UHGV virus genome: UHGV-0125821
From: a virus
Reading direction: 5' to 3' (one strand)
Length of the DNA stretch: 64,000 nt
A model generated the notes under the pieces. That model did not search any database. It was not told the origin of the DNA and was given only the letters and a program-made list of their open reading frames with translations. Positions 1-64,000 of the stretch are shown here, piece after piece; within the stretch, counting starts at the first letter, position 1; every line of letters starts with the position of its first letter. The position numbers and the translations under genes were made by a program.

Positions 1-38
1 GTGCTCAACAGGGGGATCTTTTCACCGCTGGTACCGAG

Positions 39-64
39 TTCTCTTAAACCAAGGTTTAGGATTG
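39..64. other. cix-like 26-bp crossover site for a Cin-family invertase (TTCTCTTAAACC-AA-GGTTTAGGATTG)
   Basis: Imperfect 12-bp inverted half-sites around a 2-bp core, resembling hix/gix-type sites (AAACCAAGGTTT core); overlaps the cin stop codon. Implies bases 1-38 lie inside an invertible segment. Confidence 0.55.
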
Positions 65-616
65 AAATGATGACGCCGGAAACTTCTTATAAAGCGTGGA
101 AACAGCCACATCATAGATGATTGCAACCTGCTTACGGGGGATGCCCTTCTCCAGCAATCGCCGCATTTGCTGCCATGTTTCTTCTTGGTATTTAGGCCGA
201 CGCCCACCTATACGACCTTCTGCGCGAGCTGCATCAAGTCCAGCGCGTGTACGTTCAACGATAAGCTCACGTTCCATTTCTGCCAGCGCCCCCATTACGT
301 GAAAGAAAAAGCGCCCCATTGGTGTACTGGTGTCGATGGAGTCAGTGAGACTCCGGAAGTTAATGCCTCTGTCACGAAGCTCTTCCACCAGCACAACCAA
401 GTGACGCATGCTGCGCCCAAGACGATCTAACTTCCATACGACTAGGGTGTCACCTCTGGAAAGCATACGGAGAACCTTTTTTAACCCAGGGCGTTCAGCC
501 TTTTTGCCGCTCGCCTTATCCTCAAAAATTAGCTCACATCCTGCGCTTTCAAGGGCGTTTCGTTGTAAAGCTGTGTTTTGGTCATTAGTTGATACGCGAA
601 TGTATCCAATAAGCAT
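56..616 (-). CDS. cin: Serine DNA invertase, Cin/Pin/Gin/Hin family
   Basis: Translation MLIGYIRVSTNDQ...GRIGGRRPK...IYDVAVSTLYKK is a typical invertase with catalytic Ser region and C-terminal HTH; SD AAGGGGGA precedes the ATG at 616; the longer track start at 676 is unlikely. Confidence 0.9.
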   Translation of the reverse strand: MLIGYIRVSTNDQNTALQRNALESAGCELIFEDKASGKKAERPGLKKVLRMLSRGDTLVVWKLDRLGRSMRHLVVLVEELRDRGINFRSLTDSIDTSTPMGRFFFHVMGALAEMERELIVERTRAGLDAARAEGRIGGRRPKYQEETWQQMRRLLEKGIPRKQVAIIYDVAVSTLYKKFPASSFQS

Positions 617-720
617 ATGTCCCCCTTGTATGTTAAGGAGGGAGATTTTAGAAGATGTCCTGTAAGGAAATAACAAACTGACTAAGTTAGTGGCGCATTA
701 GATGTTATTTCTGGAGGGGT

Positions 721-1047
721 ATGTTTGCAGATTATGAAAATCTGGCTGTAGTAGTCATAACATCCCTACTAAGTGGAACCGGCGTATTCCTTCTCGGAGT
801 TAGAGATGGGCGCATTTCTGCGTCCCTGCTCAATCTTGCGAGTGAATTGTTTACTGCGGTAACAGCCGGGCTTGCGGGGTATGGGGTGGCGGTTAGCCAA
901 GAATGGCCTGAAGGTATCATTTTCTGCGTTGTTCTGATTGCCAGTAACAACGGTAGTGAAATTTTACAGGGCTTGAAGTCCAGAGCTAGTAACGTCTTGA
1001 ATCTCTTAAGCGTAATAGCGAATGGGGGAAAAGGTGGAGAGAAATAA
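721..1047 (+). CDS. Small membrane protein, holin-like (LydA-position gene of a P1-type late operon)
   Basis: 108 aa with about three hydrophobic helices; first gene of an operon divergent from cin, matching the P1 lydA-lydB-darA layout. Call is by position and topology only. Confidence 0.4.
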   Translation: MFADYENLAVVVITSLLSGTGVFLLGVRDGRISASLLNLASELFTAVTAGLAGYGVAVSQEWPEGIIFCVVLIASNNGSEILQGLKSRASNVLNLLSVIANGGKGGEK

Positions 1048-1493
1048 TGGGTAACTTTGGAAATTATTTCATTTTTATCATGGCATTTGTTGCCATCATT
1101 GACCGTTTCATTTTTCGTCGCAAGAGTGTTGAGATTTTGAGTATTGGTGACGCTGTAGTGAAAGAATCCGCTATAGCATTTCCTGTTTCGCTACGTGTTA
1201 AGCGAAGCTGGGTCAGCAATGCTCAAATCGAATATTGGTTGCAAGACCTGAAAAATCCATCTGTGGTTATTTCAGGGAAAACGCGACCAGTTGACGCCTC
1301 AAAACGCGGTGAGAGAGAAGAGTATTTGCTCATCGATACGAAATATCTTGAGCCAACGAAGTGGGATCTGAAAGTCACATTGACTAACGGTAACTGTCGA
1401 CTGAATCCGCTTTATCGCATTTTCCCTATCAATGACTGCATAGAGCGCCAGTTTACGATCGAAAAGCGTGAAGGAGACTGGGATGTCAAATAA
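1047..1493 (+). CDS. Hypothetical protein with N-terminal membrane anchor (LydB-position)
   Basis: 148 aa; start overlaps the upstream stop; hydrophobic N-terminus. Confidence 0.4.
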   Translation: MGNFGNYFIFIMAFVAIIDRFIFRRKSVEILSIGDAVVKESAIAFPVSLRVKRSWVSNAQIEYWLQDLKNPSVVISGKTRPVDASKRGEREEYLLIDTKYLEPTKWDLKVTLTNGNCRLNPLYRIFPINDCIERQFTIEKREGDWDVK

Positions 1494-2103
1494 GAATAAT
1501 TATGTTCTTCTTAGTTATGATGAGTTAAACGAAAAGGGGCTGGCAAAACTCGTCAAAGAAATCAGCAAAGGTGGTTACAAGATAGCGAGGGTGATCCCTG
1601 CAAGTAATGGCAGGAAGAAAGATGGGATCATGACGCGCACATTTACCCTTATTGGTATTGATGAACAGACAATGGAAGTTCAGGTTAACGATACCGGTGA
1701 TATATCTGGGATCAAACTGAATGGTAAAACAGTACCGTTCAAGCCAGTAAAAACAATGTCGGCTTTGGGGCAATCTCTTGCGGCTTTATTTAATCGCGGA
1801 TCAACTTCTTTCCAGAAGTCATTAGCTCGAAAACTTGCTCGTGCAGCAAAAAATATTGATGACGGAAATAAGAAGCGGCAGGGAGTTAAATCTAACGCTC
1901 AGAAATTAGCTGAAGCGAAAGAATCACGTGATGCACTCCGTGAAGATATCGCTAATGCTAACGACAAACTGTCTAAACTCCAGAGCAAGTCAGACAAAGT
2001 AATGCAAGATACGGGTAACGTTAAAGCTGCCTTGTCTCAGGAAGTAGCTAAGACACGTGCTCTTAAAGAAGAAATCGCGCGCCTGGAGGATGAGCATGAT
2101 TAA
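1483..2103 (+). CDS. Hypothetical coiled-coil protein in the dar-like operon
   Basis: ATG at 1483 preceded by AAGGAG; C-terminal half predicted coiled coil; translationally coupled to the next gene. Confidence 0.5.
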   Translation: MSNKNNYVLLSYDELNEKGLAKLVKEISKGGYKIARVIPASNGRKKDGIMTRTFTLIGIDEQTMEVQVNDTGDISGIKLNGKTVPFKPVKTMSALGQSLAALFNRGSTSFQKSLARKLARAAKNIDDGNKKRQGVKSNAQKLAEAKESRDALREDIANANDKLSKLQSKSDKVMQDTGNVKAALSQEVAKTRALKEEIARLEDEHD

Positions 2104-4021
2104 CAATCCTTTACGAATTAATATTCAGTCTACTTTTGCTGATACGATCCCCGGCTATGTGCCAAGTCGCTGGTCTTCAGAAGAATTAAGCGAAGATGAC
2201 CTGATTTTTGAGGCGGCGACCTTAGAAGATATTGAGCTTGCCTATATGGGCAATGAAATTCTGGTTGTGTCTGACGAAGCTATGTTTGAGTCCATAACTA
2301 CAACCAGAATTCGGTTAGCTCAAACAATGCGAGCTTTCGTCCGTGCGCTGAATCGTGGCCTGAATGGTACGAATATTATGGCAGGGACTGATGAAGCCGG
2401 GACCGATGAAAATGGACGTAATTGTATTGGTGGTGCGATTATCGGTCGTGTACGTCGGGTAGCTAATATCCCTGTTTTGACCGCGCAGATACCGCTTACT
2501 GACGGGCAGAGTACAAGCATAATTTTCCACTCTCCAACAGCTGACGGGGCAAAAATAAAGAGTAACGACGAGCTTGTTGCATTTCAGTTTTTACTTAATA
2601 AGCGTAACGTAACTCACGTTGTCGCCCCGATTGGTGGGAGAGATGTTTCTTTAAGCCAGGTATGCCAGGCGCTATCTAATTTGATTGAGCGTAACAGCGA
2701 AAAATTTAAGAAAGCAAAAGAGCGCCAGGACAAAATGAAGGCAGATATTGAGAGTTATCTCAATGAAGCAGATAAACTGGCAGAAGAACGGTCAATAATG
2801 ATTGATCAGGTGGACGTTGCGCAACGTGGGCTGACTGAAAAGCGTGCTGCTCTTACGGAGATGCAAAAAAAACTTGATGCCCAGAAAGCCATCAACGAGG
2901 AATTACAAGAAAAACGCGATAAATTGTTGTCTGCTAAAGGTGAAAAAACGAAGGAACGAGCGTTTAGTGACCAGCTGCGACATGTAAAACATAATCTTGC
3001 CATTGACGGAAAAACAGTGCTGGATAATGGCGCTGAAGTTAATTATATCACGTCCGGCAGTGACAATTTCGTTACGATAGTAGCACCTGAAGGTAAATTC
3101 AGTATTGATGCCAGTGCTGTCAAAGGAGGCAGTTTGGCAGATGCTGCAACCAAATTACTTAAAGCCTACCGAGAGCATAACGCAGATAAATATAAAGTTG
3201 ATGTGTTACCAGGCCAGCAGGAAGACCCCGAACCACCACAGACAGACCCCGAGACGAACCCAGTATCACAACCAGAGAGCCAGGATGTAGGTAAATACCA
3301 CTATGCACTTCAATCTCGCCCGGCTGGTGTTGGTGCTGTGCCGGATGGAAATAAAGCCGTGCTTGATCGTCCTGACCAGGCTGATCAGTATTACGAATAT
3401 GCTCGTCACGGTATCATTACGTATGACCGTAAACTGACAGATGAAGAAGTCAGCCAGTACGAGTTGCTCTATCTTCCTGATGAAGATGAGCTGAAAGATT
3501 TTGCAGGCCAATTGGTTGTGTCCAGCATGTCGAAACATATTGATGGCTATGTAGACCTGTTTGGCAGTGACCTGAAAACATTCAAGGCGCAAGTGAAAAT
3601 TCTTTTCCGCAAAGCGTTTCCAAACGTGGCGTATCCACTTGGTGATGGGGAGAACCTTTTCATTATGGACGTGTATAACGCCCTTCAAAATCATTCAAGC
3701 GAAGTAAAAACAGAGCATGTGGTTGAGCCGGAATCACAACCACAACCAGCACCAGAACAGGAGCCGGAGCCAGAAGAAGCTGGTGAATCAGCAAGTGAAG
3801 CTGATCAGGAGGCAGATAAAGCACTGGAGTACCTGAAATCCGTGCCGGAGCAGTTTACATCCCGCGATCTGACGGTCATCAGTGCTGAACTTGATCATGT
3901 GCAGGAAGCAGCAAACGCTCTAATCAGCGCAGGTCGATACGACGAGAACGAAGCCACTGTTGGTGCAGCAGTTGACTACCTGATCAACATTCTGGCTGAA
4001 ATTCAGCAGGGAGGTGCTTAA
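2096..4021 (+). CDS. Large internal head/antirestriction-type protein (DarA-position; about 641 aa)
   Basis: Size and operon position match P1 DarA; ATG at 2096 follows a GGAGG; acidic Pro/Glu-rich linkers. I do not recognise the sequence itself, so the name is positional. Confidence 0.45.
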   Translation: MINNPLRINIQSTFADTIPGYVPSRWSSEELSEDDLIFEAATLEDIELAYMGNEILVVSDEAMFESITTTRIRLAQTMRAFVRALNRGLNGTNIMAGTDEAGTDENGRNCIGGAIIGRVRRVANIPVLTAQIPLTDGQSTSIIFHSPTADGAKIKSNDELVAFQFLLNKRNVTHVVAPIGGRDVSLSQVCQALSNLIERNSEKFKKAKERQDKMKADIESYLNEADKLAEERSIMIDQVDVAQRGLTEKRAALTEMQKKLDAQKAINEELQEKRDKLLSAKGEKTKERAFSDQLRHVKHNLAIDGKTVLDNGAEVNYITSGSDNFVTIVAPEGKFSIDASAVKGGSLADAATKLLKAYREHNADKYKVDVLPGQQEDPEPPQTDPETNPVSQPESQDVGKYHYALQSRPAGVGAVPDGNKAVLDRPDQADQYYEYARHGIITYDRKLTDEEVSQYELLYLPDEDELKDFAGQLVVSSMSKHIDGYVDLFGSDLKTFKAQVKILFRKAFPNVAYPLGDGENLFIMDVYNALQNHSSEVKTEHVVEPESQPQPAPEQEPEPEEAGESASEADQEADKALEYLKSVPEQFTSRDLTVISAELDHVQEAANALISAGRYDENEATVGAAVDYLINILAEIQQGGA

Positions 4022-4389
4022 TGACCATCTCTGTTTTAGACCGCCTGAAATTAGGTAAAGAGCTATCAGATCTAATGCAGGCGCAGAAAACTGCGCCAGT
4101 ATTGCAACGCGTCACCATTGGTAAGCAGATTGTTGATGTGATGCTGAAATTGGGCCTGGGGACTGCCGCGCAACCGGCAGCGGAACCGCAACAACAGACT
4201 GATCCTGTTGTAGATGAAGTCCCTAAGATAGTGACTGACTTCCTGGGCGGTGTCTTCACAAAGTCCACACAAATGGAATTTATTGATGCGCTGCGTGGGA
4301 TCTCAAACTATGTTGGCGAGTTCCTTACGTTGGAGCAGGCTAAAGAGCAGACCATAAGCTGGGTGAAAGCTAACGGTTATGCCGGGTAA
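4021..4389 (+). CDS. Hypothetical protein (dar-like operon)
   Basis: 122-aa ORF; ATG overlaps the upstream stop (TAATG). Confidence 0.5.
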   Translation: MTISVLDRLKLGKELSDLMQAQKTAPVLQRVTIGKQIVDVMLKLGLGTAAQPAAEPQQQTDPVVDEVPKIVTDFLGGVFTKSTQMEFIDALRGISNYVGEFLTLEQAKEQTISWVKANGYAG

Positions 4390-4471
4390 TCAAAAGGGGC
4401 TGAAATGCCCCTTTCACTTATCTGTTCTCACATAAATCACACACTTTTTACACTCACAGCTTTCTCTATAG

Positions 4472-5869
4472 TTGGAGTGTATTTTGAACAAATCAGTTAC
4501 TTCTGCGCTTTCCGGGGCCACAGATATTAACAGCGTCATTGCTCTGGTTTCTTCATTAGAGAGGAAAGAAACACGCCTGGGGCGAAGTAGCTACGTAGTC
4601 ACCAGCAAAGGTGCAGAGGTAAAGACGGCTTTTAAGGTCGTTGATGCCAGCAGTCTGATCATTTCGAACAACCTTGACGGTACGATTAACCCGGCCTTCC
4701 CGGAAGAACTCCAACCACGAGATCGTACCCGGTTATCCAGCAAACTCCAGGTTAACCGTATTGCCTCCAATTTACGCCCGGCACAATTAACGGATTCCGG
4801 TATGAGCAGCCACGGAGCGCCGATAGTTGGTCCGGACAACGTTGTTGAATCCGGCAACGGAAGGAGTATGGGTATCTGGCGTGCCTATGAGCAAGGACAG
4901 GCGGATGAGTATCGCCAGTACCTGATCGACCATGCGAAAGAGTTTGGTCTGAATCCTGACGAAATTTCGCAAATGTCTATGCCCGTACTGGTGCGAGAAA
5001 GACTCACAGATGTAGACCGCGCTCAATTTGCCCGCGATTCAAACATTAGCGATCTGCAAGAGATGGCAGCAAGTGAAAAAGCGTATGCGGATGCGCAATT
5101 TCTCACTGAGAGCGTCATGGCGCTATTTAATCCTTCAGATGATGGAAATCTGCTGGCGCGGTCCAATGATGCGTTTATTCGTGCGTTTTTGCGCGAAATT
5201 GGCGATACAGCGACAGCAGGCTTGCTTACTGCCGATGGGCGTCCCACGAAACAGCTTATCGATCGCATCCAGAATGCAATTTTTGCCAAAGCGTACAAGG
5301 ATGAAAGGCTTGTTCGGCTGGTGTCGGAAGAGCCAGATCCGGAAATGCGTAATATCCTGACCGCATTAAATACGGCAGCCAGCGATTTTGCGCAAATGCA
5401 GTCGCTGTCTGGCGACGCTCACCATGACGCAGTAACAGGCTTAGTGGACGGTATAGAGCAGGTTAATGGCCTGGATACACAGGCGATAGCAGCACTCCAG
5501 GAAGCAATTAATCTTGTACGTGAAGCCAAAGACAACGGTCAGGCCGTTGAAGAAGTGATCGCCCAAAGGGGGTTATTCGGCGACAGTACACCGGAAGCTG
5601 AGGCATTGGCGTTATTCATCGTAGCAAATAATCGCAGTGCGAAGCGTATGGGGGCAGCATTCAAAAAAATGGCGCAAAAAATCAACGACGAGCTGACTCA
5701 TAAACAACAGGCATTGGGCGATATGTTCGGCGGTGGCGATGTTGATCTGCGTCGTATTTTGTCTGCTGTATCTGATGAAATTGAGGGTGAATTTGGCGAA
5801 GGGAAAGGTCTGAACTTTGCTATGTTTGAAAATTCTACAGATCTAAATAATTGCCGTACGGAAAACTAA
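4472..5869 (+). CDS. Hypothetical protein (dar-like operon)
   Basis: 465-aa ORF with TTG start in the track; an in-frame TTG at 4484 has a better-spaced GGAG. Confidence 0.55.
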   Translation: MECILNKSVTSALSGATDINSVIALVSSLERKETRLGRSSYVVTSKGAEVKTAFKVVDASSLIISNNLDGTINPAFPEELQPRDRTRLSSKLQVNRIASNLRPAQLTDSGMSSHGAPIVGPDNVVESGNGRSMGIWRAYEQGQADEYRQYLIDHAKEFGLNPDEISQMSMPVLVRERLTDVDRAQFARDSNISDLQEMAASEKAYADAQFLTESVMALFNPSDDGNLLARSNDAFIRAFLREIGDTATAGLLTADGRPTKQLIDRIQNAIFAKAYKDERLVRLVSEEPDPEMRNILTALNTAASDFAQMQSLSGDAHHDAVTGLVDGIEQVNGLDTQAIAALQEAINLVREAKDNGQAVEEVIAQRGLFGDSTPEAEALALFIVANNRSAKRMGAAFKKMAQKINDELTHKQQALGDMFGGGDVDLRRILSAVSDEIEGEFGEGKGLNFAMFENSTDLNNCRTEN

Positions 5870-5933
5870 ACCAACCGCTGAAATCACATACTGATTATGC
5901 TGCCGCAAAACTGGAAACAATTTGCGGTGATTC

Positions 5934-7616
5934 ATGGCAACGAAAGACAAAAACAAAGGCTTTCTGTCAGCATTGAAGAAAGCCTTCAACGGTGGTGATG
6001 TTACGCCCGCCGATCCGGTCGTTTTTACGAGCGGACATAGTGTCGTTGCTCGTTCCGGCCTGTCTGCTTTACGTCCAGGCATCCTGGGGAGCAATAGCGA
6101 TGGCATGACGAGTGAAGCAGATTCAATTTCTTTATCCGCTGAACTGCCCGGCGAGCGCCTGCAAAAGTACAACATCCTGGAAACGATGGCTAAAAGCCCG
6201 ACTATCTCGACGGCTTTAAATATTCACATTGCACATGCGCTTGCGCCTTCAAAAAAAACCGGACAAGCATTCATCCTTTCGCCAAAGGATGGTTCCGATG
6301 CCGAGGCAGTAAGTAGATGTGAAGAGTTAACCGCTGATTTGGGGGCGATGATTAATGACGGACTTCCTTCATGGGCCATGATTATGGCGATCTTTGGGGT
6401 GTCTTATGTCCGACCTTATGCTGAACAGGGCAGGGGGATAACAGGCATTGAGTCCAGTTATTACACTCTGCCACACTTCGTCCAGGAGTTTTATCGTGGT
6501 AGCCAGCTGGTAGGTTTCAGTGGTGATTACATTCTGGATACGCATAGTTTGCGCAGAGTAATAACCGAACCGTGGAATCTGGTTTCCATGAAAAATCCCT
6601 ATTGGACGCCACAGCATAAAGTTATTCCGGTTAGCTACGGCACAAAAGGGTACTCACTGTTAAGTGATCAGGCTGATAAGCCGTTAATGGAGACGCAGAA
6701 TTACGGAACTTCATTCCTGGAATACAGCTATGAACCTTACCTTAATTTATGTGCTTCGCTCGCCGCGCTGAAATCAACGCGAAATAATGCAGCCAAAATT
6801 GACCGCCTGATTGCTCTTACGACGAACACACTGGACCCGGTTAATGCGGCGAACTATACGCGTGGCGTCAGCCAGGCATTGAAGCGTCATAGTGACCTGG
6901 TGGCGCAAAGGTCGATTAATGCCAACGCTATTCCGACTGTGCTTAACCATCTGATACCTGTTATGGGAGACGGGAAGAACGGCATCACCATTGATACGCA
7001 ATCCATACCCGCAGATATCAGTGGTATTGAAGACGTTATGTTTCACCTCCGGCAGCTTGCTGCAAGCCTCGGCATTGACGCAACAATGCTTGGCTGGGCT
7101 GATCAGATGAGCGGAGGGCTTGGAGAAGGCGGCTGGCAGCAAACTGCTATCCAGGCTGCATTGCGTGCGAACTGGATCAGACAGGCCGCCCAGCGAACTA
7201 TTTATCGGCTTCTGGACATTCACCTCGCTTATAAATATGGCAAGGTTTACACCGAAACAAACCGCCCTTATGACGTGCAATTCAACTCAATGAACACAGC
7301 TATCCAGGAAGAGGAAAACCGAGAACTGGATGCACGCGCCAACTTTGTTGCTGTCATCTCCCAAATTATGGACCAGATCCAGAACAACCCGAAACTGGCT
7401 GGTAGCGACGCGTTTATGCGTTATCTGTTCACTGAGCAGTTGCACATCGACGATGACACTCTCAACACCATGATCAAAGAGTTTAAGGCGAATGAATCAG
7501 AGCAAAACAACGAGCATGGTATGTACGAATCCGCGCCGTTGTCGTCCGGTGACGATCCGGAAAACTGGACGCCAGAACAGTTAATAAACTTTGCAAAATT
7601 TGTGATGAGCAATTAA
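5934..7616 (+). CDS. Hypothetical protein (dar-like operon)
   Basis: 560-aa ORF on the same strand, tightly packed. Confidence 0.55.
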   Translation: MATKDKNKGFLSALKKAFNGGDVTPADPVVFTSGHSVVARSGLSALRPGILGSNSDGMTSEADSISLSAELPGERLQKYNILETMAKSPTISTALNIHIAHALAPSKKTGQAFILSPKDGSDAEAVSRCEELTADLGAMINDGLPSWAMIMAIFGVSYVRPYAEQGRGITGIESSYYTLPHFVQEFYRGSQLVGFSGDYILDTHSLRRVITEPWNLVSMKNPYWTPQHKVIPVSYGTKGYSLLSDQADKPLMETQNYGTSFLEYSYEPYLNLCASLAALKSTRNNAAKIDRLIALTTNTLDPVNAANYTRGVSQALKRHSDLVAQRSINANAIPTVLNHLIPVMGDGKNGITIDTQSIPADISGIEDVMFHLRQLAASLGIDATMLGWADQMSGGLGEGGWQQTAIQAALRANWIRQAAQRTIYRLLDIHLAYKYGKVYTETNRPYDVQFNSMNTAIQEEENRELDARANFVAVISQIMDQIQNNPKLAGSDAFMRYLFTEQLHIDDDTLNTMIKEFKANESEQNNEHGMYESAPLSSGDDPENWTPEQLINFAKFVMSN

Positions 7617-7629
7617 CCGGAGGGAAATA

Positions 7630-8628
7630 ATGCAATCACTGAATACTGTTACGGATCGCTTCTCCCTGGTAGAGAAAATCCGCAAACACACACCGCAGAA
7701 CAACCGAAATTACGTCATTCAGTCGGTACGAGACACATTCAACTCGCCAGAAACAAAAGAGCGTATCGCGCTGGGTGAGATGTATGGTTATTACGGTCAT
7801 GGTCGCCGGGCGATGCACTATAACAAAACGAAAAGCCTGAACTTGCCGGAAGTCTCTGTTGTGATGGTAGATGGGAAGCCTGTTGTATTGGAGAACGTGC
7901 CGTCAAACAGGACTATCGACATTTCGATTGACGACAACGGCATTGTTACTCATACGCAGGAAATACTGGATACAGACACCGGGCGTATTGTTCAGGGCAT
8001 GATTAATTCTGGTGCTGGTGGTTGGTCGTGGGCTACATCTGGTCCAGATTCATCGGTATCCCTGGTAAAGTCTTTCCACGGCTTTGATTACGTAACTGTG
8101 CCTAACTATATCAGCCTCGACAAGAGAAGCCTGATGCTTGAATCAGCAGAAGAGCGCGATGCGGCTATTCATGCAGCACTTATCGAACAAGGTTTTACCG
8201 ATAACGCTGCTACGGATCTGGTTCACCACTTTTCAGCAATGAAAAATCAGCAAGCCATGCTCGAATCTGCACATCGTGAAGCCCTGGAATCAGAATTGAT
8301 GCTCCTTGAAGTGGAAAACATACAGCTTCGAGATAAGCTGCGCGCTCAAACAGCGATGATGGAAAGCCAGGGGGAAAATGCAAAGCAATGCCGCCGGATT
8401 TTGCGTGAAGCTATCCAGGAAATGCCTGTTTTTATCAGCGCAGAACAGCGCCGGGCGCTCTGCCGTATGCAGTCTGAAGATGATGCCCGCATAGTGGCTG
8501 CGATGCTTGAATCTCTTGGGGCAAATGCTACTTATGGCTTACCGGTATCAGGCAAGAAAGAACCAGAGTTATCACCGAAGGAGAACAAAAACACCACCCC
8601 GTTACTCTTCGTTTCCAGAAGGGGGTAA
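7630..8628 (+). CDS. Hypothetical protein (dar-like operon, last gene)
   Basis: 332-aa ORF starting 14 nt after the previous stop. Confidence 0.55.
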   Translation: MQSLNTVTDRFSLVEKIRKHTPQNNRNYVIQSVRDTFNSPETKERIALGEMYGYYGHGRRAMHYNKTKSLNLPEVSVVMVDGKPVVLENVPSNRTIDISIDDNGIVTHTQEILDTDTGRIVQGMINSGAGGWSWATSGPDSSVSLVKSFHGFDYVTVPNYISLDKRSLMLESAEERDAAIHAALIEQGFTDNAATDLVHHFSAMKNQQAMLESAHREALESELMLLEVENIQLRDKLRAQTAMMESQGENAKQCRRILREAIQEMPVFISAEQRRALCRMQSEDDARIVAAMLESLGANATYGLPVSGKKEPELSPKENKNTTPLLFVSRRG

Positions 8629-8641
8629 TCGCCTTGTTAAG

Positions 8642-8656
8642 TTAAATTTCTAACAT
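8642..8656. promoter_or_regulatory. Operator-like motif TTAAATTTCTAACAT (monovalent)
   Basis: Member of a recurrent asymmetric motif family with consensus TTA(G/A)(T/A)TTTCTAACA(T/C). Confidence 0.4.
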
Positions 8657-8742
8657 AGTGTATTTATATACACTGTTGATCCTGGTGGATGGGATCGAGT
8701 AGGATCGCGGTCACTGCTTCGGTAGCGACTGCCAAAAAAAGC

Positions 8743-8768
8743 AAAAGCCGCTGAGAAGCGGCTTTTTG
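8743..8768 (+). terminator. Rho-independent terminator
   Basis: GC hairpin AGCCGC-TGAGAA-GCGGCT followed by TTTTT. Confidence 0.7.
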
Positions 8769-8828
8769 GTGTATAAATCCACTGGCATAGATTTATACGG
8801 TAGATAGATTTTTTCACGGAACTATCTG

Positions 8829-9791
8829 GTGAGTATTTTAAATTCAGTTTCAGTAACTTTCAACACTTCTGAGTATAAAAACAACACTGAATACCACAAA
8901 AAAATCAAAGGTCATCAGTTGAGTTTTTTTGCTCGTCATAGCGGTCTTATTTCCCCTTCACATAGCGCCATTATTGCCGAGTTCGCCAACCTGGCAGGGG
9001 CTACCGATGAATACATGATCCGTCGCTCATATGCTGATATGTCCGAGATTACAGGACGCAGTATTTCTACTGTGCGCCGGGCATTTGCTGAAGCGACGAA
9101 GTGCGGAATGCTTGTTAAGCAACATCAGGTAGCGAATAACAATGCCCAGGTGTGTAACGTATATCGGTTTACGACACAATTTCTCCACTTCATTCATGTA
9201 GCAATGGAGATAGGGGGTAAGCAGGGCATCAAATTTGCCAACGCCACAAAACTGGTTAAGCAGTTGATTTCAAAGGTTCGTTATTTTTTTGAAACTGGGA
9301 CCCCCCTGTTCAAATTGAACAAGTCCCCCTATGTTCAAAATGAACAGCCAATAGAAAATAAGAGTCACTCTATAGCCAAAAGAAGAGAAAGATCATGCGC
9401 GGTTCAGCCAAAGGCTTCACCAGCAGATAGTTCTCAAACGGATAACGGGGTACTGGATAAAAAACCAGTAATCAGGGAAGAACATACCAACCACTGCCTG
9501 GCGGCGGCAAAAGCGAGAGCTGCAAAGCGTCGTTCAGACGAGGGGCACGCAAAACGGCAGGCTCTGTATCGTACCGCTGAAAAGCTGGCAAAAAAATTTG
9601 CATGGATACGTAGTGCCGCTACCGCAGTGAATAAGCCTAAACAATCCAGTGCCCTGGATTTCTCAATGGATTATTCTGGCTCCCAGGGGTGTGCAACCAT
9701 TGGTGAAGCCTTTGACCTGATGAAACAGCGTGGCTATCGGTCTGAATTTGACCGTGAGGATTGGTCAATCCCGGCGGGCTTTAGGGGATGA
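8829..9791 (+). CDS. Hypothetical DNA-binding protein (winged-helix-like segment)
   Basis: 320-aa ORF with GTG start; segment ITGRSISTVRRAFAEATKCGMLV resembles an HTH. A replication-initiator (RepL-like) role is only a guess. Confidence 0.45.
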   Translation: MSILNSVSVTFNTSEYKNNTEYHKKIKGHQLSFFARHSGLISPSHSAIIAEFANLAGATDEYMIRRSYADMSEITGRSISTVRRAFAEATKCGMLVKQHQVANNNAQVCNVYRFTTQFLHFIHVAMEIGGKQGIKFANATKLVKQLISKVRYFFETGTPLFKLNKSPYVQNEQPIENKSHSIAKRRERSCAVQPKASPADSSQTDNGVLDKKPVIREEHTNHCLAAAKARAAKRRSDEGHAKRQALYRTAEKLAKKFAWIRSAATAVNKPKQSSALDFSMDYSGSQGCATIGEAFDLMKQRGYRSEFDREDWSIPAGFRG

Positions 9792-9842
9792 CCTGTGTGT
9801 CTACAAAACATCCCAATGATCGGAAAATGCTCGCTCGATAAT

Positions 9843-9873
9843 TTGTGTTAGAAAATTAATTTGCTGTTTCTAA
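9843..9873. promoter_or_regulatory. Bivalent operator-like site (GTTAGA-N16-TCTAA inverted pair) upstream of the c4/icd/ant-like module
   Basis: TGTGTTAGAAAATTAATTTGCTGTTTCTAAA; same core spacing as three other bivalent copies; positioned like P1 Op51. Confidence 0.45.
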
Positions 9874-10078
9874 ATCGGAATGTATGATCTGCATCATCGA
9901 CTGAAGTCATCCATTGCTGAAATTTTTAGTTGATCTTCCATGTTTTCAGGCTTATATTCATGTCGTCGTAGCAAATTCTGCGACCGGGTTTAGCAGCCTG
10001 AATACGAATGCGGACAACCGCAGATATCCGATATTGCGGTATTTTTGTGTCCGTAAAACCACGTTACGCCCGAATTAT

Positions 10079-10155
10079 GGTGGGGCGTGATGGGGAGGCT
10101 TCGGCCTGCTGGTTTCATTCGTGCCAGTCTGCTAACCCCGTCACGTCCTGCCACC
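10079..10155 (+). ncRNA. c4-like antisense immunity RNA (candidate)
   Basis: Long closing stem GGTGGGGCGTGA...TCACGTCCTGCCACC around an AGGC-TTCG-GCCT hairpin; internal CTGCTAAC is complementary to GTTTAGCAGC repeats at about 9988 and 10157, the second just upstream of the icd-like RBS. Boundaries approximate. Confidence 0.35.
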
Positions 10156-10205
10156 CGTTTAGCAGCGGGGCGCAGGTTGTTAAACCTACGAATGAGGCCG
10201 TAACT

Positions 10206-10430
10206 ATGGTTAATGCCAATCCTTGCTCGCGCCCGGAATTTATCTGGCGTTTCCACTCCCTGCAAAAACACTGCGATCACTTCGCAATTGCCGCAACTGA
10301 AAAAGAAGCCCGTTCTCTGATCCCTGATCAACATGGCGTCCTGACTGGCCGTTTCTCTACTTCATCACAACCAAACACTAATCCTTGGTATCGCAATATT
10401 GCCAATCCCGGAATTGCGGAGGCACACTGA
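10206..10430 (+). CDS. Icd-like small protein (Ash/Icd family signature FIWRF...AATE.EAR)
   Basis: 74 aa from the ATG at 10206; motif PEFIWRFHSLQKHCDHFAIAATEKEARSLIP; paralog at 48952-49122. The 140-aa track ORF from 10008 is rejected. Confidence 0.5.
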   Translation: MVNANPCSRPEFIWRFHSLQKHCDHFAIAATEKEARSLIPDQHGVLTGRFSTSSQPNTNPWYRNIANPGIAEAH

Positions 10431-11137
10431 TGGATATCTGCATTCTTGAAAAGCCATCAATGACCAGCATTGAGATCGCGGAGCTGGTGGGAAAACGTCA
10501 TGACAATGTGAAGCGTACCATTGAAACATTAGCCGAATCCGGCGTTATTGTTCGTCCTCAAATTGAGGATGAACCAAAAATAGATGTAATGGGGCGTTCT
10601 CGATTAATTCAGGTGTTCCGATTTAGCGACGAGCAAGGCAAACGAGACAGTATTATTGTAGTCGCACAGCTTTGTCCTGAGTTTACTGCCCGGCTGGTGG
10701 ACCGCTGGCGCGAACTGGAAGAACAAGTACGCCAGCCGTTGACCGAAATAGAGATGATCGCCGCAATGGCTGCAAATGCAGTTCAGCAGCAAAAGCGGCT
10801 TCATGCTGTTGAGTCAAAGGTTAGCCAGGTCGCTGAAACCGTCGAGCAAATCAAGAAGGGCAACATTCCGGAAGGTTACATTGGCTACCGCCAGCTGGCG
10901 GCAAAATGCGGCCTGACCGAAGCCAAATGTCGCAACCTGGTTAACGCTTACCGGATTCCCACCGATACACATGAGTTTTTAACTCCAGAGGGGGTATTGT
11001 CGCGTCGTTCCATCGTGGCCTTATCTCCCTTCATGAATGCTTTTAACCGGATGATGTCGGAGGCTGAACACCGAGGAAAACGCTGGTATCACCCCAAAAT
11101 GGGGCAATTCCAGGTGATCGGTTGGGGAGGTGAGTGA
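10430..11137 (+). CDS. Antirepressor, Rha family (Ant-like)
   Basis: N-terminal SIEIAELVGKRHDNVKRTIETL is a Rha-type regulatory domain; ATG overlaps the icd-like stop (TGATG). Confidence 0.6.
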   Translation: MDICILEKPSMTSIEIAELVGKRHDNVKRTIETLAESGVIVRPQIEDEPKIDVMGRSRLIQVFRFSDEQGKRDSIIVVAQLCPEFTARLVDRWRELEEQVRQPLTEIEMIAAMAANAVQQQKRLHAVESKVSQVAETVEQIKKGNIPEGYIGYRQLAAKCGLTEAKCRNLVNAYRIPTDTHEFLTPEGVLSRRSIVALSPFMNAFNRMMSEAEHRGKRWYHPKMGQFQVIGWGGE

Positions 11138-11334
11138 TGGACATCATGCAGGCGGTAAAAAAAATCAGGGAAGGACAGGCTGAAGTGTGCCGCCGTAAAG
11201 CATGGAGTGTTGGTGTATGGGCCTGGCCTGATAATTACTCTACTACCGGATGGTTTTGTATTAATGGACTCCAGATCCGGGAAGTTGATTTATCGACGGC
11301 TGATATAGTCGGTAATGATTGGATCGTGACTTGA
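11137..11334 (+). CDS. Small DUF2829-like protein (Tad2-like fold candidate)
   Basis: 66 aa with AVKKIREGQ.EVCRRKAW and terminal DIVGNDWIV motifs, resembling the larger DUF2829 segment at 34130-34792. Confidence 0.35.
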   Translation: MDIMQAVKKIREGQAEVCRRKAWSVGVWAWPDNYSTTGWFCINGLQIREVDLSTADIVGNDWIVT

Positions 11335-11366
11335 AGCGTGATGCCCCGGCCTGGCCGGGGCTTTTT

Positions 11367-11852
11367 TCATGCCTCATTAGTTGAGGTTGCTGCGTCTCCG
11401 ACTGGTAACAGAGCGGTATTGCGTGGTTCGCCAGCAGGCCAGCGATAGCCAGACACTCTTGATGTTGGGAATGCGCGAATATTAACCGCATCCCCCTGGT
11501 TCCCACCCAGGACAAGCAGATCGCCATTGGCGCGGCGTCCGACAACGAAGCCTACGTGCCCACCGCCTACGCGGGTAAATACAACGATACATCCGTATGC
11601 CGGTGTATCTAATTTCTCGCCCCAATCCAGATAGGATTTTGCCGACTCAAATCTTGTTGAGCGGATGCCTACACGTTCCAGCATTGCACCGACAAATGCT
11701 GCGCACCACGGCGTTTCATCGTCTTTAATTCCGCCGCGCTTGATGTCGCGCCAGAACTGAACGATTTCAGGATTGTGTTTAGCGCCTTTTATTTCAGTCA
11801 GGCCAATGTGCTTACGGGCTTCAATTAGCCAGCGAGGTTCAATGTTTGCCAT
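11367..11852 (-). CDS. NlpC/P60-CHAP-like cell-wall hydrolase family protein
   Basis: 161 aa; candidate Cys in ETPWCAAFV and His in GGGHVGFVVG, typical of phage Cys-His peptidase families. Confidence 0.5.
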   Translation of the reverse strand: MANIEPRWLIEARKHIGLTEIKGAKHNPEIVQFWRDIKRGGIKDDETPWCAAFVGAMLERVGIRSTRFESAKSYLDWGEKLDTPAYGCIVVFTRVGGGHVGFVVGRRANGDLLVLGGNQGDAVNIRAFPTSRVSGYRWPAGEPRNTALLPVGDAATSTNEA

Positions 11853-12003
11853 ATTTTTCTCCCGGTCATGGGTTAATAAGTAGGCAAACTATGGGGAGTA
11901 TGTGATTTTGACGGTAGTATCGTCCCCCTGAAAATAACATTCTCCATACCCTCTCAACCGTACCGCATAGCGGAATTTTTTACGGTTTAGAGGGGGAAAT
12001 CCT

Positions 12004-15000
12004 TTGGACAAACTACTTCATTCAATCAGTGAAGTCTCCAGCTTAGGCGAACTGATTGAAATTGTTAGTCGGTTGCATAAATTACGTGCTGTTGCGACCT
12101 TTGGCGTCAGGAAAGCCGATGGTGTCAGTATTCAGAAAACACGCCGGGCAGCAAACAATGCCGCAGTAAATCTTCTTAATTCCCTTCCGCCCGGCTTCGA
12201 TGGGGCGAAATTAACTGACGAACAACGTCAGATTCTTGCTGGGTATACCGGTGAAGGCGGCCTGACAGATGGTGAGGGCAGCCAATACGAATACTACACG
12301 CCACAGTTTATGGCTGAAGGTATATGGGAGCTGTTTGCTGACTACGGTATTGATGGCGGTCACGTACTGGAACCATCAGCTGGCACGGGTATTTTCCAGG
12401 AGACAAAACGGCAGGGAATGATAATGACCAGCGCCGAGCTGTCTCCGATCTCCGGTCGAATCAACCAGCTGTTGCACCCGGAAGACGATGTGAACATTGG
12501 GGCGTTTGAGGCTCTGGCGGCGAAAGACGCAATGTATGACCACGCTGTTGGTAACGTACCGTTTGGCGAAGGCCGTTCCGGCGTTGCAGGGCTTGATCCG
12601 GCATATGCAAACGAGAAGAACGTTGGCAATTACTTTGTGCTGCGCACGATCGACAAGGTTAAGCCTGGTGGGCTTATCGTATTGGTGGTGCCAAATGGCA
12701 TGACCGATGGTACGAAATATAAAAAATTGCGCGATAAAGTCAGCCGTAAAGCGGAATTTTTGGGCGCACATCGTATGCCTTCCGGTACGTTCAGCGAATC
12801 CGGTACAGATACCGTGGTGGACGTATGGGTATTGCGTAAACACCCGGAAACCTTCCTGGAGATGATCCCCGACACGGATGATTCAACACTCAAATCGGCA
12901 AACGTCCTTTGGGATACCTTCCTCAAAGGAAAATGGTTTACAACCGAAGGGAAGCGATTTGTTTACGGCGACATGGAACGTACCAGCTTCCGCAATACCC
13001 TGGTGGTGAAAAAAGACGGTCGTGTATCCAATGAGTCGATGAAAACCGCGCTATCTCGTCGCTTTGATAGTCGCATCAATTGGGATTTGCTCGGCGTAAC
13101 TACTCAGGCATGGCAGGGCGCGAAAGTGGGCGATAAACGCCTTGTAGGCGGTATCTGGCATGAGTTTGATGGTCTGAAATGGGTTAAGGACACGACAACC
13201 AAATCCTCCGCGCTTGATGTAAGTCGATATGGTGTTTCGACGTTTGGCGATCTGCAGATCGCGTTTCAGTCAACAAATGGCATTCTGGCTTTGTCATGGG
13301 ACCAGATATCGGCGATCGCGTCTGACTATCCATCGGTTGTCAGTGATGAAGTGGCAGCAATGATTCGCTTTGCTGGCAAGCAGCGAGAAAAAGACAGGGA
13401 GCGCGTTATGCGCGGTGCACTGATAGGTCAGTTGATCAACAAGGCACTTGATTTGCGTAACCTGGGGGTGAACGTTGATGACAAACTGGCAGATGCATCC
13501 CGCCTGGCGGCAGCAGAAGTTGCGAAGTATGGACCACCGCACGTGATTAAGCTGAATGGGCTTGCTGAAGCTGGCGCTAAAAACTGGATGACGTTCACTG
13601 GCAATGTGAAACAGGATGGTTCCACTTCTGACCTTCTGGCAGGGCGACTTGATGTAACGGATGGTGCTGCCGGTATTGACTTTACGCGTCCTGAACAAGT
13701 GATAGCACATCTTTTTAGTGATGTAGCCCTTAATCCTATAACGCTGGGCGACTTTCGTGAGGCGTTTGCTGGTGAACTGCCAGAGGACGACGACGCGGCC
13801 CTTGAATACCTGGCGAAATTTGATGATATCGCTATTGATGGGTATGGCTGTCTGCTGCCGATGGACCGCGCCACCAGCGGCGATGTTGCAACCAAAACAG
13901 CACTGCTGGTGGGCTGGCGTGATGCGTCAACAGGTGAGCAGAAAGCGAACTTTGAGCGTCAGCTGGCGAAAATCGAAGAGAAACGCATTTTCACGCCACT
14001 AAATAAAGTCACCGTTAATCTGAATGCCCGCTGGCTGGATCGCCGCTTGATAAAAGAGTTCCTGGCAGAGCAGGGCTATGACGAGTTTAAGTACACTGAA
14101 CCTGATCTGAAGGTCGTCGATGGCATTCTGGTATCTCCGGACGATTACGAAGGTAAGGACGGGGTATTTACCGGCTATCAGCTACGAACCGTAAACGGCA
14201 AAAACGGGAATGAGTTCAAGAAGGCCAACAATAAAGACGGCTTCCTGAACCAGTTAGAAAACTACCTGAACGGTGTTAAACCGCGTGGGCAGAATGCTAA
14301 CGAGTACCTGGATAAAATTGCTCAACTGGAAGTTAGTTTTAACGACTGGTTACGCACTCACCCGCAGGCTGATCAGATAGCCCGCGAGTATAACGACGCA
14401 TTCAATGGTTTCATTCCGTTCACGCATTCTGACGCACCGCTTGGCCTGGAAGGGATTAGTGGAAAGCGCATTCCTCTGACTTATCAGAATGAAGAAGTGC
14501 GGCGCTTGTCAGAAGATGGGCGCGGCATCATGGGATTTGGTACCGGGCTGGGTAAAACCACGACCGCGCTTGCGCTTGAGGCGTATAACTTCGAAACAGG
14601 TCGCACTAAACGCACGTGTATTGTTGTTCCGAAGGCGGTTTATCAGAACTGGTATCACGAGGCACAGAGTTTCTACAGTGCTGATGCCTTCGCCAATATG
14701 ATGTTTATCGGTTTGGATGAAGTTCGTGATGACAGCGGAAATATTCTGACCGCGCCGGTGCTTGATGAAAATGGCGAACCACGCCTCGACAGTAACGGGC
14801 AGCCTCTTACCAGAAATGTTGTGAAAGAGTCCGCCAGCGCCGTTATCGTTCAGCGCATGAACATGATCCCGTCGTCAAATTGGCGAACGGTCATCATGAC
14901 AAAAGAACAATTCGCGTCTATCCCGCTACGAGAAAAAACCATCGATGAGAACTCACAGCAAGCTGTCTTTAATGCTGTGGAAATGGGGCGTCTTGACCTG

Positions 15001-18000
15001 GCGTCCGGTAAACACCGTGATGCGCAGAAGAAGAACAAGATTAAGGATCAGGCCGCGAATACCGGTACAACGAAGAAGCAGAATATCCCGTACTTTGAGG
15101 ATATGAACTTCGATAGCGTGATTGCCGACGAGGGGCATAACTACCGCAACTCCTTTAATGCCGGGCGTGAAGCGGGACAACTGGCATATTTGCCTAACCC
15201 GGCAGTATCCAAGATGGCCCGCGACATGGCTGTAAAAGCTGCGTACATGATGAAACGCAACAACGGGCGTGGTGTAGTCATGCTGACGGCAACACCGCTG
15301 GTGAACAGTCCGATTGATGCCTTCAACATGCTGTCTACTGTCATTCCGCAGGAAGAGTGGATGCGCATGGGCATCATTACGCCTGATGATTTCGTTCGTG
15401 TGTTTGGCAAAACAGCCACAGTTCAGGTCCAGAAAATTTCCGGGGAAGTGGAAGAGAAGCAGGGGCTGGTGGGCTTCCAGAACCTTGACGGCCTGCGTGG
15501 TATTTTCCATCGTTGGACCACTCTGAAGACTGCTGCAGATGTCGGAGCGACGGTTAAAATTCCCGACATCATCGAGAACACCTTGCAGATCCCGATGACA
15601 GGGGAGCAGGAGGCTGCTTATGAAGAGCTTCGTAAGCGTGCTCAGGAGTTAAGTCGCAATGATGAGCTGACAGTCGATGAAAACGGGCATATCACTAACG
15701 ACAAACCGGATGATTTCATCTTCTCCATCATCCGCGACATGGATAAGGTTGCTATAGATCCGGATCTGTATGCCAGTGCGATTACATTCCAGTTCCCCGT
15801 TGAGCTTGCAGACAAGGTAAAAGCTATTGCTGATGCCCTGCCAAAAGTCGCAGGCGGTAAAGTGGCAGAAGATGCAGACGAGGCCGAAGAAGACGGCGTT
15901 GGTGGACTGGTCAGTACGCGTACCAGCAAGGTAGTGAAGACCACCTTTAGTGAACATCCGGCGCATGTTGAAATACGCGCCAGCATTGAACTGGAAGCTG
16001 AAATACTGAAGGCCATTGCTGCCGCCGGGATTGATCTGCAGCAGGTATCACACCCCATCCCACCGAAGTATGCCGCGCTGATCGAAAACCTTCGTGAAGG
16101 TCTGAAGAACGGTAAACAAATTGTCTTCATTGATGAAAAAGCCCAGCACCAGAAGCTGCGCCGTATTATCGCCAGTGCACTGCAAATGCCGGAGCAGGAG
16201 ATAGGCATTATCAATGCGACGACCGTTAGCCAGGCTGGCGGCATCAAGCTGAAGAAGGTGAATAAGCCGACTGAACCTACTCCGAATAAAAACGGTGAAT
16301 ACAAAGAAGGGGCATGGGAAACCTACTACAGCAAACTTGCCCAATATGAGGATTATCTCTCAGCTAAAAATGATGCTGGCCTTGAGGGCATGGAAGGTAT
16401 TGCCGCCGACTATAACGAAGGTCGCACGCGCATCATAATCTGTAACAAGAAGGCTGAAGTAGGTATTAACCTGCACATCGGGACAACCGATATCCACCAC
16501 CTGACACTACCCTGGACACCAGCCAGTATCGACCAACGAAATGGGCGCGGTGCGCGCGTAGGGTCTCCGCAAGAGAAGGTCAATGTTCACTACTATTGTG
16601 GCAAAGGCACATTCGACGACTTCCGTCTGGATACGCTGAAACGTAAGAAAGACTGGATCAAGATGGTGATGACCTCCGACATGTCAGAGATCGCCAATGG
16701 TGATGCGGATGATGCTGATGAACGCGCCATTATGCTGGCGGCAAACCCGGAAGAACGCCGCGCAATCATGGCTCGCCAGGCGCAAGAGCGTGAAGAACGT
16801 CTGAAACTGAAAGCACAGCGCGAGGCCAACAATGCTCTCGATATCTACCTGAAAGCGGCAAACGCCGCCGGAAAAGATATCGGCATGATGGAGACAGAAC
16901 TGAAAAGCGCGATGGAACAGATAGAGTATTACCAGCGAAATCTTGACGACCTGATAAAAGCGGGTACGAACAGGAATGGGCAAAAATACGCACTTGAGCA
17001 GTTGAGTAGCTACAGAAAACGTGCGCGGGTGCTGCGGTTTGCGATCACCAGGGCAAAAGACGCGGATACCATAATGAAACGCTCTCGTGGTGATGTGGAG
17101 CGCGCTATTAAGTCTGGTGTGCTGGATATCAGTATCGATGTTATTCAGAACCCACAGGAATATATGCGCACTGACAAGAATATCCTGTTGCATAAAGGTA
17201 GTTATTACCGTGCAGTCATTGATGATCGCGAAACAACAGCGATTGTCCGGGTGGAAAAAATTGACGGTGAAAAAGCACAATACCTCTGCCGTATCGCCTG
17301 GCTGGATAGAGCAAGTCGTTACGCTCGAGCACCGGGGTCAATCGTTACATTGCCGTTTGACTCTGTGATTGAAGCGGTAACTTTTGAAGAGGGGGTAGCT
17401 GAATCGCGCGCAACGGCTGCGCGAGGTGTTCAGTGCCACCAGCTATCAACAATACTAACTCGCGATCAGTTCTATGATGCTATTCGCAATGGGGTAATGA
17501 ATGTTATTGCTGGTAAACCAGGTAATGCATGGGGCGGTGGGTCAGCTATTAAATACTGGGCATATCGCACAGATGATGGTCAGATTGCGCTGTCATCGGC
17601 CTATGATGGCGTGATAGGCCAAAAAATCGGGCGAGCATCGGATATAGCACCTGAGCGATGGATATATCCTGATGGCAACGACGAGGCGCTGAAGCGTGAA
17701 GTGGCAAAAATACAAGCCAGTGATAACCCGCTGAATATCGTGGACGGCGAGGGATTCCTCCAGGCATTGTATGGGTATGATTACATCCAGGGAATGCAGG
17801 CATGGGGCGCACAGGCAACGATGGATGATGTTGCCCAGGAGTTCGAAAACTGGATGGCTGGGCGTGGTCTGTCAGGTCGTTCGCTTAATAAAGTCACTTC
17901 TGAAGATATTCTTAGCTTGTTCCGCAAACCGTCCGGAGAAGGTCTGGAATCATTCTGGAGGACCGTGCTGGCATACCGTTTATTCCAGGGCAGGATGAAA

Positions 18001-18840
18001 GCCTTTAGCAATATCGATGATATTGAACGGATGTTTAATCAGGTCAAGATCGCGAAAATTAAGGCGAAGATCGAAAAAACACGTTCTGCGCTGGTGGCCT
18101 GGCGCGATGCATTGTTTGAGCAATATAAATCACTCAGTGATGCAGATGGATGGGCGGCATTGGAACAGCTGGCGAATAATGGGGTAGATGGAGCGAAACT
18201 CGCCATTGTTCAGGCTGATAACCCCCTGGAATCACCGGCAGCACAGTGGATTAAGGTGGGGGCTGTCATCAATGCATTTGATGAAAAACACATTAGTAAG
18301 GACGATTTTGCTGATGCTGTTTCTGTTAATCGCCTGGTAGAAATGGCTACCCGCCGCGCCCGTGAGTTGAAAGACGGCGACTATGTGAATGAGTTGCCGG
18401 ATACGCTCAAATCGGCAACGTGGCAGGACTATGTATCGCTGAAAAACGGCGGGGCCACTGAATCAGAGATCGCGGAAAGGCTTGAGCAGGCTGAAAGCAA
18501 AAGAGAAGAGCAGGCGGCAGTGGCTGAAGCCAGAGCTGATGAAGCGGCGAATGATGACTATATCATTGTGGTTAATGATAAGCCGATTCGCGCTAAGGCG
18601 CGTGTTCGCGGGCGCTGGTGGAGCGTCAGCGAGGACGTTGGCGCGGTTTATCTCATTGCCGACCAACCAGGTTCCTCGACAATACGGAACGCCAAAGACG
18701 CGATTAAGAAGATTGGCGGGCGTTTCTGGAATTTTGAAGCAAACCCGGTTGCTGATGTGAACTTTGACCGTCCTGCATGGATGGTATCTACGCGTTACTC
18801 GGTAGATGAACTGCGTAAAATAATCGCCGATGCGGCCTAA
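12004..18840 (+). CDS. darB: Giant methyltransferase-helicase fusion, DarB-like antirestriction protein (2278 aa)
   Basis: N-terminal MTase motifs (LEPSAGTGIF; DHAVGNVPFG); central SF2 helicase (GFGTGLGKTT Walker A; VIADEGHNYRN DExH box); size close to P1 DarB; TTG start after GAGGGGGA. Internal antisense ORFs are spurious. Confidence 0.8.
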   Translation: MDKLLHSISEVSSLGELIEIVSRLHKLRAVATFGVRKADGVSIQKTRRAANNAAVNLLNSLPPGFDGAKLTDEQRQILAGYTGEGGLTDGEGSQYEYYTPQFMAEGIWELFADYGIDGGHVLEPSAGTGIFQETKRQGMIMTSAELSPISGRINQLLHPEDDVNIGAFEALAAKDAMYDHAVGNVPFGEGRSGVAGLDPAYANEKNVGNYFVLRTIDKVKPGGLIVLVVPNGMTDGTKYKKLRDKVSRKAEFLGAHRMPSGTFSESGTDTVVDVWVLRKHPETFLEMIPDTDDSTLKSANVLWDTFLKGKWFTTEGKRFVYGDMERTSFRNTLVVKKDGRVSNESMKTALSRRFDSRINWDLLGVTTQAWQGAKVGDKRLVGGIWHEFDGLKWVKDTTTKSSALDVSRYGVSTFGDLQIAFQSTNGILALSWDQISAIASDYPSVVSDEVAAMIRFAGKQREKDRERVMRGALIGQLINKALDLRNLGVNVDDKLADASRLAAAEVAKYGPPHVIKLNGLAEAGAKNWMTFTGNVKQDGSTSDLLAGRLDVTDGAAGIDFTRPEQVIAHLFSDVALNPITLGDFREAFAGELPEDDDAALEYLAKFDDIAIDGYGCLLPMDRATSGDVATKTALLVGWRDASTGEQKANFERQLAKIEEKRIFTPLNKVTVNLNARWLDRRLIKEFLAEQGYDEFKYTEPDLKVVDGILVSPDDYEGKDGVFTGYQLRTVNGKNGNEFKKANNKDGFLNQLENYLNGVKPRGQNANEYLDKIAQLEVSFNDWLRTHPQADQIAREYNDAFNGFIPFTHSDAPLGLEGISGKRIPLTYQNEEVRRLSEDGRGIMGFGTGLGKTTTALALEAYNFETGRTKRTCIVVPKAVYQNWYHEAQSFYSADAFANMMFIGLDEVRDDSGNILTAPVLDENGEPRLDSNGQPLTRNVVKESASAVIVQRMNMIPSSNWRTVIMTKEQFASIPLREKTIDENSQQAVFNAVEMGRLDLASGKHRDAQKKNKIKDQAANTGTTKKQNIPYFEDMNFDSVIADEGHNYRNSFNAGREAGQLAYLPNPAVSKMARDMAVKAAYMMKRNNGRGVVMLTATPLVNSPIDAFNMLSTVIPQEEWMRMGIITPDDFVRVFGKTATVQVQKISGEVEEKQGLVGFQNLDGLRGIFHRWTTLKTAADVGATVKIPDIIENTLQIPMTGEQEAAYEELRKRAQELSRNDELTVDENGHITNDKPDDFIFSIIRDMDKVAIDPDLYASAITFQFPVELADKVKAIADALPKVAGGKVAEDADEAEEDGVGGLVSTRTSKVVKTTFSEHPAHVEIRASIELEAEILKAIAAAGIDLQQVSHPIPPKYAALIENLREGLKNGKQIVFIDEKAQHQKLRRIIASALQMPEQEIGIINATTVSQAGGIKLKKVNKPTEPTPNKNGEYKEGAWETYYSKLAQYEDYLSAKNDAGLEGMEGIAADYNEGRTRIIICNKKAEVGINLHIGTTDIHHLTLPWTPASIDQRNGRGARVGSPQEKVNVHYYCGKGTFDDFRLDTLKRKKDWIKMVMTSDMSEIANGDADDADERAIMLAANPEERRAIMARQAQEREERLKLKAQREANNALDIYLKAANAAGKDIGMMETELKSAMEQIEYYQRNLDDLIKAGTNRNGQKYALEQLSSYRKRARVLRFAITRAKDADTIMKRSRGDVERAIKSGVLDISIDVIQNPQEYMRTDKNILLHKGSYYRAVIDDRETTAIVRVEKIDGEKAQYLCRIAWLDRASRYARAPGSIVTLPFDSVIEAVTFEEGVAESRATAARGVQCHQLSTILTRDQFYDAIRNGVMNVIAGKPGNAWGGGSAIKYWAYRTDDGQIALSSAYDGVIGQKIGRASDIAPERWIYPDGNDEALKREVAKIQASDNPLNIVDGEGFLQALYGYDYIQGMQAWGAQATMDDVAQEFENWMAGRGLSGRSLNKVTSEDILSLFRKPSGEGLESFWRTVLAYRLFQGRMKAFSNIDDIERMFNQVKIAKIKAKIEKTRSALVAWRDALFEQYKSLSDADGWAALEQLANNGVDGAKLAIVQADNPLESPAAQWIKVGAVINAFDEKHISKDDFADAVSVNRLVEMATRRARELKDGDYVNELPDTLKSATWQDYVSLKNGGATESEIAERLEQAESKREEQAAVAEARADEAANDDYIIVVNDKPIRAKARVRGRWWSVSEDVGAVYLIADQPGSSTIRNAKDAIKKIGGRFWNFEANPVADVNFDRPAWMVSTRYSVDELRKIIADAA

Positions 18841-18876
18841 CAGATAAGGAGCGGCCCCAACTTGGGCCGAATTTGA

Positions 18877-19311
18877 ATGACGACATTAATTGACACTGTA
18901 AAACCGACGGAATCCTACCTTGAGGACATTTTGCCGCAGGCGCTCAATGGCAGGAGTGAAGAGGCGTTTCTGGATGCATATCTGAATGGCATGGTGGAAA
19001 GGCTGAAACGAGATCCACAGCTTTATCACCTTTATGGGCCGTGGTGGCCTGCGCTTAAAACGTTATTGCTGGAGCGCGGCGACATATCATTTGGACAAGT
19101 TGTAGATAGTGATGTGGCAGAGATCTACAAAATGAGTCGCCCGGCGCTTACGGTTTTGGCTGGGCATCTGTATTCGAGCGATCGCCTGGAAAATGACGCG
19201 GTATACAATCCTGTTCATGCTCTGGAAGTCGCACCTTATGCCGATGATACAGAGCCATACGTGTACATAAGTTACGACGAGTCTATAGAGAAATATCGAA
19301 TTATGGGGTAG
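18877..19311 (+). CDS. Hypothetical protein
   Basis: 144-aa ORF directly downstream of the darB-like gene. Confidence 0.5.
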   Translation: MTTLIDTVKPTESYLEDILPQALNGRSEEAFLDAYLNGMVERLKRDPQLYHLYGPWWPALKTLLLERGDISFGQVVDSDVAEIYKMSRPALTVLAGHLYSSDRLENDAVYNPVHALEVAPYADDTEPYVYISYDESIEKYRIMG

Positions 19312-19313
19312 CC

Positions 19314-19574
19314 ATGCGAAAGAATCGTAGGTTTACGGTCGAAGACCTAAAGGAATATTCCATATCGAAGGGGTATATCCTTGAGTTCCACCGATACAAG
19401 AAGGTTTTTACGCTGCGAAAAGCAGAAAACCCTGCGAACTGGAGCTGGATATACTTTCCTCACACCGATGATAAGTTGGTAGAACTTGTTGATGATTTAA
19501 CCTATGAAGGTTGGTTGATCGCAATCGACAAGACAATCAAAGAATTATCCGAACAGGATAAAATAACCCTTTAA
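19314..19574 (+). CDS. Hypothetical protein
   Basis: 86-aa ORF starting 3 nt after the upstream stop. Confidence 0.45.
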   Translation: MRKNRRFTVEDLKEYSISKGYILEFHRYKKVFTLRKAENPANWSWIYFPHTDDKLVELVDDLTYEGWLIAIDKTIKELSEQDKITL

Positions 19575-19710
19575 AAATAACAGGTTGGGTAAATGCCATG
19601 CGATTTACCCTCCTTGTTGATTAAGGTCACTCTTTACTCTAAAAGCAAATCCGACCTGTTGCATATAGACCATCCTTGAGTAGTATCTCTCTTGTTTTAC
19701 AAATCTAACG

Positions 19711-20205
19711 TTGTTGTTATTATTTTGCATATTTACTATCAATGGGTGTGTTAGAAAAATAGCGCGAAAGAGAAGGCGTCGCAGTGAATATTCTGAAACA
19801 TCCCCACATGCCGCAGCTCTTAGAGAACTGGAGAAAAACCCAGATCTAATCAAAAGGAACCATGAGCATTACGAGCAGGTTCGCGTCCTGGACTGGTTGT
19901 ATCGCAATATGCGTTATGTGTATGAGCATACTCACGCCACTCCAAACGGTGGCCTGCGAGGCAAAAGGACGGCAATAAAAATGGTGGCAGAGGGCCAAAA
20001 GAAGGGATATCCCGATCTTTCTATAGACCTTGCTTGTGGGGGATACCACGGAATGCGCATTGAGATGAAACATGGGAGAAATCGCCTGACTCCCGAACAA
20101 CTCGTCTGGATGACTCGCCTCACTGAAGCCGGTTACTACTGCTTTGAGGCGCGCAGTGCCGCTGAAGCCATAAAAGCTATCACGGAGTATGTTTGTCTTG
20201 ATTAA
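19711..20205 (+). CDS. VRR-NUC domain nuclease (start codon uncertain)
   Basis: C-terminal HATPNGG...GYPDLSIDL...IEMKHGRNRLTPEQLVWMTRL fits the VRR-NUC (PD-(D/E)xK) pattern; the track start is TTG and no well-supported in-frame start precedes the domain. Confidence 0.5.
   Translation: MLLLFCIFTINGCVRKIARKRRRRSEYSETSPHAAALRELEKNPDLIKRNHEHYEQVRVLDWLYRNMRYVYEHTHATPNGGLRGKRTAIKMVAEGQKKGYPDLSIDLACGGYHGMRIEMKHGRNRLTPEQLVWMTRLTEAGYYCFEARSAAEAIKAITEYVCLD
19747..19759. promoter_or_regulatory. Operator-like motif GTGTTAGAAAAAT
   Basis: Reverse-orientation copy of the recurrent motif; lies inside the 5-prime extension of the 19711 ORF. Confidence 0.35.
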
Positions 20206-20219
20206 ACGGAGAAATCGTT

Positions 20220-20420
20220 TTGCGTTTACTTAACGTGGCAGAACTTATCCCTGCAGGAACTAATGCTATCGCTCGTCGTCGCTCATGGCAGCAGGCTCTA
20301 TGTATTGAGATCTCGAAACGTATCAATGGAAGTTTTGAAGCTCACAATATTGTTACTGGCGATAAGGTTCACATAACCCCGGAAAGTGCAAGCGCTGATG
20401 ATTGGGAGTTTGTACATTGA
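20220..20420 (+). CDS. Hypothetical small protein
   Basis: 66-aa ORF, TTG start. Confidence 0.3.
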   Translation: MRLLNVAELIPAGTNAIARRRSWQQALCIEISKRINGSFEAHNIVTGDKVHITPESASADDWEFVH

Positions 20421-20716
20421 GCAAAAAATATTATGTGAGTCTGGCGTTCGCTGACGATGCGGGGAGGACGCGGAGTATCACGTTGAGCACACCGGTTAAG
20501 GCTGTGACAGCGCCGTTAATCCGTGAAGCACTCAGAGAGCTGGAATTGGGGGAAAACTCGGCACTGTTGTCGGTTAGTTGGTTCGGGAAAATGTCAGAGA
20601 AACAATACGTGGATGGAGTTACCCCAATAACAGTAATGAGGCTACTTTCATTGCTGCAATGGGCCATCGTACCTGTATTTATCGCGTATCTTATTTATCA
20701 GGCTGCAACACAGTAA
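20402..20716 (+). CDS. Hypothetical protein with C-terminal transmembrane helix
   Basis: 104-aa ORF ending in LLSLLQWAIVPVFIAYLIY; followed by a terminator. Confidence 0.4.
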   Translation: MGVCTLSKKYYVSLAFADDAGRTRSITLSTPVKAVTAPLIREALRELELGENSALLSVSWFGKMSEKQYVDGVTPITVMRLLSLLQWAIVPVFIAYLIYQAATQ

Positions 20717-20721
20717 TTGCA

Positions 20722-20750
20722 TAAAAACCCGCCAATTAGCGGGTTTTTTG
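20722..20750 (+). terminator. Rho-independent terminator
   Basis: AAAACCCGC-CAATTA-GCGGGTTTTTTG. Confidence 0.75.
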
Positions 20751-20790
20751 TTTATTGCATCTTCCGATACCGTCATCAAACTAATAAAAT

Positions 20791-20805
20791 ATGTTAGAAA
20801 ACTAA
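20791..20805. promoter_or_regulatory. Operator-like motif (reverse complement of TTAGTTTTCTAACAT)
   Basis: Exact 15-mer shared with sites at 31322, 48135 and 43237; 25 nt upstream of the 20830 start. Confidence 0.45.
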
Positions 20806-20829
20806 TTCAACAAAGTAACGGGAATAGCA

Positions 20830-22038
20830 ATGAGTCAACACACTGATACTTCTAATCTGGAAATTATCTCGACAGCAATTGAAACGCTGCGCACACAAAT
20901 CGCTCTTATACAGAAACGGAATCCGGGTGATGACCTGTCAAAGCGACTGCACGAGAGTGTCATTGCCACTACAGATAACCTGGTGGCGGAAATCAACAAG
21001 CTGCTTGATGATGGGGCAGTTGATTACAATAAGCTGGTGGATCAGTTTGAGGAATACCAACAAGCAGTTAATGATGGCTTGATCCGTTTTTCACAAGTCA
21101 CAGGCGTATCAGCGACAGTTGAAAGCCTGGGTGATGCAGTTAATCAATTTGCCGCGAATATGCGTAATGAGATCGGCAATCTGGAAGCGCGTCTTGAACA
21201 GGCAAATACACTGCGTAAATCTGCCGAAGCCGATTTGAACCGTTACAAAAAAGACTATCCGCCCAGCCTGACAAAGCGGCTGGATGTTGCGGAGAAGGAT
21301 AACCGCACGCTGAAAAGAGAGCGCCGGGAACTAAAAGAGCGTTTAACCAAGCTCAATCAGCAATGCATTGATTATCAAGGCGAAGGCGTCACACTGCGTA
21401 AAAAGTTGGCTACAGCGCAGAGCATTATCGAAACATTAAAGCGAGAGTGCTCACAGCTTGGTCACGATCTGAACCGTGCTTGTGGCATGGGACAAAGACC
21501 AGAGACATTTCCACTTATGTATGACGGAAGGGATGCCATTGCCTACATCCATGAGTATCCGCACGGCCTGGTTGCGGAAACTGGGCAGCGTGGCGAAGCA
21601 CTGCTGACGGCTAATTACCATCAACAAATCAGAACCAATCGCTTGTTAACGATGGATGTGATCCCATCGGTATGGGGAACGCCGCTTTACTATCGCCTGC
21701 CGGGCTTCGAAAAGGACTGGAATACCGACATAGACGAATGTCTCGCAGATAAAATTATGGCGTACCTGGAGACGGATTTTCCGCGCTTATATCGCCGGAT
21801 TATGGACTCTAAGGATGCGCCAATCGATGAATTAAAAATGCGTCCGGAGACGCTGGAGGCAATCAAGCAGACGGAGTTTGATACTGTATTCAGTGTGGCC
21901 TGCATTCCAAGCTGTTTCCATGAAAGCATTCCGTTCATGCAAGGAGATCGTCGTCAGGAAATCATTGACGCTTGCCGGGTATGGGCGAACGAATGGGATA
22001 AGAAGAATGGGGGTGTAGAAGATCTTTACGGGAAATAA
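20830..22038 (+). CDS. Hypothetical protein with N-terminal coiled coil
   Basis: 402-aa ORF bracketed by operator-like motifs at both ends. Confidence 0.6.
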   Translation: MSQHTDTSNLEIISTAIETLRTQIALIQKRNPGDDLSKRLHESVIATTDNLVAEINKLLDDGAVDYNKLVDQFEEYQQAVNDGLIRFSQVTGVSATVESLGDAVNQFAANMRNEIGNLEARLEQANTLRKSAEADLNRYKKDYPPSLTKRLDVAEKDNRTLKRERRELKERLTKLNQQCIDYQGEGVTLRKKLATAQSIIETLKRECSQLGHDLNRACGMGQRPETFPLMYDGRDAIAYIHEYPHGLVAETGQRGEALLTANYHQQIRTNRLLTMDVIPSVWGTPLYYRLPGFEKDWNTDIDECLADKIMAYLETDFPRLYRRIMDSKDAPIDELKMRPETLEAIKQTEFDTVFSVACIPSCFHESIPFMQGDRRQEIIDACRVWANEWDKKNGGVEDLYGK

Positions 22039-22054
22039 TGTGTTAGAAATCTAA
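22039..22054. promoter_or_regulatory. Operator-like motif TGTGTTAGAAATCTAA
   Basis: Core GTTAGAA immediately followed by TCTAA; right after the 20830-22038 stop. Confidence 0.35.
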
Positions 22055-22196
22055 AATCACAATTCGAATGTATTGATTGTGAGGGTAACTTAACATAGAA
22101 TTTTCCTTGCTGGTGGGCGGTACCCACGTTTCGCTTGCTGGGCTTGATAGTCACTTATTGGTTATTGTTCGCCCACCAGCATTTAACAAATTAAAG

Positions 22197-22209
22197 TGTT
22201 AGAAAAATA
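22197..22209. promoter_or_regulatory. Operator-like motif GTGTTAGAAAAAT
   Basis: Same core as the other copies. Confidence 0.35.
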
Positions 22210-22547
22210 TAGTAACGCAAGAGCACGCTTTGGCACCGTGCAGGCCAAAGTTCAGCAGGTTTAGTGCGGAAAGTGGTTTCAGAGAGAGCACTTTGCGGAG
22301 TAAACGACAATACATGTTGAGCCACGGAAGGTCTTTTTAAGGTGTTCATTGATGATGGTCCGGCAGAGAGTAACGGTACATGCTGCATCTAATCATCAAT
22401 GCACATCTTCAACATTAAGGAGGCATAGGGATTTTTGTGGCGGTTACCTTTTGCCCTGAGTCTCCTTAATGTTGCAGTAATGCACCTATGCGGATGTGGC
22501 CTTGCATTGTGTCTTGAAAGAATGGGGTAAGGCCGGGGATATCCCCA

Positions 22548-22562
22548 GGGGGAGGCACCCCC
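22548..22562 (+). other. RNA hairpin GGGGG-AGGCA-CCCCC (1 of 3 with invariant AGGCA loop)
   Basis: 5-bp stem, 5-nt loop; stems differ between copies by compensatory changes. Confidence 0.4.
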
Positions 22563-22788
22563 GCTGCAACGAACAGCCACAGACGGCAGTCTAGTGATGG
22601 AAACGTGCAAAGACTTTAAACCTCGTTACGGCTGGCGTGGCAAACGCGACAACCGAGACAGAGCGGTGACGGGCGGAGAGAGTGCCGCATCAAGAAAGAA
22701 GCCGACTTGTGATCCCTTTCAGCGGGCATTTGAAAGTGAATCTAGCTCAGGCAGTCGGCTTCTTTCTTGTGTGAGATGTAGCGTATTT

Positions 22789-22812
22789 GCCCATCTTCGG
22801 GTGGGCTTTTTT
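22789..22812 (+). terminator. Rho-independent terminator closing an ORF-poor structured region
   Basis: GCCCATC-TTCG-GGTGGGC followed by TTTTTT; preceded by a long imperfect hairpin at about 22700-22770. Confidence 0.6.
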
Positions 22813-23272
22813 AGGGTTTTCGTCATGGTTAGCGACTTTGCGGCGGTTTAGAAACCGACCATTAAAGTAAATGCAAACGATGATCTGATGATGGTAGCGG
22901 CCTAAGAAGCCTGACGCCACGGGGTATGAGTCGTCCCCCGTCAAAAAATCGACCGCAGAGTGTCCCCGTCTGTGTATTAGGGAACGGGGAGGCATAACAG
23001 GCAAGGGCGCTGGTGTGATTAACCAGATGAATGAGAAGGGTCAGGTCTTTCTGGTCAGCGCCCTTACCTGTTACGTCCCTCCCGCGTAATAGCCATTGCT
23101 TAATGGCATCCTGGGGGAATTTCTTGTAACGGGTATATCCCGTCATGCTGAAGGCGCTAATCACGCTGGAAGCCAGGGTTATGCATCCCCTGTTACTGAA
23201 TTGCAGCCAGGGCGCGGTGCGCCGAAAAGCATACGGAGGTGGAAGCCCTCGCCGGAGACGTACCCGGCAAGT

Positions 23273-23348
23273 GATGGTGTAGCTCAGCGGTTAGAGCGGT
23301 TGACTGTTAATCAACGGGTCGATGGTTCAAATCCATCCACCATCGCCA
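23273..23348 (+). tRNA. tRNA-Asn (anticodon GTT)
   Basis: Manual fold: 7-bp acceptor GATGGTG/CACCATC, D-arm GCTC..GAGC, anticodon loop CTGTTAA, T-arm GATGG-TTCAAAT-CCATC, 3-prime CCA. Confidence 0.9.
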
Positions 23349-23350
23349 AT

Positions 23351-23426
23351 GCCGGTTTAGCTCAGTTGGTAGAGCGCCTGCCTTGTAAGCAGGATGTCAG
23401 CGGTTCGAGTCCGTTAACCGGCACCA
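23351..23426 (+). tRNA. tRNA-Thr (anticodon TGT)
   Basis: Acceptor GCCGGTT/AACCGGC, anticodon loop CTTGTAA, T-loop TTCGAGT, 3-prime CCA; 2 nt after tRNA-Asn. Confidence 0.9.
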
Positions 23427-23847
23427 ACACAACAGGTAAGGGTATTTTGCGACGTCGGAGATCGCCGTGCTTGGCAGAGGGTTCGAATCCCTACGAAGTA
23501 CCCTTACCGTTGTGATGAAGTGCAGCTCTTTGAAGCAACCAGAAGATAAGCATCTGGCTTCACAACATAAACCGCAGGAACGACCAATAAACGGTAGTCC
23601 GTATGGAGAACACCCCGTTGAGGAAGAGGCCTGGCCGGAACCGTAACCGGCACTACAACGTTAAGAACACTGGCGTAACGGGGTCATATCCCAATCTATG
23701 AATAAATGTTGCGTTGCAGCGTGACAACCAGTGTTCTCAACATTGTGGTGAATGCACAGGCTGATGTGCCGCAACTACAGTAGTGCGCGCTTTGCGGGGC
23801 TTGCTACAACCCTGTGTCGGAGTTCAGCACCGACCATCACAATCACT

Positions 23848-23934
23848 GGAGAGTAGGGAGCATGGTGCTCAAACGGTCTTGAAAACCGTCCCATTGCGCA
23901 AGCGATGATGGTTCGATTCCATTACTCTCCGCCA
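23848..23934 (+). tRNA. tRNA-Ser-like gene (anticodon TGA, long variable arm)
   Basis: Manual fold: acceptor GGAGAGT/ACTCTCC, anticodon stem ACGGT/ACCGT with loop CTTGAAA, 4-bp variable-arm hairpin, T-arm GATGG-TTCGATT-CCATT, discriminator G and CCA; D-arm short (3 bp). Confidence 0.45.
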
Positions 23935-24142
23935 GTGCAACGTTAAGAGTATTTGGCTAATTAAGCGAATGCCGGAAGCAGAACCGGATCACCAAATGCG
24001 TACAGGCGTCATCGCCGCCCAGCCAGCCAAGTGCTCTTACCATTGCGGTGAATGCGGTTAAGCGCACGCGGAACAGTTAAAACAATCCTCCTTAGTGGTT
24101 AAGTCAAACATCCCGGCGTTAATTGTTAACTGGTTAACGTCA

Positions 24143-24157
24143 CCTGGAGGCACCAGG
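24143..24157 (+). other. RNA hairpin CCTGG-AGGCA-CCAGG (2 of 3 with invariant AGGCA loop)
   Basis: Same loop as 22548 and 25771 with a covarying stem; followed by a T-run at 24166-24172. Confidence 0.4.
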
Positions 24158-24197
24158 CACCGCAGCTTTTTTATTCGTTAAATAATGGAGTGAGAGG

Positions 24198-24434
24198 ATG
24201 CAGAACAATCCGAACAAATGTCGAACGCTATGGGTGCGGTTATATATTTATGTCGCCCTCTGTTTGATTGTGTCACTGGTTCTGTATGTTTGGCTTTTGC
24301 CAAATATGATCTCATCTGACAGCACAATACTTGTATTGTTGGGAGTCCTTCTCGCGCTCATTTACCCGGCTTTTGCAGTAGTCTTTTTTCGTGAAAAAAC
24401 CAGGAAATTGATTAATGAAAAAAACGTTGATTAG
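24198..24434 (+). CDS. Small integral membrane protein
   Basis: 78 aa with two hydrophobic helices; overlaps the start of the downstream SPFH gene. Confidence 0.4.
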   Translation: MQNNPNKCRTLWVRLYIYVALCLIVSLVLYVWLLPNMISSDSTILVLLGVLLALIYPAFAVVFFREKTRKLINEKNVD

Positions 24435-25221
24435 TGCAGCGATTATTTTTGGTTCTTTATGTCTGACCGGATGCGACCGGGTAGAACCAGGCAATGTAGG
24501 GATCAAAGTAAATAAGCTGGGGGATGATAAAGGTGTCGGCGAAGTAGTTGGCGTTGGTCGCTACTGGACAGGCTGGAACACAGAAGTTTATATCTTCCCG
24601 ACCTTTAAGCAAATGAAGACCTATGATGATCCGTTCAGCTTCCAAATGAGCGACGGGACAACAATTGGTTACCACATTGGTGTAGCTTACAAGGTTGATC
24701 CGGCAAAAGTCACAACTGTATTTCAGACCTACCGCAAAGGCGTGGATGACATTACCGACACTGACCTGCGCCAGAAGATCGCCGATGCACTCAACCGACT
24801 GGCCAGCAAAATGACCACCGATAAGTTTATCGACGGTGGTAAGTCTGAACTGCTGGATTCAGCACTTAAAGATATTCAGGAAGAGATGACCCCCATCGGC
24901 ATTCAGGTCATGAGCCTCTCTTATGTCGGTAAACCGGAATATCCGCCAACCGTTATCGACAGCATTAATGCAAAAGTCACGGCGAACCAGAAAACTCTGC
25001 AACGCGAAGCAGAAGCCAACATGCTGCGCGCAGAAGCTGCCGGACAGGCCGATGCCATTCGCACAAAAGCCCAGGCTGAAGCTGATGCCATTCGTTTACG
25101 CGGTGAGGCTCTGCGCCAGAACCCCGGCGTTATGGAGTTGGAAGCGATCAACAAATGGAACGGAACGCTACCGCAGTATATGACCAGTAATACCGCTGTT
25201 CCGTTTGTTCCGGTGAAATAA
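24415..25221 (+). CDS. SPFH/band-7 (prohibitin/HflC-like) domain lipoprotein
   Basis: Lipobox LTGC in the signal peptide; SPFH-type core and Ala/Glu-rich C-terminal helix (AEANMLRAEAAGQADAIRTKAQAEADAIR). Confidence 0.65.
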   Translation: MKKTLISAAIIFGSLCLTGCDRVEPGNVGIKVNKLGDDKGVGEVVGVGRYWTGWNTEVYIFPTFKQMKTYDDPFSFQMSDGTTIGYHIGVAYKVDPAKVTTVFQTYRKGVDDITDTDLRQKIADALNRLASKMTTDKFIDGGKSELLDSALKDIQEEMTPIGIQVMSLSYVGKPEYPPTVIDSINAKVTANQKTLQREAEANMLRAEAAGQADAIRTKAQAEADAIRLRGEALRQNPGVMELEAINKWNGTLPQYMTSNTAVPFVPVK

Positions 25222-25375
25222 CCAAATAGATAACATGATGGAATTTTGGACGTTTGCCGACAAGAACCCTTGGTGGACATTTTTATTTCTGCTGGTGGTT
25301 GCATATGGGGTCGAGCAAGCAGCAAAAGCCTTACGCGGTCCTGGCAAAAAGCGTAAGCGGAATTAACAGTAATCT

Positions 25376-25451
25376 GGCCCTTTAGCTCAGTGGTTAGAGC
25401 AGGCGACTCATAATCGCACGGTCACCGGTTCAAATCCGGTAGGGGCCACCA
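25376..25451 (+). tRNA. tRNA-Ile (anticodon CAT, lysidine type; tRNA-Met not excluded)
   Basis: GGCCCTTTAGCTCAGTGGTTAGAGCAGGCGACTCATAATCGC... closely resembles E. coli ileX/ileY tRNA; 3-prime CCA encoded. Confidence 0.85.
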
Positions 25452-25770
25452 TATTTGGTTGTAACACGGCGTCTGGCACATGCGTCGTTAGCGGTCTGGT
25501 GACGTTAAAAGGGGTATCTTTGACTCTTGCTTAGGCAAACGGACCAGGTAGCCGGAATGTGCAAGCCCCGGTAACAGTGGCGGACCGAGGACTCACCATC
25601 CTGGCGATTCGGTGTGACAGCCGGAAGAGCACGGCGCACAACAGGAAAAGGCGTTTAATTAGCGTGAGCGCCGTTTCCGTTGTGGTAATTGCGGCTATGC
25701 GCTCGTGACGAAGCCATTTTCATTCACTACGTTCTGATAAGTGACGTCGCCAGGAGTGGCTAACCTGGCA

Positions 25771-25785
25771 GGTGGAGGCACCACC
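25771..25785 (+). other. RNA hairpin GGTGG-AGGCA-CCACC (3 of 3 with invariant AGGCA loop)
   Basis: Third copy with a covarying stem; in the non-coding stretch between tRNA-Ile and the 25907 gene. Confidence 0.4.
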
Positions 25786-25906
25786 GCCACAACTCCTTTC
25801 AATTCATCATATAGCCGCTCAGGCTGTACCCCTTAATTAATACGAAGTTACGACATCACTACCGGTACTTCCGGGGGATAGTCGCGCGTGTAAAAAAGGA
25901 GACGTT

Positions 25907-26482
25907 ATGTTAATGGCGAACGATAACGCATATGCAGAAGAAGATCTCATTTTGAGTGACTTCATAGGGAAGCGTGAACGCTGGACCCAAAAGCGAGAGG
26001 AACTTTACGCCTCATTAGTTCGCAAAGGCGTCAATATCGAAACCGCACAGAGCGGCGATATGACAGTGGTAAGCGTTGGATTGCACGGTGTAAGCGTGTC
26101 AGCAATCAATCATGAGCCATACGTTGCGTTATCCGAGTCAATGGTAAGGTTAGTTAAGTTCCTGAAGTACACAGAAGCGAATAATGTAATCATTGGCAAA
26201 AAGAATATCCCTTTTTCCTCGGCTTTTTACTGGATGATGAAAGGGCTTGATGCCCGGCGGACATCATGGCCTAAAGGGAGCTATATATCGATGTTCCGTG
26301 GCAGCATTGGCAGCAAAGAAAAGCTCTTCGAATTCTTGCCGGAAGAGGCATTCGATATTGTGGAAGGGTGCGATGTGATGGTGATGCCTCGCCTGGTAAT
26401 GATGAATGGTGATTTACAGGCGCAGACAGACTGGTTTGCAACTGGTGTGGATATTATCGCGACTGACTGGGAGGCTTTCTGA
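25907..26482 (+). CDS. Hypothetical protein
   Basis: 191-aa ORF; AAGGAG upstream. Confidence 0.5.
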   Translation: MLMANDNAYAEEDLILSDFIGKRERWTQKREELYASLVRKGVNIETAQSGDMTVVSVGLHGVSVSAINHEPYVALSESMVRLVKFLKYTEANNVIIGKKNIPFSSAFYWMMKGLDARRTSWPKGSYISMFRGSIGSKEKLFEFLPEEAFDIVEGCDVMVMPRLVMMNGDLQAQTDWFATGVDIIATDWEAF

Positions 26483-26874
26483 TGTACGGGACTACCAAAT
26501 TAAGCACTCAACAGGCCACCAATATGGAGTGGTCTATCGCTAACTGTAAGATCGTGTCATGCAATGCCACGCGTACTGATGTGGGCCATAAAAGCACTAT
26601 AACAGGCTATCTAGTAATGACCACCAGGGGGATGAGGGTTAGCTTTCGCTGGAAAGCAGAGCAAGTAACGCCATTCAGAGAGCCATCAATGCCGCTGCAG
26701 GTTGAGCAGGATTATCTATGTTTACCAGAAATAGATGGCGGAATGCTGGTGGAGTCTGATGGTAGTAAGGCTGATTTTGAAGCCAATTTGAAGCTGGCAC
26801 AGGCCGTAATCAATAGTTATCGCGGAAAGTGGATCGCAAAAGTGAAACATGTTGTTCGTTTGTCTCGCTGGTAG
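26482..26874 (+). CDS. Hypothetical protein
   Basis: 130-aa ORF, start overlapping the upstream stop. Confidence 0.5.
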   Translation: MYGTTKLSTQQATNMEWSIANCKIVSCNATRTDVGHKSTITGYLVMTTRGMRVSFRWKAEQVTPFREPSMPLQVEQDYLCLPEIDGGMLVESDGSKADFEANLKLAQAVINSYRGKWIAKVKHVVRLSRW

Positions 26875-26890
26875 CGTTAGGTATTTAATA

Positions 26891-26906
26891 TTAATTTTCT
26901 AATACA
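26891..26906. promoter_or_regulatory. Operator-like motif TTAATTTTCTAATACA (variant core TCTAATA)
   Basis: About 80 nt upstream of the lpa-position gene; in P1 the lpa promoter is C1-controlled. Confidence 0.4.
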
Positions 26907-26982
26907 ATCATCTTTTTACCAGTCTATACAGTTTTAACATTCTCATTATCATCCCCTCGGTCATTTCCTGCCCGGGGGATTA

Positions 26983-27375
26983 ATGGAACAAATCAGCAGC
27001 GCAGAAATTGCGGATATCATGATCAGGGCTGACTGCTATCTGACAGTCACTGAAATTACCACTCTCGCCAAAGAAAAATACCCTCATCTCCATGTTTCAC
27101 GAGTAAGTGTAACTAACATCATTCGTCATTTTGTTCGTTCAAGCAGGGCAATCTGTGAGCTTGATGATCGTGTTTACCCACGAAAATACTGGTTGCATGG
27201 CCTGAACGGATATCAGTTCAAGGTGCGTGGGCGAACCCCTGAATATGGCAGTTTACTGGTTAAAAACTGTAGCAGGAAATCAGTCGAACAGGCGCGAAAA
27301 GAGCAACGAGAGCTGGTGGACATGGCGAATAAGCTGTGGAATGCCGCCGTTATAAAGCGTGGTGTTGCTTTATGA
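26983..27375 (+). CDS. Late-promoter-activator-position protein (Lpa-like, by position upstream of pacA)
   Basis: 130-aa ORF whose stop overlaps the pacA ATG (ATGA); operator-like motif upstream. No sequence recognition. Confidence 0.4.
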   Translation: MEQISSAEIADIMIRADCYLTVTEITTLAKEKYPHLHVSRVSVTNIIRHFVRSSRAICELDDRVYPRKYWLHGLNGYQFKVRGRTPEYGSLLVKNCSRKSVEQARKEQRELVDMANKLWNAAVIKRGVAL

Positions 27376-28736
27376 GTCTGGTTAATTGGGAGGAGCACCG
27401 CGCCCGCTTTATAGCGTTGCGTGAAGAAAAAGGGATCACTGTAAAGGAATACTGTGAGGAGCATGGCCTTAGCTTCAATACAGCCAGAAAGCATCTCAAT
27501 ATGAAAAAAAATGAGGTGCGGTCGCAGGTAAAGACAACAAAAAAAAGCACCAAATCACCTGAAAAAAAACGGGCGGGAAGAGCAACAAAAAAGCTGGAAG
27601 AGGGTGTAGAAAAAACAAAATTTACAGAAATTGACAATTCGCAGGGCGCAGGTTCTTTCCGAAGTATGCCGAGAAAGAAAACTTCGGATCATGAAAATAA
27701 TTCAAATAATAACAATAAGATAAAAGAATCTGTCAGGAGATCATTGCGCGAAAAAATGGCGAAAATGATCCCCGAAGAAGATAAAAACGCCCCAAAAATT
27801 GAGGGATCTTCTGCAATGATCCATGACGGTGCTGTGCAGCGAGCCACATTGCCAACTACGAATGTGGCTCGCGATATGATGAAGAACGGCGCAGAAGAAC
27901 ACCTGCGGTTAGCAATTCAAATGGCGCAAGAGCGCGCACTTCAGTATCAAAGCATTGTTGATCAGGAGGCCGAACGTCTACAGGCGGAAATAGACGCCTT
28001 GGGCGATAAAGAGCCAGAAGGAATGCACCCTGGGCAGCGCCTTCTCGGTCTAATCAGTGACGCGGCCTACTACATGAATGATTTTATCAGTAGGTTGGCA
28101 GCTATATATCAGTCCGAACAAAAGCTGCGACAGGGGGATGAAAAGCTTCGTCAGAGCGCTCGCCAGCAAGCATTCAAAGAGGCTGAGGCCAGAGAAAAAC
28201 TCGAATTAGCACGCCTACAGGCCGAACAGCGTGGCAAAGAGATTGAATATCGCATTGGCGCTGACGCACGCGCAGCCAGAGTTATCGCCGCCGCTATACG
28301 TATGCGTGAGCGCGAGGAACTGGATGATATCGGTGTTGCTGAATACATCGAGCGCCAGGGTGTCAGCGTCCCGGCTATCCTCGCGGCGCGCGCGGCGAAA
28401 GCTATCACTCTTCTCGAACCACCTGTTTCTGACGTCAATGATGTTGATGATGAACAGCTGGACAAAGAGGCAAGGGAGTTTGCAACGCTTCAGGCTAACC
28501 ATCCGCAATGGCTGGCAGAGCGCCGGGCGGATGTGGCAACCATTGTTGAAGAATTGGGGTGCGGAGATTACGACCGCAATGGCGAGCGTAAAGCTGGAGA
28601 ATTCGAGGCCAACGACGAAGAGCTGGATATTGACCCTTCGGCAACGGCTGAAATTTACGGTGATTATGATGCATCTGATGCAGGGTATGACGCCGGAGAT
28701 GATGATATCGCGATAGAACCGCCGGAGGATGATTAA
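27372..28736 (+). CDS. pacA: Terminase small subunit, P1 PacA-like
   Basis: Begins MSLVNWEEH; immediately upstream of and coupled to a clear PacB homolog; Lys-rich linker then acidic C-terminus. Confidence 0.75.
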   Translation: MSLVNWEEHRARFIALREEKGITVKEYCEEHGLSFNTARKHLNMKKNEVRSQVKTTKKSTKSPEKKRAGRATKKLEEGVEKTKFTEIDNSQGAGSFRSMPRKKTSDHENNSNNNNKIKESVRRSLREKMAKMIPEEDKNAPKIEGSSAMIHDGAVQRATLPTTNVARDMMKNGAEEHLRLAIQMAQERALQYQSIVDQEAERLQAEIDALGDKEPEGMHPGQRLLGLISDAAYYMNDFISRLAAIYQSEQKLRQGDEKLRQSARQQAFKEAEAREKLELARLQAEQRGKEIEYRIGADARAARVIAAAIRMREREELDDIGVAEYIERQGVSVPAILAARAAKAITLLEPPVSDVNDVDDEQLDKEAREFATLQANHPQWLAERRADVATIVEELGCGDYDRNGERKAGEFEANDEELDIDPSATAEIYGDYDASDAGYDAGDDDIAIEPPEDD

Positions 28737-30244
28737 TGGCTGGCGGGCGCAAGATTAAATGCGTCACCAGAGATCCACGCTGGCGCGATATGGTAATCAA
28801 ATACCGCTACAACTTTACCCAGGCTGTTGTCGATATTTTTGGGATGTTCCCCTCCCAGCAGCAGCAGCAGATCATTCAGTCCGTACAGGAAACGGGGAGT
28901 AGGACTACCGTCACGTCCGGACACGGAACGGGGAAGTCGTCCCTTACCGCGATGTTGCTGTTGATTTTTATGATCCTGTTCCCCGATGCCCGTGTCATCA
29001 TTGTTGCTAACAAGATAGGCCAGGTAAAAACAGGCGTATTCAAATACGTTAAACAGTATTGGGCGAATGCAGTTAAGCGTCATGGGTGGTTGCAGACCTA
29101 TTTTGTCCTCTCTGACACCATGTTTTATGAGCGCTCCCGTAAGGGGATTTGGGAAGTTCTCTGCAAAGGTTATCGACTCGGCAACGAAGAAGCGCTGGCG
29201 GGGGAACACGCGGCACATTTGCTTCTAATTCTGGATGAAGCATCTGGTATATCTGATAAGGCGATCGGCGTAATGACCGGTGCTCTTACTGAAGAAGATA
29301 ACCGGATGTTGATGCTATCCCAGCCAACAAGGCCAAGTGGTTATTTCTACGATTCGCACCATTCTCGAGCAAAAACCCCAGACAACCCGAAAGGGATCTG
29401 GACAGCAATTGTTCTTAACTCGGAAGAATCACCGTTCGTCACACCACAATTCATCAAGGAGAAGCTTCTGGAATATGGCGGGCGCGATTCTATTGAGTAC
29501 ATGGTCAAGGTGCTTGGTCAGTTCCCACGAGAAATTAACGGCTATTTGCTTGGTCGTGATGAATGCGATCGCGCTGCTCGCCGCAAGGTGTTGTTGGAGA
29601 AAAACTGGGGATGGGTGGCAACGGCTGACGTTGGTAATGGGCGAGATAAGTCGGTCCTCAACATCTGCAAGGTATCAGGTCACAGGGATAAGCGGCGCGT
29701 TGTTAACTTTAAGGTAATGGAGATGCCTGGCACTATGGACCCATTGGCCTTTGCTGACTTCATATATAACGAATGTACGCCGGAAAAATACCCGAATATA
29801 ACAATCGCGGTTGATGCTGATGGTTTTGGTTCTGATACGTGTGCGCAGTTGGTGCGTCGTGGTGCGAACCCGGTACGTATTCGGTGGGGAAAACCCATGT
29901 TTGCGAACAAAGACAGGGAGCGATTTGTTAATCAGCGTGCCTACGCAAATATTATGGCGCGTGATGCCATAAAGTCAGGGCGTATGCGGATAGACAGTGA
30001 CCCTAAAACGGCAGAGCAAGCGTCAAAAATCCCCTTTTTACTGAATGAAGAAGGGAAAATGGCGATGATGCGCAAAGAGCACATGCGGCAAAAGCTAAAC
30101 ATCAAATCGCCTGACCGATGGGATACCTACTGCTTCACTATGCTGGTGGACTATGTGCCTGCTAATGAAGATATTGGTGCCGAAATGGCAACTTTCCGAG
30201 ATCAGGTTCTGGCGGATATCGAAATGCCGGATCTGGATATATAA
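28736..30244 (+). CDS. pacB: Terminase large subunit, P1 PacB-like
   Basis: 502 aa; terminase ATPase Walker A TSGHGTGKSS and Walker B LLLILDEASG motifs; overall match to my recollection of P1 PacB. Confidence 0.85.
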   Translation: MAGGRKIKCVTRDPRWRDMVIKYRYNFTQAVVDIFGMFPSQQQQQIIQSVQETGSRTTVTSGHGTGKSSLTAMLLLIFMILFPDARVIIVANKIGQVKTGVFKYVKQYWANAVKRHGWLQTYFVLSDTMFYERSRKGIWEVLCKGYRLGNEEALAGEHAAHLLLILDEASGISDKAIGVMTGALTEEDNRMLMLSQPTRPSGYFYDSHHSRAKTPDNPKGIWTAIVLNSEESPFVTPQFIKEKLLEYGGRDSIEYMVKVLGQFPREINGYLLGRDECDRAARRKVLLEKNWGWVATADVGNGRDKSVLNICKVSGHRDKRRVVNFKVMEMPGTMDPLAFADFIYNECTPEKYPNITIAVDADGFGSDTCAQLVRRGANPVRIRWGKPMFANKDRERFVNQRAYANIMARDAIKSGRMRIDSDPKTAEQASKIPFLLNEEGKMAMMRKEHMRQKLNIKSPDRWDTYCFTMLVDYVPANEDIGAEMATFRDQVLADIEMPDLDI

Positions 30245-30271
30245 AGCCCCGCGATGCGGGGCCGGTTGTGA

Positions 30272-31309
30272 TTACCAGAGCTTCGCGGCGTACTGCGTTT
30301 GGGGGAATGTGTATCCGTAACGTTCTTCGATTGCTTTGCCGTATTTTTTACGAGCTTCATTCAGTTTAATGCCGGTCAGGTCGTCTCCAGAGGCCATCAT
30401 TACGTCTAACAATTCCAGATCCATTTTATCCAGCCTTGCCATTGCTTCACGTGATGTACGTATCTTACGCTCAATGATATGGCGAATAGCCGGATCGGCA
30501 TCCTCCAGCATCTTAGCGGATTTCTGCTTAAGGCTTTCATTGCGAATATCGATGTTCCTTAAGATGTACGACTTCGCAACGTAGCTTGGCTGGTGTTTTT
30601 CCAGGTCACGAACACGATATAAGTTAAAATCGCCGAGAAGGCTGCAAGGTACCGATTCGACGCCAGAATAAATTGTAATGCTCCGGCGTTCACCAACATT
30701 ATTGACAACGGGGATCGTTGTCTTCGGTAGTCTTGCGAAAACCAATGCACCATGTGCGCCAACTCTAAAGCGAGAAAGGGCATTGCTGCCTTCGATGTTT
30801 GTTGTCAGCACAACATCTGTATATGCCTCTTTACGCGCCCGGTAGATCTCGCCTTCAGGCTCAGCTTCAAAGAAGCGCTGTTCTTCTTCAAGATCGCCTA
30901 CGATTTGAGAAAAAACCCTATTTTTCAGGCTTTTCTTTATGATTTTGTCGTATTTTTTTAGCAATTGTTCACGTGTAAATGTACGTGTTGTTGTAGCGCT
31001 TTGCACAACGACATGCGTGCTTTGATTGGTGTCCTCAATGATGAATGGGATCGGAGAATATACAGACTCAACAATGTTCGACGCTTTGCCGTCGGCATCG
31101 CGGCACATGTCAACGAAGGCTTTCCATTCAGCAAGACATTTTTCAGCTTCTTCTAATATGTTTTGGTCATGCGTTAATGCAACATGGCGGAATTCCTCGC
31201 CAGCATAACTGGTATCATGGAAAACAGAGTTTGCGACCACCAGCTCTTTCCACCGTTCAGCGGTTTGCAGGAACCGTTTGTACTCTTTCTCGATCGACTT
31301 CTTACTCAT
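30272..31309 (-). CDS. Hypothetical protein in the c1 position (candidate C1-type immunity repressor)
   Basis: 345-aa ORF between pacB and rox/dre, where c1 lies in P1; operator-like motif 13 nt upstream of its start; sequence not recognised. Confidence 0.5.
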   Translation of the reverse strand: MSKKSIEKEYKRFLQTAERWKELVVANSVFHDTSYAGEEFRHVALTHDQNILEEAEKCLAEWKAFVDMCRDADGKASNIVESVYSPIPFIIEDTNQSTHVVVQSATTTRTFTREQLLKKYDKIIKKSLKNRVFSQIVGDLEEEQRFFEAEPEGEIYRARKEAYTDVVLTTNIEGSNALSRFRVGAHGALVFARLPKTTIPVVNNVGERRSITIYSGVESVPCSLLGDFNLYRVRDLEKHQPSYVAKSYILRNIDIRNESLKQKSAKMLEDADPAIRHIIERKIRTSREAMARLDKMDLELLDVMMASGDDLTGIKLNEARKKYGKAIEERYGYTFPQTQYAAKLW

Positions 31310-31321
31310 TATTCCTACTCG

Positions 31322-31338
31322 ATTTAGTTTTCTAACAT
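31322..31338. promoter_or_regulatory. Operator-like motif ATTTAGTTTTCTAACAT at the 5-prime end of the c1-position gene
   Basis: Exact shared 15-mer; position suggests autoregulation. Confidence 0.45.
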
Positions 31339-31520
31339 AAAATTACTATGACAAATTTATGTCGAATAACAGAGTGAGTAAAGGATCGAACTGTGATTTT
31401 TTGTCATCAATTTTAGAAAACCAACCGTAGAAACCACACTTCGCAAATTAAAGACCATGAAGGCAACGTGTTACTGGTCATCATCAATCTATGATGGGTT
31501 AAAAAAAAATCGGCATTTTA

Positions 31521-31552
31521 TAACTTTAAATAATTGGCATTATTTAAAGTTA
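31521..31552. other. rox site (Dre recombinase target), 14-bp inverted repeats around a 4-bp spacer
   Basis: TAACTTTAAATAAT-TGGC-ATTATTTAAAGTTA is the reverse orientation of the rox sequence as I recall it; it can also be read as a 34-bp lox-like site with 13-bp arms; about 150 bp upstream of dre. Confidence 0.85.
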
Positions 31553-31704
31553 GGCTATAATCATGTGTAGATGAACAGTATTGACATCACTGAAAATACG
31601 TACCTCGAATCAAAGGCTTGTATTTTGAAAATTAACTTATAGCTACCCTGTCATTTTTATATTTTTCGCGTAGCATCATCTGTATATAGAGGTGAAATAG
31701 TTTC

Positions 31705-32733
31705 ATGAGTGAATTGATTATCTCTGGCAGTTCCGGTGGTTTTCTGCGCAACATTGGCAAAGAGTACCAGGAAGCCGCAGAAAACTTTATGCGGTTCATG
31801 AATGACCAGGGGGCTTATGCGCCGAATACTCTGCGCGACCTCCGGTTGGTGTTTCATTCCTGGGCGCGCTGGTGTCACGCTCGCCAGCTTGCCTGGTTTC
31901 CGATCTCACCAGAAATGGCCCGCGAGTATTTTCTTCAGTTGCATGATGCCGATCTGGCTTCGACCACCATTGATAAGCACTACGCCATGCTTAACATGCT
32001 GCTTTCTCATTGTGGCCTTCCGCCACTTTCGGATGATAAAAGTGTTTCTCTGGCTATGCGGCGTATCCGGCGCGAAGCGGCAACGGAAAAAGGCGAACGA
32101 ACAGGCCAGGCTATACCGCTGCGATGGGACGACCTGAAACTGCTCGACGTCCTGTTGTCCAGGTCAGAACGGCTGGTGGACCTGCGCAACCGGGCTTTTC
32201 TCTTTGTTGCATACAATACGCTGATGCGTATGTCGGAAATCTCGCGTATTCGTGTAGGAGATCTGGACCAAACAGGTGACACCGTCACGCTACATATTTC
32301 ACACACGAAGACAATAACGACCGCCGCCGGGCTTGATAAGGTGCTTTCCCGTCGCACTACTGCTGTGCTGAATGACTGGCTGGATGTTTCCGGGCTTCGT
32401 GAACATCCTGACGCGGTGCTGTTCCCGCCGATACACCGTAGCAATAAGGCCAGGATTACGACAACGCCCCTTACTGCACCTGCAATGGAGAAAATATTCA
32501 GCGACGCCTGGGTGTTGCTGAATAAAAGGGATGCCGCGCCAAACAAAGGGAGATACCGGACGTGGACCGGGCATAGTGCTCGTGTCGGGGCCGCTATCGA
32601 TATGGCTGAAAAGCAGGTGTCTATGGTGGAGATCATGCAGGAAGGAACCTGGAAGAAACCGGAAACACTTATGCGGTATCTGCGCCGTGGCGGTGTGTCT
32701 GTGGGGGCTAATAGCCGCTTGATGGATTCGTAG
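31705..32733 (+). CDS. dre: Tyrosine site-specific recombinase, Cre family (Dre-like)
   Basis: 342 aa; aligns with Cre across conserved blocks (FLFVAYNTLMRMSEISRIRVGDL versus Cre FLGIAYNTLLRIAEIARIRVKDI; WTGHSARVGAAIDMA); adjacent rox site. Confidence 0.9.
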   Translation: MSELIISGSSGGFLRNIGKEYQEAAENFMRFMNDQGAYAPNTLRDLRLVFHSWARWCHARQLAWFPISPEMAREYFLQLHDADLASTTIDKHYAMLNMLLSHCGLPPLSDDKSVSLAMRRIRREAATEKGERTGQAIPLRWDDLKLLDVLLSRSERLVDLRNRAFLFVAYNTLMRMSEISRIRVGDLDQTGDTVTLHISHTKTITTAAGLDKVLSRRTTAVLNDWLDVSGLREHPDAVLFPPIHRSNKARITTTPLTAPAMEKIFSDAWVLLNKRDAAPNKGRYRTWTGHSARVGAAIDMAEKQVSMVEIMQEGTWKKPETLMRYLRRGGVSVGANSRLMDS

Positions 32734-32734
32734 A

Positions 32735-32750
32735 TTAAATTTCTAACACA
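32735..32750. promoter_or_regulatory. Operator-like motif TTAAATTTCTAACACA
   Basis: Immediately after the dre stop and upstream of the next operon. Confidence 0.4.
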
Positions 32751-32806
32751 TCTTTTTAGATTGATGTCTTTGCTGTAAAGTACCCTCGCCTATTTCGGAG
32801 GGTGCT

Positions 32807-33151
32807 TTGCAGAGTCAAATCACGGAATCAAGACGCTTTAAGGTGGATGGTTACACCGTAACCTTCGCTGCTGGTGTTAAGAACAGTCATGCTGTCGTTG
32901 TATTCGGCATCATGACCGGGCTTGAGGCCGTCCCTGTGTTTACCCTCGAAAAAAACTGGCGAAATCTGGAGGAAGCAGAAAGCTACGTCCGGAAAGTAAC
33001 CATCATTGCCGCCGAAAAACTCCTGGCCCACTATCAGGAAAATTATCGCACTATGGTCGAGAAGATTAATCTCGCTTTCACTCGCCCCACTACCGGCTTT
33101 ATTGCACCGGATACTAATGCAGGTCGCTATCCTGCAAGGGGGCGTCGGTGA
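32807..33151 (+). CDS. Hypothetical protein
   Basis: 114-aa ORF (TTG start in track). Confidence 0.4.
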   Translation: MQSQITESRRFKVDGYTVTFAAGVKNSHAVVVFGIMTGLEAVPVFTLEKNWRNLEEAESYVRKVTIIAAEKLLAHYQENYRTMVEKINLAFTRPTTGFIAPDTNAGRYPARGRR

Positions 33152-33624
33152 AAACTTATTACCCATCTCTGAATTGTTACCCGTCTTCCTATCCAGGATT
33201 GTCCGGGAAGCTGTTAGCTCTATTAGCTAAAGCACCTACGGAATGGTTTAAGCCAGTCGTTATCAATCCACACTTCCTGGATTACGGATCTGTTCGCACT
33301 CGTAACGAACTCAAAAACTTACTGGCGCATGGATTCATTCGACACCGTGCCGGTAAAGGCTATCAGTTATCGATTGCGCCAGAAGAGGCCGTGCGGCTAT
33401 TCGCATATCGTGACAGCCAGACAAAAGCTCGGGTAATAGCTCAAATACTTCATAACGGCAGCACCTATGCCCGCCAGTTTGGCGGCGACACGTCGCAGTT
33501 CTTGCGGGCGGTGCGATCGCTGGAGGAGCAAGGAGTTATTGAAAGTTCCTGTCTTCCTGTTCCTACCGTTCCACATATCAAACGTCGGGTTTACACCTTC
33601 ACGCAGAGAGCTAAAAAACAATGA
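33148..33624 (+). CDS. Hypothetical protein, possible winged-helix DNA binder
   Basis: 158 aa; 4-nt overlaps with both neighbours. Confidence 0.5.
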   Translation: MKTYYPSLNCYPSSYPGLSGKLLALLAKAPTEWFKPVVINPHFLDYGSVRTRNELKNLLAHGFIRHRAGKGYQLSIAPEEAVRLFAYRDSQTKARVIAQILHNGSTYARQFGGDTSQFLRAVRSLEEQGVIESSCLPVPTVPHIKRRVYTFTQRAKKQ

Positions 33625-34115
33625 TTTACGTAAAAGTGAAACGCCTACATCCGGCAGCAAAACTTCCAGCTTATGCCACCTCCGGATCGGCGGCGATGGA
33701 TTTTGAGGCTGTTGAAATAAAACCATGTGTCGATAGCAATGGTGCAATTTCCTCAAGCTGGTGGGTATACACCGGACTGGCTATGGAGATCCCGCCCGGC
33801 TGGTGTCTGAAACTCTATCCGCGTTCCGGATTGGGCTGCAAAAAACATACTCGCCTGGCTAACTGCGTAGGAATTATCGACTCCGATTATCGCGGTGAAA
33901 TCATGGCAAAACTGATTACAGATCCCGGTGGTGAAGGCGTTTGCCTCAAGCCAGGAATGGCGGTCATGCAAGGCATTTTTGAGCGTGTTGAACCGGTATC
34001 GCTGGTAGAAGTTGATGAACTCGATGAAACAGAGCGAGGCGCTGGTGGCTTTGGTAGCACATCGGAAGACCGCGTTGAAATCAAGCGTACACCGCTTCAG
34101 TACGCAAAGTTTTAA
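33621..34115 (+). CDS. dut: dUTP pyrophosphatase (dUTPase)
   Basis: Conserved dUTPase motifs GIIDSDYRGE and RGAGGFGSTS. Confidence 0.85.
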   Translation: MIYVKVKRLHPAAKLPAYATSGSAAMDFEAVEIKPCVDSNGAISSSWWVYTGLAMEIPPGWCLKLYPRSGLGCKKHTRLANCVGIIDSDYRGEIMAKLITDPGGEGVCLKPGMAVMQGIFERVEPVSLVEVDELDETERGAGGFGSTSEDRVEIKRTPLQYAKF

Positions 34116-34129
34116 GTAGAGGAAGGATT

Positions 34130-34792
34130 ATGGTCAGCACTTTTCAGGTGTTCCCCAAATACAAATGCCACAGCATCATTCGGGCATCGAAAATCAAAGA
34201 TATTGTTATTGTCGGCAAAGCTTATGCGCCCATTTTTGGCAGTATCGAAGTCGTTGAGCCAAAAGGAATGACGCTTCGTGTTGATGGTGTGTTCTTGGAA
34301 AAATTCCGACCGCAAATAGGAGGATATCTCGTCACTGCTGAAAATGGCTATCTGGTCTATGTGCCAGAGAAAGCATTTGAAAAATGCTATAGCCGGGTTA
34401 ACGACGCCTCCGAAAATGGGGTATCGCTCAGCATTGAAGGTCACAATGGGGTGACATTCATTACAGCCAGGGACGTAACTATTTCTGCTGGCGGTATCGC
34501 TACTCTACAAGAAGAAATCGACCTTGAAGCAGCCGACTTTTCTGACGCGCTGATGTGGCTGAAGGATGGCAAGAAAGTTGCCCGGCGCGGGTGGAACGGC
34601 GAAAACCAATTCTGCTGGCTGGTTCCTGAAGGACAGTACCCGGCACGAATGGAAGCCATTAAGGGATATTTCCCCGGCGATCTCGTTCCGTATGGTGCTT
34701 ATTTCGCCTTAAAAAATGCACAAGGTGTAGTTGTTCCGTGGTTGCCTTCTGTAGGCGACTTACTGGCATGTGACTGGTTTGTAGTGGAGTGA
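34130..34792 (+). CDS. Two-domain protein with C-terminal DUF2829 (Tad2-like) domain
   Basis: C-terminal DALMWLKDGKKVARRGWNG...VVPWLPSVGDLLACDWFVV fits the DUF2829 pattern; N-terminal about 130 aa unassigned. Confidence 0.5.
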   Translation: MVSTFQVFPKYKCHSIIRASKIKDIVIVGKAYAPIFGSIEVVEPKGMTLRVDGVFLEKFRPQIGGYLVTAENGYLVYVPEKAFEKCYSRVNDASENGVSLSIEGHNGVTFITARDVTISAGGIATLQEEIDLEAADFSDALMWLKDGKKVARRGWNGENQFCWLVPEGQYPARMEAIKGYFPGDLVPYGAYFALKNAQGVVVPWLPSVGDLLACDWFVVE

Positions 34793-34798
34793 TTTAAC

Positions 34799-35599
34799 GT
34801 GGAAAATACTAAAGCAATTCAATACCGCTTGCGTAATGGCCTGCTGGTGGCTGTGAACGCCGACATGTCACTGCCGTTTGACACGATTGAACGTACTATC
34901 ATGACGTATCTCGGCTTTAATGAAGAGCTGAATGAAGAGCATGGCGTAGCTATATGGAGTGATGCAGAAAGCGGCGTTCATCGTTACATCACCGCCAGGG
35001 GCAAAGACTACTCTCTGGAAGAACTGTTTACCCTTGCACAGTCTTTCGAATGTGTAGCATTAGACATGTTTAATGATCCTGCTATAGCGCAACGACTTAT
35101 ACGCGAGCTTGGGCTATCCGTTACACCAATTATCTTTAAGAATGGCAGCCTGACTGGCACATGGCGCGTAGAACGCATCTCAAACTACCTTCCATATAAC
35201 CGACAGTTAAATGGAGTAATCTCCGGCGTTAATCAGCCCGTAGCGTGTGAAAATGTAAACCTGGTTGCCGCTGTTTTGGCAACCGCATGTCGTGTTATCG
35301 GTTTGGCTAAACAGGCATTTATTCATTTCCCAAATGGTGCAGAAGGTAGCGCAGAGATTATCGCGTGTGATTTCGAATTTACCTGGATGCTACGCGAATA
35401 TCTGGACCAAACAGTATTCCGTGCCGAAGAACTGGATATGTATATCACGTCAACGATTCCAGACGATGTGCGAGCTGAAGCAATCGCTACAGCCAGGGCG
35501 AAATGCCGTGCGGCGATTGCAGAGCAGGCCAAAGAAGAACCGTCCGATGAAGCCGTGGCTGATGTTGAAGCAGAGGTAGCGGAGGATGCTGACGCCTAA
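34799..35599 (+). CDS. Hypothetical protein
   Basis: 266-aa ORF (GTG start in track); acidic C-terminus. Confidence 0.5.
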   Translation: MENTKAIQYRLRNGLLVAVNADMSLPFDTIERTIMTYLGFNEELNEEHGVAIWSDAESGVHRYITARGKDYSLEELFTLAQSFECVALDMFNDPAIAQRLIRELGLSVTPIIFKNGSLTGTWRVERISNYLPYNRQLNGVISGVNQPVACENVNLVAAVLATACRVIGLAKQAFIHFPNGAEGSAEIIACDFEFTWMLREYLDQTVFRAEELDMYITSTIPDDVRAEAIATARAKCRAAIAEQAKEEPSDEAVADVEAEVAEDADA

Positions 35600-35653
35600 A
35601 AACATCACCGAATTAGCTGGCTGACAGCAGAAAAAATCATTGAGTGATAGTAG

Positions 35654-35685
35654 GAAGCCCGCCTGGTTGAGCGGGCTTCTTTTCA
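35654..35685 (+). terminator. Rho-independent terminator between convergent genes
   Basis: GAAGCCCGC-CTGGTTGA-GCGGGCTTC followed by TTTTC. Confidence 0.7.
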
Positions 35686-36063
35686 AATATTGGAACCAAA
35701 TAATTCACGTAGTTTTTCCGCTACTGAAGATACGGGGATTTCTCCAGTTGCGGCCCCCACCGCAAGTTCCACCAGCACGGGAGAATCATATACCTGTATA
35801 CCGTTACGGCGTAGAAATAGCAGCGCACTGTTTAGCGCGGTACGCTTATTGGCATCATTGAATATATGCCCTCTCGCCGTAGCCACCAGGTAGGTGGCGG
35901 AGACTTCGAAAAGGTCGGTGATCTCTTCGTAGGCAACTCTGGCCTGAACTCTCCCGATAATGGCCTCTGCCCTACCCGGATCTGACATTCCCGGCAGGCC
36001 GCCGTAGCGGCTTATATTCGCATCATGAAGCGCAATAAGTTCTTCCGGTGATATATGCCTCAT
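35683..36063 (-). CDS. doc: Doc toxin (Fic-fold kinase; death on curing)
   Basis: Near-identical over most of its length to P1 Doc as I recall it ([22 protein letters not shown]...[13 protein letters not shown]). Confidence 0.95.
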
Positions 36064-36290
36064 TATCGGTTAACCAGTTCCTTGTTGGTGGAGTCCAGGG
36101 TGTCAAACAGGGATGCAAATTCAGCATCCAGCGCCGCTTTTTTGTAGGCTTCAAAAGTAGCCTTGCTGACAATTACTGCTGGCTCTCGGCCTCTGCGGGT
36201 GATTTCAACCTCTTCCCCGGCTTCAACATTGTTGAGCACTTCAGAAAGGTTGCCGCGCGCGGTACGGAAGTTAATGGATTGCATAAACAC
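36063..36290 (-). CDS. phd: Phd antitoxin (prevents host death)
   Basis: [32 protein letters not shown]... matches P1 Phd; stop overlaps the doc start. Confidence 0.9.
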
Positions 36291-36392
36291 CTCGTGTGCT
36301 CGTTATGTGTACGCAATTATAGGTTTTAATGATGCTGAATACCACTTCTTGGTGCCTTAAATCCTCGAGATGCAGTCTTGCAATTGCTGGGA

Positions 36393-36815
36393 TTAAGCAG
36401 AATAAGTGGTTGGAATTCTGAGCAGTAATCCAATCTTGGCTATGTGTGCATATGGCAGCTCTCCGGTTTTACCATCATGTATCGAGGCTATCAGATTCAA
36501 TTCTTGCGCCGCTTTACGAATTTCAGTTTCTGATGGAACAAGGCGAAAACCGGTGTGTAACATTTTGATATAGAAAGGTAATAGTTCGTACTTCACCCGT
36601 AACTGTGCTGCCGCATCTTTCAAATCATGGATGATTTCTTGTTTTAAGTCAGAGCGGGGATTCGATAGCTTTGCTTGGTTAGACAATAACAGATGCGATA
36701 TTTCCCCCAACTGTTCCTTGAATGAAATGTAAGACTCAACCCCCTTGATGATGAGTCGACCTAGGACAAAAACGCTTACTCCAGTGACAACAGTGACAAA
36801 AGCAGACGAACTCAT
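36393..36815 (-). CDS. Hypothetical membrane-anchored protein
   Basis: 140 aa with N-terminal TM helix; moderately AT-rich; downstream of doc. Confidence 0.45.
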   Translation of the reverse strand: MSSSAFVTVVTGVSVFVLGRLIIKGVESYISFKEQLGEISHLLLSNQAKLSNPRSDLKQEIIHDLKDAAAQLRVKYELLPFYIKMLHTGFRLVPSETEIRKAAQELNLIASIHDGKTGELPYAHIAKIGLLLRIPTTYSA

Positions 36816-36949
36816 TCGCGTACCTAAAAAGAGAATTATAACCTCATCTTATCTTCAAGTGAGTAACCGCGTCTAATGGGAGGAATCATTTAAATGGCCA
36901 GGGCGATATAGAGCCAGTCATGCCTCTCTATGGTTTCTCTGAAAACAAA

Positions 36950-37339
36950 TCATATAGCAGGACTATCATCAAATTCACCGCCCCTGGCGTCATTGATAAT
37001 GTGGGTGATCACACCAAAAACAGCATTACTACCCGTGTAACCATCGTCATCTACTGGTAACGCCTCTTTCTTCCCGGTGCTTAAATCCTCCAGGTGCTGG
37101 CGCGGATACTTCCGGTATCTTTTTACGCGATATTCCCCCTCCATAGCGCATATAAGCAGTGAGCCATCAACCGGAGTAAGTGAGGAATCAACCACCAGCA
37201 AAGCACCTTGCAATATTCCCTCACGGTGATGGCTGTCTGCCGCCCGCATGAAGTAGGTCGCTGAAGGATGTCTGATTAGTTGCTGATCAAGAGAAATACG
37301 GCTCTCTGCATAATCCGCCGCAGGAGAAGGGAAGCCCAT
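36950..37339 (-). CDS. humD: UmuD-prime-like SOS mutagenesis protein homolog (HumD-like, S24 peptidase fold)
   Basis: GFPSPAADY...HPSATYF...LLVVD...GEYRVKR...VFGVITHII aligns with UmuD lacking its N-terminal arm. Confidence 0.8.
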   Translation of the reverse strand: MGFPSPAADYAESRISLDQQLIRHPSATYFMRAADSHHREGILQGALLVVDSSLTPVDGSLLICAMEGEYRVKRYRKYPRQHLEDLSTGKKEALPVDDDGYTGSNAVFGVITHIINDARGGEFDDSPAI

Positions 37340-37438
37340 AGCGTTTTACCTCAATGATACTGTTTATTCATACAGTATACATTGAAAAGGCATAGTTTGT
37401 GAAAGCGGGGTTTGCAGGCGCGCCACGCTGGGGGCTAA

Positions 37439-37831
37439 TCACATTGGTGGCGTGAACTTGCCATTCATATATTGCAAAATGCTTGACTCAATTTTTTCAT
37501 TAAAATCAGAATGATGCTCCTCAAGGACAAAGCGCGCCTTATTGTTGCGCACAATAACCTCCGCCAACGGACTAACCAGAGATGTGGAGTTAGAGATTTT
37601 CTCGGCGCGCTCTACATCGCTTTTAAACGTTACGATGAAGTGCTGGTGGCCTGGTGACCGGCGACACAACATGCGTCGCACTTCCACGGTATCTTCACGG
37701 CCTTGAGTATGTACAGGAAAGCTATCGACCACCGCTGTATTGGTGCGGATTGTCTGCATAGAACGCGTGTTGTCGTGATAGTTAAGCATGTTTAATGTCT
37801 TCCCCATCTTGCCGTTATTTTCTTGGTGCAT
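37439..37831 (-). CDS. Hypothetical protein
   Basis: 130-aa ORF in the minus-strand operon. Confidence 0.4.
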
Positions 37832-38066
37832 CCTCGTTCTGATACACCGGATGGCTCCCTTTTGGCAACTGGAGGCTTAACTGCCGGTAGTGCCGTAACC
37901 GTTCCATGAAATAGGTGCGCAGGTTCTCTGGTTGCTCGCGGGCTACCTGTTCAGCCATGACAGGTATGTTCAATCGCTCTTTGTACGCCACACCGCTGGC
38001 AGCCAGATCAACGTTAACCTTATCCCGTTCTTCCTGACTTTTAGCTGCAATATTCCAGTCGCTCAT
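37815..38066 (-). CDS. Hypothetical protein
   Basis: 83-aa ORF. Confidence 0.4.
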
Positions 38067-38068
38067 AT

Positions 38069-38341
38069 TTAAGGCTCACATTTCCAGATGGTATTCTGAA
38101 CACCCGAACCGGGCGCAAGATTAGGGTTAGCGTTCGCGCTATGCTGATATACTGCTTTAGACTTCCCATATTGCTGACAGGCTTTATCTGCGGTTTTTTG
38201 CAGGCTATCCAGGCCATACCAACCATCTGACTGTATGCTTACCTTTTCACCGTCGTTGTATTGCACCATTGCACACCCAGATATAGCCAGTATCGCGCCG
38301 ACAATAACGCTTTTCCATAAAACTCTATGCAACATATACAA
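38069..38341 (-). CDS. Small lipoprotein
   Basis: 90 aa; signal peptide with lipobox AISGC. Confidence 0.5.
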
Positions 38342-38380
38342 AAATCCCCTCTGTGAATTGAGGGGATTTTAGCATGGTGA

Positions 38381-39211
38381 TCAGATATCGGCCTTATTCG
38401 GAATTTTATCAGCCACCAGCGGCAATAAAGCCTTCGCCATTTCATGAACCAACATGGCATCAATGACGCCTAGCGTATGGCCCGGCTTAATCTTTAATGC
38501 GGCCTCAAGATAGCCTCTTTCCAGAGTGGTTTTTACGCTTTTCTTGGGCGATTGTTGGGAACTATCCGGAAAATCCGGATGGTTGCCAGCCAGTCTACGC
38601 AAAACGGCCTTAACAGCCTCAATACGGTCATCATCGCAATTTTCCAGCGTATCTATGCGGTCGAGCATGATGATTGCGTTATCAATATCAGGATTGCCGG
38701 TCCACTCATTACCGCGATTGGATTCGGCAGCATGGTTGCCGCGTACTGGTTGATTCTCGGCTTTACCCTGTCTGTCGTCGCTGCATGAATGCCCTTCCAG
38801 CCAGGCCAATGCTTGTCGCATGAAATACGCAATATGTTTGCCGTGGTAATCGTCTTCATCGATGTGAAAAGCGATACTGCGGATGTATTCAATTGCGTTT
38901 TCAATGGCCTCCGGCGTTATCGGCGCTGGCGGTGCGGTATAAAACTTCGTCCCCAACGGCAACAACTTCATCGCTTTTTCTCCCTTAATGATGCGATAAG
39001 TTGATTTCCCGCCAAGGTCTACCGTCCCATCCATAACAAGGCCATGTTGCTTCTCTGAAACTTCACCAATAGGCTCTGCTTCCAGCGATGTCAGCGCAAT
39101 CCGCGCCAGTTCTTCCGCTTCTTCTGCTGGCAGTACAACGTTGCTACCAGGTCCGTATGTTTCGCGCCACTGCTTGATTGTCAGTAGTCGCTCTTTGGTT
39201 ATAGTGGTCAT
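38381..39211 (-). CDS. Hypothetical protein
   Basis: 276 aa; 4-nt overlap with the upstream gene. Confidence 0.5.
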   Translation of the reverse strand: MTTITKERLLTIKQWRETYGPGSNVVLPAEEAEELARIALTSLEAEPIGEVSEKQHGLVMDGTVDLGGKSTYRIIKGEKAMKLLPLGTKFYTAPPAPITPEAIENAIEYIRSIAFHIDEDDYHGKHIAYFMRQALAWLEGHSCSDDRQGKAENQPVRGNHAAESNRGNEWTGNPDIDNAIIMLDRIDTLENCDDDRIEAVKAVLRRLAGNHPDFPDSSQQSPKKSVKTTLERGYLEAALKIKPGHTLGVIDAMLVHEMAKALLPLVADKIPNKADI

Positions 39212-39489
39212 TTGTTAACCCTCAAAACTTTATGCCCGGGCGCAAAAGCACGCGTTTTGTCTTTGCTTATTCGCCAGCCATCCTTGCGCGCCTCTTTTGC
39301 ACAGCCAGCCCATGACGTACCTATATACTCACCGAAGTCTGGCACTGGATATACACCTTCCGTGCACTGACGGCAGTCACAATAGAGATGCATGGTGTAA
39401 CTTGCAGCGATAGCCATATCACTCTCCTTTAGTACGCAAGTGGTTTTTCCAGCGGTTTTGCGCCGCGCTGGGCTTTTTGCAAAAACCAC
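39208..39489 (-). CDS. Hypothetical Cys-rich small protein (start uncertain)
   Basis: YCDCRQCTEG and WAGC cysteines suggest a zinc-binding fold. Confidence 0.35.
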   Translation of the reverse strand: MVFAKSPARRKTAGKTTCVLKESDMAIAASYTMHLYCDCRQCTEGVYPVPDFGEYIGTSWAGCAKEARKDGWRISKDKTRAFAPGHKVLRVNK

Positions 39490-39593
39490 AATCCATCATC
39501 CCGTAATGTTTCATTAACCCCATCCGTCGGTTGCTGAGTCTCACCCACTGCCAGACGCCAGGAGCGTTTCTACGAACTAACAGAATCTTTGCT

Positions 39594-40346
39594 TTACGGT
39601 TTTTCATCGTTTTGCTCTCCTGCGTCTCCTTTGATGCAAATGCCAGCGACGCATGGCACATTAACTTCCACGATGCGCACAGTTGGTTTGTACATCTCAA
39701 TCGCTGTCAGCCAGTCAGCGCCAGTCATGCGCTTTTCTGCATCGCCATTAGTCCACTTAACCGGTACACCAATAGCCTTCATCGCGATTTCTATTTCCCC
39801 GGCGATGGCGCTTTTTCCGCAACCAGTAAAACCAGAAACAACGACAAGAACTTCACCTTTGGCTGGTTTTATTTCCCGTGCTTCCAGTTCTGCAATGCGC
39901 TTCTCTGCGGCTTCCAGCTTCTCGCGCATATCGTCAACGTACTCGACCAGAGAACCGCCAGCAGGAATTTCGCACTCCTCGACCAGTTGGAAGTAGATAT
40001 CAGCTGCGGCCCGTGTGTTGCTATGCCTAGCGTCGCCCATCTCACCTTCACGAAGAGCATCGCGTTCGGCGGTAAGATTGGCTATTTTGCTGTCTTTGCC
40101 TTCCAGCTCAACACGCAGCTTCCCTACCGTTAGCGCAATATCCTCGTTCTCCTGATCGCGGCTTTTGATGTATTGCAGGTTTCTTTCCCGTTCATCCAAC
40201 AATGCCAGCGCGATATCTGGCGAAAAGTGCTTCATAAAATCGTTAAGCGCATTAATTCGCTGATCGAAAGGCATTACAGGTGCTTCACCAGCAATTTTTG
40301 TTTTTTCAGCGATTTCACGAAGCTTTTGATAATCAATCTTGCTCAC
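39594..40346 (-). CDS. Paralog-family early protein with C-terminal P-loop NTPase-like domain
   Basis: GTG start after AAGGAGG; N-terminus SKIDYQKLREIAEK shared with three paralogs; Walker A-like GFTGCGKS. Confidence 0.5.
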   Translation of the reverse strand: MSKIDYQKLREIAEKTKIAGEAPVMPFDQRINALNDFMKHFSPDIALALLDERERNLQYIKSRDQENEDIALTVGKLRVELEGKDSKIANLTAERDALREGEMGDARHSNTRAAADIYFQLVEECEIPAGGSLVEYVDDMREKLEAAEKRIAELEAREIKPAKGEVLVVVSGFTGCGKSAIAGEIEIAMKAIGVPVKWTNGDAEKRMTGADWLTAIEMYKPTVRIVEVNVPCVAGICIKGDAGEQNDEKP

Positions 40347-40987
40347 TGGTTGCCTCCTTTGCGAAGCTGCTCCGCACAATGCAGCAGGGCGTCCGTCGCT
40401 TCTTTCACCGTAACGATGTCGCCATCGTCCAGCCCGGCAACCGTCGCGTCCTTAACGAACACCGAGCAAAGGTCATTAAACGCCTGCGCACGTACTTCAG
40501 CCAGGAGAGCGTCGGTGACCGGAGTTTCAGGAATCCGTCTCCTCATCCGTTCTATTGCATGATTGAACCCGAAATCTTCAGCAAGAGATACGTCATCCAT
40601 ATTGTCATTGTCGTCCTCAATATCCCGTGGTTCTGGAATTGCAGACTTTATTACCGCATTCTCCGCTGCTAGCGCCGCGCACTTGGCCTCAAGAGCGGCA
40701 ACCACTTCCTGATGGTCTTTGTACTTAACGTATGAGCCGGAGATGTCATCACCTTCGGTGTTTAGCCATGCGTCATTGCAATTCACTGCGTAGGTTCTGA
40801 TGCTCATGCTGATGCTCTCCCGCCCCTGACAGACGCCAGGCCAGTCAATAAAGTATCCGCAATGCCTACCCTCAGACGTGCGCGCAGGATAAATGCCGTT
40901 ATGACCCGGCAAAATATATGCTACCCATTCATCTTGCGTTGCCTGTTTCGCCGCCTCGCGCAGTTCTTTATAGTTAATTTCGCTCAC
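40343..40987 (-). CDS. Paralog-family early protein (Ea22-like organisation)
   Basis: N-terminus MSEINYKELREAAKQ and C-terminus LRKGGNQ shared with paralogs; near-identical gene junction repeated at 40340, 40975 and 45860. Confidence 0.5.
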   Translation of the reverse strand: MSEINYKELREAAKQATQDEWVAYILPGHNGIYPARTSEGRHCGYFIDWPGVCQGRESISMSIRTYAVNCNDAWLNTEGDDISGSYVKYKDHQEVVAALEAKCAALAAENAVIKSAIPEPRDIEDDNDNMDDVSLAEDFGFNHAIERMRRRIPETPVTDALLAEVRAQAFNDLCSVFVKDATVAGLDDGDIVTVKEATDALLHCAEQLRKGGNQ

Positions 40988-41223
40988 TGGTTGCCTCCTT
41001 TACGGATCTGCGCTGCGATGCGCGAAAAAAAAGACTCCCGCGTATGACTGTTAAGAGCTGGCGCGAACGCTGCGTTAAGAACAGCAGCATCACAGCCGTC
41101 ATCAATATAGAGCGCAATTTTTTTCTCCAGGCGCGCTTTGGCTTCCTGCAACTGCATACCCCGGCACGCACGCGGGATATAATCAGCAATTTGAGCGATA
41201 GCCTTTTCGTTCTGTTTAAACAT
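40984..41223 (-). CDS. Short paralog-family protein sharing the C-terminal IRKGGNQ module
   Basis: 79-aa ORF ending with the same motif and junction as its neighbours. Confidence 0.4.
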   Translation of the reverse strand: MFKQNEKAIAQIADYIPRACRGMQLQEAKARLEKKIALYIDDGCDAAVLNAAFAPALNSHTRESFFSRIAAQIRKGGNQ

Positions 41224-41419
41224 GCTTCACCTCGATAGGCTTGATGGTGTCTAACAGCAGTCGACGGCGCGTATTTTCTGCAAAGTGGCGGCGTCCGGTA
41301 TCTTTGTGGTAAAACTCATTTTTGCCGACGACCCACATCCGCTCTGTTTGGTGCAGTTTTTTTACCTGCGGACCGTCTTTGGTGATCACGGTGCCGGTAT
41401 GGGTTTTTACGATTGTCAT
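41216..41419 (-). CDS. Hypothetical small protein
   Basis: 67-aa ORF overlapping neighbours. Confidence 0.35.
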   Translation of the reverse strand: MTIVKTHTGTVITKDGPQVKKLHQTERMWVVGKNEFYHKDTGRRHFAENTRRRLLLDTIKPIEVKHV

Positions 41420-41502
41420 GCCACTACCTCTTCGAACAGATGAACGAGACAGGCCGATGCTCGTCCACCTAAAAAGCTGACGACTTGATGCATACTCACG
41501 GT

Positions 41503-42195
41503 TTATTCCTGAATGCGCTTAAACTCAATTACCCATACCCACGGGTTAGATAGCCAGTTATCCTGCCCGTAAATACTGCGCCAGATATCACCAAAACCAA
41601 CGCGATAAACAGCTTCCGGCGGTGTAATTTTGTACATCGCCGGAGATGCGCCTTCTGCTTTAGCATCTGCCTCGCTCATATCACGCAGCCGTTCCACACG
41701 CACGTCGGTAATTTCCAGCAAAATGCGCGATGCCCAGCGCGGCATGTGAATTGATGGACACCACCCGCCATCAAATTTTTCATTCACAGTGTGAGGTTTC
41801 CAGTCGGCATCATCGGGTATCGACCACAAGCCGTAATCACCCGGCTTTTGCTCACAACTGGCCCGATAAATCCTTGCTGCGTTCTTCTCATCGCCACGAC
41901 AAAGGTTGTCGTTCCAGTCCACACTGCAACCATCCTCATTGCCTAATATCGCCCACGCCTCACGGACCCATATGCGATCACCAACGTTACCGAACGGGCA
42001 TAAACCATGTTCAGGTGCATCCATAACGTGGGTATAGACACCATTGCGTTTCTTTGTCGGTTTACGGATAACCAGGCAGTTATCGGCCCTGACATTTTTT
42101 ACAGGTCGGCGAGTCTGCGTCTTCCTTCCTTCGAGGATGGCCCTGACCATCTCATCGTTAAAAATCATCCCGCGTTCTTTCATTTTTTGATCCAC
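41503..42195 (-). CDS. ASCH-like domain phage protein (tentative)
   Basis: N-terminal MIFNDEMVRAILEGRKTQTRR and GDRIWVREAW resemble ASCH-fold prophage proteins. Confidence 0.4.
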   Translation of the reverse strand: MDQKMKERGMIFNDEMVRAILEGRKTQTRRPVKNVRADNCLVIRKPTKKRNGVYTHVMDAPEHGLCPFGNVGDRIWVREAWAILGNEDGCSVDWNDNLCRGDEKNAARIYRASCEQKPGDYGLWSIPDDADWKPHTVNEKFDGGWCPSIHMPRWASRILLEITDVRVERLRDMSEADAKAEGASPAMYKITPPEAVYRVGFGDIWRSIYGQDNWLSNPWVWVIEFKRIQE

Positions 42196-42199
42196 CTCA

Positions 42200-43195
42200 T
42201 CAGTTATTGAAAGTGATCACTCCGCGCTCGATGGCGAAGTCAAAAAGCTGGTTAGCGGCTACGTAAAGGCGTATGCCATGTGCTTTTTCCCATGCCCGAA
42301 CATCGTTTTCTGCGCTTCTGGCGCAGTCATCGCAAAGAGGAACAGCCCAGCGGTCGTGTTCGTTTAACGAGCGGGCGCGGTACATGAACGGGTGGTTAAC
42401 TTTGCCACCGCATCCGATGCACGGACGAGAAACCACAAACCGGAGATAAGCCGGGCTTTTACCGAGGACCGCTTTTGGTCGGCGCATATAAAGCAGACCG
42501 GAATCCTCATCTACAGACAGGTTGACGATCTGCTCTGCGGTTATGTCCACCAGCTCACGGGTGCTGTGCTCCCAGGTGATATCTGATTCTTTCAGCGTAC
42601 CGGTAGGGATTTCAGTTTTTGGCTGACAAAATGCAATGCGACCGGCTTCATCTGGCAGCTCATCTTTCAGATTCCGGCGAATGGCCCAAAAAGTGAGTTC
42701 AACCATGCTCAGATCGCGTTCTGGCGGTAGTTTTAACTCGCTCGCAGCCCAGTTCATAACCCAGTTGGCACGATTCAGGGATAACTGGTCGTCCAGCTTG
42801 CTGTACCCCTTCATCATGTATTCCGCATCATGCTTCCAGCACAGGCGAACGGCAGAGCCGTTATAGAAATGGGTGGTTAGCTGGTGGCTGCAATCGCGCT
42901 TATCGTGCGCCTGGCAATCGTGGATATTGGAACTTACCCAATGAACAAGCGAATCTTCACCGCCCAACGCGTTAAATACGCGCTCGCTTTGAAAAAACGG
43001 TTTCAGAGACTGGTTGGCAACCAGCGAATAATTCAGATCCACTACGCCATCTGGCGTGTTTTCAGCCTGTTCACGCGGAAGTGGGGAGATAATGAAACGG
43101 CGACCTGCGCCAATGTAGTTGCTGGTGGGCTTGTCTACCGGAAAGACAGCCACACCAGCTCCGTTTACGAAATGAGGTGTGATTATTGCACTCAT
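42200..43195 (-). CDS. Hypothetical protein with C-terminal Cys-rich zinc-binding-like motif
   Basis: 331 aa; CIGCGG...PLCDDC near the C-terminus; first gene after the bivalent operator. Confidence 0.5.
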   Translation of the reverse strand: MSAIITPHFVNGAGVAVFPVDKPTSNYIGAGRRFIISPLPREQAENTPDGVVDLNYSLVANQSLKPFFQSERVFNALGGEDSLVHWVSSNIHDCQAHDKRDCSHQLTTHFYNGSAVRLCWKHDAEYMMKGYSKLDDQLSLNRANWVMNWAASELKLPPERDLSMVELTFWAIRRNLKDELPDEAGRIAFCQPKTEIPTGTLKESDITWEHSTRELVDITAEQIVNLSVDEDSGLLYMRRPKAVLGKSPAYLRFVVSRPCIGCGGKVNHPFMYRARSLNEHDRWAVPLCDDCARSAENDVRAWEKAHGIRLYVAANQLFDFAIERGVITFNN

Positions 43196-43236
43196 AATGT
43201 ATACCGACTCTGTTTTGTTCCGAGCGGTAAAATAAT

Positions 43237-43270
43237 ATGTTAGAAAACTAAAATCAATGTTCTAACACAT
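43237..43270. promoter_or_regulatory. Bivalent operator-like site (GTTAGA-N16-TCTAAC)
   Basis: ATGTTAGAAAACTAAAATCAATGTTCTAACACAT, 25-60 nt upstream of the 42200-43195 start. Confidence 0.5.
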
Positions 43271-43292
43271 TTTGAGTGCGTAAATGATTTGA

Positions 43293-43985
43293 TCAGACTT
43301 TAAGCTGCCCTCCCTTCACCTGCATTAGCGTCAGATTTCCACAAAAAACCGCGCCCGTGTCTATGTAGTGCTGATTCCAGTATGCTTTTGGTCTTCGTAC
43401 CGGTGTGTGCCCAAAGATAAAGCGATCTGCGCCTGTGATTTCTCCACCAATGCCATCTATCGAATCACCGACGCGACTGCGCGACCAGACAACATCAAAA
43501 AGCGATACATCCTTACCGAACTGGTACTCTCCACCTGGATAGTCGGCATGGGCTATAACGATAGTTTCATGTCCGGTGTTCAACTCAATGATATATGGCA
43601 GACGCTTTACCAGCTCCACCAGCGCCTTGGCTAATATTTCCTGATCAGTGTCCAGCATGAAGAACCATTGTCCGCCATTCATTAGCCAGTTATTCACGTT
43701 GCCATCTGGACTTAACGCATCAAGCATCAACCGCTCATGGTTCCCCATTACTGCCCTGAACCAGGGCATCTGCAATAGTTCCAGACATTCGACATTTTCA
43801 GTACCGCGATCGATAAGGTCGCCAACCGATATCAGTAAATCCTGCGCCGGGTCAAAATCCACACGATGGAGTTCGGACATCAGTCTGGTGTAGCAACCAT
43901 GCAGATCACCAACTACCCATATGTTTCTGTAGCCAGAACCATCAATACGGCTATATAAATTCACTTCATGCATAGCTTGGATCAT
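43293..43985 (-). CDS. Ser/Thr protein phosphatase, lambda-PPase-like metallophosphoesterase
   Basis: Motifs VVGDLHG, GDLIDRG and GNHE; start at 43985 gives an ATGA overlap with the upstream stop. Confidence 0.85.
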
Positions 43986-44293
43986 GCGGCAACCTTCTCC
44001 CGCAGCCAGATACAAACTGGACCATCTTCAGTGTCATGAATAGAGCCAACAAACCAGCCTTCACCCTCTGGTCGCTCCGGTTCCCAGGCGGCAATATCGG
44101 GACCAGCTGCGTCCATATCAAAATCATCTTCATCCATACTGCGAATAGTCCACTGAAGATTATTTTCCTTCATCCAGGCGTCAAATTCCTCAGTGGAAAT
44201 ATATTCACGACCTGCGCAAAACTTCTCATACTCCGGATGTGTCCAGCAGCCATATTCATCACGTTCTACCGGCATTTCTTTAATTGTGTTCAC
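43982..44293 (-). CDS. Hypothetical acidic protein
   Basis: 103 aa. Confidence 0.45.
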
Positions 44294-44514
44294 TCTTCAT
44301 CCTCCAAATCAGCAACCGCGTCCATCACATCAGAACCGCGAATAACTTCAAAAGCGCGGCAGGCCATTTGAAATACCCGTTGCTCTTGCGGGTGCGGAGA
44401 CTCCCAATATTTGAAGCCTGGGCGATGCGTGTACCCCATCATGGAATAAAAATCGCCAGCAAGTTCAATCGCGGCATCAACAAGTTCGCGATTTGTCATC
44501 GTCTGTTCTGTCAT
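44290..44514 (-). CDS. Hypothetical small protein
   Basis: 74 aa; 4-nt overlaps. Confidence 0.4.
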   Translation of the reverse strand: MTEQTMTNRELVDAAIELAGDFYSMMGYTHRPGFKYWESPHPQEQRVFQMACRAFEVIRGSDVMDAVADLEDEE

Positions 44515-44801
44515 TTGGTTTTCTCCTGTCTGAACATCACTATCATCAGGTCGCCTTTTGTCGCTATTCTGGCTGTTGTGCCTGGTTCAATGCTGCCAAG
44601 TTCAAATGCGTCATAGAACGCTTCTAATGCCTTCTGGCGTAGTTCCTGTTTGCGCCGTTTTTTCCACTGTTTCAGGAAAATGGAACCCAGCCATCGCCAT
44701 GTACGGGACATGATGTAAAGCCAACCGAGAAGTGCCAGACCGGAATTTAGGAGCGTATCGATCGTTATTGTCGTGTCGATATTCATTGGATTCTGCCTCA
44801 T
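44511..44801 (-). CDS. Hypothetical small membrane protein
   Basis: 96 aa with one hydrophobic helix. Confidence 0.4.
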   Translation of the reverse strand: MRQNPMNIDTTITIDTLLNSGLALLGWLYIMSRTWRWLGSIFLKQWKKRRKQELRQKALEAFYDAFELGSIEPGTTARIATKGDLMIVMFRQEKTK

Positions 44802-44877
44802 CTTTTTTCATCGTATCCCCCTCCCATGCGGGGCGACGGTGCGCCCCGTTAAAATTCAAAGTGATCAAATTCGTCAT

Positions 44878-45201
44878 TCATTTTCTTAAGTCCTCTTCCC
44901 GGATAACGTTGTTGCACGCATCCACACACTCGTCGCAGATGAAAACGTCTTCCCCGGCAATTAACTTTTTGACGGCGTGCTGTGGTTTATTGCAGAAGCT
45001 GCAATAAAGCGTTCGCCTGACTGATACGGATGGTGCGCCAGATGTCAGCCGCGCGATGTCGTTCTTGCGACGCAATATCACACGGCTGCACTCGACCAGC
45101 ATCTCCGGGGATATCTTCTCCTCCGTAGCGAGCGTTTCTAATCGTTCGAGTATGTGGAAGGCTTTTTCCTGGGTAATTGCAGAATGCGATGTGGTCATCA
45201 T
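44878..45201 (-). CDS. Small protein with ClpX-type N-terminal zinc-binding-domain-like C4 module
   Basis: [39 protein letters not shown] parallels the ClpX N-domain ([40 protein letters not shown]); no AAA+ module. Confidence 0.6.
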
Positions 45202-45866
45202 CTTTTCCCTTCAAAGTTCGGGCGCAGGCAGGATTGTCCTTTACGAAGCAGGGCTGCGAACCTGTCAGCCGCATCCGCGCAAGCAGAAGCAACGGAATCA
45301 AAAAATGGATCATCTCCGGTATCGCGCATCGTCAAAGCGAATGCCTCCAATCCCTGAGCCTGTATTTCAACAAGGTAAGCTTCAGATGTAGTGCTTTTCG
45401 CCTCGCCTAATTTGTTATGAGCTATGTTCGCTACACATGCGATGTCTATATCTGGATGATTAATTGGGAGATGGCTAAGAATTTCCTCAAGTGCTGCTTT
45501 TTTGTTTTGGCATTCCGCCACCAGCGCCCCGCAATTGCTTTCCAGCTCTGCAATACACTTTTTAGCGGCTTCCAGCTCAACACGCAGATTCTCAAGCGTT
45601 AGAGCCATCTCCACGTTCTCGTCCAGCAGTTCAATCACATCAGGATCGCTATCATCAACTACTGTTATGCGCGATTTTTTGTAATGCTCGTCAGCATAAG
45701 TTCGTCCAGTTTTGAAGCATCCGTCATCCTCCATGCCAGAACAGGCATAAACAACATGTGATCCAGATATGCGCTGCATTGACATTTCCTCGCCACAAAC
45801 AGAGCATTTAGGCGCTGGTTTCGGTGAAAAACGTTCACGTAACGTCTGATAATAAAGCTCGCTCAC
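45198..45866 (-). CDS. Paralog-family early protein (Cys-rich variant)
   Basis: N-terminus [13 protein letters not shown]; shares the conserved upstream junction. Confidence 0.5.
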
Positions 45867-46372
45867 TGGATGACTCCTTTACGAAGCTGTTCGGCGATAT
45901 CTTCGAGAACGCCATCAGAGAATGAGCGATCAAAATCGCCTTCCGGCGCATTAGCCATAAACTCAGTAGAGGTAAGAATCATCCGGGCAATATCCGCGGC
46001 GTTCTTCGCAGTATCATCAATAAAACCAGCTTTCCAGGCAGCCAGCATTCTGTTCGCCACAAAGTAAGCGCCCTCCTTGCGTGCTTCAGTCTTCACTTCA
46101 TCCAGGAAAGTGTCGGTCGCAGGAGTAGTTTTTTGTGGTGATAGGGCGATACGAATTGTTTCAAGAGCTGGATCTATTTCCACTGTTGGCACCTTGATAA
46201 AACCAAGCTGCACGCCATTCATAATGAACGTGCGGCGATCCTCACATATCGCCTTCAGTCTCGCATTCTCCGCAGCCAGCGCCGCGCGCTCTTTCTCAAG
46301 TCGGGAAATTTCCGTTACATACTCAGCGTTACGCTCTGCCAGTTGTGCGGGCGTTAAACCTTCAGACTTCAT
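45863..46372 (-). CDS. Paralog-family early protein (coiled-coil)
   Basis: C-terminus [11 protein letters not shown] and the shared junction. Confidence 0.5.
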   Translation of the reverse strand: MKSEGLTPAQLAERNAEYVTEISRLEKERAALAAENARLKAICEDRRTFIMNGVQLGFIKVPTVEIDPALETIRIALSPQKTTPATDTFLDEVKTEARKEGAYFVANRMLAAWKAGFIDDTAKNAADIARMILTSTEFMANAPEGDFDRSFSDGVLEDIAEQLRKGVIQ

Positions 46373-46679
46373 ACACTCTCCTTTCGAAATAAACGTACTG
46401 ATTAATCATGCCCAGGGGCATTTCGAGTTTTTCCGCGATCTCACGGCGGGGAACACCACACTGATGAAGCTGCCGTGCCAGTTCTATATCGCTCTGCCGG
46501 TATTTGGCTGACGGATGAAAGTCTCCTTTCAGAATCATGCTGATCCCCAACTCCCGCGCTTTAGTCCTGACGGCATCACCGGTACGACCGATCAGCTTCC
46601 CAATACTCTCGACCGTCATAGTTCCGGCGCACTGGCGGAGTATCATGATTTCTGCCCTTCCCCATCCCCGCCAGCTCAC
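46362..46679 (-). CDS. Small HTH-containing protein
   Basis: 105 aa; IGKLIGRTGDAVRTKARELG looks like an HTH. Confidence 0.45.
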   Translation of the reverse strand: MSWRGWGRAEIMILRQCAGTMTVESIGKLIGRTGDAVRTKARELGISMILKGDFHPSAKYRQSDIELARQLHQCGVPRREIAEKLEMPLGMINQYVYFERRVYEV

Positions 46680-47314
46680 GCAGAACTCCTTCTAACCAAA
46701 AGAACGCCATCTTCAGAAACAACGTTGCAGGACTTCAGGTAATTCATTGCCTCTTTCGGTAATGGATTCTTTGGATCGGCGTTTGCCAGGGATTTCGATA
46801 ACCTCATGATAAATTTGATCATTACCTTCTGGCGGAGCTTGTGCTCATGAGATAAAGAAAGGTAATAGGAAATGGTATGGGCTAAACGCTCACGAAGCTG
46901 TTCTGTGCCGTGATATACAGCAGCGATATCACGCAGTGCATTGACCAGTTCCCGGTAAATATGTGGAGCAACCTGGCATTCAATGTTGGTTGGTGACTCA
47001 TAAATTACAGTCAGCCCCAGCTTTTCAGCCAGCGCGTGCTCTGCACGAGCACCAACCGATTCTTCCCATTGATTGAGCAAATAGATCGCATCAGCAGAAC
47101 GCACCATTGCCAGGCAAATATCCATGTATTCACTCTGGCAAAGGCCACCAGGTAACACCGCTGGATTCAGAACGATATGCCCTTCAGCCATCAGCTCGCT
47201 CGCTTTCGCATTAAACGCCGCACGGTTGTAATCTGGATAACCAGTCATCGGCCCCGCGATGTAAATTTTCAAAACACGTTTCACCATCAAAATTTCCCCA
47301 AAATCGTGACGCAA
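46676..47314 (-). CDS. DUF4406-like (nucleoside 2-deoxyribosyltransferase-fold) protein with C-terminal extension
   Basis: KIYIAGPMTGYPDYNRAAF...HIVLNPA...DAIYLL fits the DUF4406 pattern; start may be the internal Met at about 47287. Confidence 0.5.
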   Translation of the reverse strand: MRHDFGEILMVKRVLKIYIAGPMTGYPDYNRAAFNAKASELMAEGHIVLNPAVLPGGLCQSEYMDICLAMVRSADAIYLLNQWEESVGARAEHALAEKLGLTVIYESPTNIECQVAPHIYRELVNALRDIAAVYHGTEQLRERLAHTISYYLSLSHEHKLRQKVMIKFIMRLSKSLANADPKNPLPKEAMNYLKSCNVVSEDGVLLVRRSSA

Positions 47315-47480
47315 AACATAAGCACTGCGAAAAGCTCAATACCAAGCTCAAGTAGCGCCAACGCCCCGAAAAACAACACATAGAACAGGCCAATCTCATT
47401 CACAGATGGCTGGTGGATCGCACTTAAAGCTATAAGCATCATGTCCTCCAAACAGTTATCAGGAATGATATTAATGTTTT

Positions 47481-47510
47481 GTGTTAGAAAATCAATTTTG
47501 AATATCTAAC
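47481..47510. promoter_or_regulatory. Bivalent operator-like site between divergent ref and the minus-strand early operon
   Basis: GTGTTAGAAAATCAATTTTGAATATCTAAC with 16-bp core spacing; P1 ref is C1-controlled. Confidence 0.5.
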
Positions 47511-47559
47511 TGTTTTGATCAATCATAGAAAAATAGCTGAAAAGTAAGAGGCAGCCATC

Positions 47560-48138
47560 ATGCAGAAACAGAGCTATTGGGAGAAACAGAGACAAAAAGC
47601 CATGCAAAAATTGGCTGACCCAGCCTGGCGAGAGGAACAAAGGGCAAAGCGCCTTCAACAAGCTCAACGCCAGCAGCAACGAGCGAGAGAAAAAGCCGCA
47701 TCGCCTGAATATCGGCAAAAGAGAATTGAAAAAGCAAAGCAATATGACCAGCGGAGAAAAGAGAAAACTGTATCCGCTCCGTCCAAAAAAACACGCACGT
47801 CACGCGGCCTGAAGGGCAGATCACTCACAGCCGATGAACGCCGGATACAGACCGCTATCGGTACTCTCCCCTGCATTGCCTGCCATATTCACGGGCAACA
47901 TAGCCCAGTGGTATCCCTGCACCATATCTTCGGGAGAACGGCAGAGAACGCGCATAAATATGTCCTCCCTTTGTGTAAATGGCACCACCAGTACGCAGCG
48001 CCAGCCGAGGTCCGAGAACAATATCCCTGGCTGGTCCCTGTTCATGCTGACGGAAAAATAGGCGGAAAAGCAGATTTCATGCGGCACAATGCCGATGAAA
48101 TGACGTTATATCAGATGGCGATTGAATTGATAAATTAG
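47560..48138 (+). CDS. ref: Ref-like HNH endonuclease (recombination enhancement function)
   Basis: Basic disordered N-terminal region followed by Cys/His-rich core CIACHIHGQH...LCKWHHQ, as in P1 Ref; size close to P1 Ref. Confidence 0.8.
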   Translation: MQKQSYWEKQRQKAMQKLADPAWREEQRAKRLQQAQRQQQRAREKAASPEYRQKRIEKAKQYDQRRKEKTVSAPSKKTRTSRGLKGRSLTADERRIQTAIGTLPCIACHIHGQHSPVVSLHHIFGRTAENAHKYVLPLCKWHHQYAAPAEVREQYPWLVPVHADGKIGGKADFMRHNADEMTLYQMAIELIN

Positions 48139-48149
48139 TTTTCTAACAT
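48135..48149. promoter_or_regulatory. Operator-like motif TTAGTTTTCTAACAT right after the ref stop
   Basis: Exact shared 15-mer. Confidence 0.4.
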
Positions 48150-48469
48150 TTTAAGTTGAATTGTAAATTTCTCCGATGTACATTCACTACCGATTGGCAC
48201 ACCGGTCAACTTTTTGAGACAAACTGTTTAGTTTTTCGTATTATTGCCGCCGCCATACCTATGGCGGTGCAATATAGGTGGCTGAAAAGCCCCCGTTGAC
48301 TCACGGTGTTCCAGCCTTTATTGCGCCGCCACCAGACCGTGGAACAGTCGATGGCGGCTCCGAAAGCAAGGAGTCACTACACTATGAACAACTACAGTCT
48401 TTTCCCATCACTCGTCGTCCACCACTCACGCGATAATCTGCATTCTTTACTCGCGCTGGGGGTGTCAAA

Positions 48470-48637
48470 ATGACTGTTCGCTACCTCAACTTTCAAATCA
48501 AGAACATTACTGGCGGTTGCTATGACTGGTTTGTCACTCTCGGAAAAGAAGTGATCACCGGGAAGCTGGATGAAGTGAAAGCTAAAGCAATGGCCTACGC
48601 CTGCAAGCAAGCCCGGAAGAAATCCGCCAAAGCATAA
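48470..48637 (+). CDS. Hypothetical small protein (55 aa, below the ORF-track cutoff)
   Basis: ATG preceded by GGGGG; followed by a strong terminator at 48743-48766. Confidence 0.3.
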   Translation: MTVRYLNFQIKNITGGCYDWFVTLGKEVITGKLDEVKAKAMAYACKQARKKSAKA

Positions 48638-48742
48638 AATACTGACTGTTGCGCCCTGGCATTATCGTGGGGTATATTTCTACGGCACCTTAGAAAAACG
48701 GGTGCCGGGATTGGAACCCCGGATAATGCAAAAGGCGACACA

Positions 48743-48766
48743 GACGCCGAAAGCGTCTTTTTTTTT
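48743..48766 (+). terminator. Rho-independent terminator
   Basis: GACGC-CGAAA-GCGTC followed by nine T. Confidence 0.75.
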
Positions 48767-48815
48767 GTGTCATGCCATCGCACAGCCATACGTAGCGTTT
48801 AGCTCAGAGATCAAT

Positions 48816-48891
48816 GGTAGTGCTGGCTGGGCTGCCGAAAGGCAGGCCGGTTCCCTTTTGCGCCGGTAGTTCCAACCCAGTCAGTGCTACC
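48816..48891 (+). ncRNA. Second c4-like antisense RNA (candidate)
   Basis: Stem GGTAGTGCTGG...CCAGTCAGTGCTACC around a CTGCC-GAAA-GGCAG hairpin; internal GGTAGTTCCAA is complementary to TTGGAAC...GGTAGC around the RBS of the icd-like ORF. Boundaries approximate. Confidence 0.3.
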
Positions 48892-48951
48892 GCCATTGAG
48901 ATTGGAACCTCACGCGGTAGCTCCTTAAATTAGCAAAAGGAGGCTGCCAAT

Positions 48952-49122
48952 ATGGCTACTATCCCTACCCCAACTCATTCTGAATTTATCTGGCGTTTCT
49001 ATTCCTGCCAAAAGCACCTGTATATCTGCGTCATGGCTGCTACCGAATCAGAGGCGCGCTCATACCTTCCCGAAGAACCCTGCATTTTTGCTGCTCGCTT
49101 CACTCTAATTGAAAGGTCTTAA
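48952..49122 (+). CDS. Second Icd-like small protein (56 aa)
   Basis: SEFIWRFYSCQKHLYICVMAATESEARSYLP is paralogous to the 10206-10430 product; SD AAGGAGG. Confidence 0.45.
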   Translation: MATIPTPTHSEFIWRFYSCQKHLYICVMAATESEARSYLPEEPCIFAARFTLIERS

Positions 49123-49244
49123 CGATAGTCTGCCACGAATAGTTACTTCCACTGCCTAAAGTTATTTAATTGCATTACAAAGTGTAAATTAGTAACATTA
49201 GAATCTCACACAGCACTATAACTATATGTTTTTTATGTAAAAGG

Positions 49245-49604
49245 ATGATAATCGTGGCTACTAAAATTAAACTTGAAAACCCTCAAACTGGCGAATCAAT
49301 CACCGGTTTTTATGGTTTTTCCTGGACTACATTCTTGTTTGGTGCTTTTCCAGCTTTGTTCAGGAAAGACTTTATAACTTTTATTGGGGTATTTGTAGTG
49401 ATGCTGATACTGGCATTCCTCACAGCCGGAATTGGCCCGTGGATTGCCTCATTTATCTGGGCGTTCATGTATAATAAATATTTCACCGTAAATAAGATAA
49501 AACAAGGCTTCATTTTTGCTGGTTCTCACACAGAAAATGAGTTGGCTGCTAGCAAGCTAGGATTGTCATTAAATCAAAACAACTGCAAAACTATTACCGA
49601 GTAA
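49245..49604 (+). CDS. Small membrane protein (DUF2628-like, tentative)
   Basis: ENPQTGESITGFYGFSWTTFLFGAFPALFRKDF plus two TM helices; AT-rich gene. Confidence 0.45.
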   Translation: MIIVATKIKLENPQTGESITGFYGFSWTTFLFGAFPALFRKDFITFIGVFVVMLILAFLTAGIGPWIASFIWAFMYNKYFTVNKIKQGFIFAGSHTENELAASKLGLSLNQNNCKTITE

Positions 49605-49643
49605 AGCCAAAAAGCAGGCTTAATAGTAAGCCTGCTATGTCAA

Positions 49644-50477
49644 TCACGAATCTCTCTGACAATTCAGAAACATAAACGCCCGCTTGTCTGTTAAATCCGT
49701 AACATAATACTCTCTCATGCCTGTAGGTTTTATTCTACGAGCATATACAAACTTATGAACTGGTTGTTTTTCCCCATAACTTACATCAGTCCTAAATTCA
49801 TCAACCACGCTACCATCTTTTTCAGTTTCCTTTCTCACTAGCTGATTTTCTAATACAGGCTTTGATTCGTCCATGCCACTAAAAGCATCCTGACCTGTGC
49901 TGTTGCCTCGGTTTCCGCGTGGCAAATCCCATGAAAAATAAGTGCCATAGTCAGTAATCACACGATCCCATGTTCCGGAATCCCCCATATAGTTAGAACG
50001 CTCCCCCTTGTAAGTTACAGCCACCTTACAGGCATACGTTTCACCATTATTTTTTTTATCATGTCCAGCCATGCTTGCAGGAGTTGCAGGGGAATTATGA
50101 ATAGATGCGCTTACATCATCTTGCGTTAATTCCTCAACTGGAGCAAATTCATATATGGGTGTGCCGAGGCTATTTAAATATAACTTATATCTAACCCTAA
50201 GCGCACTTCCATCAGAGAATTCATACGTTCCCAGACATTGGAGCTTATTTTTTTCTCTTATCTCATTGATCTGATTATAAGCATCAATTACAGAGATTGC
50301 TTCCTGATCGTCCTTAAGCAGTTCATTATAATCATCGATTAACATCTGTCTGGTTTTAGGGGCATTACAGTCAATTTTGCTAAAATCATAAGCAAAGGCA
50401 AATGTGGGAACAGAGAGAGCAACAACAGTAGCAAGTATTGTTGAGGAACATCTTTTCCCATTTTTTATAAAAAACAT
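49644..50477 (-). CDS. Secreted/exported hypothetical protein (AT-rich cargo)
   Basis: Start at the internal Met (50477) gives a signal peptide MFFIKNGKRCSSTILATVVALSVPTFAFA with GGAG upstream; the track start at 50555 is less likely. Confidence 0.5.
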   Translation of the reverse strand: MFFIKNGKRCSSTILATVVALSVPTFAFAYDFSKIDCNAPKTRQMLIDDYNELLKDDQEAISVIDAYNQINEIREKNKLQCLGTYEFSDGSALRVRYKLYLNSLGTPIYEFAPVEELTQDDVSASIHNSPATPASMAGHDKKNNGETYACKVAVTYKGERSNYMGDSGTWDRVITDYGTYFSWDLPRGNRGNSTGQDAFSGMDESKPVLENQLVRKETEKDGSVVDEFRTDVSYGEKQPVHKFVYARRIKPTGMREYYVTDLTDKRAFMFLNCQRDS

Positions 50478-50821
50478 TTCATTAACTCCATACTTTACCA
50501 TCTTAGCCGCGAGCGCGGTCCCTAAAACCCTTAACTTCACTGCACCGTCCTTCATGCAATCAAAATGACTTTTATGTTATAAAAATAATCAGCAAAATCA
50601 ACATGATTTAGGCCAAATTTCGGTCAAAAATAAAATCCACAAAAAGTGGTTGACACTATTTTGGAAATCACAAACTGCACATAATCCATCGCGCTAACGG
50701 CTCCCGTTGAAGGTTCTTTTGACGATTAACTTTCAGCCGAAGCGCGGTAGGGAGTCATAACGCCAAAGCAGGCCGCCATGTGCGGCCTTTTTTTGTATCC
50801 GTCATCCGTGGAGGAAGGACA

Positions 50822-51475
50822 ATGGAAAAGATCGCAATATTCAGCCTGACCACCAGCAAGCCTCAAATGCTCACTGCAATACTGAAAGACGGTGCTCTCA
50901 TTATTAACGAAGTAAAACCCCTCCCCGCGTCAGCATTGGAGCAAAAGCAAAAAATTCCTCCAGCTATAGCAGCCCTGCGGAAAAGCAAATTTAAGGTACT
51001 GGTAGACGAAATTACGCCAACGATCTCCGCTGGCACCGGAGCAAGCCAGGTGACTCTCAAGACCCGTCATGCCGATGGCAGAGCAGCAATCATCGTCGGG
51101 ATGGAAAGATACAGAGAGTTAAAACTCCAGAAGCTATTATCCCTGCCGCAAAATAACAAAGGTGCTTTCGAAATCCCTGACTCCATCGTTGACACCGAAT
51201 ACAACGGTAACGGAGAAGAAGTCTACCGGGTGAACTGGCAGGATATCAGGCCGGAGCATATTCTGATGATCCTGTGTTGCTACGCAACCGTATACCACAA
51301 CGTTGCCAGTGCGGATTACGTAGAGCAGATGATCGGTACAGTCGAGAAAGAGCAAAAAACAGGCATACTCGCTTCGTTCCTGTCCATTATTGGGCATGAA
51401 AAAGTTAAAGCAGGCACCTCCCAGCCAAAGTCACTGACTGGGAAAGAAGTTGATGAAGATACCGTGATACTTTGA
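50822..51475 (+). CDS. Hypothetical protein
   Basis: Start MEKIAIFSL after GGAGGAAGG; the track start at 50780 would include a terminator-like hairpin. Confidence 0.5.
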   Translation: MEKIAIFSLTTSKPQMLTAILKDGALIINEVKPLPASALEQKQKIPPAIAALRKSKFKVLVDEITPTISAGTGASQVTLKTRHADGRAAIIVGMERYRELKLQKLLSLPQNNKGAFEIPDSIVDTEYNGNGEEVYRVNWQDIRPEHILMILCCYATVYHNVASADYVEQMIGTVEKEQKTGILASFLSIIGHEKVKAGTSQPKSLTGKEVDEDTVIL

Positions 51476-51803
51476 TCACATTAGTAGCTTTGTTAACTCC
51501 CTCAATACCAGGTAGAAGAGTAACAAAAATATTGACGCGAGTATTTGAGTGGTCAATGAAGCGTTCATAAACAGATCAATTAGCATTAATAATTCGAAGA
51601 TAACATCCATGTCATTCACTCCGTTTAATTTTTAATCTAATGCCAGCAAATGAAGCTGGCCCCCGCATAAAGATTAATGAAAGTCACTTGTCACCAGTGA
51701 GGGGATTTATGAACCACATCCCCCTGAACTGGTGGCCTGTCTGTTTCTCGCATTTCACACCCTGCATACAGTTTCCCCCAGGTTATGACTGAGAGGCTTT
51801 GTT

Positions 51804-52133
51804 ATGGGCTATAGCAGACTCGACGATAGGTACATTGAAGACGATATTTTTCGTGCGCTGTTTCACCAGGAAATGATTAAGCGGGTATCGGAGTATCACT
51901 CTGATAATTTCCAGTACACGATAAAGATTGATGAAGTATATCGTTCAGATCTTGCAGCCTACCGGGCGTATGGCAATGCAGATTTGCGCTGGGTATTCCG
52001 GGTGCTGGTGGGCCATGAGTCAGAAATGGAAGAAATGCCCGCAGGGACCACGTTAACTCTTCCTGATGTGGCATGGCTGAGGAACAAGATCCGTGATTAC
52101 GCGAGCGCGGAACCGGAGATAGAAAATGCCTGA
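51804..52133 (+). CDS. Hypothetical protein
   Basis: 109-aa ORF, coupled to the next gene. Confidence 0.45.
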   Translation: MGYSRLDDRYIEDDIFRALFHQEMIKRVSEYHSDNFQYTIKIDEVYRSDLAAYRAYGNADLRWVFRVLVGHESEMEEMPAGTTLTLPDVAWLRNKIRDYASAEPEIENA

Positions 52134-53319
52134 TTTCCTGAAAAACCAGGACGGGCGCTATATCACTGACGGCCTGTCCTCTAAGGACTTCACGCGTTTA
52201 TTCGAGCTTATCAGGAAAGAACAAACCCGTAAGCGCCGACAAGCTCACCGGACGCTGACGCCAGGTAGACTGAGGAACAAATCCGCCGAAGATATTCTCA
52301 AGTTAGGGAAGAAAAAAGGCGGCACGTTCTTCACGCGAGACGACCTGAAAGGTTTCGAAAAGCTACGGAGTAAAACGCGCGAAAAATACGACAGCAAGAC
52401 GGCTGGCATCACATACGCCCAGCTGGTGGCATCCAGCCAGGCAATCGATATTAAGCGTGCAAATAACGCCGTGGATGACGGATCTGGTATCAAAAGAGCT
52501 ACACCCGTATCTCTTCGCCACAATGTGATTAATATCCGCGTAGAAGCATCGGATATATCCGTCCACCAGCACCATATCGTCCGGATACGCTTTGAAGAAT
52601 GGGATCAGATGGTTGATGACATCGCAGAAGACGATAAATCAGCTCTCAAAATCACTAAATCACTGTGCGCCGGGCGAGTGTCTTTCGATTGTGACTGTGG
52701 TCGTCATCAATACTGGTATCGTTACATCGCCACTGCGGGTAACTTTGCCCTGGCACCGCCAAAAGAATACGCCTATCCAAAAGTTCGCAACCCGAAGCTG
52801 CAAGGCGTCGCCTGTAAACACGTGATCCACTCAATGACGCGGTTACAGTCCGCCAGTTGGCAAATGAGTATTGCTCGTGCGCTACAAAAGGCTGCAACGC
52901 AAATTGCATTTGGTGATGATCGCCGCCGTACAACCAAACACTTCTCAAAAGAAGACGAGAAGGAGTTTAATCGCAATCGTAGCAGTAAAACGAACGTTGA
53001 AGCCGCCAAACGCGAATGGAGGCTCTATCAGAAGCGCCAGGCAGCTTTAAGTACAAAACTGGCAAAGGACAACGGCAAGATCGACAAACTACGTGACCAA
53101 TTGACCAAGGCCAGAAAGTTGTCAGATGCACAGAAAAAACGGGCGGCAGCAAAAGAAGCGGCCTTGCAACGTGAGAAACAGAAAAACAAGGAGCTTCAGC
53201 AACGCCTTGCCGATCAGTTCGCACTGAAGAAGCAGGCGTTCATTGATGCGCTTGTCATGGCTGGAACACCACCAGCACAAGCTGAAAAAATGTTCATGGA
53301 GTATGTAAAAAAAGCATAA
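52126..53319 (+). CDS. SWIM-type zinc-finger protein with Lys-rich coiled-coil C-terminus
   Basis: CDCGRHQY...CKHVIH resembles a SWIM CxC...CxH module. Confidence 0.5.
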   Translation: MPDFLKNQDGRYITDGLSSKDFTRLFELIRKEQTRKRRQAHRTLTPGRLRNKSAEDILKLGKKKGGTFFTRDDLKGFEKLRSKTREKYDSKTAGITYAQLVASSQAIDIKRANNAVDDGSGIKRATPVSLRHNVINIRVEASDISVHQHHIVRIRFEEWDQMVDDIAEDDKSALKITKSLCAGRVSFDCDCGRHQYWYRYIATAGNFALAPPKEYAYPKVRNPKLQGVACKHVIHSMTRLQSASWQMSIARALQKAATQIAFGDDRRRTTKHFSKEDEKEFNRNRSSKTNVEAAKREWRLYQKRQAALSTKLAKDNGKIDKLRDQLTKARKLSDAQKKRAAAKEAALQREKQKNKELQQRLADQFALKKQAFIDALVMAGTPPAQAEKMFMEYVKKA

Positions 53320-53352
53320 ACCACACATAGCCTAGTAGTTTATGCTGGGCTT

Positions 53353-54081
53353 TCATTTTTTTGAAAGATCAATTCCAGTATTATCAAACAAACTGGAAAT
53401 ATCAGACACCAATTTATTAAAATGCTTGTCATCATTATAGAATGATGTGCTTTTTATAGCGACTATAAAATCACATAAATCTTGCGGAGATTCAATGCTA
53501 ACCCCCTTATTTTTATATAGTTCAATAATACTGCCAACATCAGTATGCAATAGTTTTATCGCGCCACAAATTTCTCGCTGTTTCGTAACCAAGTCATTAA
53601 GTTTATTTTCATTTTCATCTAAGATTTGTTTTGAATATTTAGCGTCATTGGTTGCTTGATTTAACTTTGTTTTCTTTCTTTGCAATTCTATTCTTTTATC
53701 ATAATCAGCAACTTCATCTAAATATCTTATTTCAGTGTATAATTTACTTGTTAGCTTAGATATCTTCAGTGTGAGAACAGGAGCTAACACAGATGCAAAT
53801 ACTCCATAAACAAATGGGATTACAACGTGATAAACCCACGGGGATACAATCCAATTATCAATGAACGGGACATTACCACCAACAGAAACAATAGATAATG
53901 TATATAGGATGTCGTCCTTTGACTTTAATATAATTAAAATATCCTTCCAGTTAAAAATTAGAAAAGAAATGACAACATATGCAAAAACCTTGTTAAATAT
54001 TTTATCTTTTATTATTTCAGAAAATGATTTTAGTTCTGTTTCATTTATAGACGGATTATCTTTAACTTTTTCTGACATCAT
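53353..54081 (-). CDS. Membrane-anchored coiled-coil protein (AT-rich cargo; exclusion/abortive-infection candidate)
   Basis: 242 aa with N-terminal TM helices then a long K/N/D-rich helical region; much lower GC than flanks. Confidence 0.5.
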   Translation of the reverse strand: MMSEKVKDNPSINETELKSFSEIIKDKIFNKVFAYVVISFLIFNWKDILIILKSKDDILYTLSIVSVGGNVPFIDNWIVSPWVYHVVIPFVYGVFASVLAPVLTLKISKLTSKLYTEIRYLDEVADYDKRIELQRKKTKLNQATNDAKYSKQILDENENKLNDLVTKQREICGAIKLLHTDVGSIIELYKNKGVSIESPQDLCDFIVAIKSTSFYNDDKHFNKLVSDISSLFDNTGIDLSKK

Positions 54082-54102
54082 AGCTTATCCTGATTACTTT
54101 TA

Positions 54103-54303
54103 TTATGGATAGTTAAAAGATTCAACAGGTGATGGTGGTTGAATTGGGTAATGTTTCTTCTCGTACTCCTCAATGAGAAGACTCATAACCTCAAAGAAAT
54201 CACCTTCCGGAGTATTCATTTCCGGTTCGTTATCGAACATCGGTTCGACCGCACGCAGTGCGGCCTCATAATCTTGTTCTGTACGGATAGGTTTAATGTT
54301 CAT
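54103..54303 (-). CDS. Small protein resembling the N-terminal domain of long HigA/HipB-type antitoxins
   Basis: IRTEQDYEAALRAVEPMFDNEPE...LLIEEYEKKHYPI pattern; 66 aa, no HTH; directly downstream of higA. Confidence 0.3.
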   Translation of the reverse strand: MNIKPIRTEQDYEAALRAVEPMFDNEPEMNTPEGDFFEVMSLLIEEYEKKHYPIQPPSPVESFNYP

Positions 54304-54359
54304 TAATTACAAAGGAAAGCCCACTTGCTAAGTGGGCTTTTTGTATGTGTTTTACTATA

Positions 54360-54698
54360 TCAGGCTGCTTTTTTATTCAGGTTCCGCTGAGAAATAAATT
54401 TTTCAGCAGTATTGATACGACTTAACTCTTCCTGAACGCGCATATCATTTTCGACTTCCCACAGATCTACTGCGGTCTGAAGATTAATCCAAAAATCTAC
54501 AGAAGTATCGAATGCTTTTGCCAGGCGATATGCCATATCCATCGTTAGCTTACGATTGTTATTAACAAGAGCACTTACGGTGTTACGATGAACATGAAGT
54601 ATTTCTGCTAACTCGTTGATCTTCAGCTCTAACGGCTCCAGGTATTCGTACAGCAGGATATCACCTACGGTCGTCGGTTTTCTGGTTGCCTGTTTCAT
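54360..54698 (-). CDS. higA: HigA antitoxin (XRE-family HTH)
   Basis: MKQATRKPTTVGDILLYEYLEPLELKINELAEILHVHRNTVSALVNN... is a typical HigA. Confidence 0.85.
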   Translation of the reverse strand: MKQATRKPTTVGDILLYEYLEPLELKINELAEILHVHRNTVSALVNNNRKLTMDMAYRLAKAFDTSVDFWINLQTAVDLWEVENDMRVQEELSRINTAEKFISQRNLNKKAA

Positions 54699-54768
54699 TT
54701 TTTGCCCTTACTAGCGTGCGTATTAAGTGGACTCTGGTCAGAACCCGGTCCGTAACCGGGTATCTGTT

Positions 54769-55071
54769 TTAGTATTTGTGAGGGTCGAGATACAAGTCCT
54801 CGGCCTTTCCGTTAACCCACTTAAAAATTAACCTATATTGCTTATTCACCCTTACTGATGAATAGCCATTTAGCTTCCCTGACAGTTCCTCATACCGATT
54901 ACCTGGTGGTGATCTTAAATCCTTACAGGTAGTTGCGGCATTGATAATGTCCAACTTCCGTGACAATGTCATATGAATATCAGGAGGTATCTTTCTATGT
55001 GGTGTTGAAAATTCAAAAAAATCATCAAGCCACGCATCCCTGAAATCCTTTATGTTAATTTTTTTGGTCAT
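54769..55071 (-). CDS. higB: HigB toxin (RelE/ParE superfamily)
   Basis: DDFFEF...LRSPPGNRYEELSGKLNGYSSVRVNKQYRLIF fits the HigB family; toxin gene precedes antitoxin as in higBA. Confidence 0.85.
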   Translation of the reverse strand: MTKKINIKDFRDAWLDDFFEFSTPHRKIPPDIHMTLSRKLDIINAATTCKDLRSPPGNRYEELSGKLNGYSSVRVNKQYRLIFKWVNGKAEDLYLDPHKY

Positions 55072-55221
55072 TAGTCATTTGATCCTCCGTGATGATTACC
55101 GAATGCCATAACTATAGCGCACCGTTGCACTGTGCGCAAGTGCATTTTATGAATTCCCCCTCCTTCATCCAAAATCACAATCTCCAGAAAATCTTCCTTT
55201 CGATACCTGACAGATCGACCT

Positions 55222-56025
55222 TTGAGGATGCTTATGGGCCGTTTTGACGAATGGTTTGCTGACGATGCAAACCTGGCAAGTAAGGAGTCAGAACATGACA
55301 GCACGCAGAGAGAAACGCCAGCGCCGATTGAAGCGAATGCAGGAGGCGCGCCGGAACATGGCAATACCGGTTCGGATTCATTCAGCATTCTGGAAGAGCA
55401 ACCCGCCGCCCAAGCTGATAGCCATGATAATTTTGCTGATAGCAACGGTGGCCTTACTCCGGATGCTGGCGAATCAGATATAGCCATACTTCCATCTTCC
55501 CTGGCTGGCAGAGAACCGACTCCACAGTTAAAAGCACGCTATAACGGGCATAAAGCCTTTAACGACCAAATCCGCGCAGACTGGATGCTGATTATTGAAT
55601 CCAGCCCAGACGCGTTTCAGGCTCTCTTATATCGACCAGATGTTGGCACATATGGGGTAGTCAGCGACGAAACAGGAGAAGAGTCATTCACTGAACTGGA
55701 TAACAACCAACGCGAACTGACTTACCAGGAACCTGAAATCGTTTATGTGCTGGATAACCCTGACGGGCGTGACTCTTTCCATGCGATTGACGCAGACGGT
55801 GAGCAGGATGGCTTAACCGATGATGTTCTGATTCTGCGTATTGCAGCAAATAACGTCCCCGTCGGCTCAATTCTTGAATGGAATGAAGAGATGGTAAACG
55901 GCGTAGCGCGCCGCTGGTGGTACGTGCACCGTATTTTTAGCTACGGCACACAGCATGTTGGTTCGCTTTACTACTGCATACCTGCCAGGAATTTTGATAC
56001 GACTCAAAACGGAGTGATCGAATGA
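55222..56025 (+). CDS. Hypothetical acidic protein (possible virion/baseplate module)
   Basis: 267 aa, Asp/Glu-rich; first gene of a coupled four-gene plus-strand cluster. Confidence 0.45.
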   Translation: MRMLMGRFDEWFADDANLASKESEHDSTQRETPAPIEANAGGAPEHGNTGSDSFSILEEQPAAQADSHDNFADSNGGLTPDAGESDIAILPSSLAGREPTPQLKARYNGHKAFNDQIRADWMLIIESSPDAFQALLYRPDVGTYGVVSDETGEESFTELDNNQRELTYQEPEIVYVLDNPDGRDSFHAIDADGEQDGLTDDVLILRIAANNVPVGSILEWNEEMVNGVARRWWYVHRIFSYGTQHVGSLYYCIPARNFDTTQNGVIE

Positions 56026-56789
56026 CTTCAAATAAAACCCTCCTGGCGCGAACAGGTGAATGGCAAACCTCACGCACAGGAAAATTCCAGACCACGGGCT
56101 TTGAAAACGTGGATAACGCGTTTGCGACGCTAATCAGCAACATTTTTTCTGATATCTTACTGGTGGCCCCCGCGCCGGAAGAAAAACGCTTTGCGTCATT
56201 CCTGAATCGTCCACCAGCAGAGCGTGTCTATGTGGCCCGTTTCGACAATGCGATCGAGTTTCTTAAAGCAGTTCGTCGCGCAAATGCCGGGCAAGGGAGA
56301 AAACCTGAAAACCAGAACATTAACCGGGATGCTCTCCCCCTGGTCAATATCTCACGCACTATGGATATCAATTATATCAACGATGATCAGCAGATTGACC
56401 GCAAAAAAGTAGCCAGTTTTTGCGAACCGGATACCGGAATGCCTTTAGCAGAACTGGAATACACCCAGGCCATTCTGACGTATGACGTTACGTTAATGGC
56501 AACTGATAAAGCGACCATGAGTCTGATGTGTAATTCGCTGGGCGCACGGCTTCGCCTGATGACAGGTACACAATTTGAAGCAACCACTCACCTTGTTCGT
56601 GTCCCGGTCCCGCTGATTTGCTCGATACAGGATGCCAAAGAAGTCGGCTTTACGGATGTTTCAGCACCAATTGGAGAAGAGCGTATTTATGCCACACAAG
56701 CGCCGATAAGTGTGATTGCAGACGTGATCACAGCATGGGAGTTGGACGCAAAACGTATTATTACCGAAACCTCGATATCTATGGGGTGA
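56022..56789 (+). CDS. Hypothetical protein (possible baseplate module)
   Basis: 255 aa; 4-nt overlap upstream. Confidence 0.45.
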   Translation: MTSNKTLLARTGEWQTSRTGKFQTTGFENVDNAFATLISNIFSDILLVAPAPEEKRFASFLNRPPAERVYVARFDNAIEFLKAVRRANAGQGRKPENQNINRDALPLVNISRTMDINYINDDQQIDRKKVASFCEPDTGMPLAELEYTQAILTYDVTLMATDKATMSLMCNSLGARLRLMTGTQFEATTHLVRVPVPLICSIQDAKEVGFTDVSAPIGEERIYATQAPISVIADVITAWELDAKRIITETSISMG

Positions 56790-56792
56790 TAA

Positions 56793-57773
56793 GTGGCCCA
56801 GGAGTTACAACAATATTTTCTACAGTCAGTGCTCATTAACGATAACAAAGTGCCACGAGACTGGATTTTTACCGCAGTATATGTAGAAAAAACCAGCCTC
56901 AAAGCCCCTTTGCTAAAACTGGAAATTCATGACGCTACCGGCACCGTAATTGATGACTGGAAAGCCAAATACGGTGCATCGCTGGTGGCTGAAATGGGCG
57001 ATCCAAACGGTAATGCAGGCACTTTTAAAACAGATTTCTTTGTTACGTCTGCAATGCTGGCTGGTGATGTTGTTACCGTTATTGCTGTCAGTGAAGACGT
57101 GCGCAGGTTTAAGATCCCCTCCCCGCGCACAAATTTACATACCAACAAAACACCAGACGCTATATTCAAGGCATATTCCGGCAAACTTAAAATTACCAGC
57201 AGCGTGCTAAAACGCGCAGTTACATATCATCTGAATGCCGGTGACAAACCGTCAAAAATGCTTTCGGAGATAGCGCGAGACAAAGGTGCATTGTGTTGGG
57301 TATGTCGGGGGGAATTTAACTTTTACACCCTGGCTGATCTGATGAAGCAAACGCCATCATTTACCTACGAGGGGAATAACCCTAAAGCAGAATACACTTT
57401 GTCCAAAATGCGCCTACTCCAACAGGAACATGCGACAACAGCAAAGAATCAATATCGTTTTGTTGGGTATTCCATGACCGATGGCTACGTCGAATATGGC
57501 GATAGCTCACTCCCAGTGCGTTATATATCCGACTCTGATATGGAAACTCTTCGCAATATGCAGCTGTCTCTCGTCCCCAAAATGGATATAGAAGTCGCAG
57601 GCAATCCTGATATAAAACCGGGGATGGTAATAGAGATTATCGTATACCGCTATGACCAGGAAAACCGCATTGATGAATCAATGCCCCGTAAGCTGATAGT
57701 AAAAAATGTTGCGCACTTTGAGGACCGCGTAGGCTACACAACACGAATGATATTGGGAGTGCCTAACAAATGA
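56793..57773 (+). CDS. Hypothetical structural protein (possible baseplate hub)
   Basis: 326 aa immediately upstream of the spike-like gene. Confidence 0.45.
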   Translation: MAQELQQYFLQSVLINDNKVPRDWIFTAVYVEKTSLKAPLLKLEIHDATGTVIDDWKAKYGASLVAEMGDPNGNAGTFKTDFFVTSAMLAGDVVTVIAVSEDVRRFKIPSPRTNLHTNKTPDAIFKAYSGKLKITSSVLKRAVTYHLNAGDKPSKMLSEIARDKGALCWVCRGEFNFYTLADLMKQTPSFTYEGNNPKAEYTLSKMRLLQQEHATTAKNQYRFVGYSMTDGYVEYGDSSLPVRYISDSDMETLRNMQLSLVPKMDIEVAGNPDIKPGMVIEIIVYRYDQENRIDESMPRKLIVKNVAHFEDRVGYTTRMILGVPNK

Positions 57774-58423
57774 AGCGTAGAGCGCAAATTGTTGGAACTG
57801 TGCACCCGGCAGGGCTTATGCGTGCTCAAGTCCGTGTTTTACCTGACTGGAATGGCGTTCCTGATGACGATCTACCCTGGGCGGAATACCAGTTACCCAT
57901 CGGGAACGCTTTTGTACCTACAGTCAAAGGTGACCTGGTCTGGGTAGAGTTTCCTTATTTAGATGTTAACGGTCGAATAGACACCAGACGCCCAATGATA
58001 GTTGGTGCCGCTCAGGATGCACCGGGAGGAATTCCAAACGTTGCACCAGAAGCATCTGGCAAAGGCAACGGCTGGACGCCGCCGGAAGTAGATGGAGCAC
58101 CTCCCCGCCCCCAAATCTCAGCAACGAAAGACTTCGTTATTCACCGCAACAATATTCTTGAAGTACGAACTGCTGGTGGCGGCTATGAAATTGCCAATAC
58201 GGCAGCAGGCTCAAGGATTGGCATGAATGAGTCCGGGCAGATATATATCATTGGTCCGGCTGATGTAATCGTGAATGCAGGAGGGAGTGTTAACGTCAAA
58301 TCAGCCAACAACATCAATGTTAATGGGGAAAATATAGCTGTCACCGCTAACGGAGACATAGCTTTCAAGGCAGGAGGAACCTTTCAGGCCACTGCTGGCA
58401 ACTTCGATTTCAAGAAAGGATAG
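57770..58423 (+). CDS. Baseplate central spike-like protein (gpV/gp5-type OB fold plus beta-helix)
   Basis: N-terminal GTVHPAG...DLVWVEFPYLDVNGR...PMIVGA resembles P2 gpV/Mu gp45; C-terminal repeats (VNAGGSVNVKSANNINVNGENIAVTANGDIAF). Confidence 0.5.
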   Translation: MKRRAQIVGTVHPAGLMRAQVRVLPDWNGVPDDDLPWAEYQLPIGNAFVPTVKGDLVWVEFPYLDVNGRIDTRRPMIVGAAQDAPGGIPNVAPEASGKGNGWTPPEVDGAPPRPQISATKDFVIHRNNILEVRTAGGGYEIANTAAGSRIGMNESGQIYIIGPADVIVNAGGSVNVKSANNINVNGENIAVTANGDIAFKAGGTFQATAGNFDFKKG

Positions 58424-58437
58424 AAAATGCACCCATT

Positions 58438-58471
58438 TGTGTTAGATAATTAATATGTATTTTCTAACACA
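58438..58471. promoter_or_regulatory. Bivalent operator-like site immediately upstream of rdgC
   Basis: TGTGTTAGATAAT-TAATATGT-ATTTTCTAACACA: 13-bp arms matching 12/13 as an inverted repeat, 8-bp AT spacer; ends 12 nt before the ATG. Confidence 0.5.
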
Positions 58472-58482
58472 AATGGTGAGAC

Positions 58483-59388
58483 ATGAGATCAGTCGCTTTC
58501 AAAAATATCTTCATCTATCGTCTTTCACGCGAAGTTAGCTGGGATACTGCAGAAGTAAATGCAGCCCTTAGCAAGTTTGTGTTTACCCCATGCGGTTCTC
58601 AGGATATGGCTAAAGCTGGTTGGACCTCCGTTCTTGGTGACAACCTCACCCATGAATACCAGGGTTTTCTTCTGATACAGCATAAACGAGAGGAAAAAAT
58701 CCTACCCTCTCAAGTGCTCAAAGAAGAGTTACAGAAAAAAATCCTGACACTTGAAGAAGAGCAAGACAGAAAGCTGAAGAAGACTGAAAAAGATTCGCTG
58801 AAGGATGAAGTGCTTCACTCTCTGCTTCCTCGTGCTTTCACGAGAAAATCAGTCGCTAAAATCCTGATAGACCGAAGCAATCATCTGGTTTTTGTCGAGG
58901 CCAGCAGTGCTAAAAAAGCAGAGGATCAGCTGGCTTTGTTACGGAAATCGCTTGGCAGCTTGCCCGTTGTCCCCTTCTCTCCGAAAGACCCATTAGAACT
59001 GACCATCACTGGCTGGATTAAAAATGGCTTCCCGAACGGTTTCCGTGCCGGTGAGGAAGCGACCTTAAAAGCATTGCTTGATGATGGCGGCGCGGTCCGC
59101 TGCAAAAAAGTGGACCTGCTATCCGACGAGATCATGAGTCATATAGAAGCTGGTAAGGTTGCAACCACAGTTGCGGTTAACTGGCAAGACCGTGCATTTT
59201 TCAGACTGAATGACGATATGAGTATCAAGGCTTTGTCGTTCAGCGACGAATTGTACGACCAGAACGACGATATTGATCGAGAGGATGTTGCGCAACGATT
59301 TGACGCTGACTTTATCCTGTTTACTGCTGAATTATCCGCGATGTTCACTTCGCTGGTGGAGGCCGTTGGTGGTGAAGCTGAACGTTAA
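58483..59388 (+). CDS. rdgC: Recombination-associated protein RdgC homolog
   Basis: Aligns with E. coli RdgC over its length ([14 protein letters not shown]; [21 protein letters not shown]; [17 protein letters not shown]). Confidence 0.85.
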
Positions 59389-59401
59389 CAATAGACCTCT
59401 G

Positions 59402-60052
59402 ATGGTGAGTCTTTGTGATTTCACGGGGAAAATGGTCGCCCCCTGGCTGGAGCATGGTATAGATGCTGTTATCGTCGATCCACAACACGCAGAGACCAGA
59501 GATGAGCTGATGCAATCAGGCGCAGTTCTGACACGTATCAGTGCGATTATCGATAGTGATGAAGTTTATGCTTTTCTCCGAAATAATTTACAACGTATTG
59601 TGTTTTTAGCTGGTTTTCCGCCGTGCACGGACCTTGCTGTTTCCGGTGCGCGCTGGTTTGCGCATAAGGCTGACAAAGATCCGTTTTTCCAGTTCAAAGC
59701 AATGCAGGTTGTCTGGCAGTGTTATGACATTGCAAAGATGATCGGTTGTCCGTACATGATTGAAAATCCGGTCAGCAAAATATCGACATTCTGGCGTAAG
59801 CCAGATCACATCTTTCACCCTTACTTCTTCACTGCATATTGTCAGGAAGATAACTACACCAAAAAAACATGCCTCTGGAGCGGCCAGGGCTTTGTCATGC
59901 CTGATGCCCTAATGGACGAATCATTAGGCAAGCCAGATAACAGAATCCATGCCGCGCCACCAGGGCCTGACAGGGCTAATTTTCGAAGTGCTACTCCACA
60001 TGGATTCGCAAAGGCAGTTTTCGAAGCGAATAAGGGGGTGCTCTATGAGTAA
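59402..60052 (+). CDS. C5-cytosine methyltransferase-like protein (short; motifs IV and VI only)
   Basis: AGFPPCTDLAVSGA (PCQ-like catalytic Cys) and MIENPVS (ENV-like); only about 216 aa with no obvious target-recognition domain. Confidence 0.45.
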   Translation: MVSLCDFTGKMVAPWLEHGIDAVIVDPQHAETRDELMQSGAVLTRISAIIDSDEVYAFLRNNLQRIVFLAGFPPCTDLAVSGARWFAHKADKDPFFQFKAMQVVWQCYDIAKMIGCPYMIENPVSKISTFWRKPDHIFHPYFFTAYCQEDNYTKKTCLWSGQGFVMPDALMDESLGKPDNRIHAAPPGPDRANFRSATPHGFAKAVFEANKGVLYE

Positions 60053-60950
60053 ATCTATAGCAAGCATAGCCATAGAAAAACAGGATACGATGGCTGAAAT
60101 TAGCTATATGCGCACCATTCGGACTCCGGATGAATATGAGCGTCCGATATTCAAATGGGTAGGTGGTAAATTCTCAGAATTGCCTACAGTGCTTGAGCAT
60201 CTACCACACGGTAAGCGGTTAATAGAACCATTCGTTGGTGGCGGTTCCGTATTTACGAATGCAGGATTTTGCCACAACCTGCTTAATGATATTAACGGTG
60301 ACCTGATTAACTTCTATCAGACATTGCAGCGAGAAGGACATTCGCTCGTCACGCTGTCATATAGTTTTTTCCAAAATTACAACAACGCTGACGCTTACCT
60401 CGAAGTGCGTGAGGCATTTAACAGAGGAAAGTATGACCAGCTACATCATGCTGCCGCCTTTTTGTACCTTAATCGGCACTGTTTTAATGGCGTAACGCGG
60501 TACAACCAAAATGGCGAGTTCAACGTGGGGTATGGCAAATACAAAGCGCCCTACTTCCCACATGCAGAGATGGAGGCATTTTTGGCTGATGACGTACTCA
60601 AAAACACGTCCTTTGTATCAGGTGACTTTGCTGGCGTCATCGAGGCGGCTGGTGAAGGCGATGTGATTTTTTGCGATCCGCCGTATGAACCGCTGCCGGA
60701 TACAGAAGGGTTTACCAGTTATTCAGGAAATAGCTTCCGTTTCGACGAACAGAAACGGCTGGTATCTCTATTGGTGGAAGCCCACCAGCGCGGCGCTAAG
60801 GTAGTGATAACAAATAGTGGTGCGCCAAACATCCGTGAACTATATGAAGGAAACGGGTTTAAAGTACATCATATGGCAGCCAGACGGTCGGTGTCCTGCA
60901 AGGCGTCAACACGTGTAGTTGCTAACGATATAATTGCAATAATGAAGTAA
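60045..60950 (+). CDS. N6-adenine DNA methyltransferase, Dam/DpnM family
   Basis: Motif I EPFVGGGSVF and motif IV FCDPPYEP; ATG at 60045 preceded by AAGGGGG and overlapping the upstream stop. Confidence 0.8.
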   Translation: MSKSIASIAIEKQDTMAEISYMRTIRTPDEYERPIFKWVGGKFSELPTVLEHLPHGKRLIEPFVGGGSVFTNAGFCHNLLNDINGDLINFYQTLQREGHSLVTLSYSFFQNYNNADAYLEVREAFNRGKYDQLHHAAAFLYLNRHCFNGVTRYNQNGEFNVGYGKYKAPYFPHAEMEAFLADDVLKNTSFVSGDFAGVIEAAGEGDVIFCDPPYEPLPDTEGFTSYSGNSFRFDEQKRLVSLLVEAHQRGAKVVITNSGAPNIRELYEGNGFKVHHMAARRSVSCKASTRVVANDIIAIMK

Positions 60951-60985
60951 AAAACGCCGCAGTAGCGGCGTTTACTTTTTTATGT
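60949..60985. terminator. Bidirectional Rho-independent terminator between the Dam-like gene and glnS
   Basis: AAAAACGCCGC-AGTA-GCGGCGTTT hairpin flanked by A-run and T-run. Confidence 0.75.
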
Positions 60986-60998
60986 GGCGAAATACCTA

Positions 60999-62660
60999 TT
61001 AACCTAACTTCGCCCAGGTATCACGCAGCCCAACGGTGCGGTTAAATACCGGTTTTTCCGCCGTAGAATGGCGGCTGTCGAGGCAGAAATAACCTTCACG
61101 CTCAAACTGGAATGCTTTACCCGCTACCGCTTCTTTCAGCGACGGTTCAGCAAAACCCTGTTTGATCACCAGCGATTCCGGGTTAATCACCGACAGGAAA
61201 TCATCCGCAGCACCTGGGTTCGGCACGCTGAACAGACGATCGTACAGGCGGATTTCAACCGGCAGCGCATGTGCCGCGCTCACCCAGTGAATAACGCCTT
61301 TCACTTTACGACCATCTGCCGGATCTTTGCTTAAGGTGTCGGCGTCATAAGTACAGAAGATGGTGGTGATATTGCCTTCGGCATCTTTCTCCACGCGTTC
61401 AGCCTTAATGACGTAAGCATTACGCAGACGCACTTCTTTACCCAGCACCAGACGTTTGTACTGCTTGTTAGCTTCTTCGCGGAAATCGGCGCGGTCGATC
61501 CAAATCTCACCGCTAAACGGCACCTGACGGCTACCCATTTCCGGTTTGTTCGGATGGTTCGGCATGGTGACCATTTCGCCTTCGCCCTGGTAGTTTTCGA
61601 TAACCAGTTTCACCGGATCGATAACCGCCATTGCGCGCGGCGCATTTTCGTTGAGATCTTCACGGATGCAGGATTCCAGCGACGCCATCTCAATGGTGTT
61701 GTCCTGCTTGGTCACGCCGATGCGTTTGCAGAACTCACGAATAGAAGCCGCAGTGTAACCACGACGACGCAGACCGGAAATGGTCGGCATACGCGGGTCA
61801 TCCCAGCCTTCAACGTGCTTGTCGGTCACCAGCAGGTTCAGCTTACGCTTGGACATCACGGTGTATTCCAGATTCAGGCGCGAGAATTCGTACTGGCGCG
61901 GGTGAACAGGAATGGTGATGTTGTCCAGCACCCAGTCGTACAGGCGACGGTTGTCCTGGAACTCAAGCGTACACAGAGAGTGCGTAATACCTTCCAGCGC
62001 ATCGCTGATGCAATGGGTGAAGTCGTACATCGGGTAGATGCACCACTTGTTGCCAGTCTGGTGGTGTTCAGCAAATTTAATGCGGTACAGCACCGGATCG
62101 CGCATTACGATAAATGGCGACGCCATGTCGATTTTCGCACGCAGGCAGGCTTTACCTTCTTCAAAACCACCGGTACGCATTTTTTCGAACAGCGCCAGGT
62201 TCTCTTCAACGCTGCGGTCGCGGTACGGGCTGTTTTTACCCGGCTGCGTCAGGGTGCCGCGGTATTCGCGGATCTGTTCCGGCGTCAGTTCATCAACGTA
62301 CGCCAGGCCTTTATTGATCAGTTCGATCGCATAGGCGTGGAGCTGATCAAAATAATCGGAGGAGTAACGGACGTTACCAGACCAGTGAAAACCTAACCAC
62401 TCAACGTCGTTTTTGATCGACTCAACATACTCGATATCTTCTTTTACCGGGTTAGTGTCGTCGAAACGCAGGTTGCACTGGCCTTTATAGTCCTGGGCGA
62501 TCCCGAAGTTCAGGCAGATAGATTTCGCATGACCAATATGCAGATAGCCATTCGGTTCCGGCGGGAAACGGGTATGTACTGTGGTGTGCTTACCACTGGC
62601 CAGATCTTCATCGATGATCTGACGAATAAAGTTAGTCGGGCGGGCTTCTGCCTCACTCAT
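60999..62660 (-). CDS. glnS: Glutaminyl-tRNA synthetase
   Basis: 553-aa product essentially identical to E. coli GlnS as I recall it ([18 protein letters not shown] motif; VMSKR KMSKS motif). Confidence 0.95.
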
Positions 62661-62847
62661 TGTGGATTCCTCAAAGCGTAAACTACGTATAACAGCGTAT
62701 GATCTTATAAGCCGAATAGGCTGACAACCACTAGTTGATTAGAAATTGCTTTCTATCGTTATTTCAATAATGAGCTTTTTCATGAAGCCCACTTTTGCGC
62801 ATAAGTAAATTAATGACAAATGGTACACAATTGGAACCAAAAAGGAT

Positions 62848-62895
62848 GTAAAGGTGCACCAAATTAGTGGTGTATTGGTGCACCTTTGGTTCAAG
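62848..62895 (-). terminator. Perfect 11-bp inverted repeat (AAAGGTGCACC...GGTGCACCTTT): putative par-operon terminator or operator
   Basis: 16-nt loop; on the minus strand it is followed by TTTTT. Confidence 0.4.
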
Positions 62896-62928
62896 ACTTT
62901 TTAAGTTCTAAAACCAACCTGAAAGACT

Positions 62929-63216
62929 TTATTTTGCTTCCTCAGACTCCGCTAACATGAGGATAGCATGGCGGATCATATTCAATTTGCTGCGATTATG
63001 CTTTTTACTTAACGCATCAAGTACCTGGTACTCGTATTCATTGAAACCAACACGAATAGATTTAAAATCACGTGGAGCGTCCTTATCGAGCACTTTGTTG
63101 TCTTCTGGTTGCTCACCTGGCACCAAATCAGCCTTACTGGCAAAATCCTCAATTCGGCGTTCAAGATCGGGGTCTTTTACTTCGGGGGCTTTTACCGATT
63201 TACGAGGCTTAATCAC
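62929..63216 (-). CDS. ParG/ParB-like ribbon-helix-helix centromere-binding protein
   Basis: 95 aa; C-terminal RHH-like KSIRVGFNEYEYQVLDALSKKHNRSKLNMIRHAIL; start overlaps the parA stop. Confidence 0.6.
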   Translation of the reverse strand: MIKPRKSVKAPEVKDPDLERRIEDFASKADLVPGEQPEDNKVLDKDAPRDFKSIRVGFNEYEYQVLDALSKKHNRSKLNMIRHAILMLAESEEAK

Positions 63217-63850
63217 TTAATAACTCCTTAACCAACATCTGGATTTCACCTTTAGCTTTCCCGTTGTCCATCTCAACAACGCCCTTCCCTTCAGCCATGC
63301 AATCGCGGTAAACCTTACGATCACGAATGATGGTTTTCAGCAACTTCAGTTGCGGATATTCAGCCAGGTACTCTTTGGCCTCATTGGTTTCATTCACAAC
63401 CGGATTGGATGGGGCCATTGTTAAGACTGCGAACGCCTTAATGCTAGGATTAGGCATCAGGTCCAAAGCCTCTTCAAACACTTCAACAAAGTGTGCCAGC
63501 GTGTCTAAATCTGGTTGAGATGGTCTGAATGGGACCAACACAATATCTGCAGCGGTTATGCCTGTACGCATCTCTTTGCTATCGCGCCCGGCTGTATCAA
63601 CAACTACAAATTCATAACGCTTATCCAGATCGAGAAGTGTTTCTCGAATATTACCAAACTTCTGGACACAATGAATAACAGGAGAAACCTCTGCCGTGTT
63701 ACGGTCAGCTGCCCAGCGGGCAGCTGTTCCTTGCTTGTCTGCATCTAGTAACACTACATCCTTATTTGCGCGGGCAAGCTCCGCACAGATGTTTACGCTT
63801 GTGGTTGATTTTCCACAGCCACCTTTTTGGCTGACTACCAATATAATCAT
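63209..63850 (-). CDS. parA: ParA/ParF-type small partition ATPase (type Ib)
   Basis: Deviant Walker A KGGCGKST near the N-terminus; start at 63850 (MIILVVSQ) with GAGGA upstream; the track start at 63880 is less likely. Confidence 0.8.
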   Translation of the reverse strand: MIILVVSQKGGCGKSTTSVNICAELARANKDVVLLDADKQGTAARWAADRNTAEVSPVIHCVQKFGNIRETLLDLDKRYEFVVVDTAGRDSKEMRTGITAADIVLVPFRPSQPDLDTLAHFVEVFEEALDLMPNPSIKAFAVLTMAPSNPVVNETNEAKEYLAEYPQLKLLKTIIRDRKVYRDCMAEGKGVVEMDNGKAKGEIQMLVKELLSD

Positions 63851-64000
63851 ATCCGTTCCTCGGTGTGATTTTGGTATCAAAACGGTTCCAGATAAGAGCC
63901 TTTTTGATGCGGGACAGGCTCTATAATGGAGTCATGAATGTTTGGCAAAGTATAACATCAATCAGACCAAATACACCTTATATTGCATCCTATTTAACAC

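What the first reader, a model, noticed from the sequence alone, without database searches (positions are those of the whole stretch)
49130..50700. AT-rich cargo islet after ref: small membrane protein plus exported protein on opposite strands
GC content drops sharply here. The islet encodes a DUF2628-like membrane protein (49245-49604) and a 277-aa signal-peptide protein (49644-50477), at the position where P1 carries its variable defence locus after ref. The composition suggests recent horizontal acquisition, and the contents are candidates for exclusion or defence functions.
Basis: partly seen in the sequence, partly recalled or inferred. Interest (0 to 1): 0.55.

Follow-up and report, generated by a model that had tools for sequence, protein, structure and literature searches.

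The report
Variable exported-protein islet in D6-like phage-plasmid
This is a real AT-rich, swappable two-gene cassette in a D6-like plasmid prophage, encoding a small membrane protein and a secreted protein partly related to phage P1's SimB; it is already present in the published phage D6 genome, is a reasonable but untested candidate for blocking entry of other phages, and matches no known defence system.

Summary
Window 49107-50497 has 37.8% GC against a window mean of 47.8% (z = -3.3). It carries two convergent genes. The window is a close relative of Escherichia phage D6 (98% identity), and the genes are D6 orf80 and orf79.

- **memA (49254-49604, +, 116 aa from a GTG start):** belongs to a widespread, uncharacterised small membrane-protein family. 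It is not a Pfam DUF2628 member.
- **expB (49644-50477, -, 277 aa):** has a Sec signal peptide, a domain 46% identical to full-length P1 SimB, a fast-evolving linker, and a very rare all-beta C-terminal domain. That domain is modelled with confidence as a small beta-barrel. No SimC or SimA homologue is present.

The slot between the immI region (C4 RNA, icd, ant, pmgF) and mat is variable. About half of D6-type plasmids carry this islet (56 of 112). The others carry different cassettes there, each including at least one predicted exported protein. Both genes are under purifying selection but have separate histories.

No known defence family matches. A Sim-like envelope block to superinfection by expB is my best guess, and it is inferred, not shown. 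Published work already notes the simB-like gene and the variability around it. Interest is modest.

The parts
49107..50497 (.). Variable AT-rich cargo segment (the islet proper).
   Evidence: GC 0.378, z = -3.26. The left edge is the junction with D6 at 49106. The right edge is where plasmids with other cargo regain homology: D6-locus 6441, equal to about window 50498.
49254..49604 (+). memA: 116-aa small membrane protein, equal to D6 orf80. The mechanical ATG ORF starts at 49245.
   Evidence: 100% aa identity to D6 orf80. PHROG 4915, E 3e-47. 183 homologues with the invariant motif GFYGFSWTTFFFGxFPALFRxDF...WAFMYNKYYT. Hydrophobic residues 40-72. No Pfam or NCBIfam hit.
49613..49636 (-). Terminator-like hairpin between the two convergent genes: 10-bp stem with a T-run on the - strand, downstream of the expB stop.
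   Evidence: Consensus scan. It is a pattern match only.
49644..50477 (-). expB: 277-aa exported two-domain protein, equal to D6 orf79, which is annotated 'simB-like'.
   Evidence: 97.5% aa identity to D6 orf79. PHROG 13054, E 5e-191. dN/dS about 0.15 among alleles.
50391..50477 (-). expB signal peptide (residues 1-29, ending AFA|Y).
   Evidence: Sequence features. The equivalent region of P1 SimB aligns with it.
50130..50390 (-). expB SimB-like domain (residues 30-116), with two conserved Cys (C37, C81).
50043..50129 (-). expB linker (residues 117-145), rich in P, A, T and S. It is the fastest-evolving part.
   Evidence: dN 0.18-0.20 and dS about 0.55, with indels between alleles. pLDDT below 50.
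49647..50042 (-). expB C-terminal domain (residues 146-277): a rare all-beta domain with an invariant Cys pair (C150, C273) and the loop motif (R/H)G(N/M)RG(N/D)STG.
50498..50821 (.). Conserved backbone intergenic region between expB and mat. It is AT-rich up to about 50700 and contains a terminator-like hairpin at 50770-50788 (+). It is not cargo.
   Evidence: Retained at 91-94% identity in plasmids with other cargo. Hairpin.
48810..49122 (+). Left flank: C4 antisense RNA (48810-48897) and a truncated icd (48952-49122) of the immI region. Here it abuts the islet because ant and pmgF are deleted.
   Evidence: Rfam C4, 76.7 bits. 1343-bp deletion relative to D6.
50822..51475 (+). Right flank: mat (maturation control), a backbone gene.
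   Evidence: D6 orf78, 'similar to P1 gene mat'. dS 0.05-0.09 among relatives.

Best explanation
The islet is a pair of independent accessory (moron-type) cassettes. They sit in a recombination-prone cargo slot between the immI immunity region and mat of a D6-like P1-type phage-plasmid.

expB is exported by Sec to the periplasm. There it folds into two domains, each probably held by a disulfide: a SimB-like alpha+beta domain and a small beta-barrel, joined by a flexible linker. I infer that it acts at the cell envelope of the lysogen to hinder entry of superinfecting phages. That is a Sim-like superinfection exclusion acting after adsorption and before DNA reaches the cytoplasm.

memA is a separate small inner-membrane protein from a widespread family. 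Its role is unknown. It may also be envelope-directed, but it is not an obligate partner of expB.

Shown: composition, gene structure, homology, domain architecture, fold class, variability of the slot, purifying selection, and separate histories of the two genes.
Inferred: periplasmic location, and expression in the lysogen.
Speculative: the exclusion function and its target.
For: - The element is D6-like, and these are D6 orf80 and orf79.
- expB residues 8-116 align with all of P1 SimB at 46% identity, including the signal peptide and both Cys.
- P1 simABC lies next to immI (c4-icd-ant), just as this islet does.
- P1 simB overlaps simC, the annotated superimmunity gene, by 8 nt. Here the SimB module is instead covalently fused to another beta-rich module, which suggests SimB works physically with a partner domain.
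- Each domain has its own conserved Cys pair, consistent with an oxidising compartment.
- The C-domain is strongly conserved and is recombined with at least two different N-modules at the same slot (P0009 in L006 and L013).
- Each alternative cargo seen at this slot includes at least one predicted signal-peptide protein.
- dN/dS is about 0.15 for expB and 0.08 or less for memA, so both are functional genes.
- Published work reports simABC as a low-GC, highly variable region in P1-like phage-plasmids (PMC9603915). It also reports the simB homologue of D6-like prophages as a presumed exclusion gene, replaced in pSL26_91 (PMC6799933).
- Independence of memA: its dS is 0.013 where expB's is 0.20-0.26. 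It is absent from allele C and from L009. It also occurs alone in chromosomes, prophages and jumbo phages.
Against: - There is no experimental phenotype for this gene.
- There is none for P1 SimB either; its P1 annotation reads only 'putative superimmunity accessory function'.
- SimC, the gene P1 annotates as conferring superimmunity, has no homologue in the window.
- PADLOC, Pfam and NCBIfam give no hits.
- No convincing sigma-70 promoter was found upstream of expB by the simple scan, so expression in the lysogen is unproven.
- Slot alleles do not strictly co-vary with alleles of the injection transglycosylase gene sit.
Confidence: 0.4

Rival explanations
1. Host-directed lysogenic-conversion factor. 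expB would be a periplasmic binding or inhibitor protein that changes envelope physiology, for example protection from lysozyme or other peptidoglycan hydrolases, or binding of a small ligand. It would benefit the host in the gut or animal niche and would not act on phages.
For: - The N-domain resembles cystatin/NTF2-like folds, which are common in inhibitors.
- Stand-alone C-domain homologues occur in chromosomal islets of small exported proteins and lipoproteins, beside fimbrial operons.
- The plasmids come from animal, food and clinical enterobacteria.
Against: - There is no sequence match to MliC/PliC or any Pfam family.
- The only sequence homologue with any functional label is P1 SimB, in the superimmunity locus.
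- The slot lies next to the phage immunity region.
Confidence: 0.25
2. Two-gene system. memA and expB would work together as one envelope-spanning defence or exclusion unit, with a membrane anchor or sensor plus a periplasmic effector.
For: - They are adjacent and convergent within one compositional islet.
- They co-occur in all allele-A plasmids examined and in D6.
- This layout recalls the T4 pairing of the membrane protein Imm with the periplasmic protein Sp (from my own knowledge of T4, not tested here).
Against: - Their histories are discordant: memA dS is 0.013 against expB dS of 0.20-0.26 in the same plasmids, and the reverse extreme in L025 (memA dS 0.52).
- expB-type proteins occur at the same slot without memA (L006, L013, L009).
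- memA homologues occur widely without expB.
- The genes are convergent, not co-transcribed.
Confidence: 0.1
3. Accessory to the phage's own lytic cycle. expB and/or memA would modulate lysis, virion maturation or release, for example by controlling the phage's own murein hydrolases. They would not be lysogen-expressed protective genes.
For: - The islet lies between pmgF (putative morphogenetic function) and mat (maturation control) in D6.
- memA homologues are carried by strictly lytic jumbo phages such as 121Q, inside early or nucleotide-metabolism gene blocks.
- No clear sigma-70 promoter precedes expB.
Against: - The slot is dispensable and replaceable in about half of otherwise similar plasmids.
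- P1 simABC are non-essential for lytic growth (PMC10695390).
- The composition and mosaicism are typical of morons.
Confidence: 0.1
4. Decaying or functionless hitch-hiking DNA in a recombination hotspot.
For: There are no known family matches. The region is AT-rich and variable.
Against: - The ORFs are intact in dozens of plasmids.
- dN/dS is about 0.15 (expB) and 0.08 or less (memA).
- The C-domain is near-invariant across 55-80% divergent relatives.
- Both genes have good Shine-Dalgarno sequences.
Confidence: 0.03

Closest known systems
Escherichia phage D6 orf79 / orf80 (NC_050154; Gilcrease & Casjens 2018 annotation)
   Same: These are the same genes at the same place. memA is 100% identical in protein sequence and expB 97.5%. 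The whole 3.1-kb neighbourhood is 98% identical.
   Different: The window lacks 1343 bp (3' icd, ant, pmgF) that D6 has just upstream, so here the islet abuts a truncated icd. D6 annotates orf79 with an upstream start (298 aa).
Phage P1 superimmunity locus simA-simB-simC
   Same: The N-domain of expB is homologous to the whole of SimB (46% identity). Both have a Sec-type signal peptide. Both loci sit next to the immI region (c4-icd-ant). Both are low-GC variable regions of their phage-plasmid lineage (PMC9603915).
   Different: There is no SimC, the annotated superimmunity determinant, and no SimA. SimB is a stand-alone 111-aa protein in P1. Here it is fused through a linker to an unrelated 130-aa beta-barrel domain. 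The P1 locus is upstream of c4 and divergent from it, whereas this one is downstream of the immI operon and divergent from mat.
T4 Spackle (Sp) and Imm superinfection exclusion (working analogy only; from my own knowledge of T4)
   Same: A small periplasmic protein plus a small inner-membrane protein, both encoded by a phage. Sp blocks the incoming phage's tail lysozyme. D6-like phages carry a tail injection transglycosylase, Sit, which could be a comparable target.
   Different: There is no sequence or demonstrated fold relationship. The target and phenotype here are untested, and memA and expB are not linked in evolution.
Periplasmic lysozyme inhibitors of the MliC/PliC, PhiA and ACP type
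Pfam DUF2628 / DUF6693 small membrane proteins
   Same: memA has a similar size and a similar hydrophobic 'F-x-W...F-F-G...R-K-D' type motif. A few homologues are named DUF2628 in UniRef.
   Different: The window protein scores no Pfam family at E <= 10. Family members reach DUF6693 (17 of 43, best E 6e-4) and DUF2628 (7 of 43, best E 0.055), all below the curated thresholds.

Membership tests
P1 Sim superinfection-exclusion locus | SimC homologue (the gene P1 annotates as conferring superimmunity) | tested here: not met
   BLASTP of expB against SimC gives E 0.89. hhalign of the C-domain profile against SimC gives probability 0.05%. tblastn of SimC against the whole window finds nothing at E <= 1. 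PMC6799933 reports the same absence for a D6-like prophage.
P1 Sim superinfection-exclusion locus | SimB homologue | tested here: met
   expB residues 8-116 align with SimB residues 2-111 at 46% identity, E 1e-27. Here it is only one domain of a larger protein.
P1 Sim superinfection-exclusion locus | Exported, Sec-processed periplasmic product | tested here: inconclusive
   The sequence shows a typical n/h/c signal peptide ending AFA and one Cys pair per domain. No signal-peptide predictor or experiment was available.
P1 Sim superinfection-exclusion locus | Location beside the immI region (c4-icd-ant) | tested here: met
   C4 RNA lies at 48810-48897 and icd at 48952-49122, immediately upstream. 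In D6 the islet follows ant-pmgF. The side and orientation differ from P1.
P1 Sim superinfection-exclusion locus | Blocks infection after adsorption when expressed | not testable with these tools
   This needs plating, adsorption and DNA-entry assays.
Pfam DUF2628 | Score at or above the Pfam gathering threshold for PF10947 | tested here: not met
   memA gives no Pfam hit at E <= 10. 7 of 43 homologues hit, with best E 0.055, below threshold.
Known anti-phage defence systems (PADLOC-DB 2.0) | HMM match of either protein to a defence-system component | tested here: not met
   No family at E <= 1 for either protein.
MliC/PliC-type periplasmic lysozyme inhibitors | Sequence membership (Pfam MliC) or the conserved inhibitory loop motifs | tested here: not met
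   There is no Pfam hit, and no PDB sequence or profile hit to any inhibitor at E <= 10.
MliC/PliC-type periplasmic lysozyme inhibitors | Small antiparallel beta-barrel fold | tested here: inconclusive
Variable cargo hotspot of a phage-plasmid lineage | Conserved flanks with alternative, unrelated contents among close relatives | tested here: met
   56 of 112 D6-type plasmids carry this islet. The alternatives are: a 130-aa secreted protein with a 165-aa protein (L003, L012) or with a 202-aa annotated form (L011); a 291-aa protein with a different N-module and the same C-domain (L006, L013); and memA + expB + a 204-aa protein (L025). Breakpoints are at D6-locus 4739-5037 and 6441-6594.

The most novel reading that the evidence does not exclude
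The rare C-terminal beta-barrel of expB would define a new family of phage-encoded periplasmic inhibitors that neutralise the tail-tip injection transglycosylase (Sit) of incoming P1/D6-type phages. That would be a Spackle-like mechanism in temperate phage-plasmids. The exchangeable N-terminal modules (SimB-like or helical) would set localisation or target specificity. This would also give the first mechanistic role for the SimB module of P1.
Probability: 0.1. Interest if true: 0.6.

Novelty: new variant of a known kind. Interest (0 to 1): 0.35.

Why it matters
D6-like and P1-like phage-plasmids are common in E. coli and Salmonella from animals, food and clinics, and they spread resistance genes. 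What their variable slots encode helps decide which phages and phage-plasmids can coexist in a cell.

If expB is an exclusion protein, it would show that the poorly understood P1 SimB module is a reusable part joined to different effector domains. It would also add a new, very rare periplasmic domain to the list of entry-blocking proteins.

If it has no phage phenotype, the islet remains an ordinary pair of morons of unknown function. Either way the genes themselves are not new, since they are in the published D6 genome.

Tried and rejected
- **Family libraries.** Pfam, NCBIfam and PADLOC scans of both proteins gave nothing usable. The only Pfam line, Lactamase_B_2 at E 0.13 for expB, was dismissed as noise.
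- **DUF2628 membership of memA.** Rejected.
- **SimC relationship of the expB C-domain.** Rejected by BLASTP and hhalign.
- **First AF2 model of full-length expB.** Poor for the C-domain (mean pLDDT 57). A domain-only model with a broader alignment fixed this.
- **PDB sequence and profile search of the C-domain.** No meaningful hit.
- **afdb50 fold library.** Unavailable.
- **BFVD viral fold search.** Only two uncharacterised phage proteins near significance.
- **Genomic context of stand-alone C-domain proteins** (P0133, P0147). They sit in clusters of small exported proteins or lipoproteins, which gives no functional clue.
- **Context of memA homologues.** They occur as single genes in the Cedecea chromosome, as the first gene after a serine recombinase in an Enterobacter prophage, and in jumbo-phage early regions. 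No consistent partner was seen.
- **The 'HrgC' label** on the 121Q homologue led nowhere in the literature.
- **P1 C1-operator consensus.** Absent from the window at up to 3 mismatches.
- **Simple promoter scan.** Found no convincing expB promoter.
- **Co-variation of slot allele with sit allele.** Roughly, D6-type sit goes with A14/B2/C1 and the other sit type with about A11/B8 (cross-referenced). This shows no strict link and is confounded by relatedness.
- **Papers.** The Gilcrease & Casjens D6 paper and the Lobocka P1 genome paper were not held in the library.
Full report
**1. What the window is**

The region around the finding is 98% identical to Escherichia phage D6, a P1-type plasmid prophage. 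The D6 annotation gives the local gene order: ref, small ORFs, icd, ant, pmgF, orf80, orf79 (minus strand, 'similar to P1 gene simB'), mat, gene 26, gene 25. Rfam finds the C4 antisense RNA of the immI region at 48810-48897 (76.7 bits) and isrK at 48685-48763. ref is confirmed by Pfam RecA_dep_nuc.

Relative to D6, the window lacks 1343 bp at position 49106. That deletion removes the 3' end of icd, all of ant and almost all of pmgF. As a result the AT-rich islet directly abuts a truncated icd.

**2. The observation**

The GC drop is real.
- 300-bp windows fall to 0.33-0.41 across 49100-50749, against 0.46-0.55 on either side.
- The variable segment 49107-50497 has GC 0.378. Same-sized windows across the 64 kb average 0.478 (sd 0.031), giving z = -3.26. 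Only 1.6% of windows are as low.
- Third-position GC is 0.39 and 0.31 for the two genes, against 0.50-0.53 for neighbouring backbone genes.

Both ORFs are present at the stated coordinates and are convergent.
- The small gene most likely starts at GTG 49254, giving 116 aa. Every homologue begins 'MATKI', D6 annotates 116 aa, and AGGA lies 8 nt upstream.
- The 277-aa start of the exported protein is supported by the PHROG 13054 profile, which aligns from residue 27 of the 303-aa ORF. It is also supported by homologues that begin at that Met and by a GGAG 8 nt upstream.
- A terminator-like hairpin lies between the two genes at 49613-49636.

**3. The small membrane protein (memA)**

memA is 100% identical to D6 orf80. 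It belongs to PHROG 4915 and to a family of at least 183 clusters with a strikingly conserved motif.

The family occurs in several settings:
- in chromosomes of many Proteobacteria, for example as a single gene between a universal stress protein gene and a short-chain dehydrogenase gene in Cedecea;
- as the first gene after a serine recombinase in an Enterobacter prophage;
- in 121Q-like jumbo coliphages at about 54% identity, and in Lactobacillus phages.

Hydropathy shows a 33-residue hydrophobic stretch plus a conserved hydrophobic N-terminal motif.

memA has no Pfam or NCBIfam match, even at permissive thresholds. Among 43 homologues, 17 touch DUF6693 and 7 touch DUF2628, all below threshold. 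'DUF2628-like' is therefore at most a faint resemblance. Its function is unknown.

**4. The exported protein (expB)**

expB is 97.5% identical to D6 orf79. It has four parts.
1. **Signal peptide**, ending AFA, with no lipobox.
3. **Linker**, rich in P, A, T and S. It is the fastest-evolving part, with dN about 0.18-0.20 and indels.
4. **C-terminal domain** (residues 146-277). It has an invariant cysteine pair and an invariant loop motif around GNRG(N/D)STG.

The C-domain shows no similarity to SimC. The window encodes no SimA or SimC.

The family is very rare. A profile search of 1.84 billion representative proteins returned 31 hits. Most were stand-alone SimB-like proteins of about 110 aa. 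Only about ten carry the C-domain, either alone behind a signal peptide or fused to unrelated N-terminal modules.

**5. The slot is a variable hotspot**

In PLSDB, 112 plasmids carry at least 80% of the D6-type mat/26 backbone segment. Of these, 56 carry the islet. The rest match only its last ~200 bp, which is the conserved mat-proximal intergenic DNA.

The alternatives at the same place are:
- a 130-aa signal-peptide protein plus a 165-aa protein (L003, L012), or plus a 202-aa annotated form in L011;
- a single 291-aa exported protein with a different, helical N-module and the same C-domain (L006, L013);
- memA + expB + a 204-aa protein (L025);
- in a distant 88-kb relative, a 202-aa protein plus a SimB-type expB at 56% identity, without memA.

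Breakpoints cluster just after ant or pmgF on the left, and at about window 50498 or 50651 on the right.

In complete E. coli genomes the islet occurs in 40 of 5426 genomes, always on plasmids.

The literature already notes three relevant points. D6-like prophages have a simB homologue but no simA or simC. The simB region is replaced in pSL26_91 (PMC6799933). And simABC is a low-GC, highly variable region of P1-like phage-plasmids (PMC9603915).

**6. Selection and history**

Against six allele-A relatives, expB has dS 0.06-0.28 with dN/dS about 0.15. Backbone genes (ref, mat, 26) show dS 0.02-0.10. memA is nearly identical (dS 0.013 or less) in five of the six, and very divergent (dS 0.52) in the sixth.

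Both genes are therefore under purifying selection. They have different histories, which argues that they are separate cassettes and not one system. It also argues against a single recent acquisition.

**7. Position relative to P1**

In P1, ref is followed within 80 bp by mat and then by res/mod. P1 simABC lies elsewhere, flanking c4-icd-ant.

Here the immI region and the islet sit between ref and mat, and mat is followed by genes 26 and 25. The islet is therefore not at the P1 res/mod position. Its natural counterpart is the P1 sim locus beside immI.

**8. Most likely mechanism**

Shown:
- a Sec-type signal peptide;
- two Cys-paired domains;
- SimB homology;
- a location beside the immunity region;
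- a swappable slot in which every alternative cargo includes an exported protein;
- purifying selection.

Inferred: expB is a periplasmic protein of the lysogen that interferes with entry of superinfecting phages, as reported for P1 Sim. The properties of P1 Sim (normal adsorption, a processed periplasmic product) are from my own knowledge of Kliem & Dreiseikelmann 1989 and Maillou & Dreiseikelmann 1990, which I could not read here.

In P1, simB overlaps simC by 8 nt. In this lineage the SimB module is fused to a different beta-rich domain. This suggests SimB acts together with a partner module.

A more specific and speculative idea is that the barrel inhibits the incoming phage's injection transglycosylase Sit, which D6 encodes. 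That would resemble T4 Spackle. A rough cross-tabulation of slot alleles against the two sit allele classes shows no strict co-variation.

I put about 0.4 on the exclusion reading. The main rival is a host-directed periplasmic inhibitor or binding protein (0.25). Smaller weights go to a memA-expB joint system, a lytic-cycle accessory role, and junk DNA.

**9. Novelty and verdict**

The feature is real, but the genes are already in the published D6 genome with a 'simB-like' label, and the variability of the region has been noted in the literature.

What this analysis adds:
- the two-domain architecture of expB;
- the rarity, modular exchange and fold of the C-domain;
- the census of slot alleles;
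- the evidence that memA and expB are independent;
- the rejection of DUF2628 membership and of any known defence family.

I classify it as a new variant of a known kind: a Sim-type exported-protein cargo next to the immunity region of a P1-like phage-plasmid. Interest is modest at 0.35.

Noticed in passing
window 49106 (junction); D6 locus L001 3706-5048: A 1343-bp deletion relative to phage D6 removes the 3' end of icd, the whole antirepressor gene ant and nearly all of pmgF. It leaves a 56-aa truncated Icd. Two swine E. coli plasmids, NZ_CP047013.1 and CP042632.1, have the same configuration. It may affect induction or immunity of this element.
   Followed up: partly
window 53353-54081 (-): A 242-aa gene (D6 orf73, hypothetical) has GC 0.29 and GC3 0.23. 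It is the strongest AT-rich outlier in the window, lies just after gene 25, and is probably another cargo gene.
   Followed up: no
window 50770-50788 (+): A strong terminator-like hairpin (7-bp stem, 6 GC pairs, then a T-run) lies about 35 nt upstream of the mat start codon (50822), in the conserved backbone intergenic region. It is unclear which + strand transcript it ends, or whether it attenuates mat.
   Followed up: no
window 48257-48336 (+) and 48685-48763 (+): There is a second, sub-threshold C4-like RNA match (40.2 bits against a gathering score of 45) about 500 bp upstream of the true C4. An isrK match (62.5 bits) lies immediately before C4.
   Followed up: no
L004 6146-6717; L012 4811-5382; L025 5731-6302: Some D6-like plasmids carry a RelE/ParE-HigA toxin-antitoxin cassette inserted between mat and gene 26. 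The window lacks it. This is a second variable slot close by.
   Followed up: no
D6 sit, L029 8335-12117 (outside the window): The injection transglycosylase / tape-measure gene sit falls into two allele classes among D6-like plasmids: 97-99% identity, and about 88% identity with a gap. PMC6799933 also noted sit divergence alongside replacement of the simB region in pSL26_91. My rough cross-tabulation shows no strict link with the slot allele.
   Followed up: partly
L011 (NZ_CP034790.1) 2297-3543; L005 (CP157128.1) 4794-5514: Other relatives show further erosion around the slot. L011 lacks icd, ant and pmgF entirely, and L005 has lost most of mat.
   Followed up: no
L019 4558-5058 and L021 5523-5924: Stand-alone homologues of the expB C-domain (P0133, P0147) sit, in two unrelated contigs, near homologous small histidine-rich lipoproteins. 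This is a recurring cluster of small exported proteins of unknown function.
   Followed up: partly
P1 SimC (L002 3826-4620): P1 SimC gives a sub-threshold Pfam match to tRNA_anti-like (an OB-fold family; E 0.0011, 19 bits against a cutoff of 23.5). This hints that the P1 superimmunity protein also contains a small beta-barrel.
   Followed up: no

What the first reader, a model, noticed from the sequence alone, without database searches (positions are those of the whole stretch)
53330..55071. AT-rich membrane coiled-coil gene next to higBA plus an orphan antitoxin-N-domain-like ORF
The 242-aa membrane-anchored coiled-coil protein (53353-54081) is compositionally foreign and lies beside a canonical higB-higA pair. 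The 66-aa ORF at 54103-54303 resembles the N-terminal domain of long HigA/HipB-type antitoxins but has no HTH. Together this looks like an addiction/abortive-infection islet, possibly with a remnant of a second toxin-antitoxin module.
Basis: partly seen in the sequence, partly recalled or inferred. Interest (0 to 1): 0.5.

Follow-up and report, generated by a model that had tools for sequence, protein, structure and literature searches.

The report
HigBA, antitoxin relic, variable membrane gene
A small accessory islet between two tail genes of a D6-like E. coli phage-plasmid holds an ordinary higBA toxin-antitoxin pair, the dead front half of a second antitoxin, and an AT-rich membrane protein of an uncharacterised, highly variable family found in several temperate phages; it is a candidate phage-exclusion gene, but its function is untested.

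Summary
The window is a D6-like (P1-family) phage-plasmid of E. coli. The islet lies on the minus strand between the homologues of P1 tail genes 25 and 7.

- **higBA pair:** HigB (PF05015, E 4e-35) and HigA (TIGR02607, 102 bits) are canonical and already annotated in phage D6 and RefSeq.
- **66-aa ORF:** it is a pseudogene, the first ~55-60 codons of a 119-aa E. coli K-12-type long HigA. Sister plasmids keep the full gene next to its cognate PF09907 HigB. In the D6 lineage a PF05015 higBA cassette replaced that toxin. In the window type (about 51 of 95 E. coli plasmids) the HTH half is also lost.
- **242-aa gene (29% GC):** it encodes two predicted TM helices, one ~85-residue coiled-coil helix and a small helical C-terminal domain. 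It matches no Pfam, NCBIfam, PADLOC, PDB or viral-fold family.
  - It is optional in D6-like plasmids.
  - It has at least 11 old allele classes (33-78% identity) between flanks that are ≥96% identical among the E. coli D6-like loci, all under purifying selection.
  - Distant relatives are solitary antisense genes in P2-like and lambdoid prophages.
  - A higB-higA-orf73 cassette also moves as a unit into Klebsiella plasmids.

It is not a virion or lysis component. Its function, probably phage exclusion or abortive infection, is inferred only.

The parts
54769..55071 (-). higB, 100-aa RelE-superfamily toxin of the HigB/GraT type (PF05015)
   Evidence: PF05015 matched 1-91 of 91, E 4.4e-35. phrog_3066 'toxin of TA system', 3.7e-37. 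Best solved relative is 6F8S, 'putative killer protein', 2.8e-14; Proteus HigB structures match at about 2e-3. The protein is identical in D6 orf70.
54360..54698 (-). higA, 112-aa short HTH antitoxin, cognate partner of higB
   Evidence: TIGR02607 antidote_HigA at 102.5 bits against a cutoff of 47.7. HTH_3 at 7e-11. phrog_1381 'plasmid antitoxin with HTH domain'.
54316..54342 (.). 11-13 bp GC-rich hairpin directly after higA. It looks like a terminator, with a better T-tract on the + strand than on the - strand, and it abuts the ATG of the 66-aa ORF.
   Evidence: Terminator scan and the sequence itself. The hairpin belongs to the PF05015 higBA cassette: loci with PF09907 higB have a GGAG Shine-Dalgarno sequence at this position instead.
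54103..54303 (-). Pseudogene: the N-terminal ~55-60 codons of a 119-aa K-12-type long HigA. The HTH half is deleted or replaced, and there is no Shine-Dalgarno sequence.
   Evidence: Alignment to D6 orf72 is near-identical up to about window 54141, diverges after that, and shows about 200 nt missing relative to D6. PD-Lambda-2_B positions 1-65, 2.5e-16. PGAP calls it a pseudogene. Megablast covers nt 1-182 of 360 in about 51 E. coli plasmids.
53353..54081 (-). orf73 homologue: 242-aa AT-rich protein with two predicted TM helices, a long coiled coil and a small helical C-terminal domain; uncharacterised family (phrog_8191)
   Evidence: Hydropathy. AlphaFold model. phrog_8191 at 6.6e-121, function unknown. 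No Pfam, NCBIfam or PADLOC match. 50 cluster representatives at E<=1e-3 among 1.8 billion. An AGGA Shine-Dalgarno sequence lies 6 nt before the ATG.
53329..53351 (.). Hairpin between the converging ends of orf73 and tail gene 25. It terminates gene 25 (T-run on the + strand) and bounds the orf73 unit.
   Evidence: Terminator scan. Every orf73 allele carries its own hairpin at this position.
55126..55144 (.). Palindrome TGCACT-N7-AGTGCA in the divergent higB / gene 7 intergenic region. It is probably a late-promoter element for the gene 7 operon, and it overlaps the weak -35 of a putative higBA promoter (TATAGT -10 on the minus strand).
   Evidence: A similar CACT-N7-AGTG + TTTATGAA element lies upstream of the gene 26/25 operon at 51685. 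The functional assignment is an inference.
52126..53319 (+). Left flank: homologue of P1 tail gene 25 (D6 orf74)
   Evidence: D6 annotation. 96-99.7% aa identity across the E. coli D6-like loci; 82% in the more distant L030.
55234..56025 (+). Right flank: homologue of P1 tail gene 7 (D6 orf69)
   Evidence: D6 and RefSeq annotation.

Best explanation
The islet is layered accessory cargo at the gene 25 | gene 7 junction of a D6-like phage-plasmid.

1. **higB-higA (PF05015 / TIGR02607).** This is an ordinary type II toxin-antitoxin pair. From family knowledge, HigB is a ribosome-dependent mRNA endonuclease, and HigA neutralises it and represses the operon. Its most likely role is addiction of the low-copy plasmid prophage.

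2. **The 66-aa ORF.** This is a dead relic. The ancestral cargo at this site was a PF09907 HigB plus a 119-aa K-12-type HigA. In the D6 lineage a PF05015 higBA cassette, with its own terminator, replaced the PF09907 toxin up to the antitoxin's ATG. That removed the antitoxin's Shine-Dalgarno sequence. In the window type, a further recombination that brought in a different orf73 allele removed the HTH half.

3. **orf73.** This is a self-contained moron. Its predicted topology is an inner-membrane protein with two TM helices and both termini probably in the cytoplasm. The membrane core is conserved (invariant N44, P89, G93, P101). The coiled coil and C-terminal domain are highly variable.

Inferred, not shown: orf73 is transcribed at a low level in the lysogen by read-through from the TA operon. 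It acts as a lysogenic-conversion factor that excludes or aborts infection by other phages, with the membrane core as effector and the variable cytoplasmic part as specificity determinant.
For: Shown:
- Identity of the element and the site.
- TA family matches.
- The full-length long HigA and its cognate PF09907 HigB occur at the same site in sister plasmids and in a metagenome contig.
- The swap boundary lies exactly at the long-higA ATG, with loss of the GGAG.
- The long higA is frameshifted in L024 and L029, and only nt 1-182 of it match in about 51 of 95 E. coli plasmids.
- orf73 is absent from otherwise syntenic plasmids carrying either TA type.
- There are at least 11 orf73 allele classes at 33-78% aa identity. 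Across the E. coli D6-like loci, gene 25 and the long higA stay at ≥96%.
- One allele class is found with both TA types.
- dS between classes is 0.5-1.6 with omega 0.2-0.5; omega within the window class is mostly 0.2-0.3, up to 0.86 in some pairs.
- The membrane part is conserved (75% and 58% mean identity) and the coiled coil is variable (25%).
- Distant members are solitary opposite-strand genes: between gpV and gpS of a P2-like prophage, in the early region of a lambdoid prophage, and in islands or IS-rich regions.
- No sigma-70-like promoter was found directly upstream of orf73, and a hairpin with a poor U-tract follows higA.

From my own knowledge: AT-rich, antisense, non-essential genes inside P2 late operons (old, tin, fun) are phage-exclusion genes.
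Against: - There is no experimental or homology evidence for any anti-phage activity of orf73. PADLOC finds nothing. Neighbours of the island-borne members gave no recognised defence system, only a WYL regulator, an HNH model hit and weak matches in a coiled-coil protein.
- The topology call is weak: K+R density is 0.21 before TM1, 0.11 in the loop and 0.11 after TM2.
- Expression in the lysogen is assumed, not shown.
- The 1.74-kb higB-higA-orf73 cassette is shared at 96% identity between a P1-like plasmid and Klebsiella IncFIB plasmids, and the homology ends at the orf73 stop codon. This argues that orf73 may not be fully independent of the TA pair.
- Toxicity of this HigB has not been tested.
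Confidence: 0.5

Rival explanations
1. orf73 is the third, effector or accessory, component of a tripartite HigB / long-HigA / membrane-protein system. This would be a TA-derived defence system analogous in logic to PD-lambda-2. The window would then hold a degenerate version whose cognate toxin and antitoxin have been replaced or lost.
For: - The order higB(PF09907)-long higA-orf73 recurs in D6-like plasmids.
- The same order occurs in a more distant P1-like plasmid whose TA proteins are only 25-28% identical (L030/L037).
- It also occurs as a discrete 1.74-kb cassette, 96% identical, in Klebsiella IncFIB plasmids, with homology ending at the orf73 stop.
- In every TA-linked version only a hairpin and no recognisable promoter separates higA from orf73.
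- PD-lambda-2 shows that HigB-like plus HigA-like plus a third gene can form a defence system in which the third gene is needed for defence (PMC9519451).
Against: - Both TA types exist at the same site without orf73.
- About 51 E. coli plasmids keep an intact, selectively constrained orf73 with no cognate PF09907 toxin and a truncated antitoxin.
- Most non-P1 family members are solitary.
- orf73 alleles reassort against TA type.
- orf73 does not match PD-Lambda-2_C, and the long HigA lacks the peptidase domain of PD-Lambda-2_B: only positions 1-119 of 402 are matched.
- All 46 Klebsiella copies appear truncated.
Confidence: 0.2
2. orf73 is a membrane-damaging toxin, and the upstream long HigA is its antitoxin. 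In the window the surviving 66-aa N-terminal domain would play that role, making a second, still active, antitoxin-toxin pair.
For: - The gene order, antitoxin first and toxin second, fits a classical type II operon.
- From my memory of the 5IFG structure papers, not checked here, the N-terminal domain of K-12-type HigA is the toxin-contacting part.
- The truncation keeps exactly that domain in about 51 plasmids.
Against: - The long HigA has a demonstrable cognate partner, PF09907 HigB, immediately upstream with a 3-nt gap or a 4-nt overlap between the two genes in sister loci.
- A terminator-like hairpin separates it from orf73.
- orf73 relatives are solitary in many genomes with no adjacent small gene.
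- The 66-aa ORF has no Shine-Dalgarno sequence and starts at the foot of a hairpin.
- The long higA is frameshifted next to an intact orf73 in L024 and L029.
Confidence: 0.05
3. orf73 serves the phage's own lytic cycle, for example as a holin, antiholin or lysis-timing factor, or as a membrane-associated assembly factor for the neighbouring tail and baseplate genes.
For: - It lies inside a tail/baseplate gene cluster.
- Two TM helices with N-in/C-in topology match class II holin topology (my own knowledge).
- A P2-like relative also sits between tail genes.
Against: - It is on the opposite strand to the late operons in D6-like, P2-like and lambdoid contexts.
- It is absent from syntenic D6-like plasmids.
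- It is hypervariable while the tail genes are ≥96% identical among the E. coli D6-like loci.
- Family members occur in non-phage plasmids and chromosomal islets.
- It has 29% GC.
Confidence: 0.05
4. orf73 has a lysogenic-conversion role unrelated to phages, such as membrane stress tolerance, colonisation or plasmid-plasmid competition, or it is selfish cargo with no benefit.
For: - There is no link to recognised defence genes.
- The same site can instead hold a 'stationary phase growth adaptation protein'.
- Some copies are decaying: split in L031, shortened in L026, and interrupted by an insertion in Klebsiella, where PLSDB annotates IS903B at the match in most sampled plasmids.
Against: - Many ancient allele classes kept at one site by recombination, with purifying selection within classes, suggest selection for diversity. 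That pattern is typical of conflict genes.
- Recurrent placement as an antisense moron in three unrelated temperate-phage types.
Confidence: 0.2

Closest known systems
HigB-HigA of the PF05015 / TIGR02607 type (Proteus vulgaris Rts1 HigBA, Pseudomonas putida GraTA, PDB 6F8S); annotated as orf70/orf71 in phage D6
   Same: Toxin-first gene order, protein sizes, full-length profile matches, and HTH_3 in the antitoxin. The D6 proteins are identical. Published descriptions of D6-like plasmids already list higA-higB as a second post-segregational killing system (PMC6799933).
   Different: Nothing structural. Toxicity and operator binding have not been tested for this pair, and the catalytic residues were not mapped here.
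E. coli K-12 HigB-HigA (PF09907 toxin with a 138-aa two-domain antitoxin; PDB 5IFG, 5YCL)
   Same: D6 orf72 (119 aa) aligns to K-12 HigA across the N-terminal domain and the HTH, E 8e-8. Sister plasmids carry a PF09907 HigB directly upstream. The window's 66-aa ORF is the N-terminal domain of this protein.
   Different: In the window the HTH half and the cognate toxin are gone, there is no ribosome-binding site, and PGAP calls the ORF a pseudogene.
PD-lambda-2 (Vassallo et al. 2022, PMC9519451): HigB-like, HigA-like-peptidase fusion and a third gene
   Same: The long HigA matches positions 1-119 of PD-Lambda-2_B, E 4e-43. Both have a three-gene layout with a non-TA third gene downstream.
   Different: There is no peptidase domain. 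orf73 does not match PD-Lambda-2_C, which is described as related to a P4 antitoxin and is not a membrane protein. The window has neither the matching toxin nor an intact B component.
AT-rich antisense lysogenic-conversion genes inside late operons of temperate phages (P2 old, tin, fun(Z), Orf30; HK97 gp15 and similar superinfection-exclusion membrane proteins)
   Same: Low GC, opposite strand to the late genes, non-essential and optional, bounded by terminators, and membrane-located in several cases. A family member occupies the very S|V site where P2 has Orf30.
   Different: No sequence or profile similarity: hhalign probability is 0.2 against P2 Orf30. The two-TM plus ~85-residue coiled-coil architecture is not that of any exclusion protein I know of. 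No function has been shown.

Membership tests
HigB toxin (PF05015, RelE superfamily) | Profile match above the Pfam gathering score over the full domain | tested here: met
   120.5 bits against a cutoff of 27, positions 1-91 of 91
HigB toxin (PF05015, RelE superfamily) | Toxin gene upstream of an adjacent HTH antitoxin gene (reverse TA order) | tested here: met
   higB 55071-54769 precedes higA 54698-54360 on the same strand, with a 70-nt gap
HigB toxin (PF05015, RelE superfamily) | Growth inhibition by mRNA cleavage, relieved by HigA | not testable with these tools
   Needs expression and rescue assays
HigA antitoxin (TIGR02607) | Equivalog profile above the curated cutoff, with an HTH_3 domain | tested here: met
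   102.5 bits against 47.7; HTH_3 at 7e-11
K-12-type long HigA (5IFG-like), for the 66-aa ORF | N-terminal helical domain homologous to the family | tested here: met
   PD-Lambda-2_B positions 1-65 at 2.5e-16. 90.8% identity over 65 residues to the N-terminus of D6 orf72. orf72 matches 5IFG at 8e-8.
K-12-type long HigA (5IFG-like), for the 66-aa ORF | C-terminal HTH DNA-binding domain | tested here: not met
   No HTH hit. Alignment to D6 shows that the HTH-coding half is missing. PGAP labels it 'missing C-terminus'.
K-12-type long HigA (5IFG-like), for the 66-aa ORF | Cognate PF09907 HigB immediately upstream | tested here: not met
   Absent from the window. Present in sister loci L004, L008, L009, L025, L027.
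PD-lambda-2 defence system | B component with a HigA-like domain fused to a peptidase | tested here: not met
   Only positions 1-119 of the 402-position profile are matched, even by the intact 119-aa protein
PD-lambda-2 defence system | C component homologous to PD-Lambda-2_C | tested here: not met
   Neither orf73 allele gives any PADLOC hit
Any catalogued anti-phage defence protein (PADLOC 2.0), for orf73 | Profile match to a defence-system component | tested here: not met
   0 families at E<=0.01
Conserved virion or lysis component of D6/P1-like phages, for orf73 | Present and conserved in syntenic relatives, co-oriented with the late operons | tested here: not met
   Absent in L006, L009 and L010. 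On the opposite strand. 33-78% identity between alleles against ≥96% flanks among the E. coli D6-like loci.
Prophage moron / lysogenic-conversion gene, for orf73 | Optional, compositionally deviant, own terminator, inserted between conserved phage genes in the opposite orientation, recurring in unrelated phages | tested here: met
Prophage moron / lysogenic-conversion gene, for orf73 | Expressed from the prophage and conferring a host phenotype | not testable with these tools
   Needs transcript data and phenotype assays. No sigma-70 consensus promoter was found directly upstream.

The most novel reading that the evidence does not exclude
orf73 would found a previously unrecognised family of single-gene, membrane-anchored coiled-coil phage-exclusion or abortive-infection proteins, carried as antisense morons by P1/D6-like, P2-like and lambdoid temperate phages.

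At the D6 25|7 site it would be kept as at least 11 ancient allele classes by recombination and frequency-dependent selection. The conserved two-TM core (N44, P89, G93, P101) would be the effector and the variable coiled coil the sensor.

Where it follows a HigB / long-HigA operon, its dose would be set by read-through from the autoregulated TA promoter. That would make higB-higA-orf73 a new tripartite TA-coupled defence cassette.
Probability: 0.3. Interest if true: 0.65.

Novelty: new variant of a known kind. Interest (0 to 1): 0.42.

Why it matters
The TA part is routine, and it explains why D6-like plasmids are stably kept.

The useful outcomes are these:

- **History of the site.** One TA cassette replaced the toxin of another, leaving an orphan antitoxin at several stages of decay. 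This is a clean natural example of TA turnover at a phage-plasmid hotspot.
- **A candidate gene family.** The uncharacterised membrane protein family shows the population-genetic signature of a conflict gene: optional, many old alleles and conserved flanks. It recurs in three temperate-phage types.
- **A gap it could fill.** A published survey found a complete recognised defence system in only one D6-like phage-plasmid from an E. coli isolate (bioRxiv 10.1101/2025.09.12.675607). If orf73 is an exclusion factor, it would add a new single-gene system. The alleles are short and easy to test.

Tried and rejected
- **Family scans.** Pfam, NCBIfam and PADLOC scans of orf73 and of 33 family members gave only coiled-coil noise.
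- **Solved structures.** A profile search of PDB sequences gave only coiled-coil proteins, best E 1.3e-3.
- **Structure models.** The first AlphaFold run, with 4 sequences, was poor (pLDDT 54). The second, with 27 sequences, was usable.
- **Genome-contig scan.** It found no relative. The 33-sequence alignment was too diverse for the search for related loci.
- **Phage collection.** tblastn found the family only in D6.
- **P2 Orf30.** It is at the analogous site but is not homologous.
- **Neighbours of island-borne members.** They matched no recognised defence system, only a WYL regulator, an HNH model hit and weak JetC/LmuB matches in a coiled-coil protein.
- **Promoter scan.** It was not enriched over shuffles and placed no site upstream of orf73.
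- **Positive-inside analysis.** It only weakly supports N-in/C-in topology.
- **Literature.** The D6 genome paper is not held. A search for coiled-coil membrane exclusion morons found nothing.
- **Palindrome at 55126-55144.** I first read it as a HigA operator. I now think it is more likely a late-promoter element, because a similar element precedes the gene 26/25 operon.
Full report
**What the window is**

The 2.5 kb around the finding is 100% identical to E. coli plasmid p1_035148 (NZ_CP029365) and 91.5% identical to phage D6. In 5,426 complete E. coli genomes the region occurs in 102 records. All of them are plasmids of about 59-216 kb, mostly about 90 kb, and none is chromosomal. D6's annotation names the flanking genes as homologues of P1 tail genes 26, 25 | 7, 24, 6, 5. 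The islet is therefore accessory cargo on the opposite strand, at the gene 25 | gene 7 junction of a D6-like (P1-family) phage-plasmid.

**Check of the observation**

- All four ORFs exist as described.
- The 242-aa gene has 29.2% GC. The flanks have 49-50% and the window 47.7%.
- HigB matches PF05015 end to end (E 4.4e-35). Its closest solved relative is 6F8S.
- HigA passes the TIGR02607 equivalog cutoff, 102.5 against 47.7 bits.
- The pair is identical to D6 orf70/orf71. The literature on D6-like plasmids already lists it as a second killing system beside phd-doc (PMC6799933).
- This part of the finding is correct and already known.

**The 66-aa ORF**

- It matches only the first 65 positions of PADLOC PD-Lambda-2_B (2.5e-16) and of phrog_1373, and it has no HTH.
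- D6 has a 119-aa gene (orf72) at this position. It aligns with E. coli K-12 HigA (5IFG/5YCL) over both the N-terminal domain and the HTH (E 8e-8).
- The DNA alignment shows window and D6 nearly identical from higA to about window 54141. After that the sequences diverge, about 200 nt are missing, and the downstream gene is only about 57-59% identical in protein.
- RefSeq's PGAP marks the ORF as a pseudogene.
- The cognate toxin is found in sister elements. A metagenome contig and several E. coli plasmids carry a PF09907 HigB whose stop lies 3 nt before the ATG of the intact 119-aa gene.
- Comparing junctions shows that the PF05015 higBA cassette, with its terminal hairpin, replaces the PF09907 toxin right up to that ATG. 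This removes the GGAG ribosome-binding site.
- The orphaned antitoxin is then seen decaying: it is frameshifted in L024 and L029, and only nt 1-182 match in about 51 of 95 E. coli plasmids.
The ORF is most likely untranslated junk.

**The 242-aa protein (D6 orf73 homologue)**

- It has two hydrophobic segments, 32-52 and 82-105.
- An AlphaFold model built on 27 family members (pLDDT 75.5) shows the following elements in order:
  - an N-terminal amphipathic helix;
  - a kinked TM1;
  - a short loop with a beta-hairpin;
  - one unbroken helix from 81 to 192 (TM2 running into a coiled coil);
  - a small three-helix C-terminal domain.
- It matches phrog_8191 (function unknown) and nothing in Pfam, NCBIfam, PADLOC, PDB sequences, BFVD or PDB folds beyond coiled-coil noise.
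- A full HMMER scan of 1.8 billion cluster representatives finds only 50 relatives at E<=1e-3.
- Across 27 members the invariant residues (N44, P89, G93, P101) all lie in the membrane segments.
- Among D6-like alleles the TM1 region is 75% identical and TM2 58%, while the coiled coil is 25%. The membrane part is therefore more than an anchor.

**Population picture at the site**

The 25|7 junction holds any of the following:

| Cargo at the site | Example loci |
|---|---|
| PF09907 higB + long higA | L009 |
| The same plus orf73 | L004, L008, L025, L027, L032 |
| PF05015 higBA + long higA | L006 |
| The same plus orf73 | D6 (L002), L005, L007 |
| The window type | — |
| A 'stationary phase growth adaptation protein' | L010 |

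- In complete E. coli genomes orf73 is in 75 plasmids. Of these, 51 carry the window allele and 24 carry alleles at 60-80% DNA identity. The 51 match the number of truncated antitoxins.
- Eighteen sampled loci fall into at least 11 allele classes (below 85% aa identity; 33-78% between classes). Across the E. coli D6-like loci, gene 25 and the long higA are ≥96% identical.
- One allele class occurs with both TA types.
- Synonymous divergence between classes is 0.5-1.6 with omega 0.2-0.5. Within the window class omega is mostly 0.2-0.3, reaching 0.86 in some pairs.
- The alleles are therefore old, functional lineages shuffled into nearly identical backbones. They are not recent hypermutation.
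- Loci without orf73 have a hybrid hairpin, made of the left arm of the higA hairpin and the right arm and tail of the orf73 terminator. This defines a clean insertion or excision unit.

**Beyond D6**

Distant family members are solitary genes:
- on the opposite strand between gpV and gpS of a P2-like prophage, the site where P2 has the unrelated membrane gene Orf30;
- on the opposite strand in the early region of a lambdoid prophage;
- in islands with H-NS, methylase, IS or resolvase genes, or in small chromosomal islets.

Against full independence, a 1.74-kb higB(103 aa)-HTH(139 aa)-orf73 cassette is 96% identical between a P1-like plasmid and Klebsiella IncFIB plasmids. The homology stops at the orf73 stop codon. 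The Klebsiella copy is interrupted by an insertion of about 1 kb, and 46 Klebsiella plasmids carry the truncated copy.

**How it most likely works**

Shown: the islet is an intact canonical TA pair, a relic, and an optional, selectively maintained, hypervariable membrane gene that behaves as a moron.

Inferred:
- higBA acts in plasmid addiction (family knowledge).
- orf73 is transcribed in the lysogen by read-through past weak hairpins from the TA promoter. No consensus promoter lies upstream, and an AGGA Shine-Dalgarno sequence is present.
- orf73 acts at the inner membrane as an exclusion or abortive-infection factor, with specificity in the variable cytoplasmic coiled coil and C-terminal domain.

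I give the whole statement 0.5. The structural and evolutionary part I would put at about 0.85, and the anti-phage function at about 0.35.

Rivals and their weights:

| Rival | Weight |
|---|---|
| Third component of a tripartite HigBA-type system | 0.2 |
| Conversion function unrelated to phages, or selfish cargo | 0.2 |
| Membrane toxin neutralised by the long HigA or its N-terminal domain | 0.05 |
| Role in the phage's own lytic cycle | 0.05 |

**Comparison with known systems**

- The higBA pair is a member of the PF05015/TIGR02607 family.
- The relic is a truncated member of the K-12 HigA family and fails the HTH and cognate-toxin criteria.
- The locus is not PD-lambda-2: it has no peptidase domain and no C-component homologue.
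- orf73 resembles P2's AT-rich antisense conversion genes in position and behaviour but shares no sequence with them.

**Verdict**

- The TA pair and the pseudogene are ordinary and already annotated.
- The membrane family is uncharacterised and has a suggestive conflict-gene signature.
- It is worth a simple wet-lab test but is not yet a discovery.
- Interest is 0.42.

Noticed in passing
window 51685-51699 and 55128-55142 (+ strand): Two CACT-N7-AGTG palindromes, each followed by TTTATGAA, lie upstream of the gene 26/25 operon and the gene 7/24/6/5 operon. They look like P1-type late-promoter elements. The second also overlaps the putative higBA promoter on the other strand. The pattern occurs 3 times in the window against 0.59 expected by chance.
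   Followed up: partly
L010 1553-2092 and L029 6811-7290 (same 25|7 site in other D6-like plasmids): A 179-aa 'stationary phase growth adaptation protein' occupies the site. In L010 it replaces the TA/orf73 islet. In L029 it sits beside the islet. The junction is therefore a multi-cargo hotspot.
   Followed up: partly
L051 3959-6748 (Klebsiella quasipneumoniae IncFIB/IncU plasmid NZ_CP102922) versus L037 4010-5740: A higB-HTH-orf73 cassette is 96% identical between a P1-like phage-plasmid and Klebsiella plasmids. The Klebsiella orf73 is interrupted by about 1 kb, with a 9-bp overlap at the junction. In most of the sampled Klebsiella plasmids PLSDB annotates an IS903B transposase at the match. 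46 Klebsiella plasmids in PLSDB carry the truncated copy.
   Followed up: partly
L006 and L009, about 1320-1357 (between the long higA stop and the gene 25 stop): Loci without orf73 carry a hybrid hairpin, GGCGGTCtgtatGACCGCC + TTTGTTGT. It combines the hairpin after the long higA with the terminator tail that follows orf73 in classes 5 and 6. orf73 was therefore gained or lost by recombination within the two similar hairpins.
   Followed up: partly
L050 9439-10224 (phage P2 Orf30): P2's non-essential Orf30 lies on the opposite strand between S and V, exactly where orf73-family member P0018 lies in a P2-like prophage (L033). By eye it is also a hydrophobic, probably membrane, protein (not analysed). 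It is not homologous to the orf73 family (hhalign probability 0.2).
   Followed up: yes
NZ_CP134379.1 34020-37856 (hit H33/H96): In one E. coli D6-like plasmid an IS3-family transposase is inserted in the islet and splits the long-higA remnant. Only nt 1-106 match at one place, and the record has 2 matching places.
   Followed up: no
window 54743-54761: A 7-bp GC-rich hairpin (ACCCGGTccgtaACCGGGT) lies in the 70-nt spacer between higB and higA. It has no T-tract on the coding strand. Its role is unknown; it could be an RNA processing or translational coupling element.
   Followed up: no
window 49000-50700: A second AT-rich patch (GC 0.36-0.40) lies upstream of the tail genes. It holds a minus-strand 303-aa ORF (49644-50555), at the position where D6 annotates a simB-like 'superimmunity accessory' gene. 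RefSeq splits this region into two hypothetical proteins in the identical plasmid.
   Followed up: no

Follow-up and report, generated by a model that had tools for sequence, protein, structure and literature searches.

The glnS gene of a D6-like phage-plasmid: a probable lineage cargo gene whose likeness to the host copy is best explained by later recombination

The presence of glnS on D6-like phage-plasmids is already known. The nearest described system to the locus analyzed here is the glnS gene (orf62, gp065) of phage D6, together with that of related plasmid prophages, among them pYU39_89 (Gilcrease & Casjens 2018; Silva et al., PLoS One 2019, PMC6799933). In D6-like genomes the gene has been named a moron of unknown role, with the speculation that it serves host fitness or plasmid maintenance, and cysS of the plasmid pBT1 was proposed as the model (PMC6799933). 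In pBT1 of Salmonella Typhimurium ST313 D23580, an essential class I aminoacyl-tRNA synthetase (aaRS) of the Enterobacteriaceae is likewise plasmid-borne (Canals et al. 2019, PMC6333337). The two cases differ in that the plasmid cysS was shown to be required, with the chromosomal copy silenced; in addition, pBT1 is not a phage-plasmid. A literature search joining phage-plasmids and aminoacyl-tRNA synthetases found nothing beyond the works cited here.

Plasmids also carry auxiliary resistance synthetases, such as mupA (IleRS2), in which the second aaRS copy is a divergent, inhibitor-insensitive paralogue. The GlnRS described below does not belong to this type, as it is >99% identical to the housekeeping enzyme and its substitutions are either conservative or natural polymorphisms. 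A role as an inhibitor-resistant auxiliary synthetase was therefore excluded.

The third point of reference is the chromosomal E. coli gene (b0680), which is flanked by nagE and chiP in K-12. According to Plumbridge & Soll 1987, as cited in PMC12369378, it is derepressed by deletion of dam or by mutation of the Dam sites in its promoter, and the dam effect has been reproduced at +1.08 log2, corresponding to ∼2-fold repression by Dam (PMC12369378).

Here we analyze a glnS copy in a 64,000-nucleotide stretch of viral DNA (UHGV virus genome UHGV-0125821), referred to in full as the window. We regard this copy, with a probability of about 0.82, as the known cargo gene, or "moron," that marks P1-related phage-plasmids of the D6 lineage. 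In this reading it arrived in a single insertion, encodes a canonical GlnRS, is under strong purifying selection, and repeatedly exchanges sequence with the host gene.

The glnS gene and the element that carries it

The gene encodes 553 amino acids in one intact reading frame. The product matches the NCBIfam equivalog TIGR00440 (glnS) with 1066.9 bits (cutoff 425.8) over profile positions 1–524 of 524 and contains the catalytic domain PF00749 (tRNA-synt_1c) and the anticodon-binding domains PF03950 and PF20974. Score and domain composition thus assign it to the glutaminyl-tRNA synthetases of class I. Alignment to the solved structure of E. coli GlnRS (PDB code 1o0b) covers 553 of 553 residues and reveals only the substitutions A163T, D510E, and V552L and the lack of Glu-554. 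The first of these is a common polymorphism of chromosomal glnS. The motifs LHIGHAKS (HIGH) and YTVMSKRKL (KMSKS-type, VMSKR) are identical to those of 1o0b. With 550 of 553 residues shared with the chromosomal E. coli enzyme, the window GlnRS is inferred to aminoacylate tRNA-Gln, as the characterized enzyme does at >99% identity. Across phage-plasmid alleles, GlnRS carries 3–8 conservative substitutions per 553 residues. The first-pass annotation, which had proposed a complete gene nearly identical to E. coli GlnS at the protein level, is borne out in both respects and at the positions that it gave.

The same annotation had placed the gene between a methyltransferase gene and a partition cassette, and correctly so: a Dam-family methylase gene lies on one side and orf61-parA on the other (Table 1). 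It was also right that nagE and chiP are missing around the window gene. Its statement that glnS possesses its own flanking terminators holds in part. The hairpin downstream of glnS is a terminator, but one that is shared with the convergent methylase gene, and the inverted repeat upstream of glnS belongs to the end of the par operon. This repeat is probably the par-operon terminator and would insulate glnS from upstream transcription, although it could also be a protein-binding site.

Table 1. Features of the glnS region, with positions in the window
Feature	Position	Strand	Basis
Dam-family N6-adenine DNA methyltransferase gene, convergent with glnS	59949..60950	+	ORF, profile/domain matches
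Bidirectional terminator hairpin, 9-bp stem, between methylase gene and glnS	60952..60973	.	
Approximate span of the insertion, judged against relatives without glnS	60975..62926	.	Empty-site comparison
glnS CDS, glutaminyl-tRNA synthetase, intact, 553 aa, ATG start	60999..62660	-	ORF, profile, alignment
Segment homologous to chromosomal E. coli glnS	61003..62728	-	Alignment
glnS interior (CDS nt 151-1500), chromosomal allele type in the window	61161..62510	-	
Position of the relic block (221 nt, CDS nt ~199-420), E. coli-type sequence in the window	62241..62462	-	
Three synonymous signature sites (CDS nt 87 T, 105 A, 129 T)	62532..62574	-	
Captured native sigma-70 promoter (TTGTCA, 17-nt spacer, GATCAT)	62699..62727	-	Sequence match
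Perfect 13-nt inverted repeat AAAGGTGCACCAA / TTGGTGCACCTTT, 12-nt loop, followed by a T-run	62850..62887	-	
orf61 homologue (95 aa, no family match) and ParA partition ATPase gene	62929..63880	-	ORFs, profiles
orf61 homologue	62929..63216	-	
ParA ATPase gene	63209..63880	-	

With chromosomal b0680 the gene shares the promoter hexamers, the Dam site GATC within the −10 hexamer (62701–62704), and the Shine-Dalgarno sequence; hexamers and Shine-Dalgarno sequence are identical in all phage-plasmid alleles aligned. Given this match, the plasmid promoter should inherit Dam control. Apart from its neighbors, b0680 differs in its terminator and in a C terminus that reads VGE* instead of the LG* of the phage-plasmid genes.

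The window contains P1-type tail genes, and its tRNA genes (tRNA-Asn, -Thr, -Ser, and -Met), two C4 antisense RNAs, and isrK fit a phage-plasmid of the P1/D6 type. The same four tRNAs are present in D6. A tRNA scan of the window found no tRNA-Gln.

Escherichia phage D6 aligns with the 2.8-kb glnS region of the window at 98.0% identity and 100% coverage, in the same gene order and with the gene annotated as orf62 or glutamine--tRNA ligase. Place, junctions, promoter, terminator, and C-terminal change of glnS are the same in both. The entire region is also present in 98 PLSDB plasmids, which are ∼90 kb in size, non-mobilizable, and found mostly in E. coli, but also in Salmonella and Shigella. 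Plasmids in 70 of 5,426 complete E. coli genomes carry it, as do several IMG/VR contigs in the D6 gene order. Hence, the question raised by the first-pass annotation, whether related phage-plasmids possess glnS at the same place, can be answered in the affirmative for D6 and ∼100 plasmids. In the complete E. coli set (5,426 genomes), the par flank that is specific to phage-plasmids lies on 94 plasmids from as many genomes and on 0 chromosomes; roughly 77–81 of these 94 D6-family plasmids have glnS.

More distant viral GlnRS genes (48–85% amino acid identity) and a glnS gene on a Citrobacter plasmid lie without D6-like neighbors. These viral genes (loci L012 and L016–L020) and the Citrobacter gene were considered as instances of the same case and set aside as unrelated.

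A single insertion with mosaic alleles

Homology to chromosomal glnS starts about 68–77 nt 5′ of the ATG and ends ∼3 codons before the chromosomal stop, so that the phage-plasmid enzyme terminates in WAKLG* where the chromosomal enzyme reads WAKVGE*. WAKLG* is found in 20 of 20 good-quality phage-plasmid copies. Except for scattered point differences, both junction sequences match across the glnS-bearing copies examined, including D6. The window copy possesses all three marks of the D6 cargo gene, namely the location between methylase and orf61-parA, the D6 junctions, and the altered C terminus.

We joined the two flanks of glnS and searched PLSDB with the resulting query. The flanks are contiguous in ∼20 plasmids, which belong to the same replicon cluster as the glnS-bearing elements. 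The two that were inspected, pPSS-08-1_2 and pEC361_3, show the order rdgC-methylase-[ ]-orf61-parA-parM. In both, the methylase stop is followed by a hairpin, ∼110 nt, and the orf61 stop, where the window has ∼1.95 kb. The hairpin of these relatives occupies the same position as that of the window, but has a different stem. Flank identity is 83–93% for the glnS-less relatives, compared with 96–99.5% among glnS-bearing elements. By this comparison, glnS is a clean insertion limited to one subclade.

In the scenario that we propose, a ∼1.7-kb chromosomal fragment was inserted once into an ancestral phage-plasmid, between the terminator of the Dam methylase gene and the end of the par operon. 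This fragment comprised the glnS promoter, the 5′-untranslated region, and all but the last three codons. A single capture is shown by the two junctions and the new C terminus, which all descendants have in common.

To compare alleles we used an alignment (A2) of 17 good phage-plasmid alleles, nine E. coli chromosomal alleles spanning the identity range, and the genes of E. ruysiae, Salmonella, and others. Phage-plasmid alleles differ from each other by ≤5%. The window and D6 alleles differ at 53 of 1,662 nt (96.8% identity), and some chromosomal alleles are closer to the window allele (98.6%) than D6 is. Bases that are fixed in the phage-plasmid alleles and absent from the chromosomal panel occur only at the ends (−87 to −55, −1, +87, +105, +129, and from +1653); those up to +129 are also the fixed differences to b0680. 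The three synonymous sites at 87, 105, and 129 serve as a signature, as all 17 tabulated phage-plasmid alleles have these bases and none of the nine E. coli chromosomal alleles of the panel does. The nucleotide comparison with chromosomal glnS, which the first-pass annotation had suggested as a check, thus confirms high identity (97.1% to K-12 and up to 98.6% to other chromosomal alleles over the CDS), with phage-plasmid bases kept at the ends.

The interior of the window gene is of a different type. A windowed nearest-allele analysis finds 0–2 differences per 150 nt to alleles of the O169/CB209 type, a haplotype that the closest relatives of the window also carry from about nt 150 to 1500, and the interior is 99.3–99.6% identical to 441 records, most of them chromosomal. 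D6, in contrast, keeps a divergent block of 221 nt, which we call the relic block, and has a K-12-like 3′ half, as does one Salmonella plasmid, whereas the window has lost the block. Complete E. coli genomes contain 76 plasmid-borne copies, of which ∼70 retain the relic block, as D6 does, and ∼5 share the converted state of the window allele. At ≥95% identity the block retrieves 71 records only, against the 76 plasmid copies. The ∼5,427 chromosomal copies are all 90–93% identical to it, and none of 5,425 E. coli genomes has the block on its chromosomal glnS. Against E. coli the block has a dS of 0.37–0.41; the corresponding values are 0.09 among E. coli alleles, 0.31 for E. coli versus E. ruysiae, and 0.08–0.16 for the remainder of the D6 gene. 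Among the species representatives compared, its nearest non-plasmid relatives are Escherichia at 91–93%, followed by Kluyvera at 87%; E. albertii, E. fergusonii, and E. marmotae do not appear in the 80 loci listed. A metagenome scan for a donor of the block returned phage-plasmid-linked contigs only.

In the simplest model, a single capture, not recent for the element, brought in an allele whose distance from E. coli was about that of a different Escherichia species, and host alleles then overwrote it piece by piece. Alternatively, the relic block could have been imported later from an unsampled Escherichia host instead of being ancestral captured sequence. With either polarity, the time of acquisition cannot be read from how closely the gene resembles E. 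coli glnS.

Further patches argue for repeated exchange. The glnS gene of pTB423 contains E. ruysiae-like patches, and recombination is detected among the phage-plasmid alleles alone (PHI p = 0.0005, Rmin 19). Because haplotypes are common to phage-plasmids and chromosomes, the alleles are shown, at the level of sequence, to be mosaics from repeated homologous recombination with resident chromosomal glnS. Exchange also seems to run from phage-plasmid to chromosome: the chromosomal gene of strain PEC1020 equals a phage-plasmid allele over nt 1–1505, including the three signature sites, whereas its upstream region and last 150 nt remain chromosomal. Chromosomal alleles with such a signature are rare.

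Plasmid and chromosomal glnS within one strain differ at 41 (98222), 42 (GF60), and 72 (KY1497) sites, indicating that conversion is occasional or episodic and not continuous; automatic homogenization within a host is ruled out by these numbers. Some allele sharing may also reflect exchange between phage-plasmids, given that their backbone, too, is a mosaic, in which the flanks are 82–100% identical to those of the window. For the same reason we dropped the argument that glnS, being more divergent than its flanks, must have been imported.

Phage-plasmid bases persist at both ends, where the flanking homology runs out, and in the relic block. The window allele is a heavily converted form, in which an ordinary E. 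coli chromosomal haplotype has replaced the relic block together with most of the gene interior. The best explanation for the near-identity of the window copy to the host gene is that it exchanged sequence with the chromosomal gene by homologous recombination after the capture.

Selection, function, and alternative readings

All 20 good-quality phage-plasmid glnS copies examined have intact reading frames, and dN/dS is 0.027 for the phage-plasmid alleles, 0.012 for the chromosomal panel, and 0.04 for the unconverted relic block. The phage-plasmid glnS carried in Salmonella is intact and 99.8% identical to that of D6, whereas the glnS gene of its host is only 85% identical, which makes the latter an improbable donor for conversion. 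Low dN/dS, intact reading frames, and the Salmonella copy together indicate a real constraint on the plasmid gene, and on this comparative basis strong purifying selection is shown. Part of the low dN/dS could nevertheless be borrowed from the chromosome through gene conversion. A further copy, that of pSa1423-90k (89% identity), was considered as a Salmonella-adapted allele; it contains many small indels, pointing to a poor assembly or a pseudogene, and was left out of the allele set.

The plasmid copy most probably provides an active GlnRS. Since the element encodes tRNA-Asn, -Thr, -Ser, and -Met, but no tRNA-Gln, this enzyme should charge the tRNA-Gln of the host. In lysogens, its own sigma-70 promoter should drive transcription of the gene, and the retained GATC in the −10 hexamer would let expression increase wherever the DNA is under-methylated, as in phases of rapid lytic replication.

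Beyond this, the plasmid gene might be a selected second GlnRS that takes part in two-way allelic exchange with the host gene and so moves alleles of an essential gene between strains, a reading that we put forward tentatively and consider rather unlikely in this full form. The gene may also raise the dosage of GlnRS, act as a host-dependence or backup module or, as contig OFLS01000123.1 (discussed below) would suggest, as an occasional site of homology for integration.

The dependence idea can be taken further: a functional plasmid GlnRS combined with down-regulation of the chromosomal copy would make loss of the plasmid costly. Such a retention module has its experimental precedent in pBT1, whose host carries a silent chromosomal cysS of unchanged sequence (PMC6333337), and it has been put forward for D6-like glnS (PMC6799933). 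The plasmid gene is moreover conserved, intact, equipped with its own promoter, and adjacent to the par operon; D6-like elements have also been reported to carry two toxin-antitoxin systems (PMC6799933). We consider this reading improbable, because ∼15% of the related phage-plasmids do without glnS, the chromosomal gene is kept in essentially every genome (5,428 chromosomal places in 5,425 genomes), and the three hosts checked (98222, GF60, and KY1497) have a chromosomal glnS gene and promoter that are both intact and ordinary. Taken by itself, the last observation is neutral, as it neither supports nor excludes host dependence.

Could the gene be a neutral passenger without benefit, kept intact solely through repair by conversion from chromosomal glnS? 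The recurrent exchange with chromosomal alleles, and the share of the low dN/dS that may be borrowed by this route, would be in keeping with it. However, conversion should be rare in Salmonella, with its 85% identical resident gene, and the copy found there is intact all the same. The relic block has escaped conversion and still shows a dN/dS of 0.04; 20 of 20 phage-plasmid reading frames are intact, and the non-homologous promoter-proximal and C-terminal parts of the junctions are conserved in all copies. A purely passive gene is therefore quite improbable.

A recent capture, in which the window phage-plasmid or a very recent ancestor took glnS from its current E. coli host, is very improbable. 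The first-pass annotation had drawn this conclusion from the near-identity of the two genes, and three residues plus the C terminus are indeed all that separates the protein from that of K-12, with the interior matching common chromosomal alleles as given above. Yet D6 and all other glnS-bearing copies examined have the same junctions, C terminus, and 5′ signature sites, and relatives hold a block with a dS of ∼0.4 that does not occur on the E. coli chromosomes searched. The greater divergence of the glnS-less relatives (83–93% in the flanks) fits an old insertion with an interior that was overwritten later. The argument from near-identity to recent acquisition is accordingly not supported, given the common junctions, the empty-site relatives, and the block with a dS of 0.37–0.41 in ∼70 of 76 copies.

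Equally doubtful is the view that glnS serves as portable homology, its 1.7 kb of near-identity permitting reversible RecA-dependent integration by a single crossover at chromosomal glnS. The metagenome contig OFLS01000123.1 has the structure expected of one junction of such an event: at least 6.7 kb of phage-plasmid DNA lead into a phage-plasmid-type glnS whose 3′ end is chromosomal and is followed by at least 4.1 kb of chromosome, the switch to chromosomal DNA falling within the last ∼50 nt of the gene. However, an assembler can produce this join from a common stretch of 50 identical nt, the reciprocal junction was not found in a metagenome scan, and none of the 94 D6-family elements found in complete E. 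coli genomes lies on a chromosome. The contig is thus a probable chimera and hints only remotely at integration. That these elements regularly live by Campbell integration at glnS finds no support, given the count of 0 of 94 and a single contig, OFLS01000123.1, that is indistinguishable from a chimera.

That the window itself is an assembly chimera or a junction with a chromosome or an integrated prophage, as the first-pass annotation had also considered, has a negligible chance, even though glnS is a repeat in hosts with both copies, ∼10 of 24 IMG/VR loci and the metagenome contig SKEN01000245.1 end inside the gene, and OFLS01000123.1 joins phage-plasmid to chromosomal DNA: both flanks of the window gene are phage-plasmid DNA and not chromosomal, the arrangement is not unique to this assembly but recurs in D6, in ∼100 closed circular plasmids, in 70 E. 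coli genomes, and in IMG/VR, and the par flank is chromosomal in 0 of 94 cases.

What the plasmid gene means for phage-plasmids and their hosts

The reading of glnS as cargo of the D6 lineage fits the finding of the first-pass annotation that a phage-plasmid carries a chromosome-derived housekeeping aaRS gene, as supported here by synteny with D6 and homology to chromosomal glnS. Because glnS on D6-like phage-plasmids was published before, our analysis adds no new kind of element. It refines the known system by a recombinational mosaic, by relatives with an empty site, and by a retained Dam-sensitive promoter.

The similarity of plasmid glnS to the host gene is maintained by recombination, which cautions against dating gene captures by identity alone. 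In practical terms, when a host carries one of these elements, the glnS repeat breaks or misjoins its assembly from short reads or metagenomes. The analysis also sharpens the question of what makes a temperate phage-plasmid maintain, under strong purifying selection, an almost exact copy of an essential host synthetase, for which the glnS-less sister group provides natural controls. If two-way exchange is true, a transmissible phage-plasmid would spread alleles of an essential housekeeping gene between strains.

Possible exchange and joining of glnS copies

In E. coli PEC1020, the chromosomal glnS (L127) is identical over CDS nucleotides 1-1505 to a phage-plasmid allele, as compared with pPEC1021-1 (L128). 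This stretch includes the synonymous phage-plasmid signature sites 87, 105, and 129; the sequence upstream of the gene and nucleotides 1506-1629 are still chromosomal. The pattern looks like a conversion tract that would have been transferred from phage-plasmid to chromosome. The phage-plasmid glnS of pTB423 (NZ_CP034790.1; L117), which is 95.1% identical to that of the window, contains patches that match E. ruysiae and not E. coli alleles, suggesting that pTB423 once resided in a cryptic-clade Escherichia host.

In the metagenome contig OFLS01000123.1 (L132; locus 767-7887), D6-like phage-plasmid DNA of at least 6.7 kb is joined to chromosomal DNA from downstream of glnS, on the chiP-fldA side, which spans at least 4.1 kb. 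The glnS at this join is of the phage-plasmid type up to nucleotide ∼1629-1652, and its last codons are chromosomal. The contig either shows one Campbell-type integration junction at glnS, or is a chimera created by metagenome assembly. Many IMG/VR viral contigs from isolate genomes (L014 and L021-L028) also end or start within glnS. These ends are repeat-induced assembly breaks in genomes where chromosomal and phage-plasmid copies coexist.

The glnS of the D6-like Salmonella sp. plasmid pSa1423-90k (L003; locus 4001-5645) exhibits numerous small indels at 89% identity. They probably stem from an uncorrected long-read assembly; that the gene is a pseudogene is less likely.

Sequence surroundings of glnS

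Both methylase-region ORFs (window 59273-60950) precede glnS and overlap in different frames. The Dam gene of close relatives is flagged in RefSeq as an N-terminally truncated pseudogene, and pKY1497_2 possesses a 2.6-kb methylase CDS at the corresponding position. The segment from rdgC to the methylase is only 93.4% identical to D6, whereas neighboring segments exceed 99%.

Between the glnS promoter and the par operon lies a perfect inverted repeat containing GGTGCACC, which is palindromic in itself. This element may be a terminator or a binding site for a partition or regulatory protein. Elsewhere in the window, one C4 antisense RNA locus features an a1/b1 target element and the other an isrK-like RNA. 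The two separate C4 loci suggest two P1-type immunity regions within the 64-kb window.

Coordinates of features in the window and in glnS-less relatives
Feature	Position	Arms
ORF without family match	window 59273..60052	
Dam-family ORF	window 59949..60950	
C4 antisense RNA locus	window 9952-10158	
C4 antisense RNA locus	window 48685-48897	
Perfect 13-nt inverted repeat	window 62850-62887	AAAGGTGCACCAA / TTGGTGCACCTTT
glnS-less relative NZ_AP027678.1 (L130)	locus ∼2100-2420	
glnS-less relative NZ_AP027414.1 (L131)	locus ∼2100-2420	

Other mobile synthetase genes and relatives without glnS

The conjugative Citrobacter cronae plasmid NZ_CP060445.1 (MOBP/MPF_I; L004, locus 1844-5668) carries adjacent cysS and glnS genes, adjoined by a HigB toxin gene. 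Its glnS is ∼86% identical to E. coli glnS, and the plasmid is a separate instance of plasmid-borne synthetase genes, unrelated to the D6-like glnS. Six IMG/VR viral contigs (L012 and L016-L020), one of them 159 kb long, encode GlnRS homologues with 48-85% amino acid identity. D6-like neighbors were found beside the GlnRS gene in none of the six, so GlnRS genes were acquired independently by other phages.

Within rep_cluster_1704, ∼20 PLSDB plasmids lack glnS and share the replicon cluster and gene order of the glnS carriers. They contradict the published claim that glnS is present in every D6-like genome, and serve as natural glnS-less controls.
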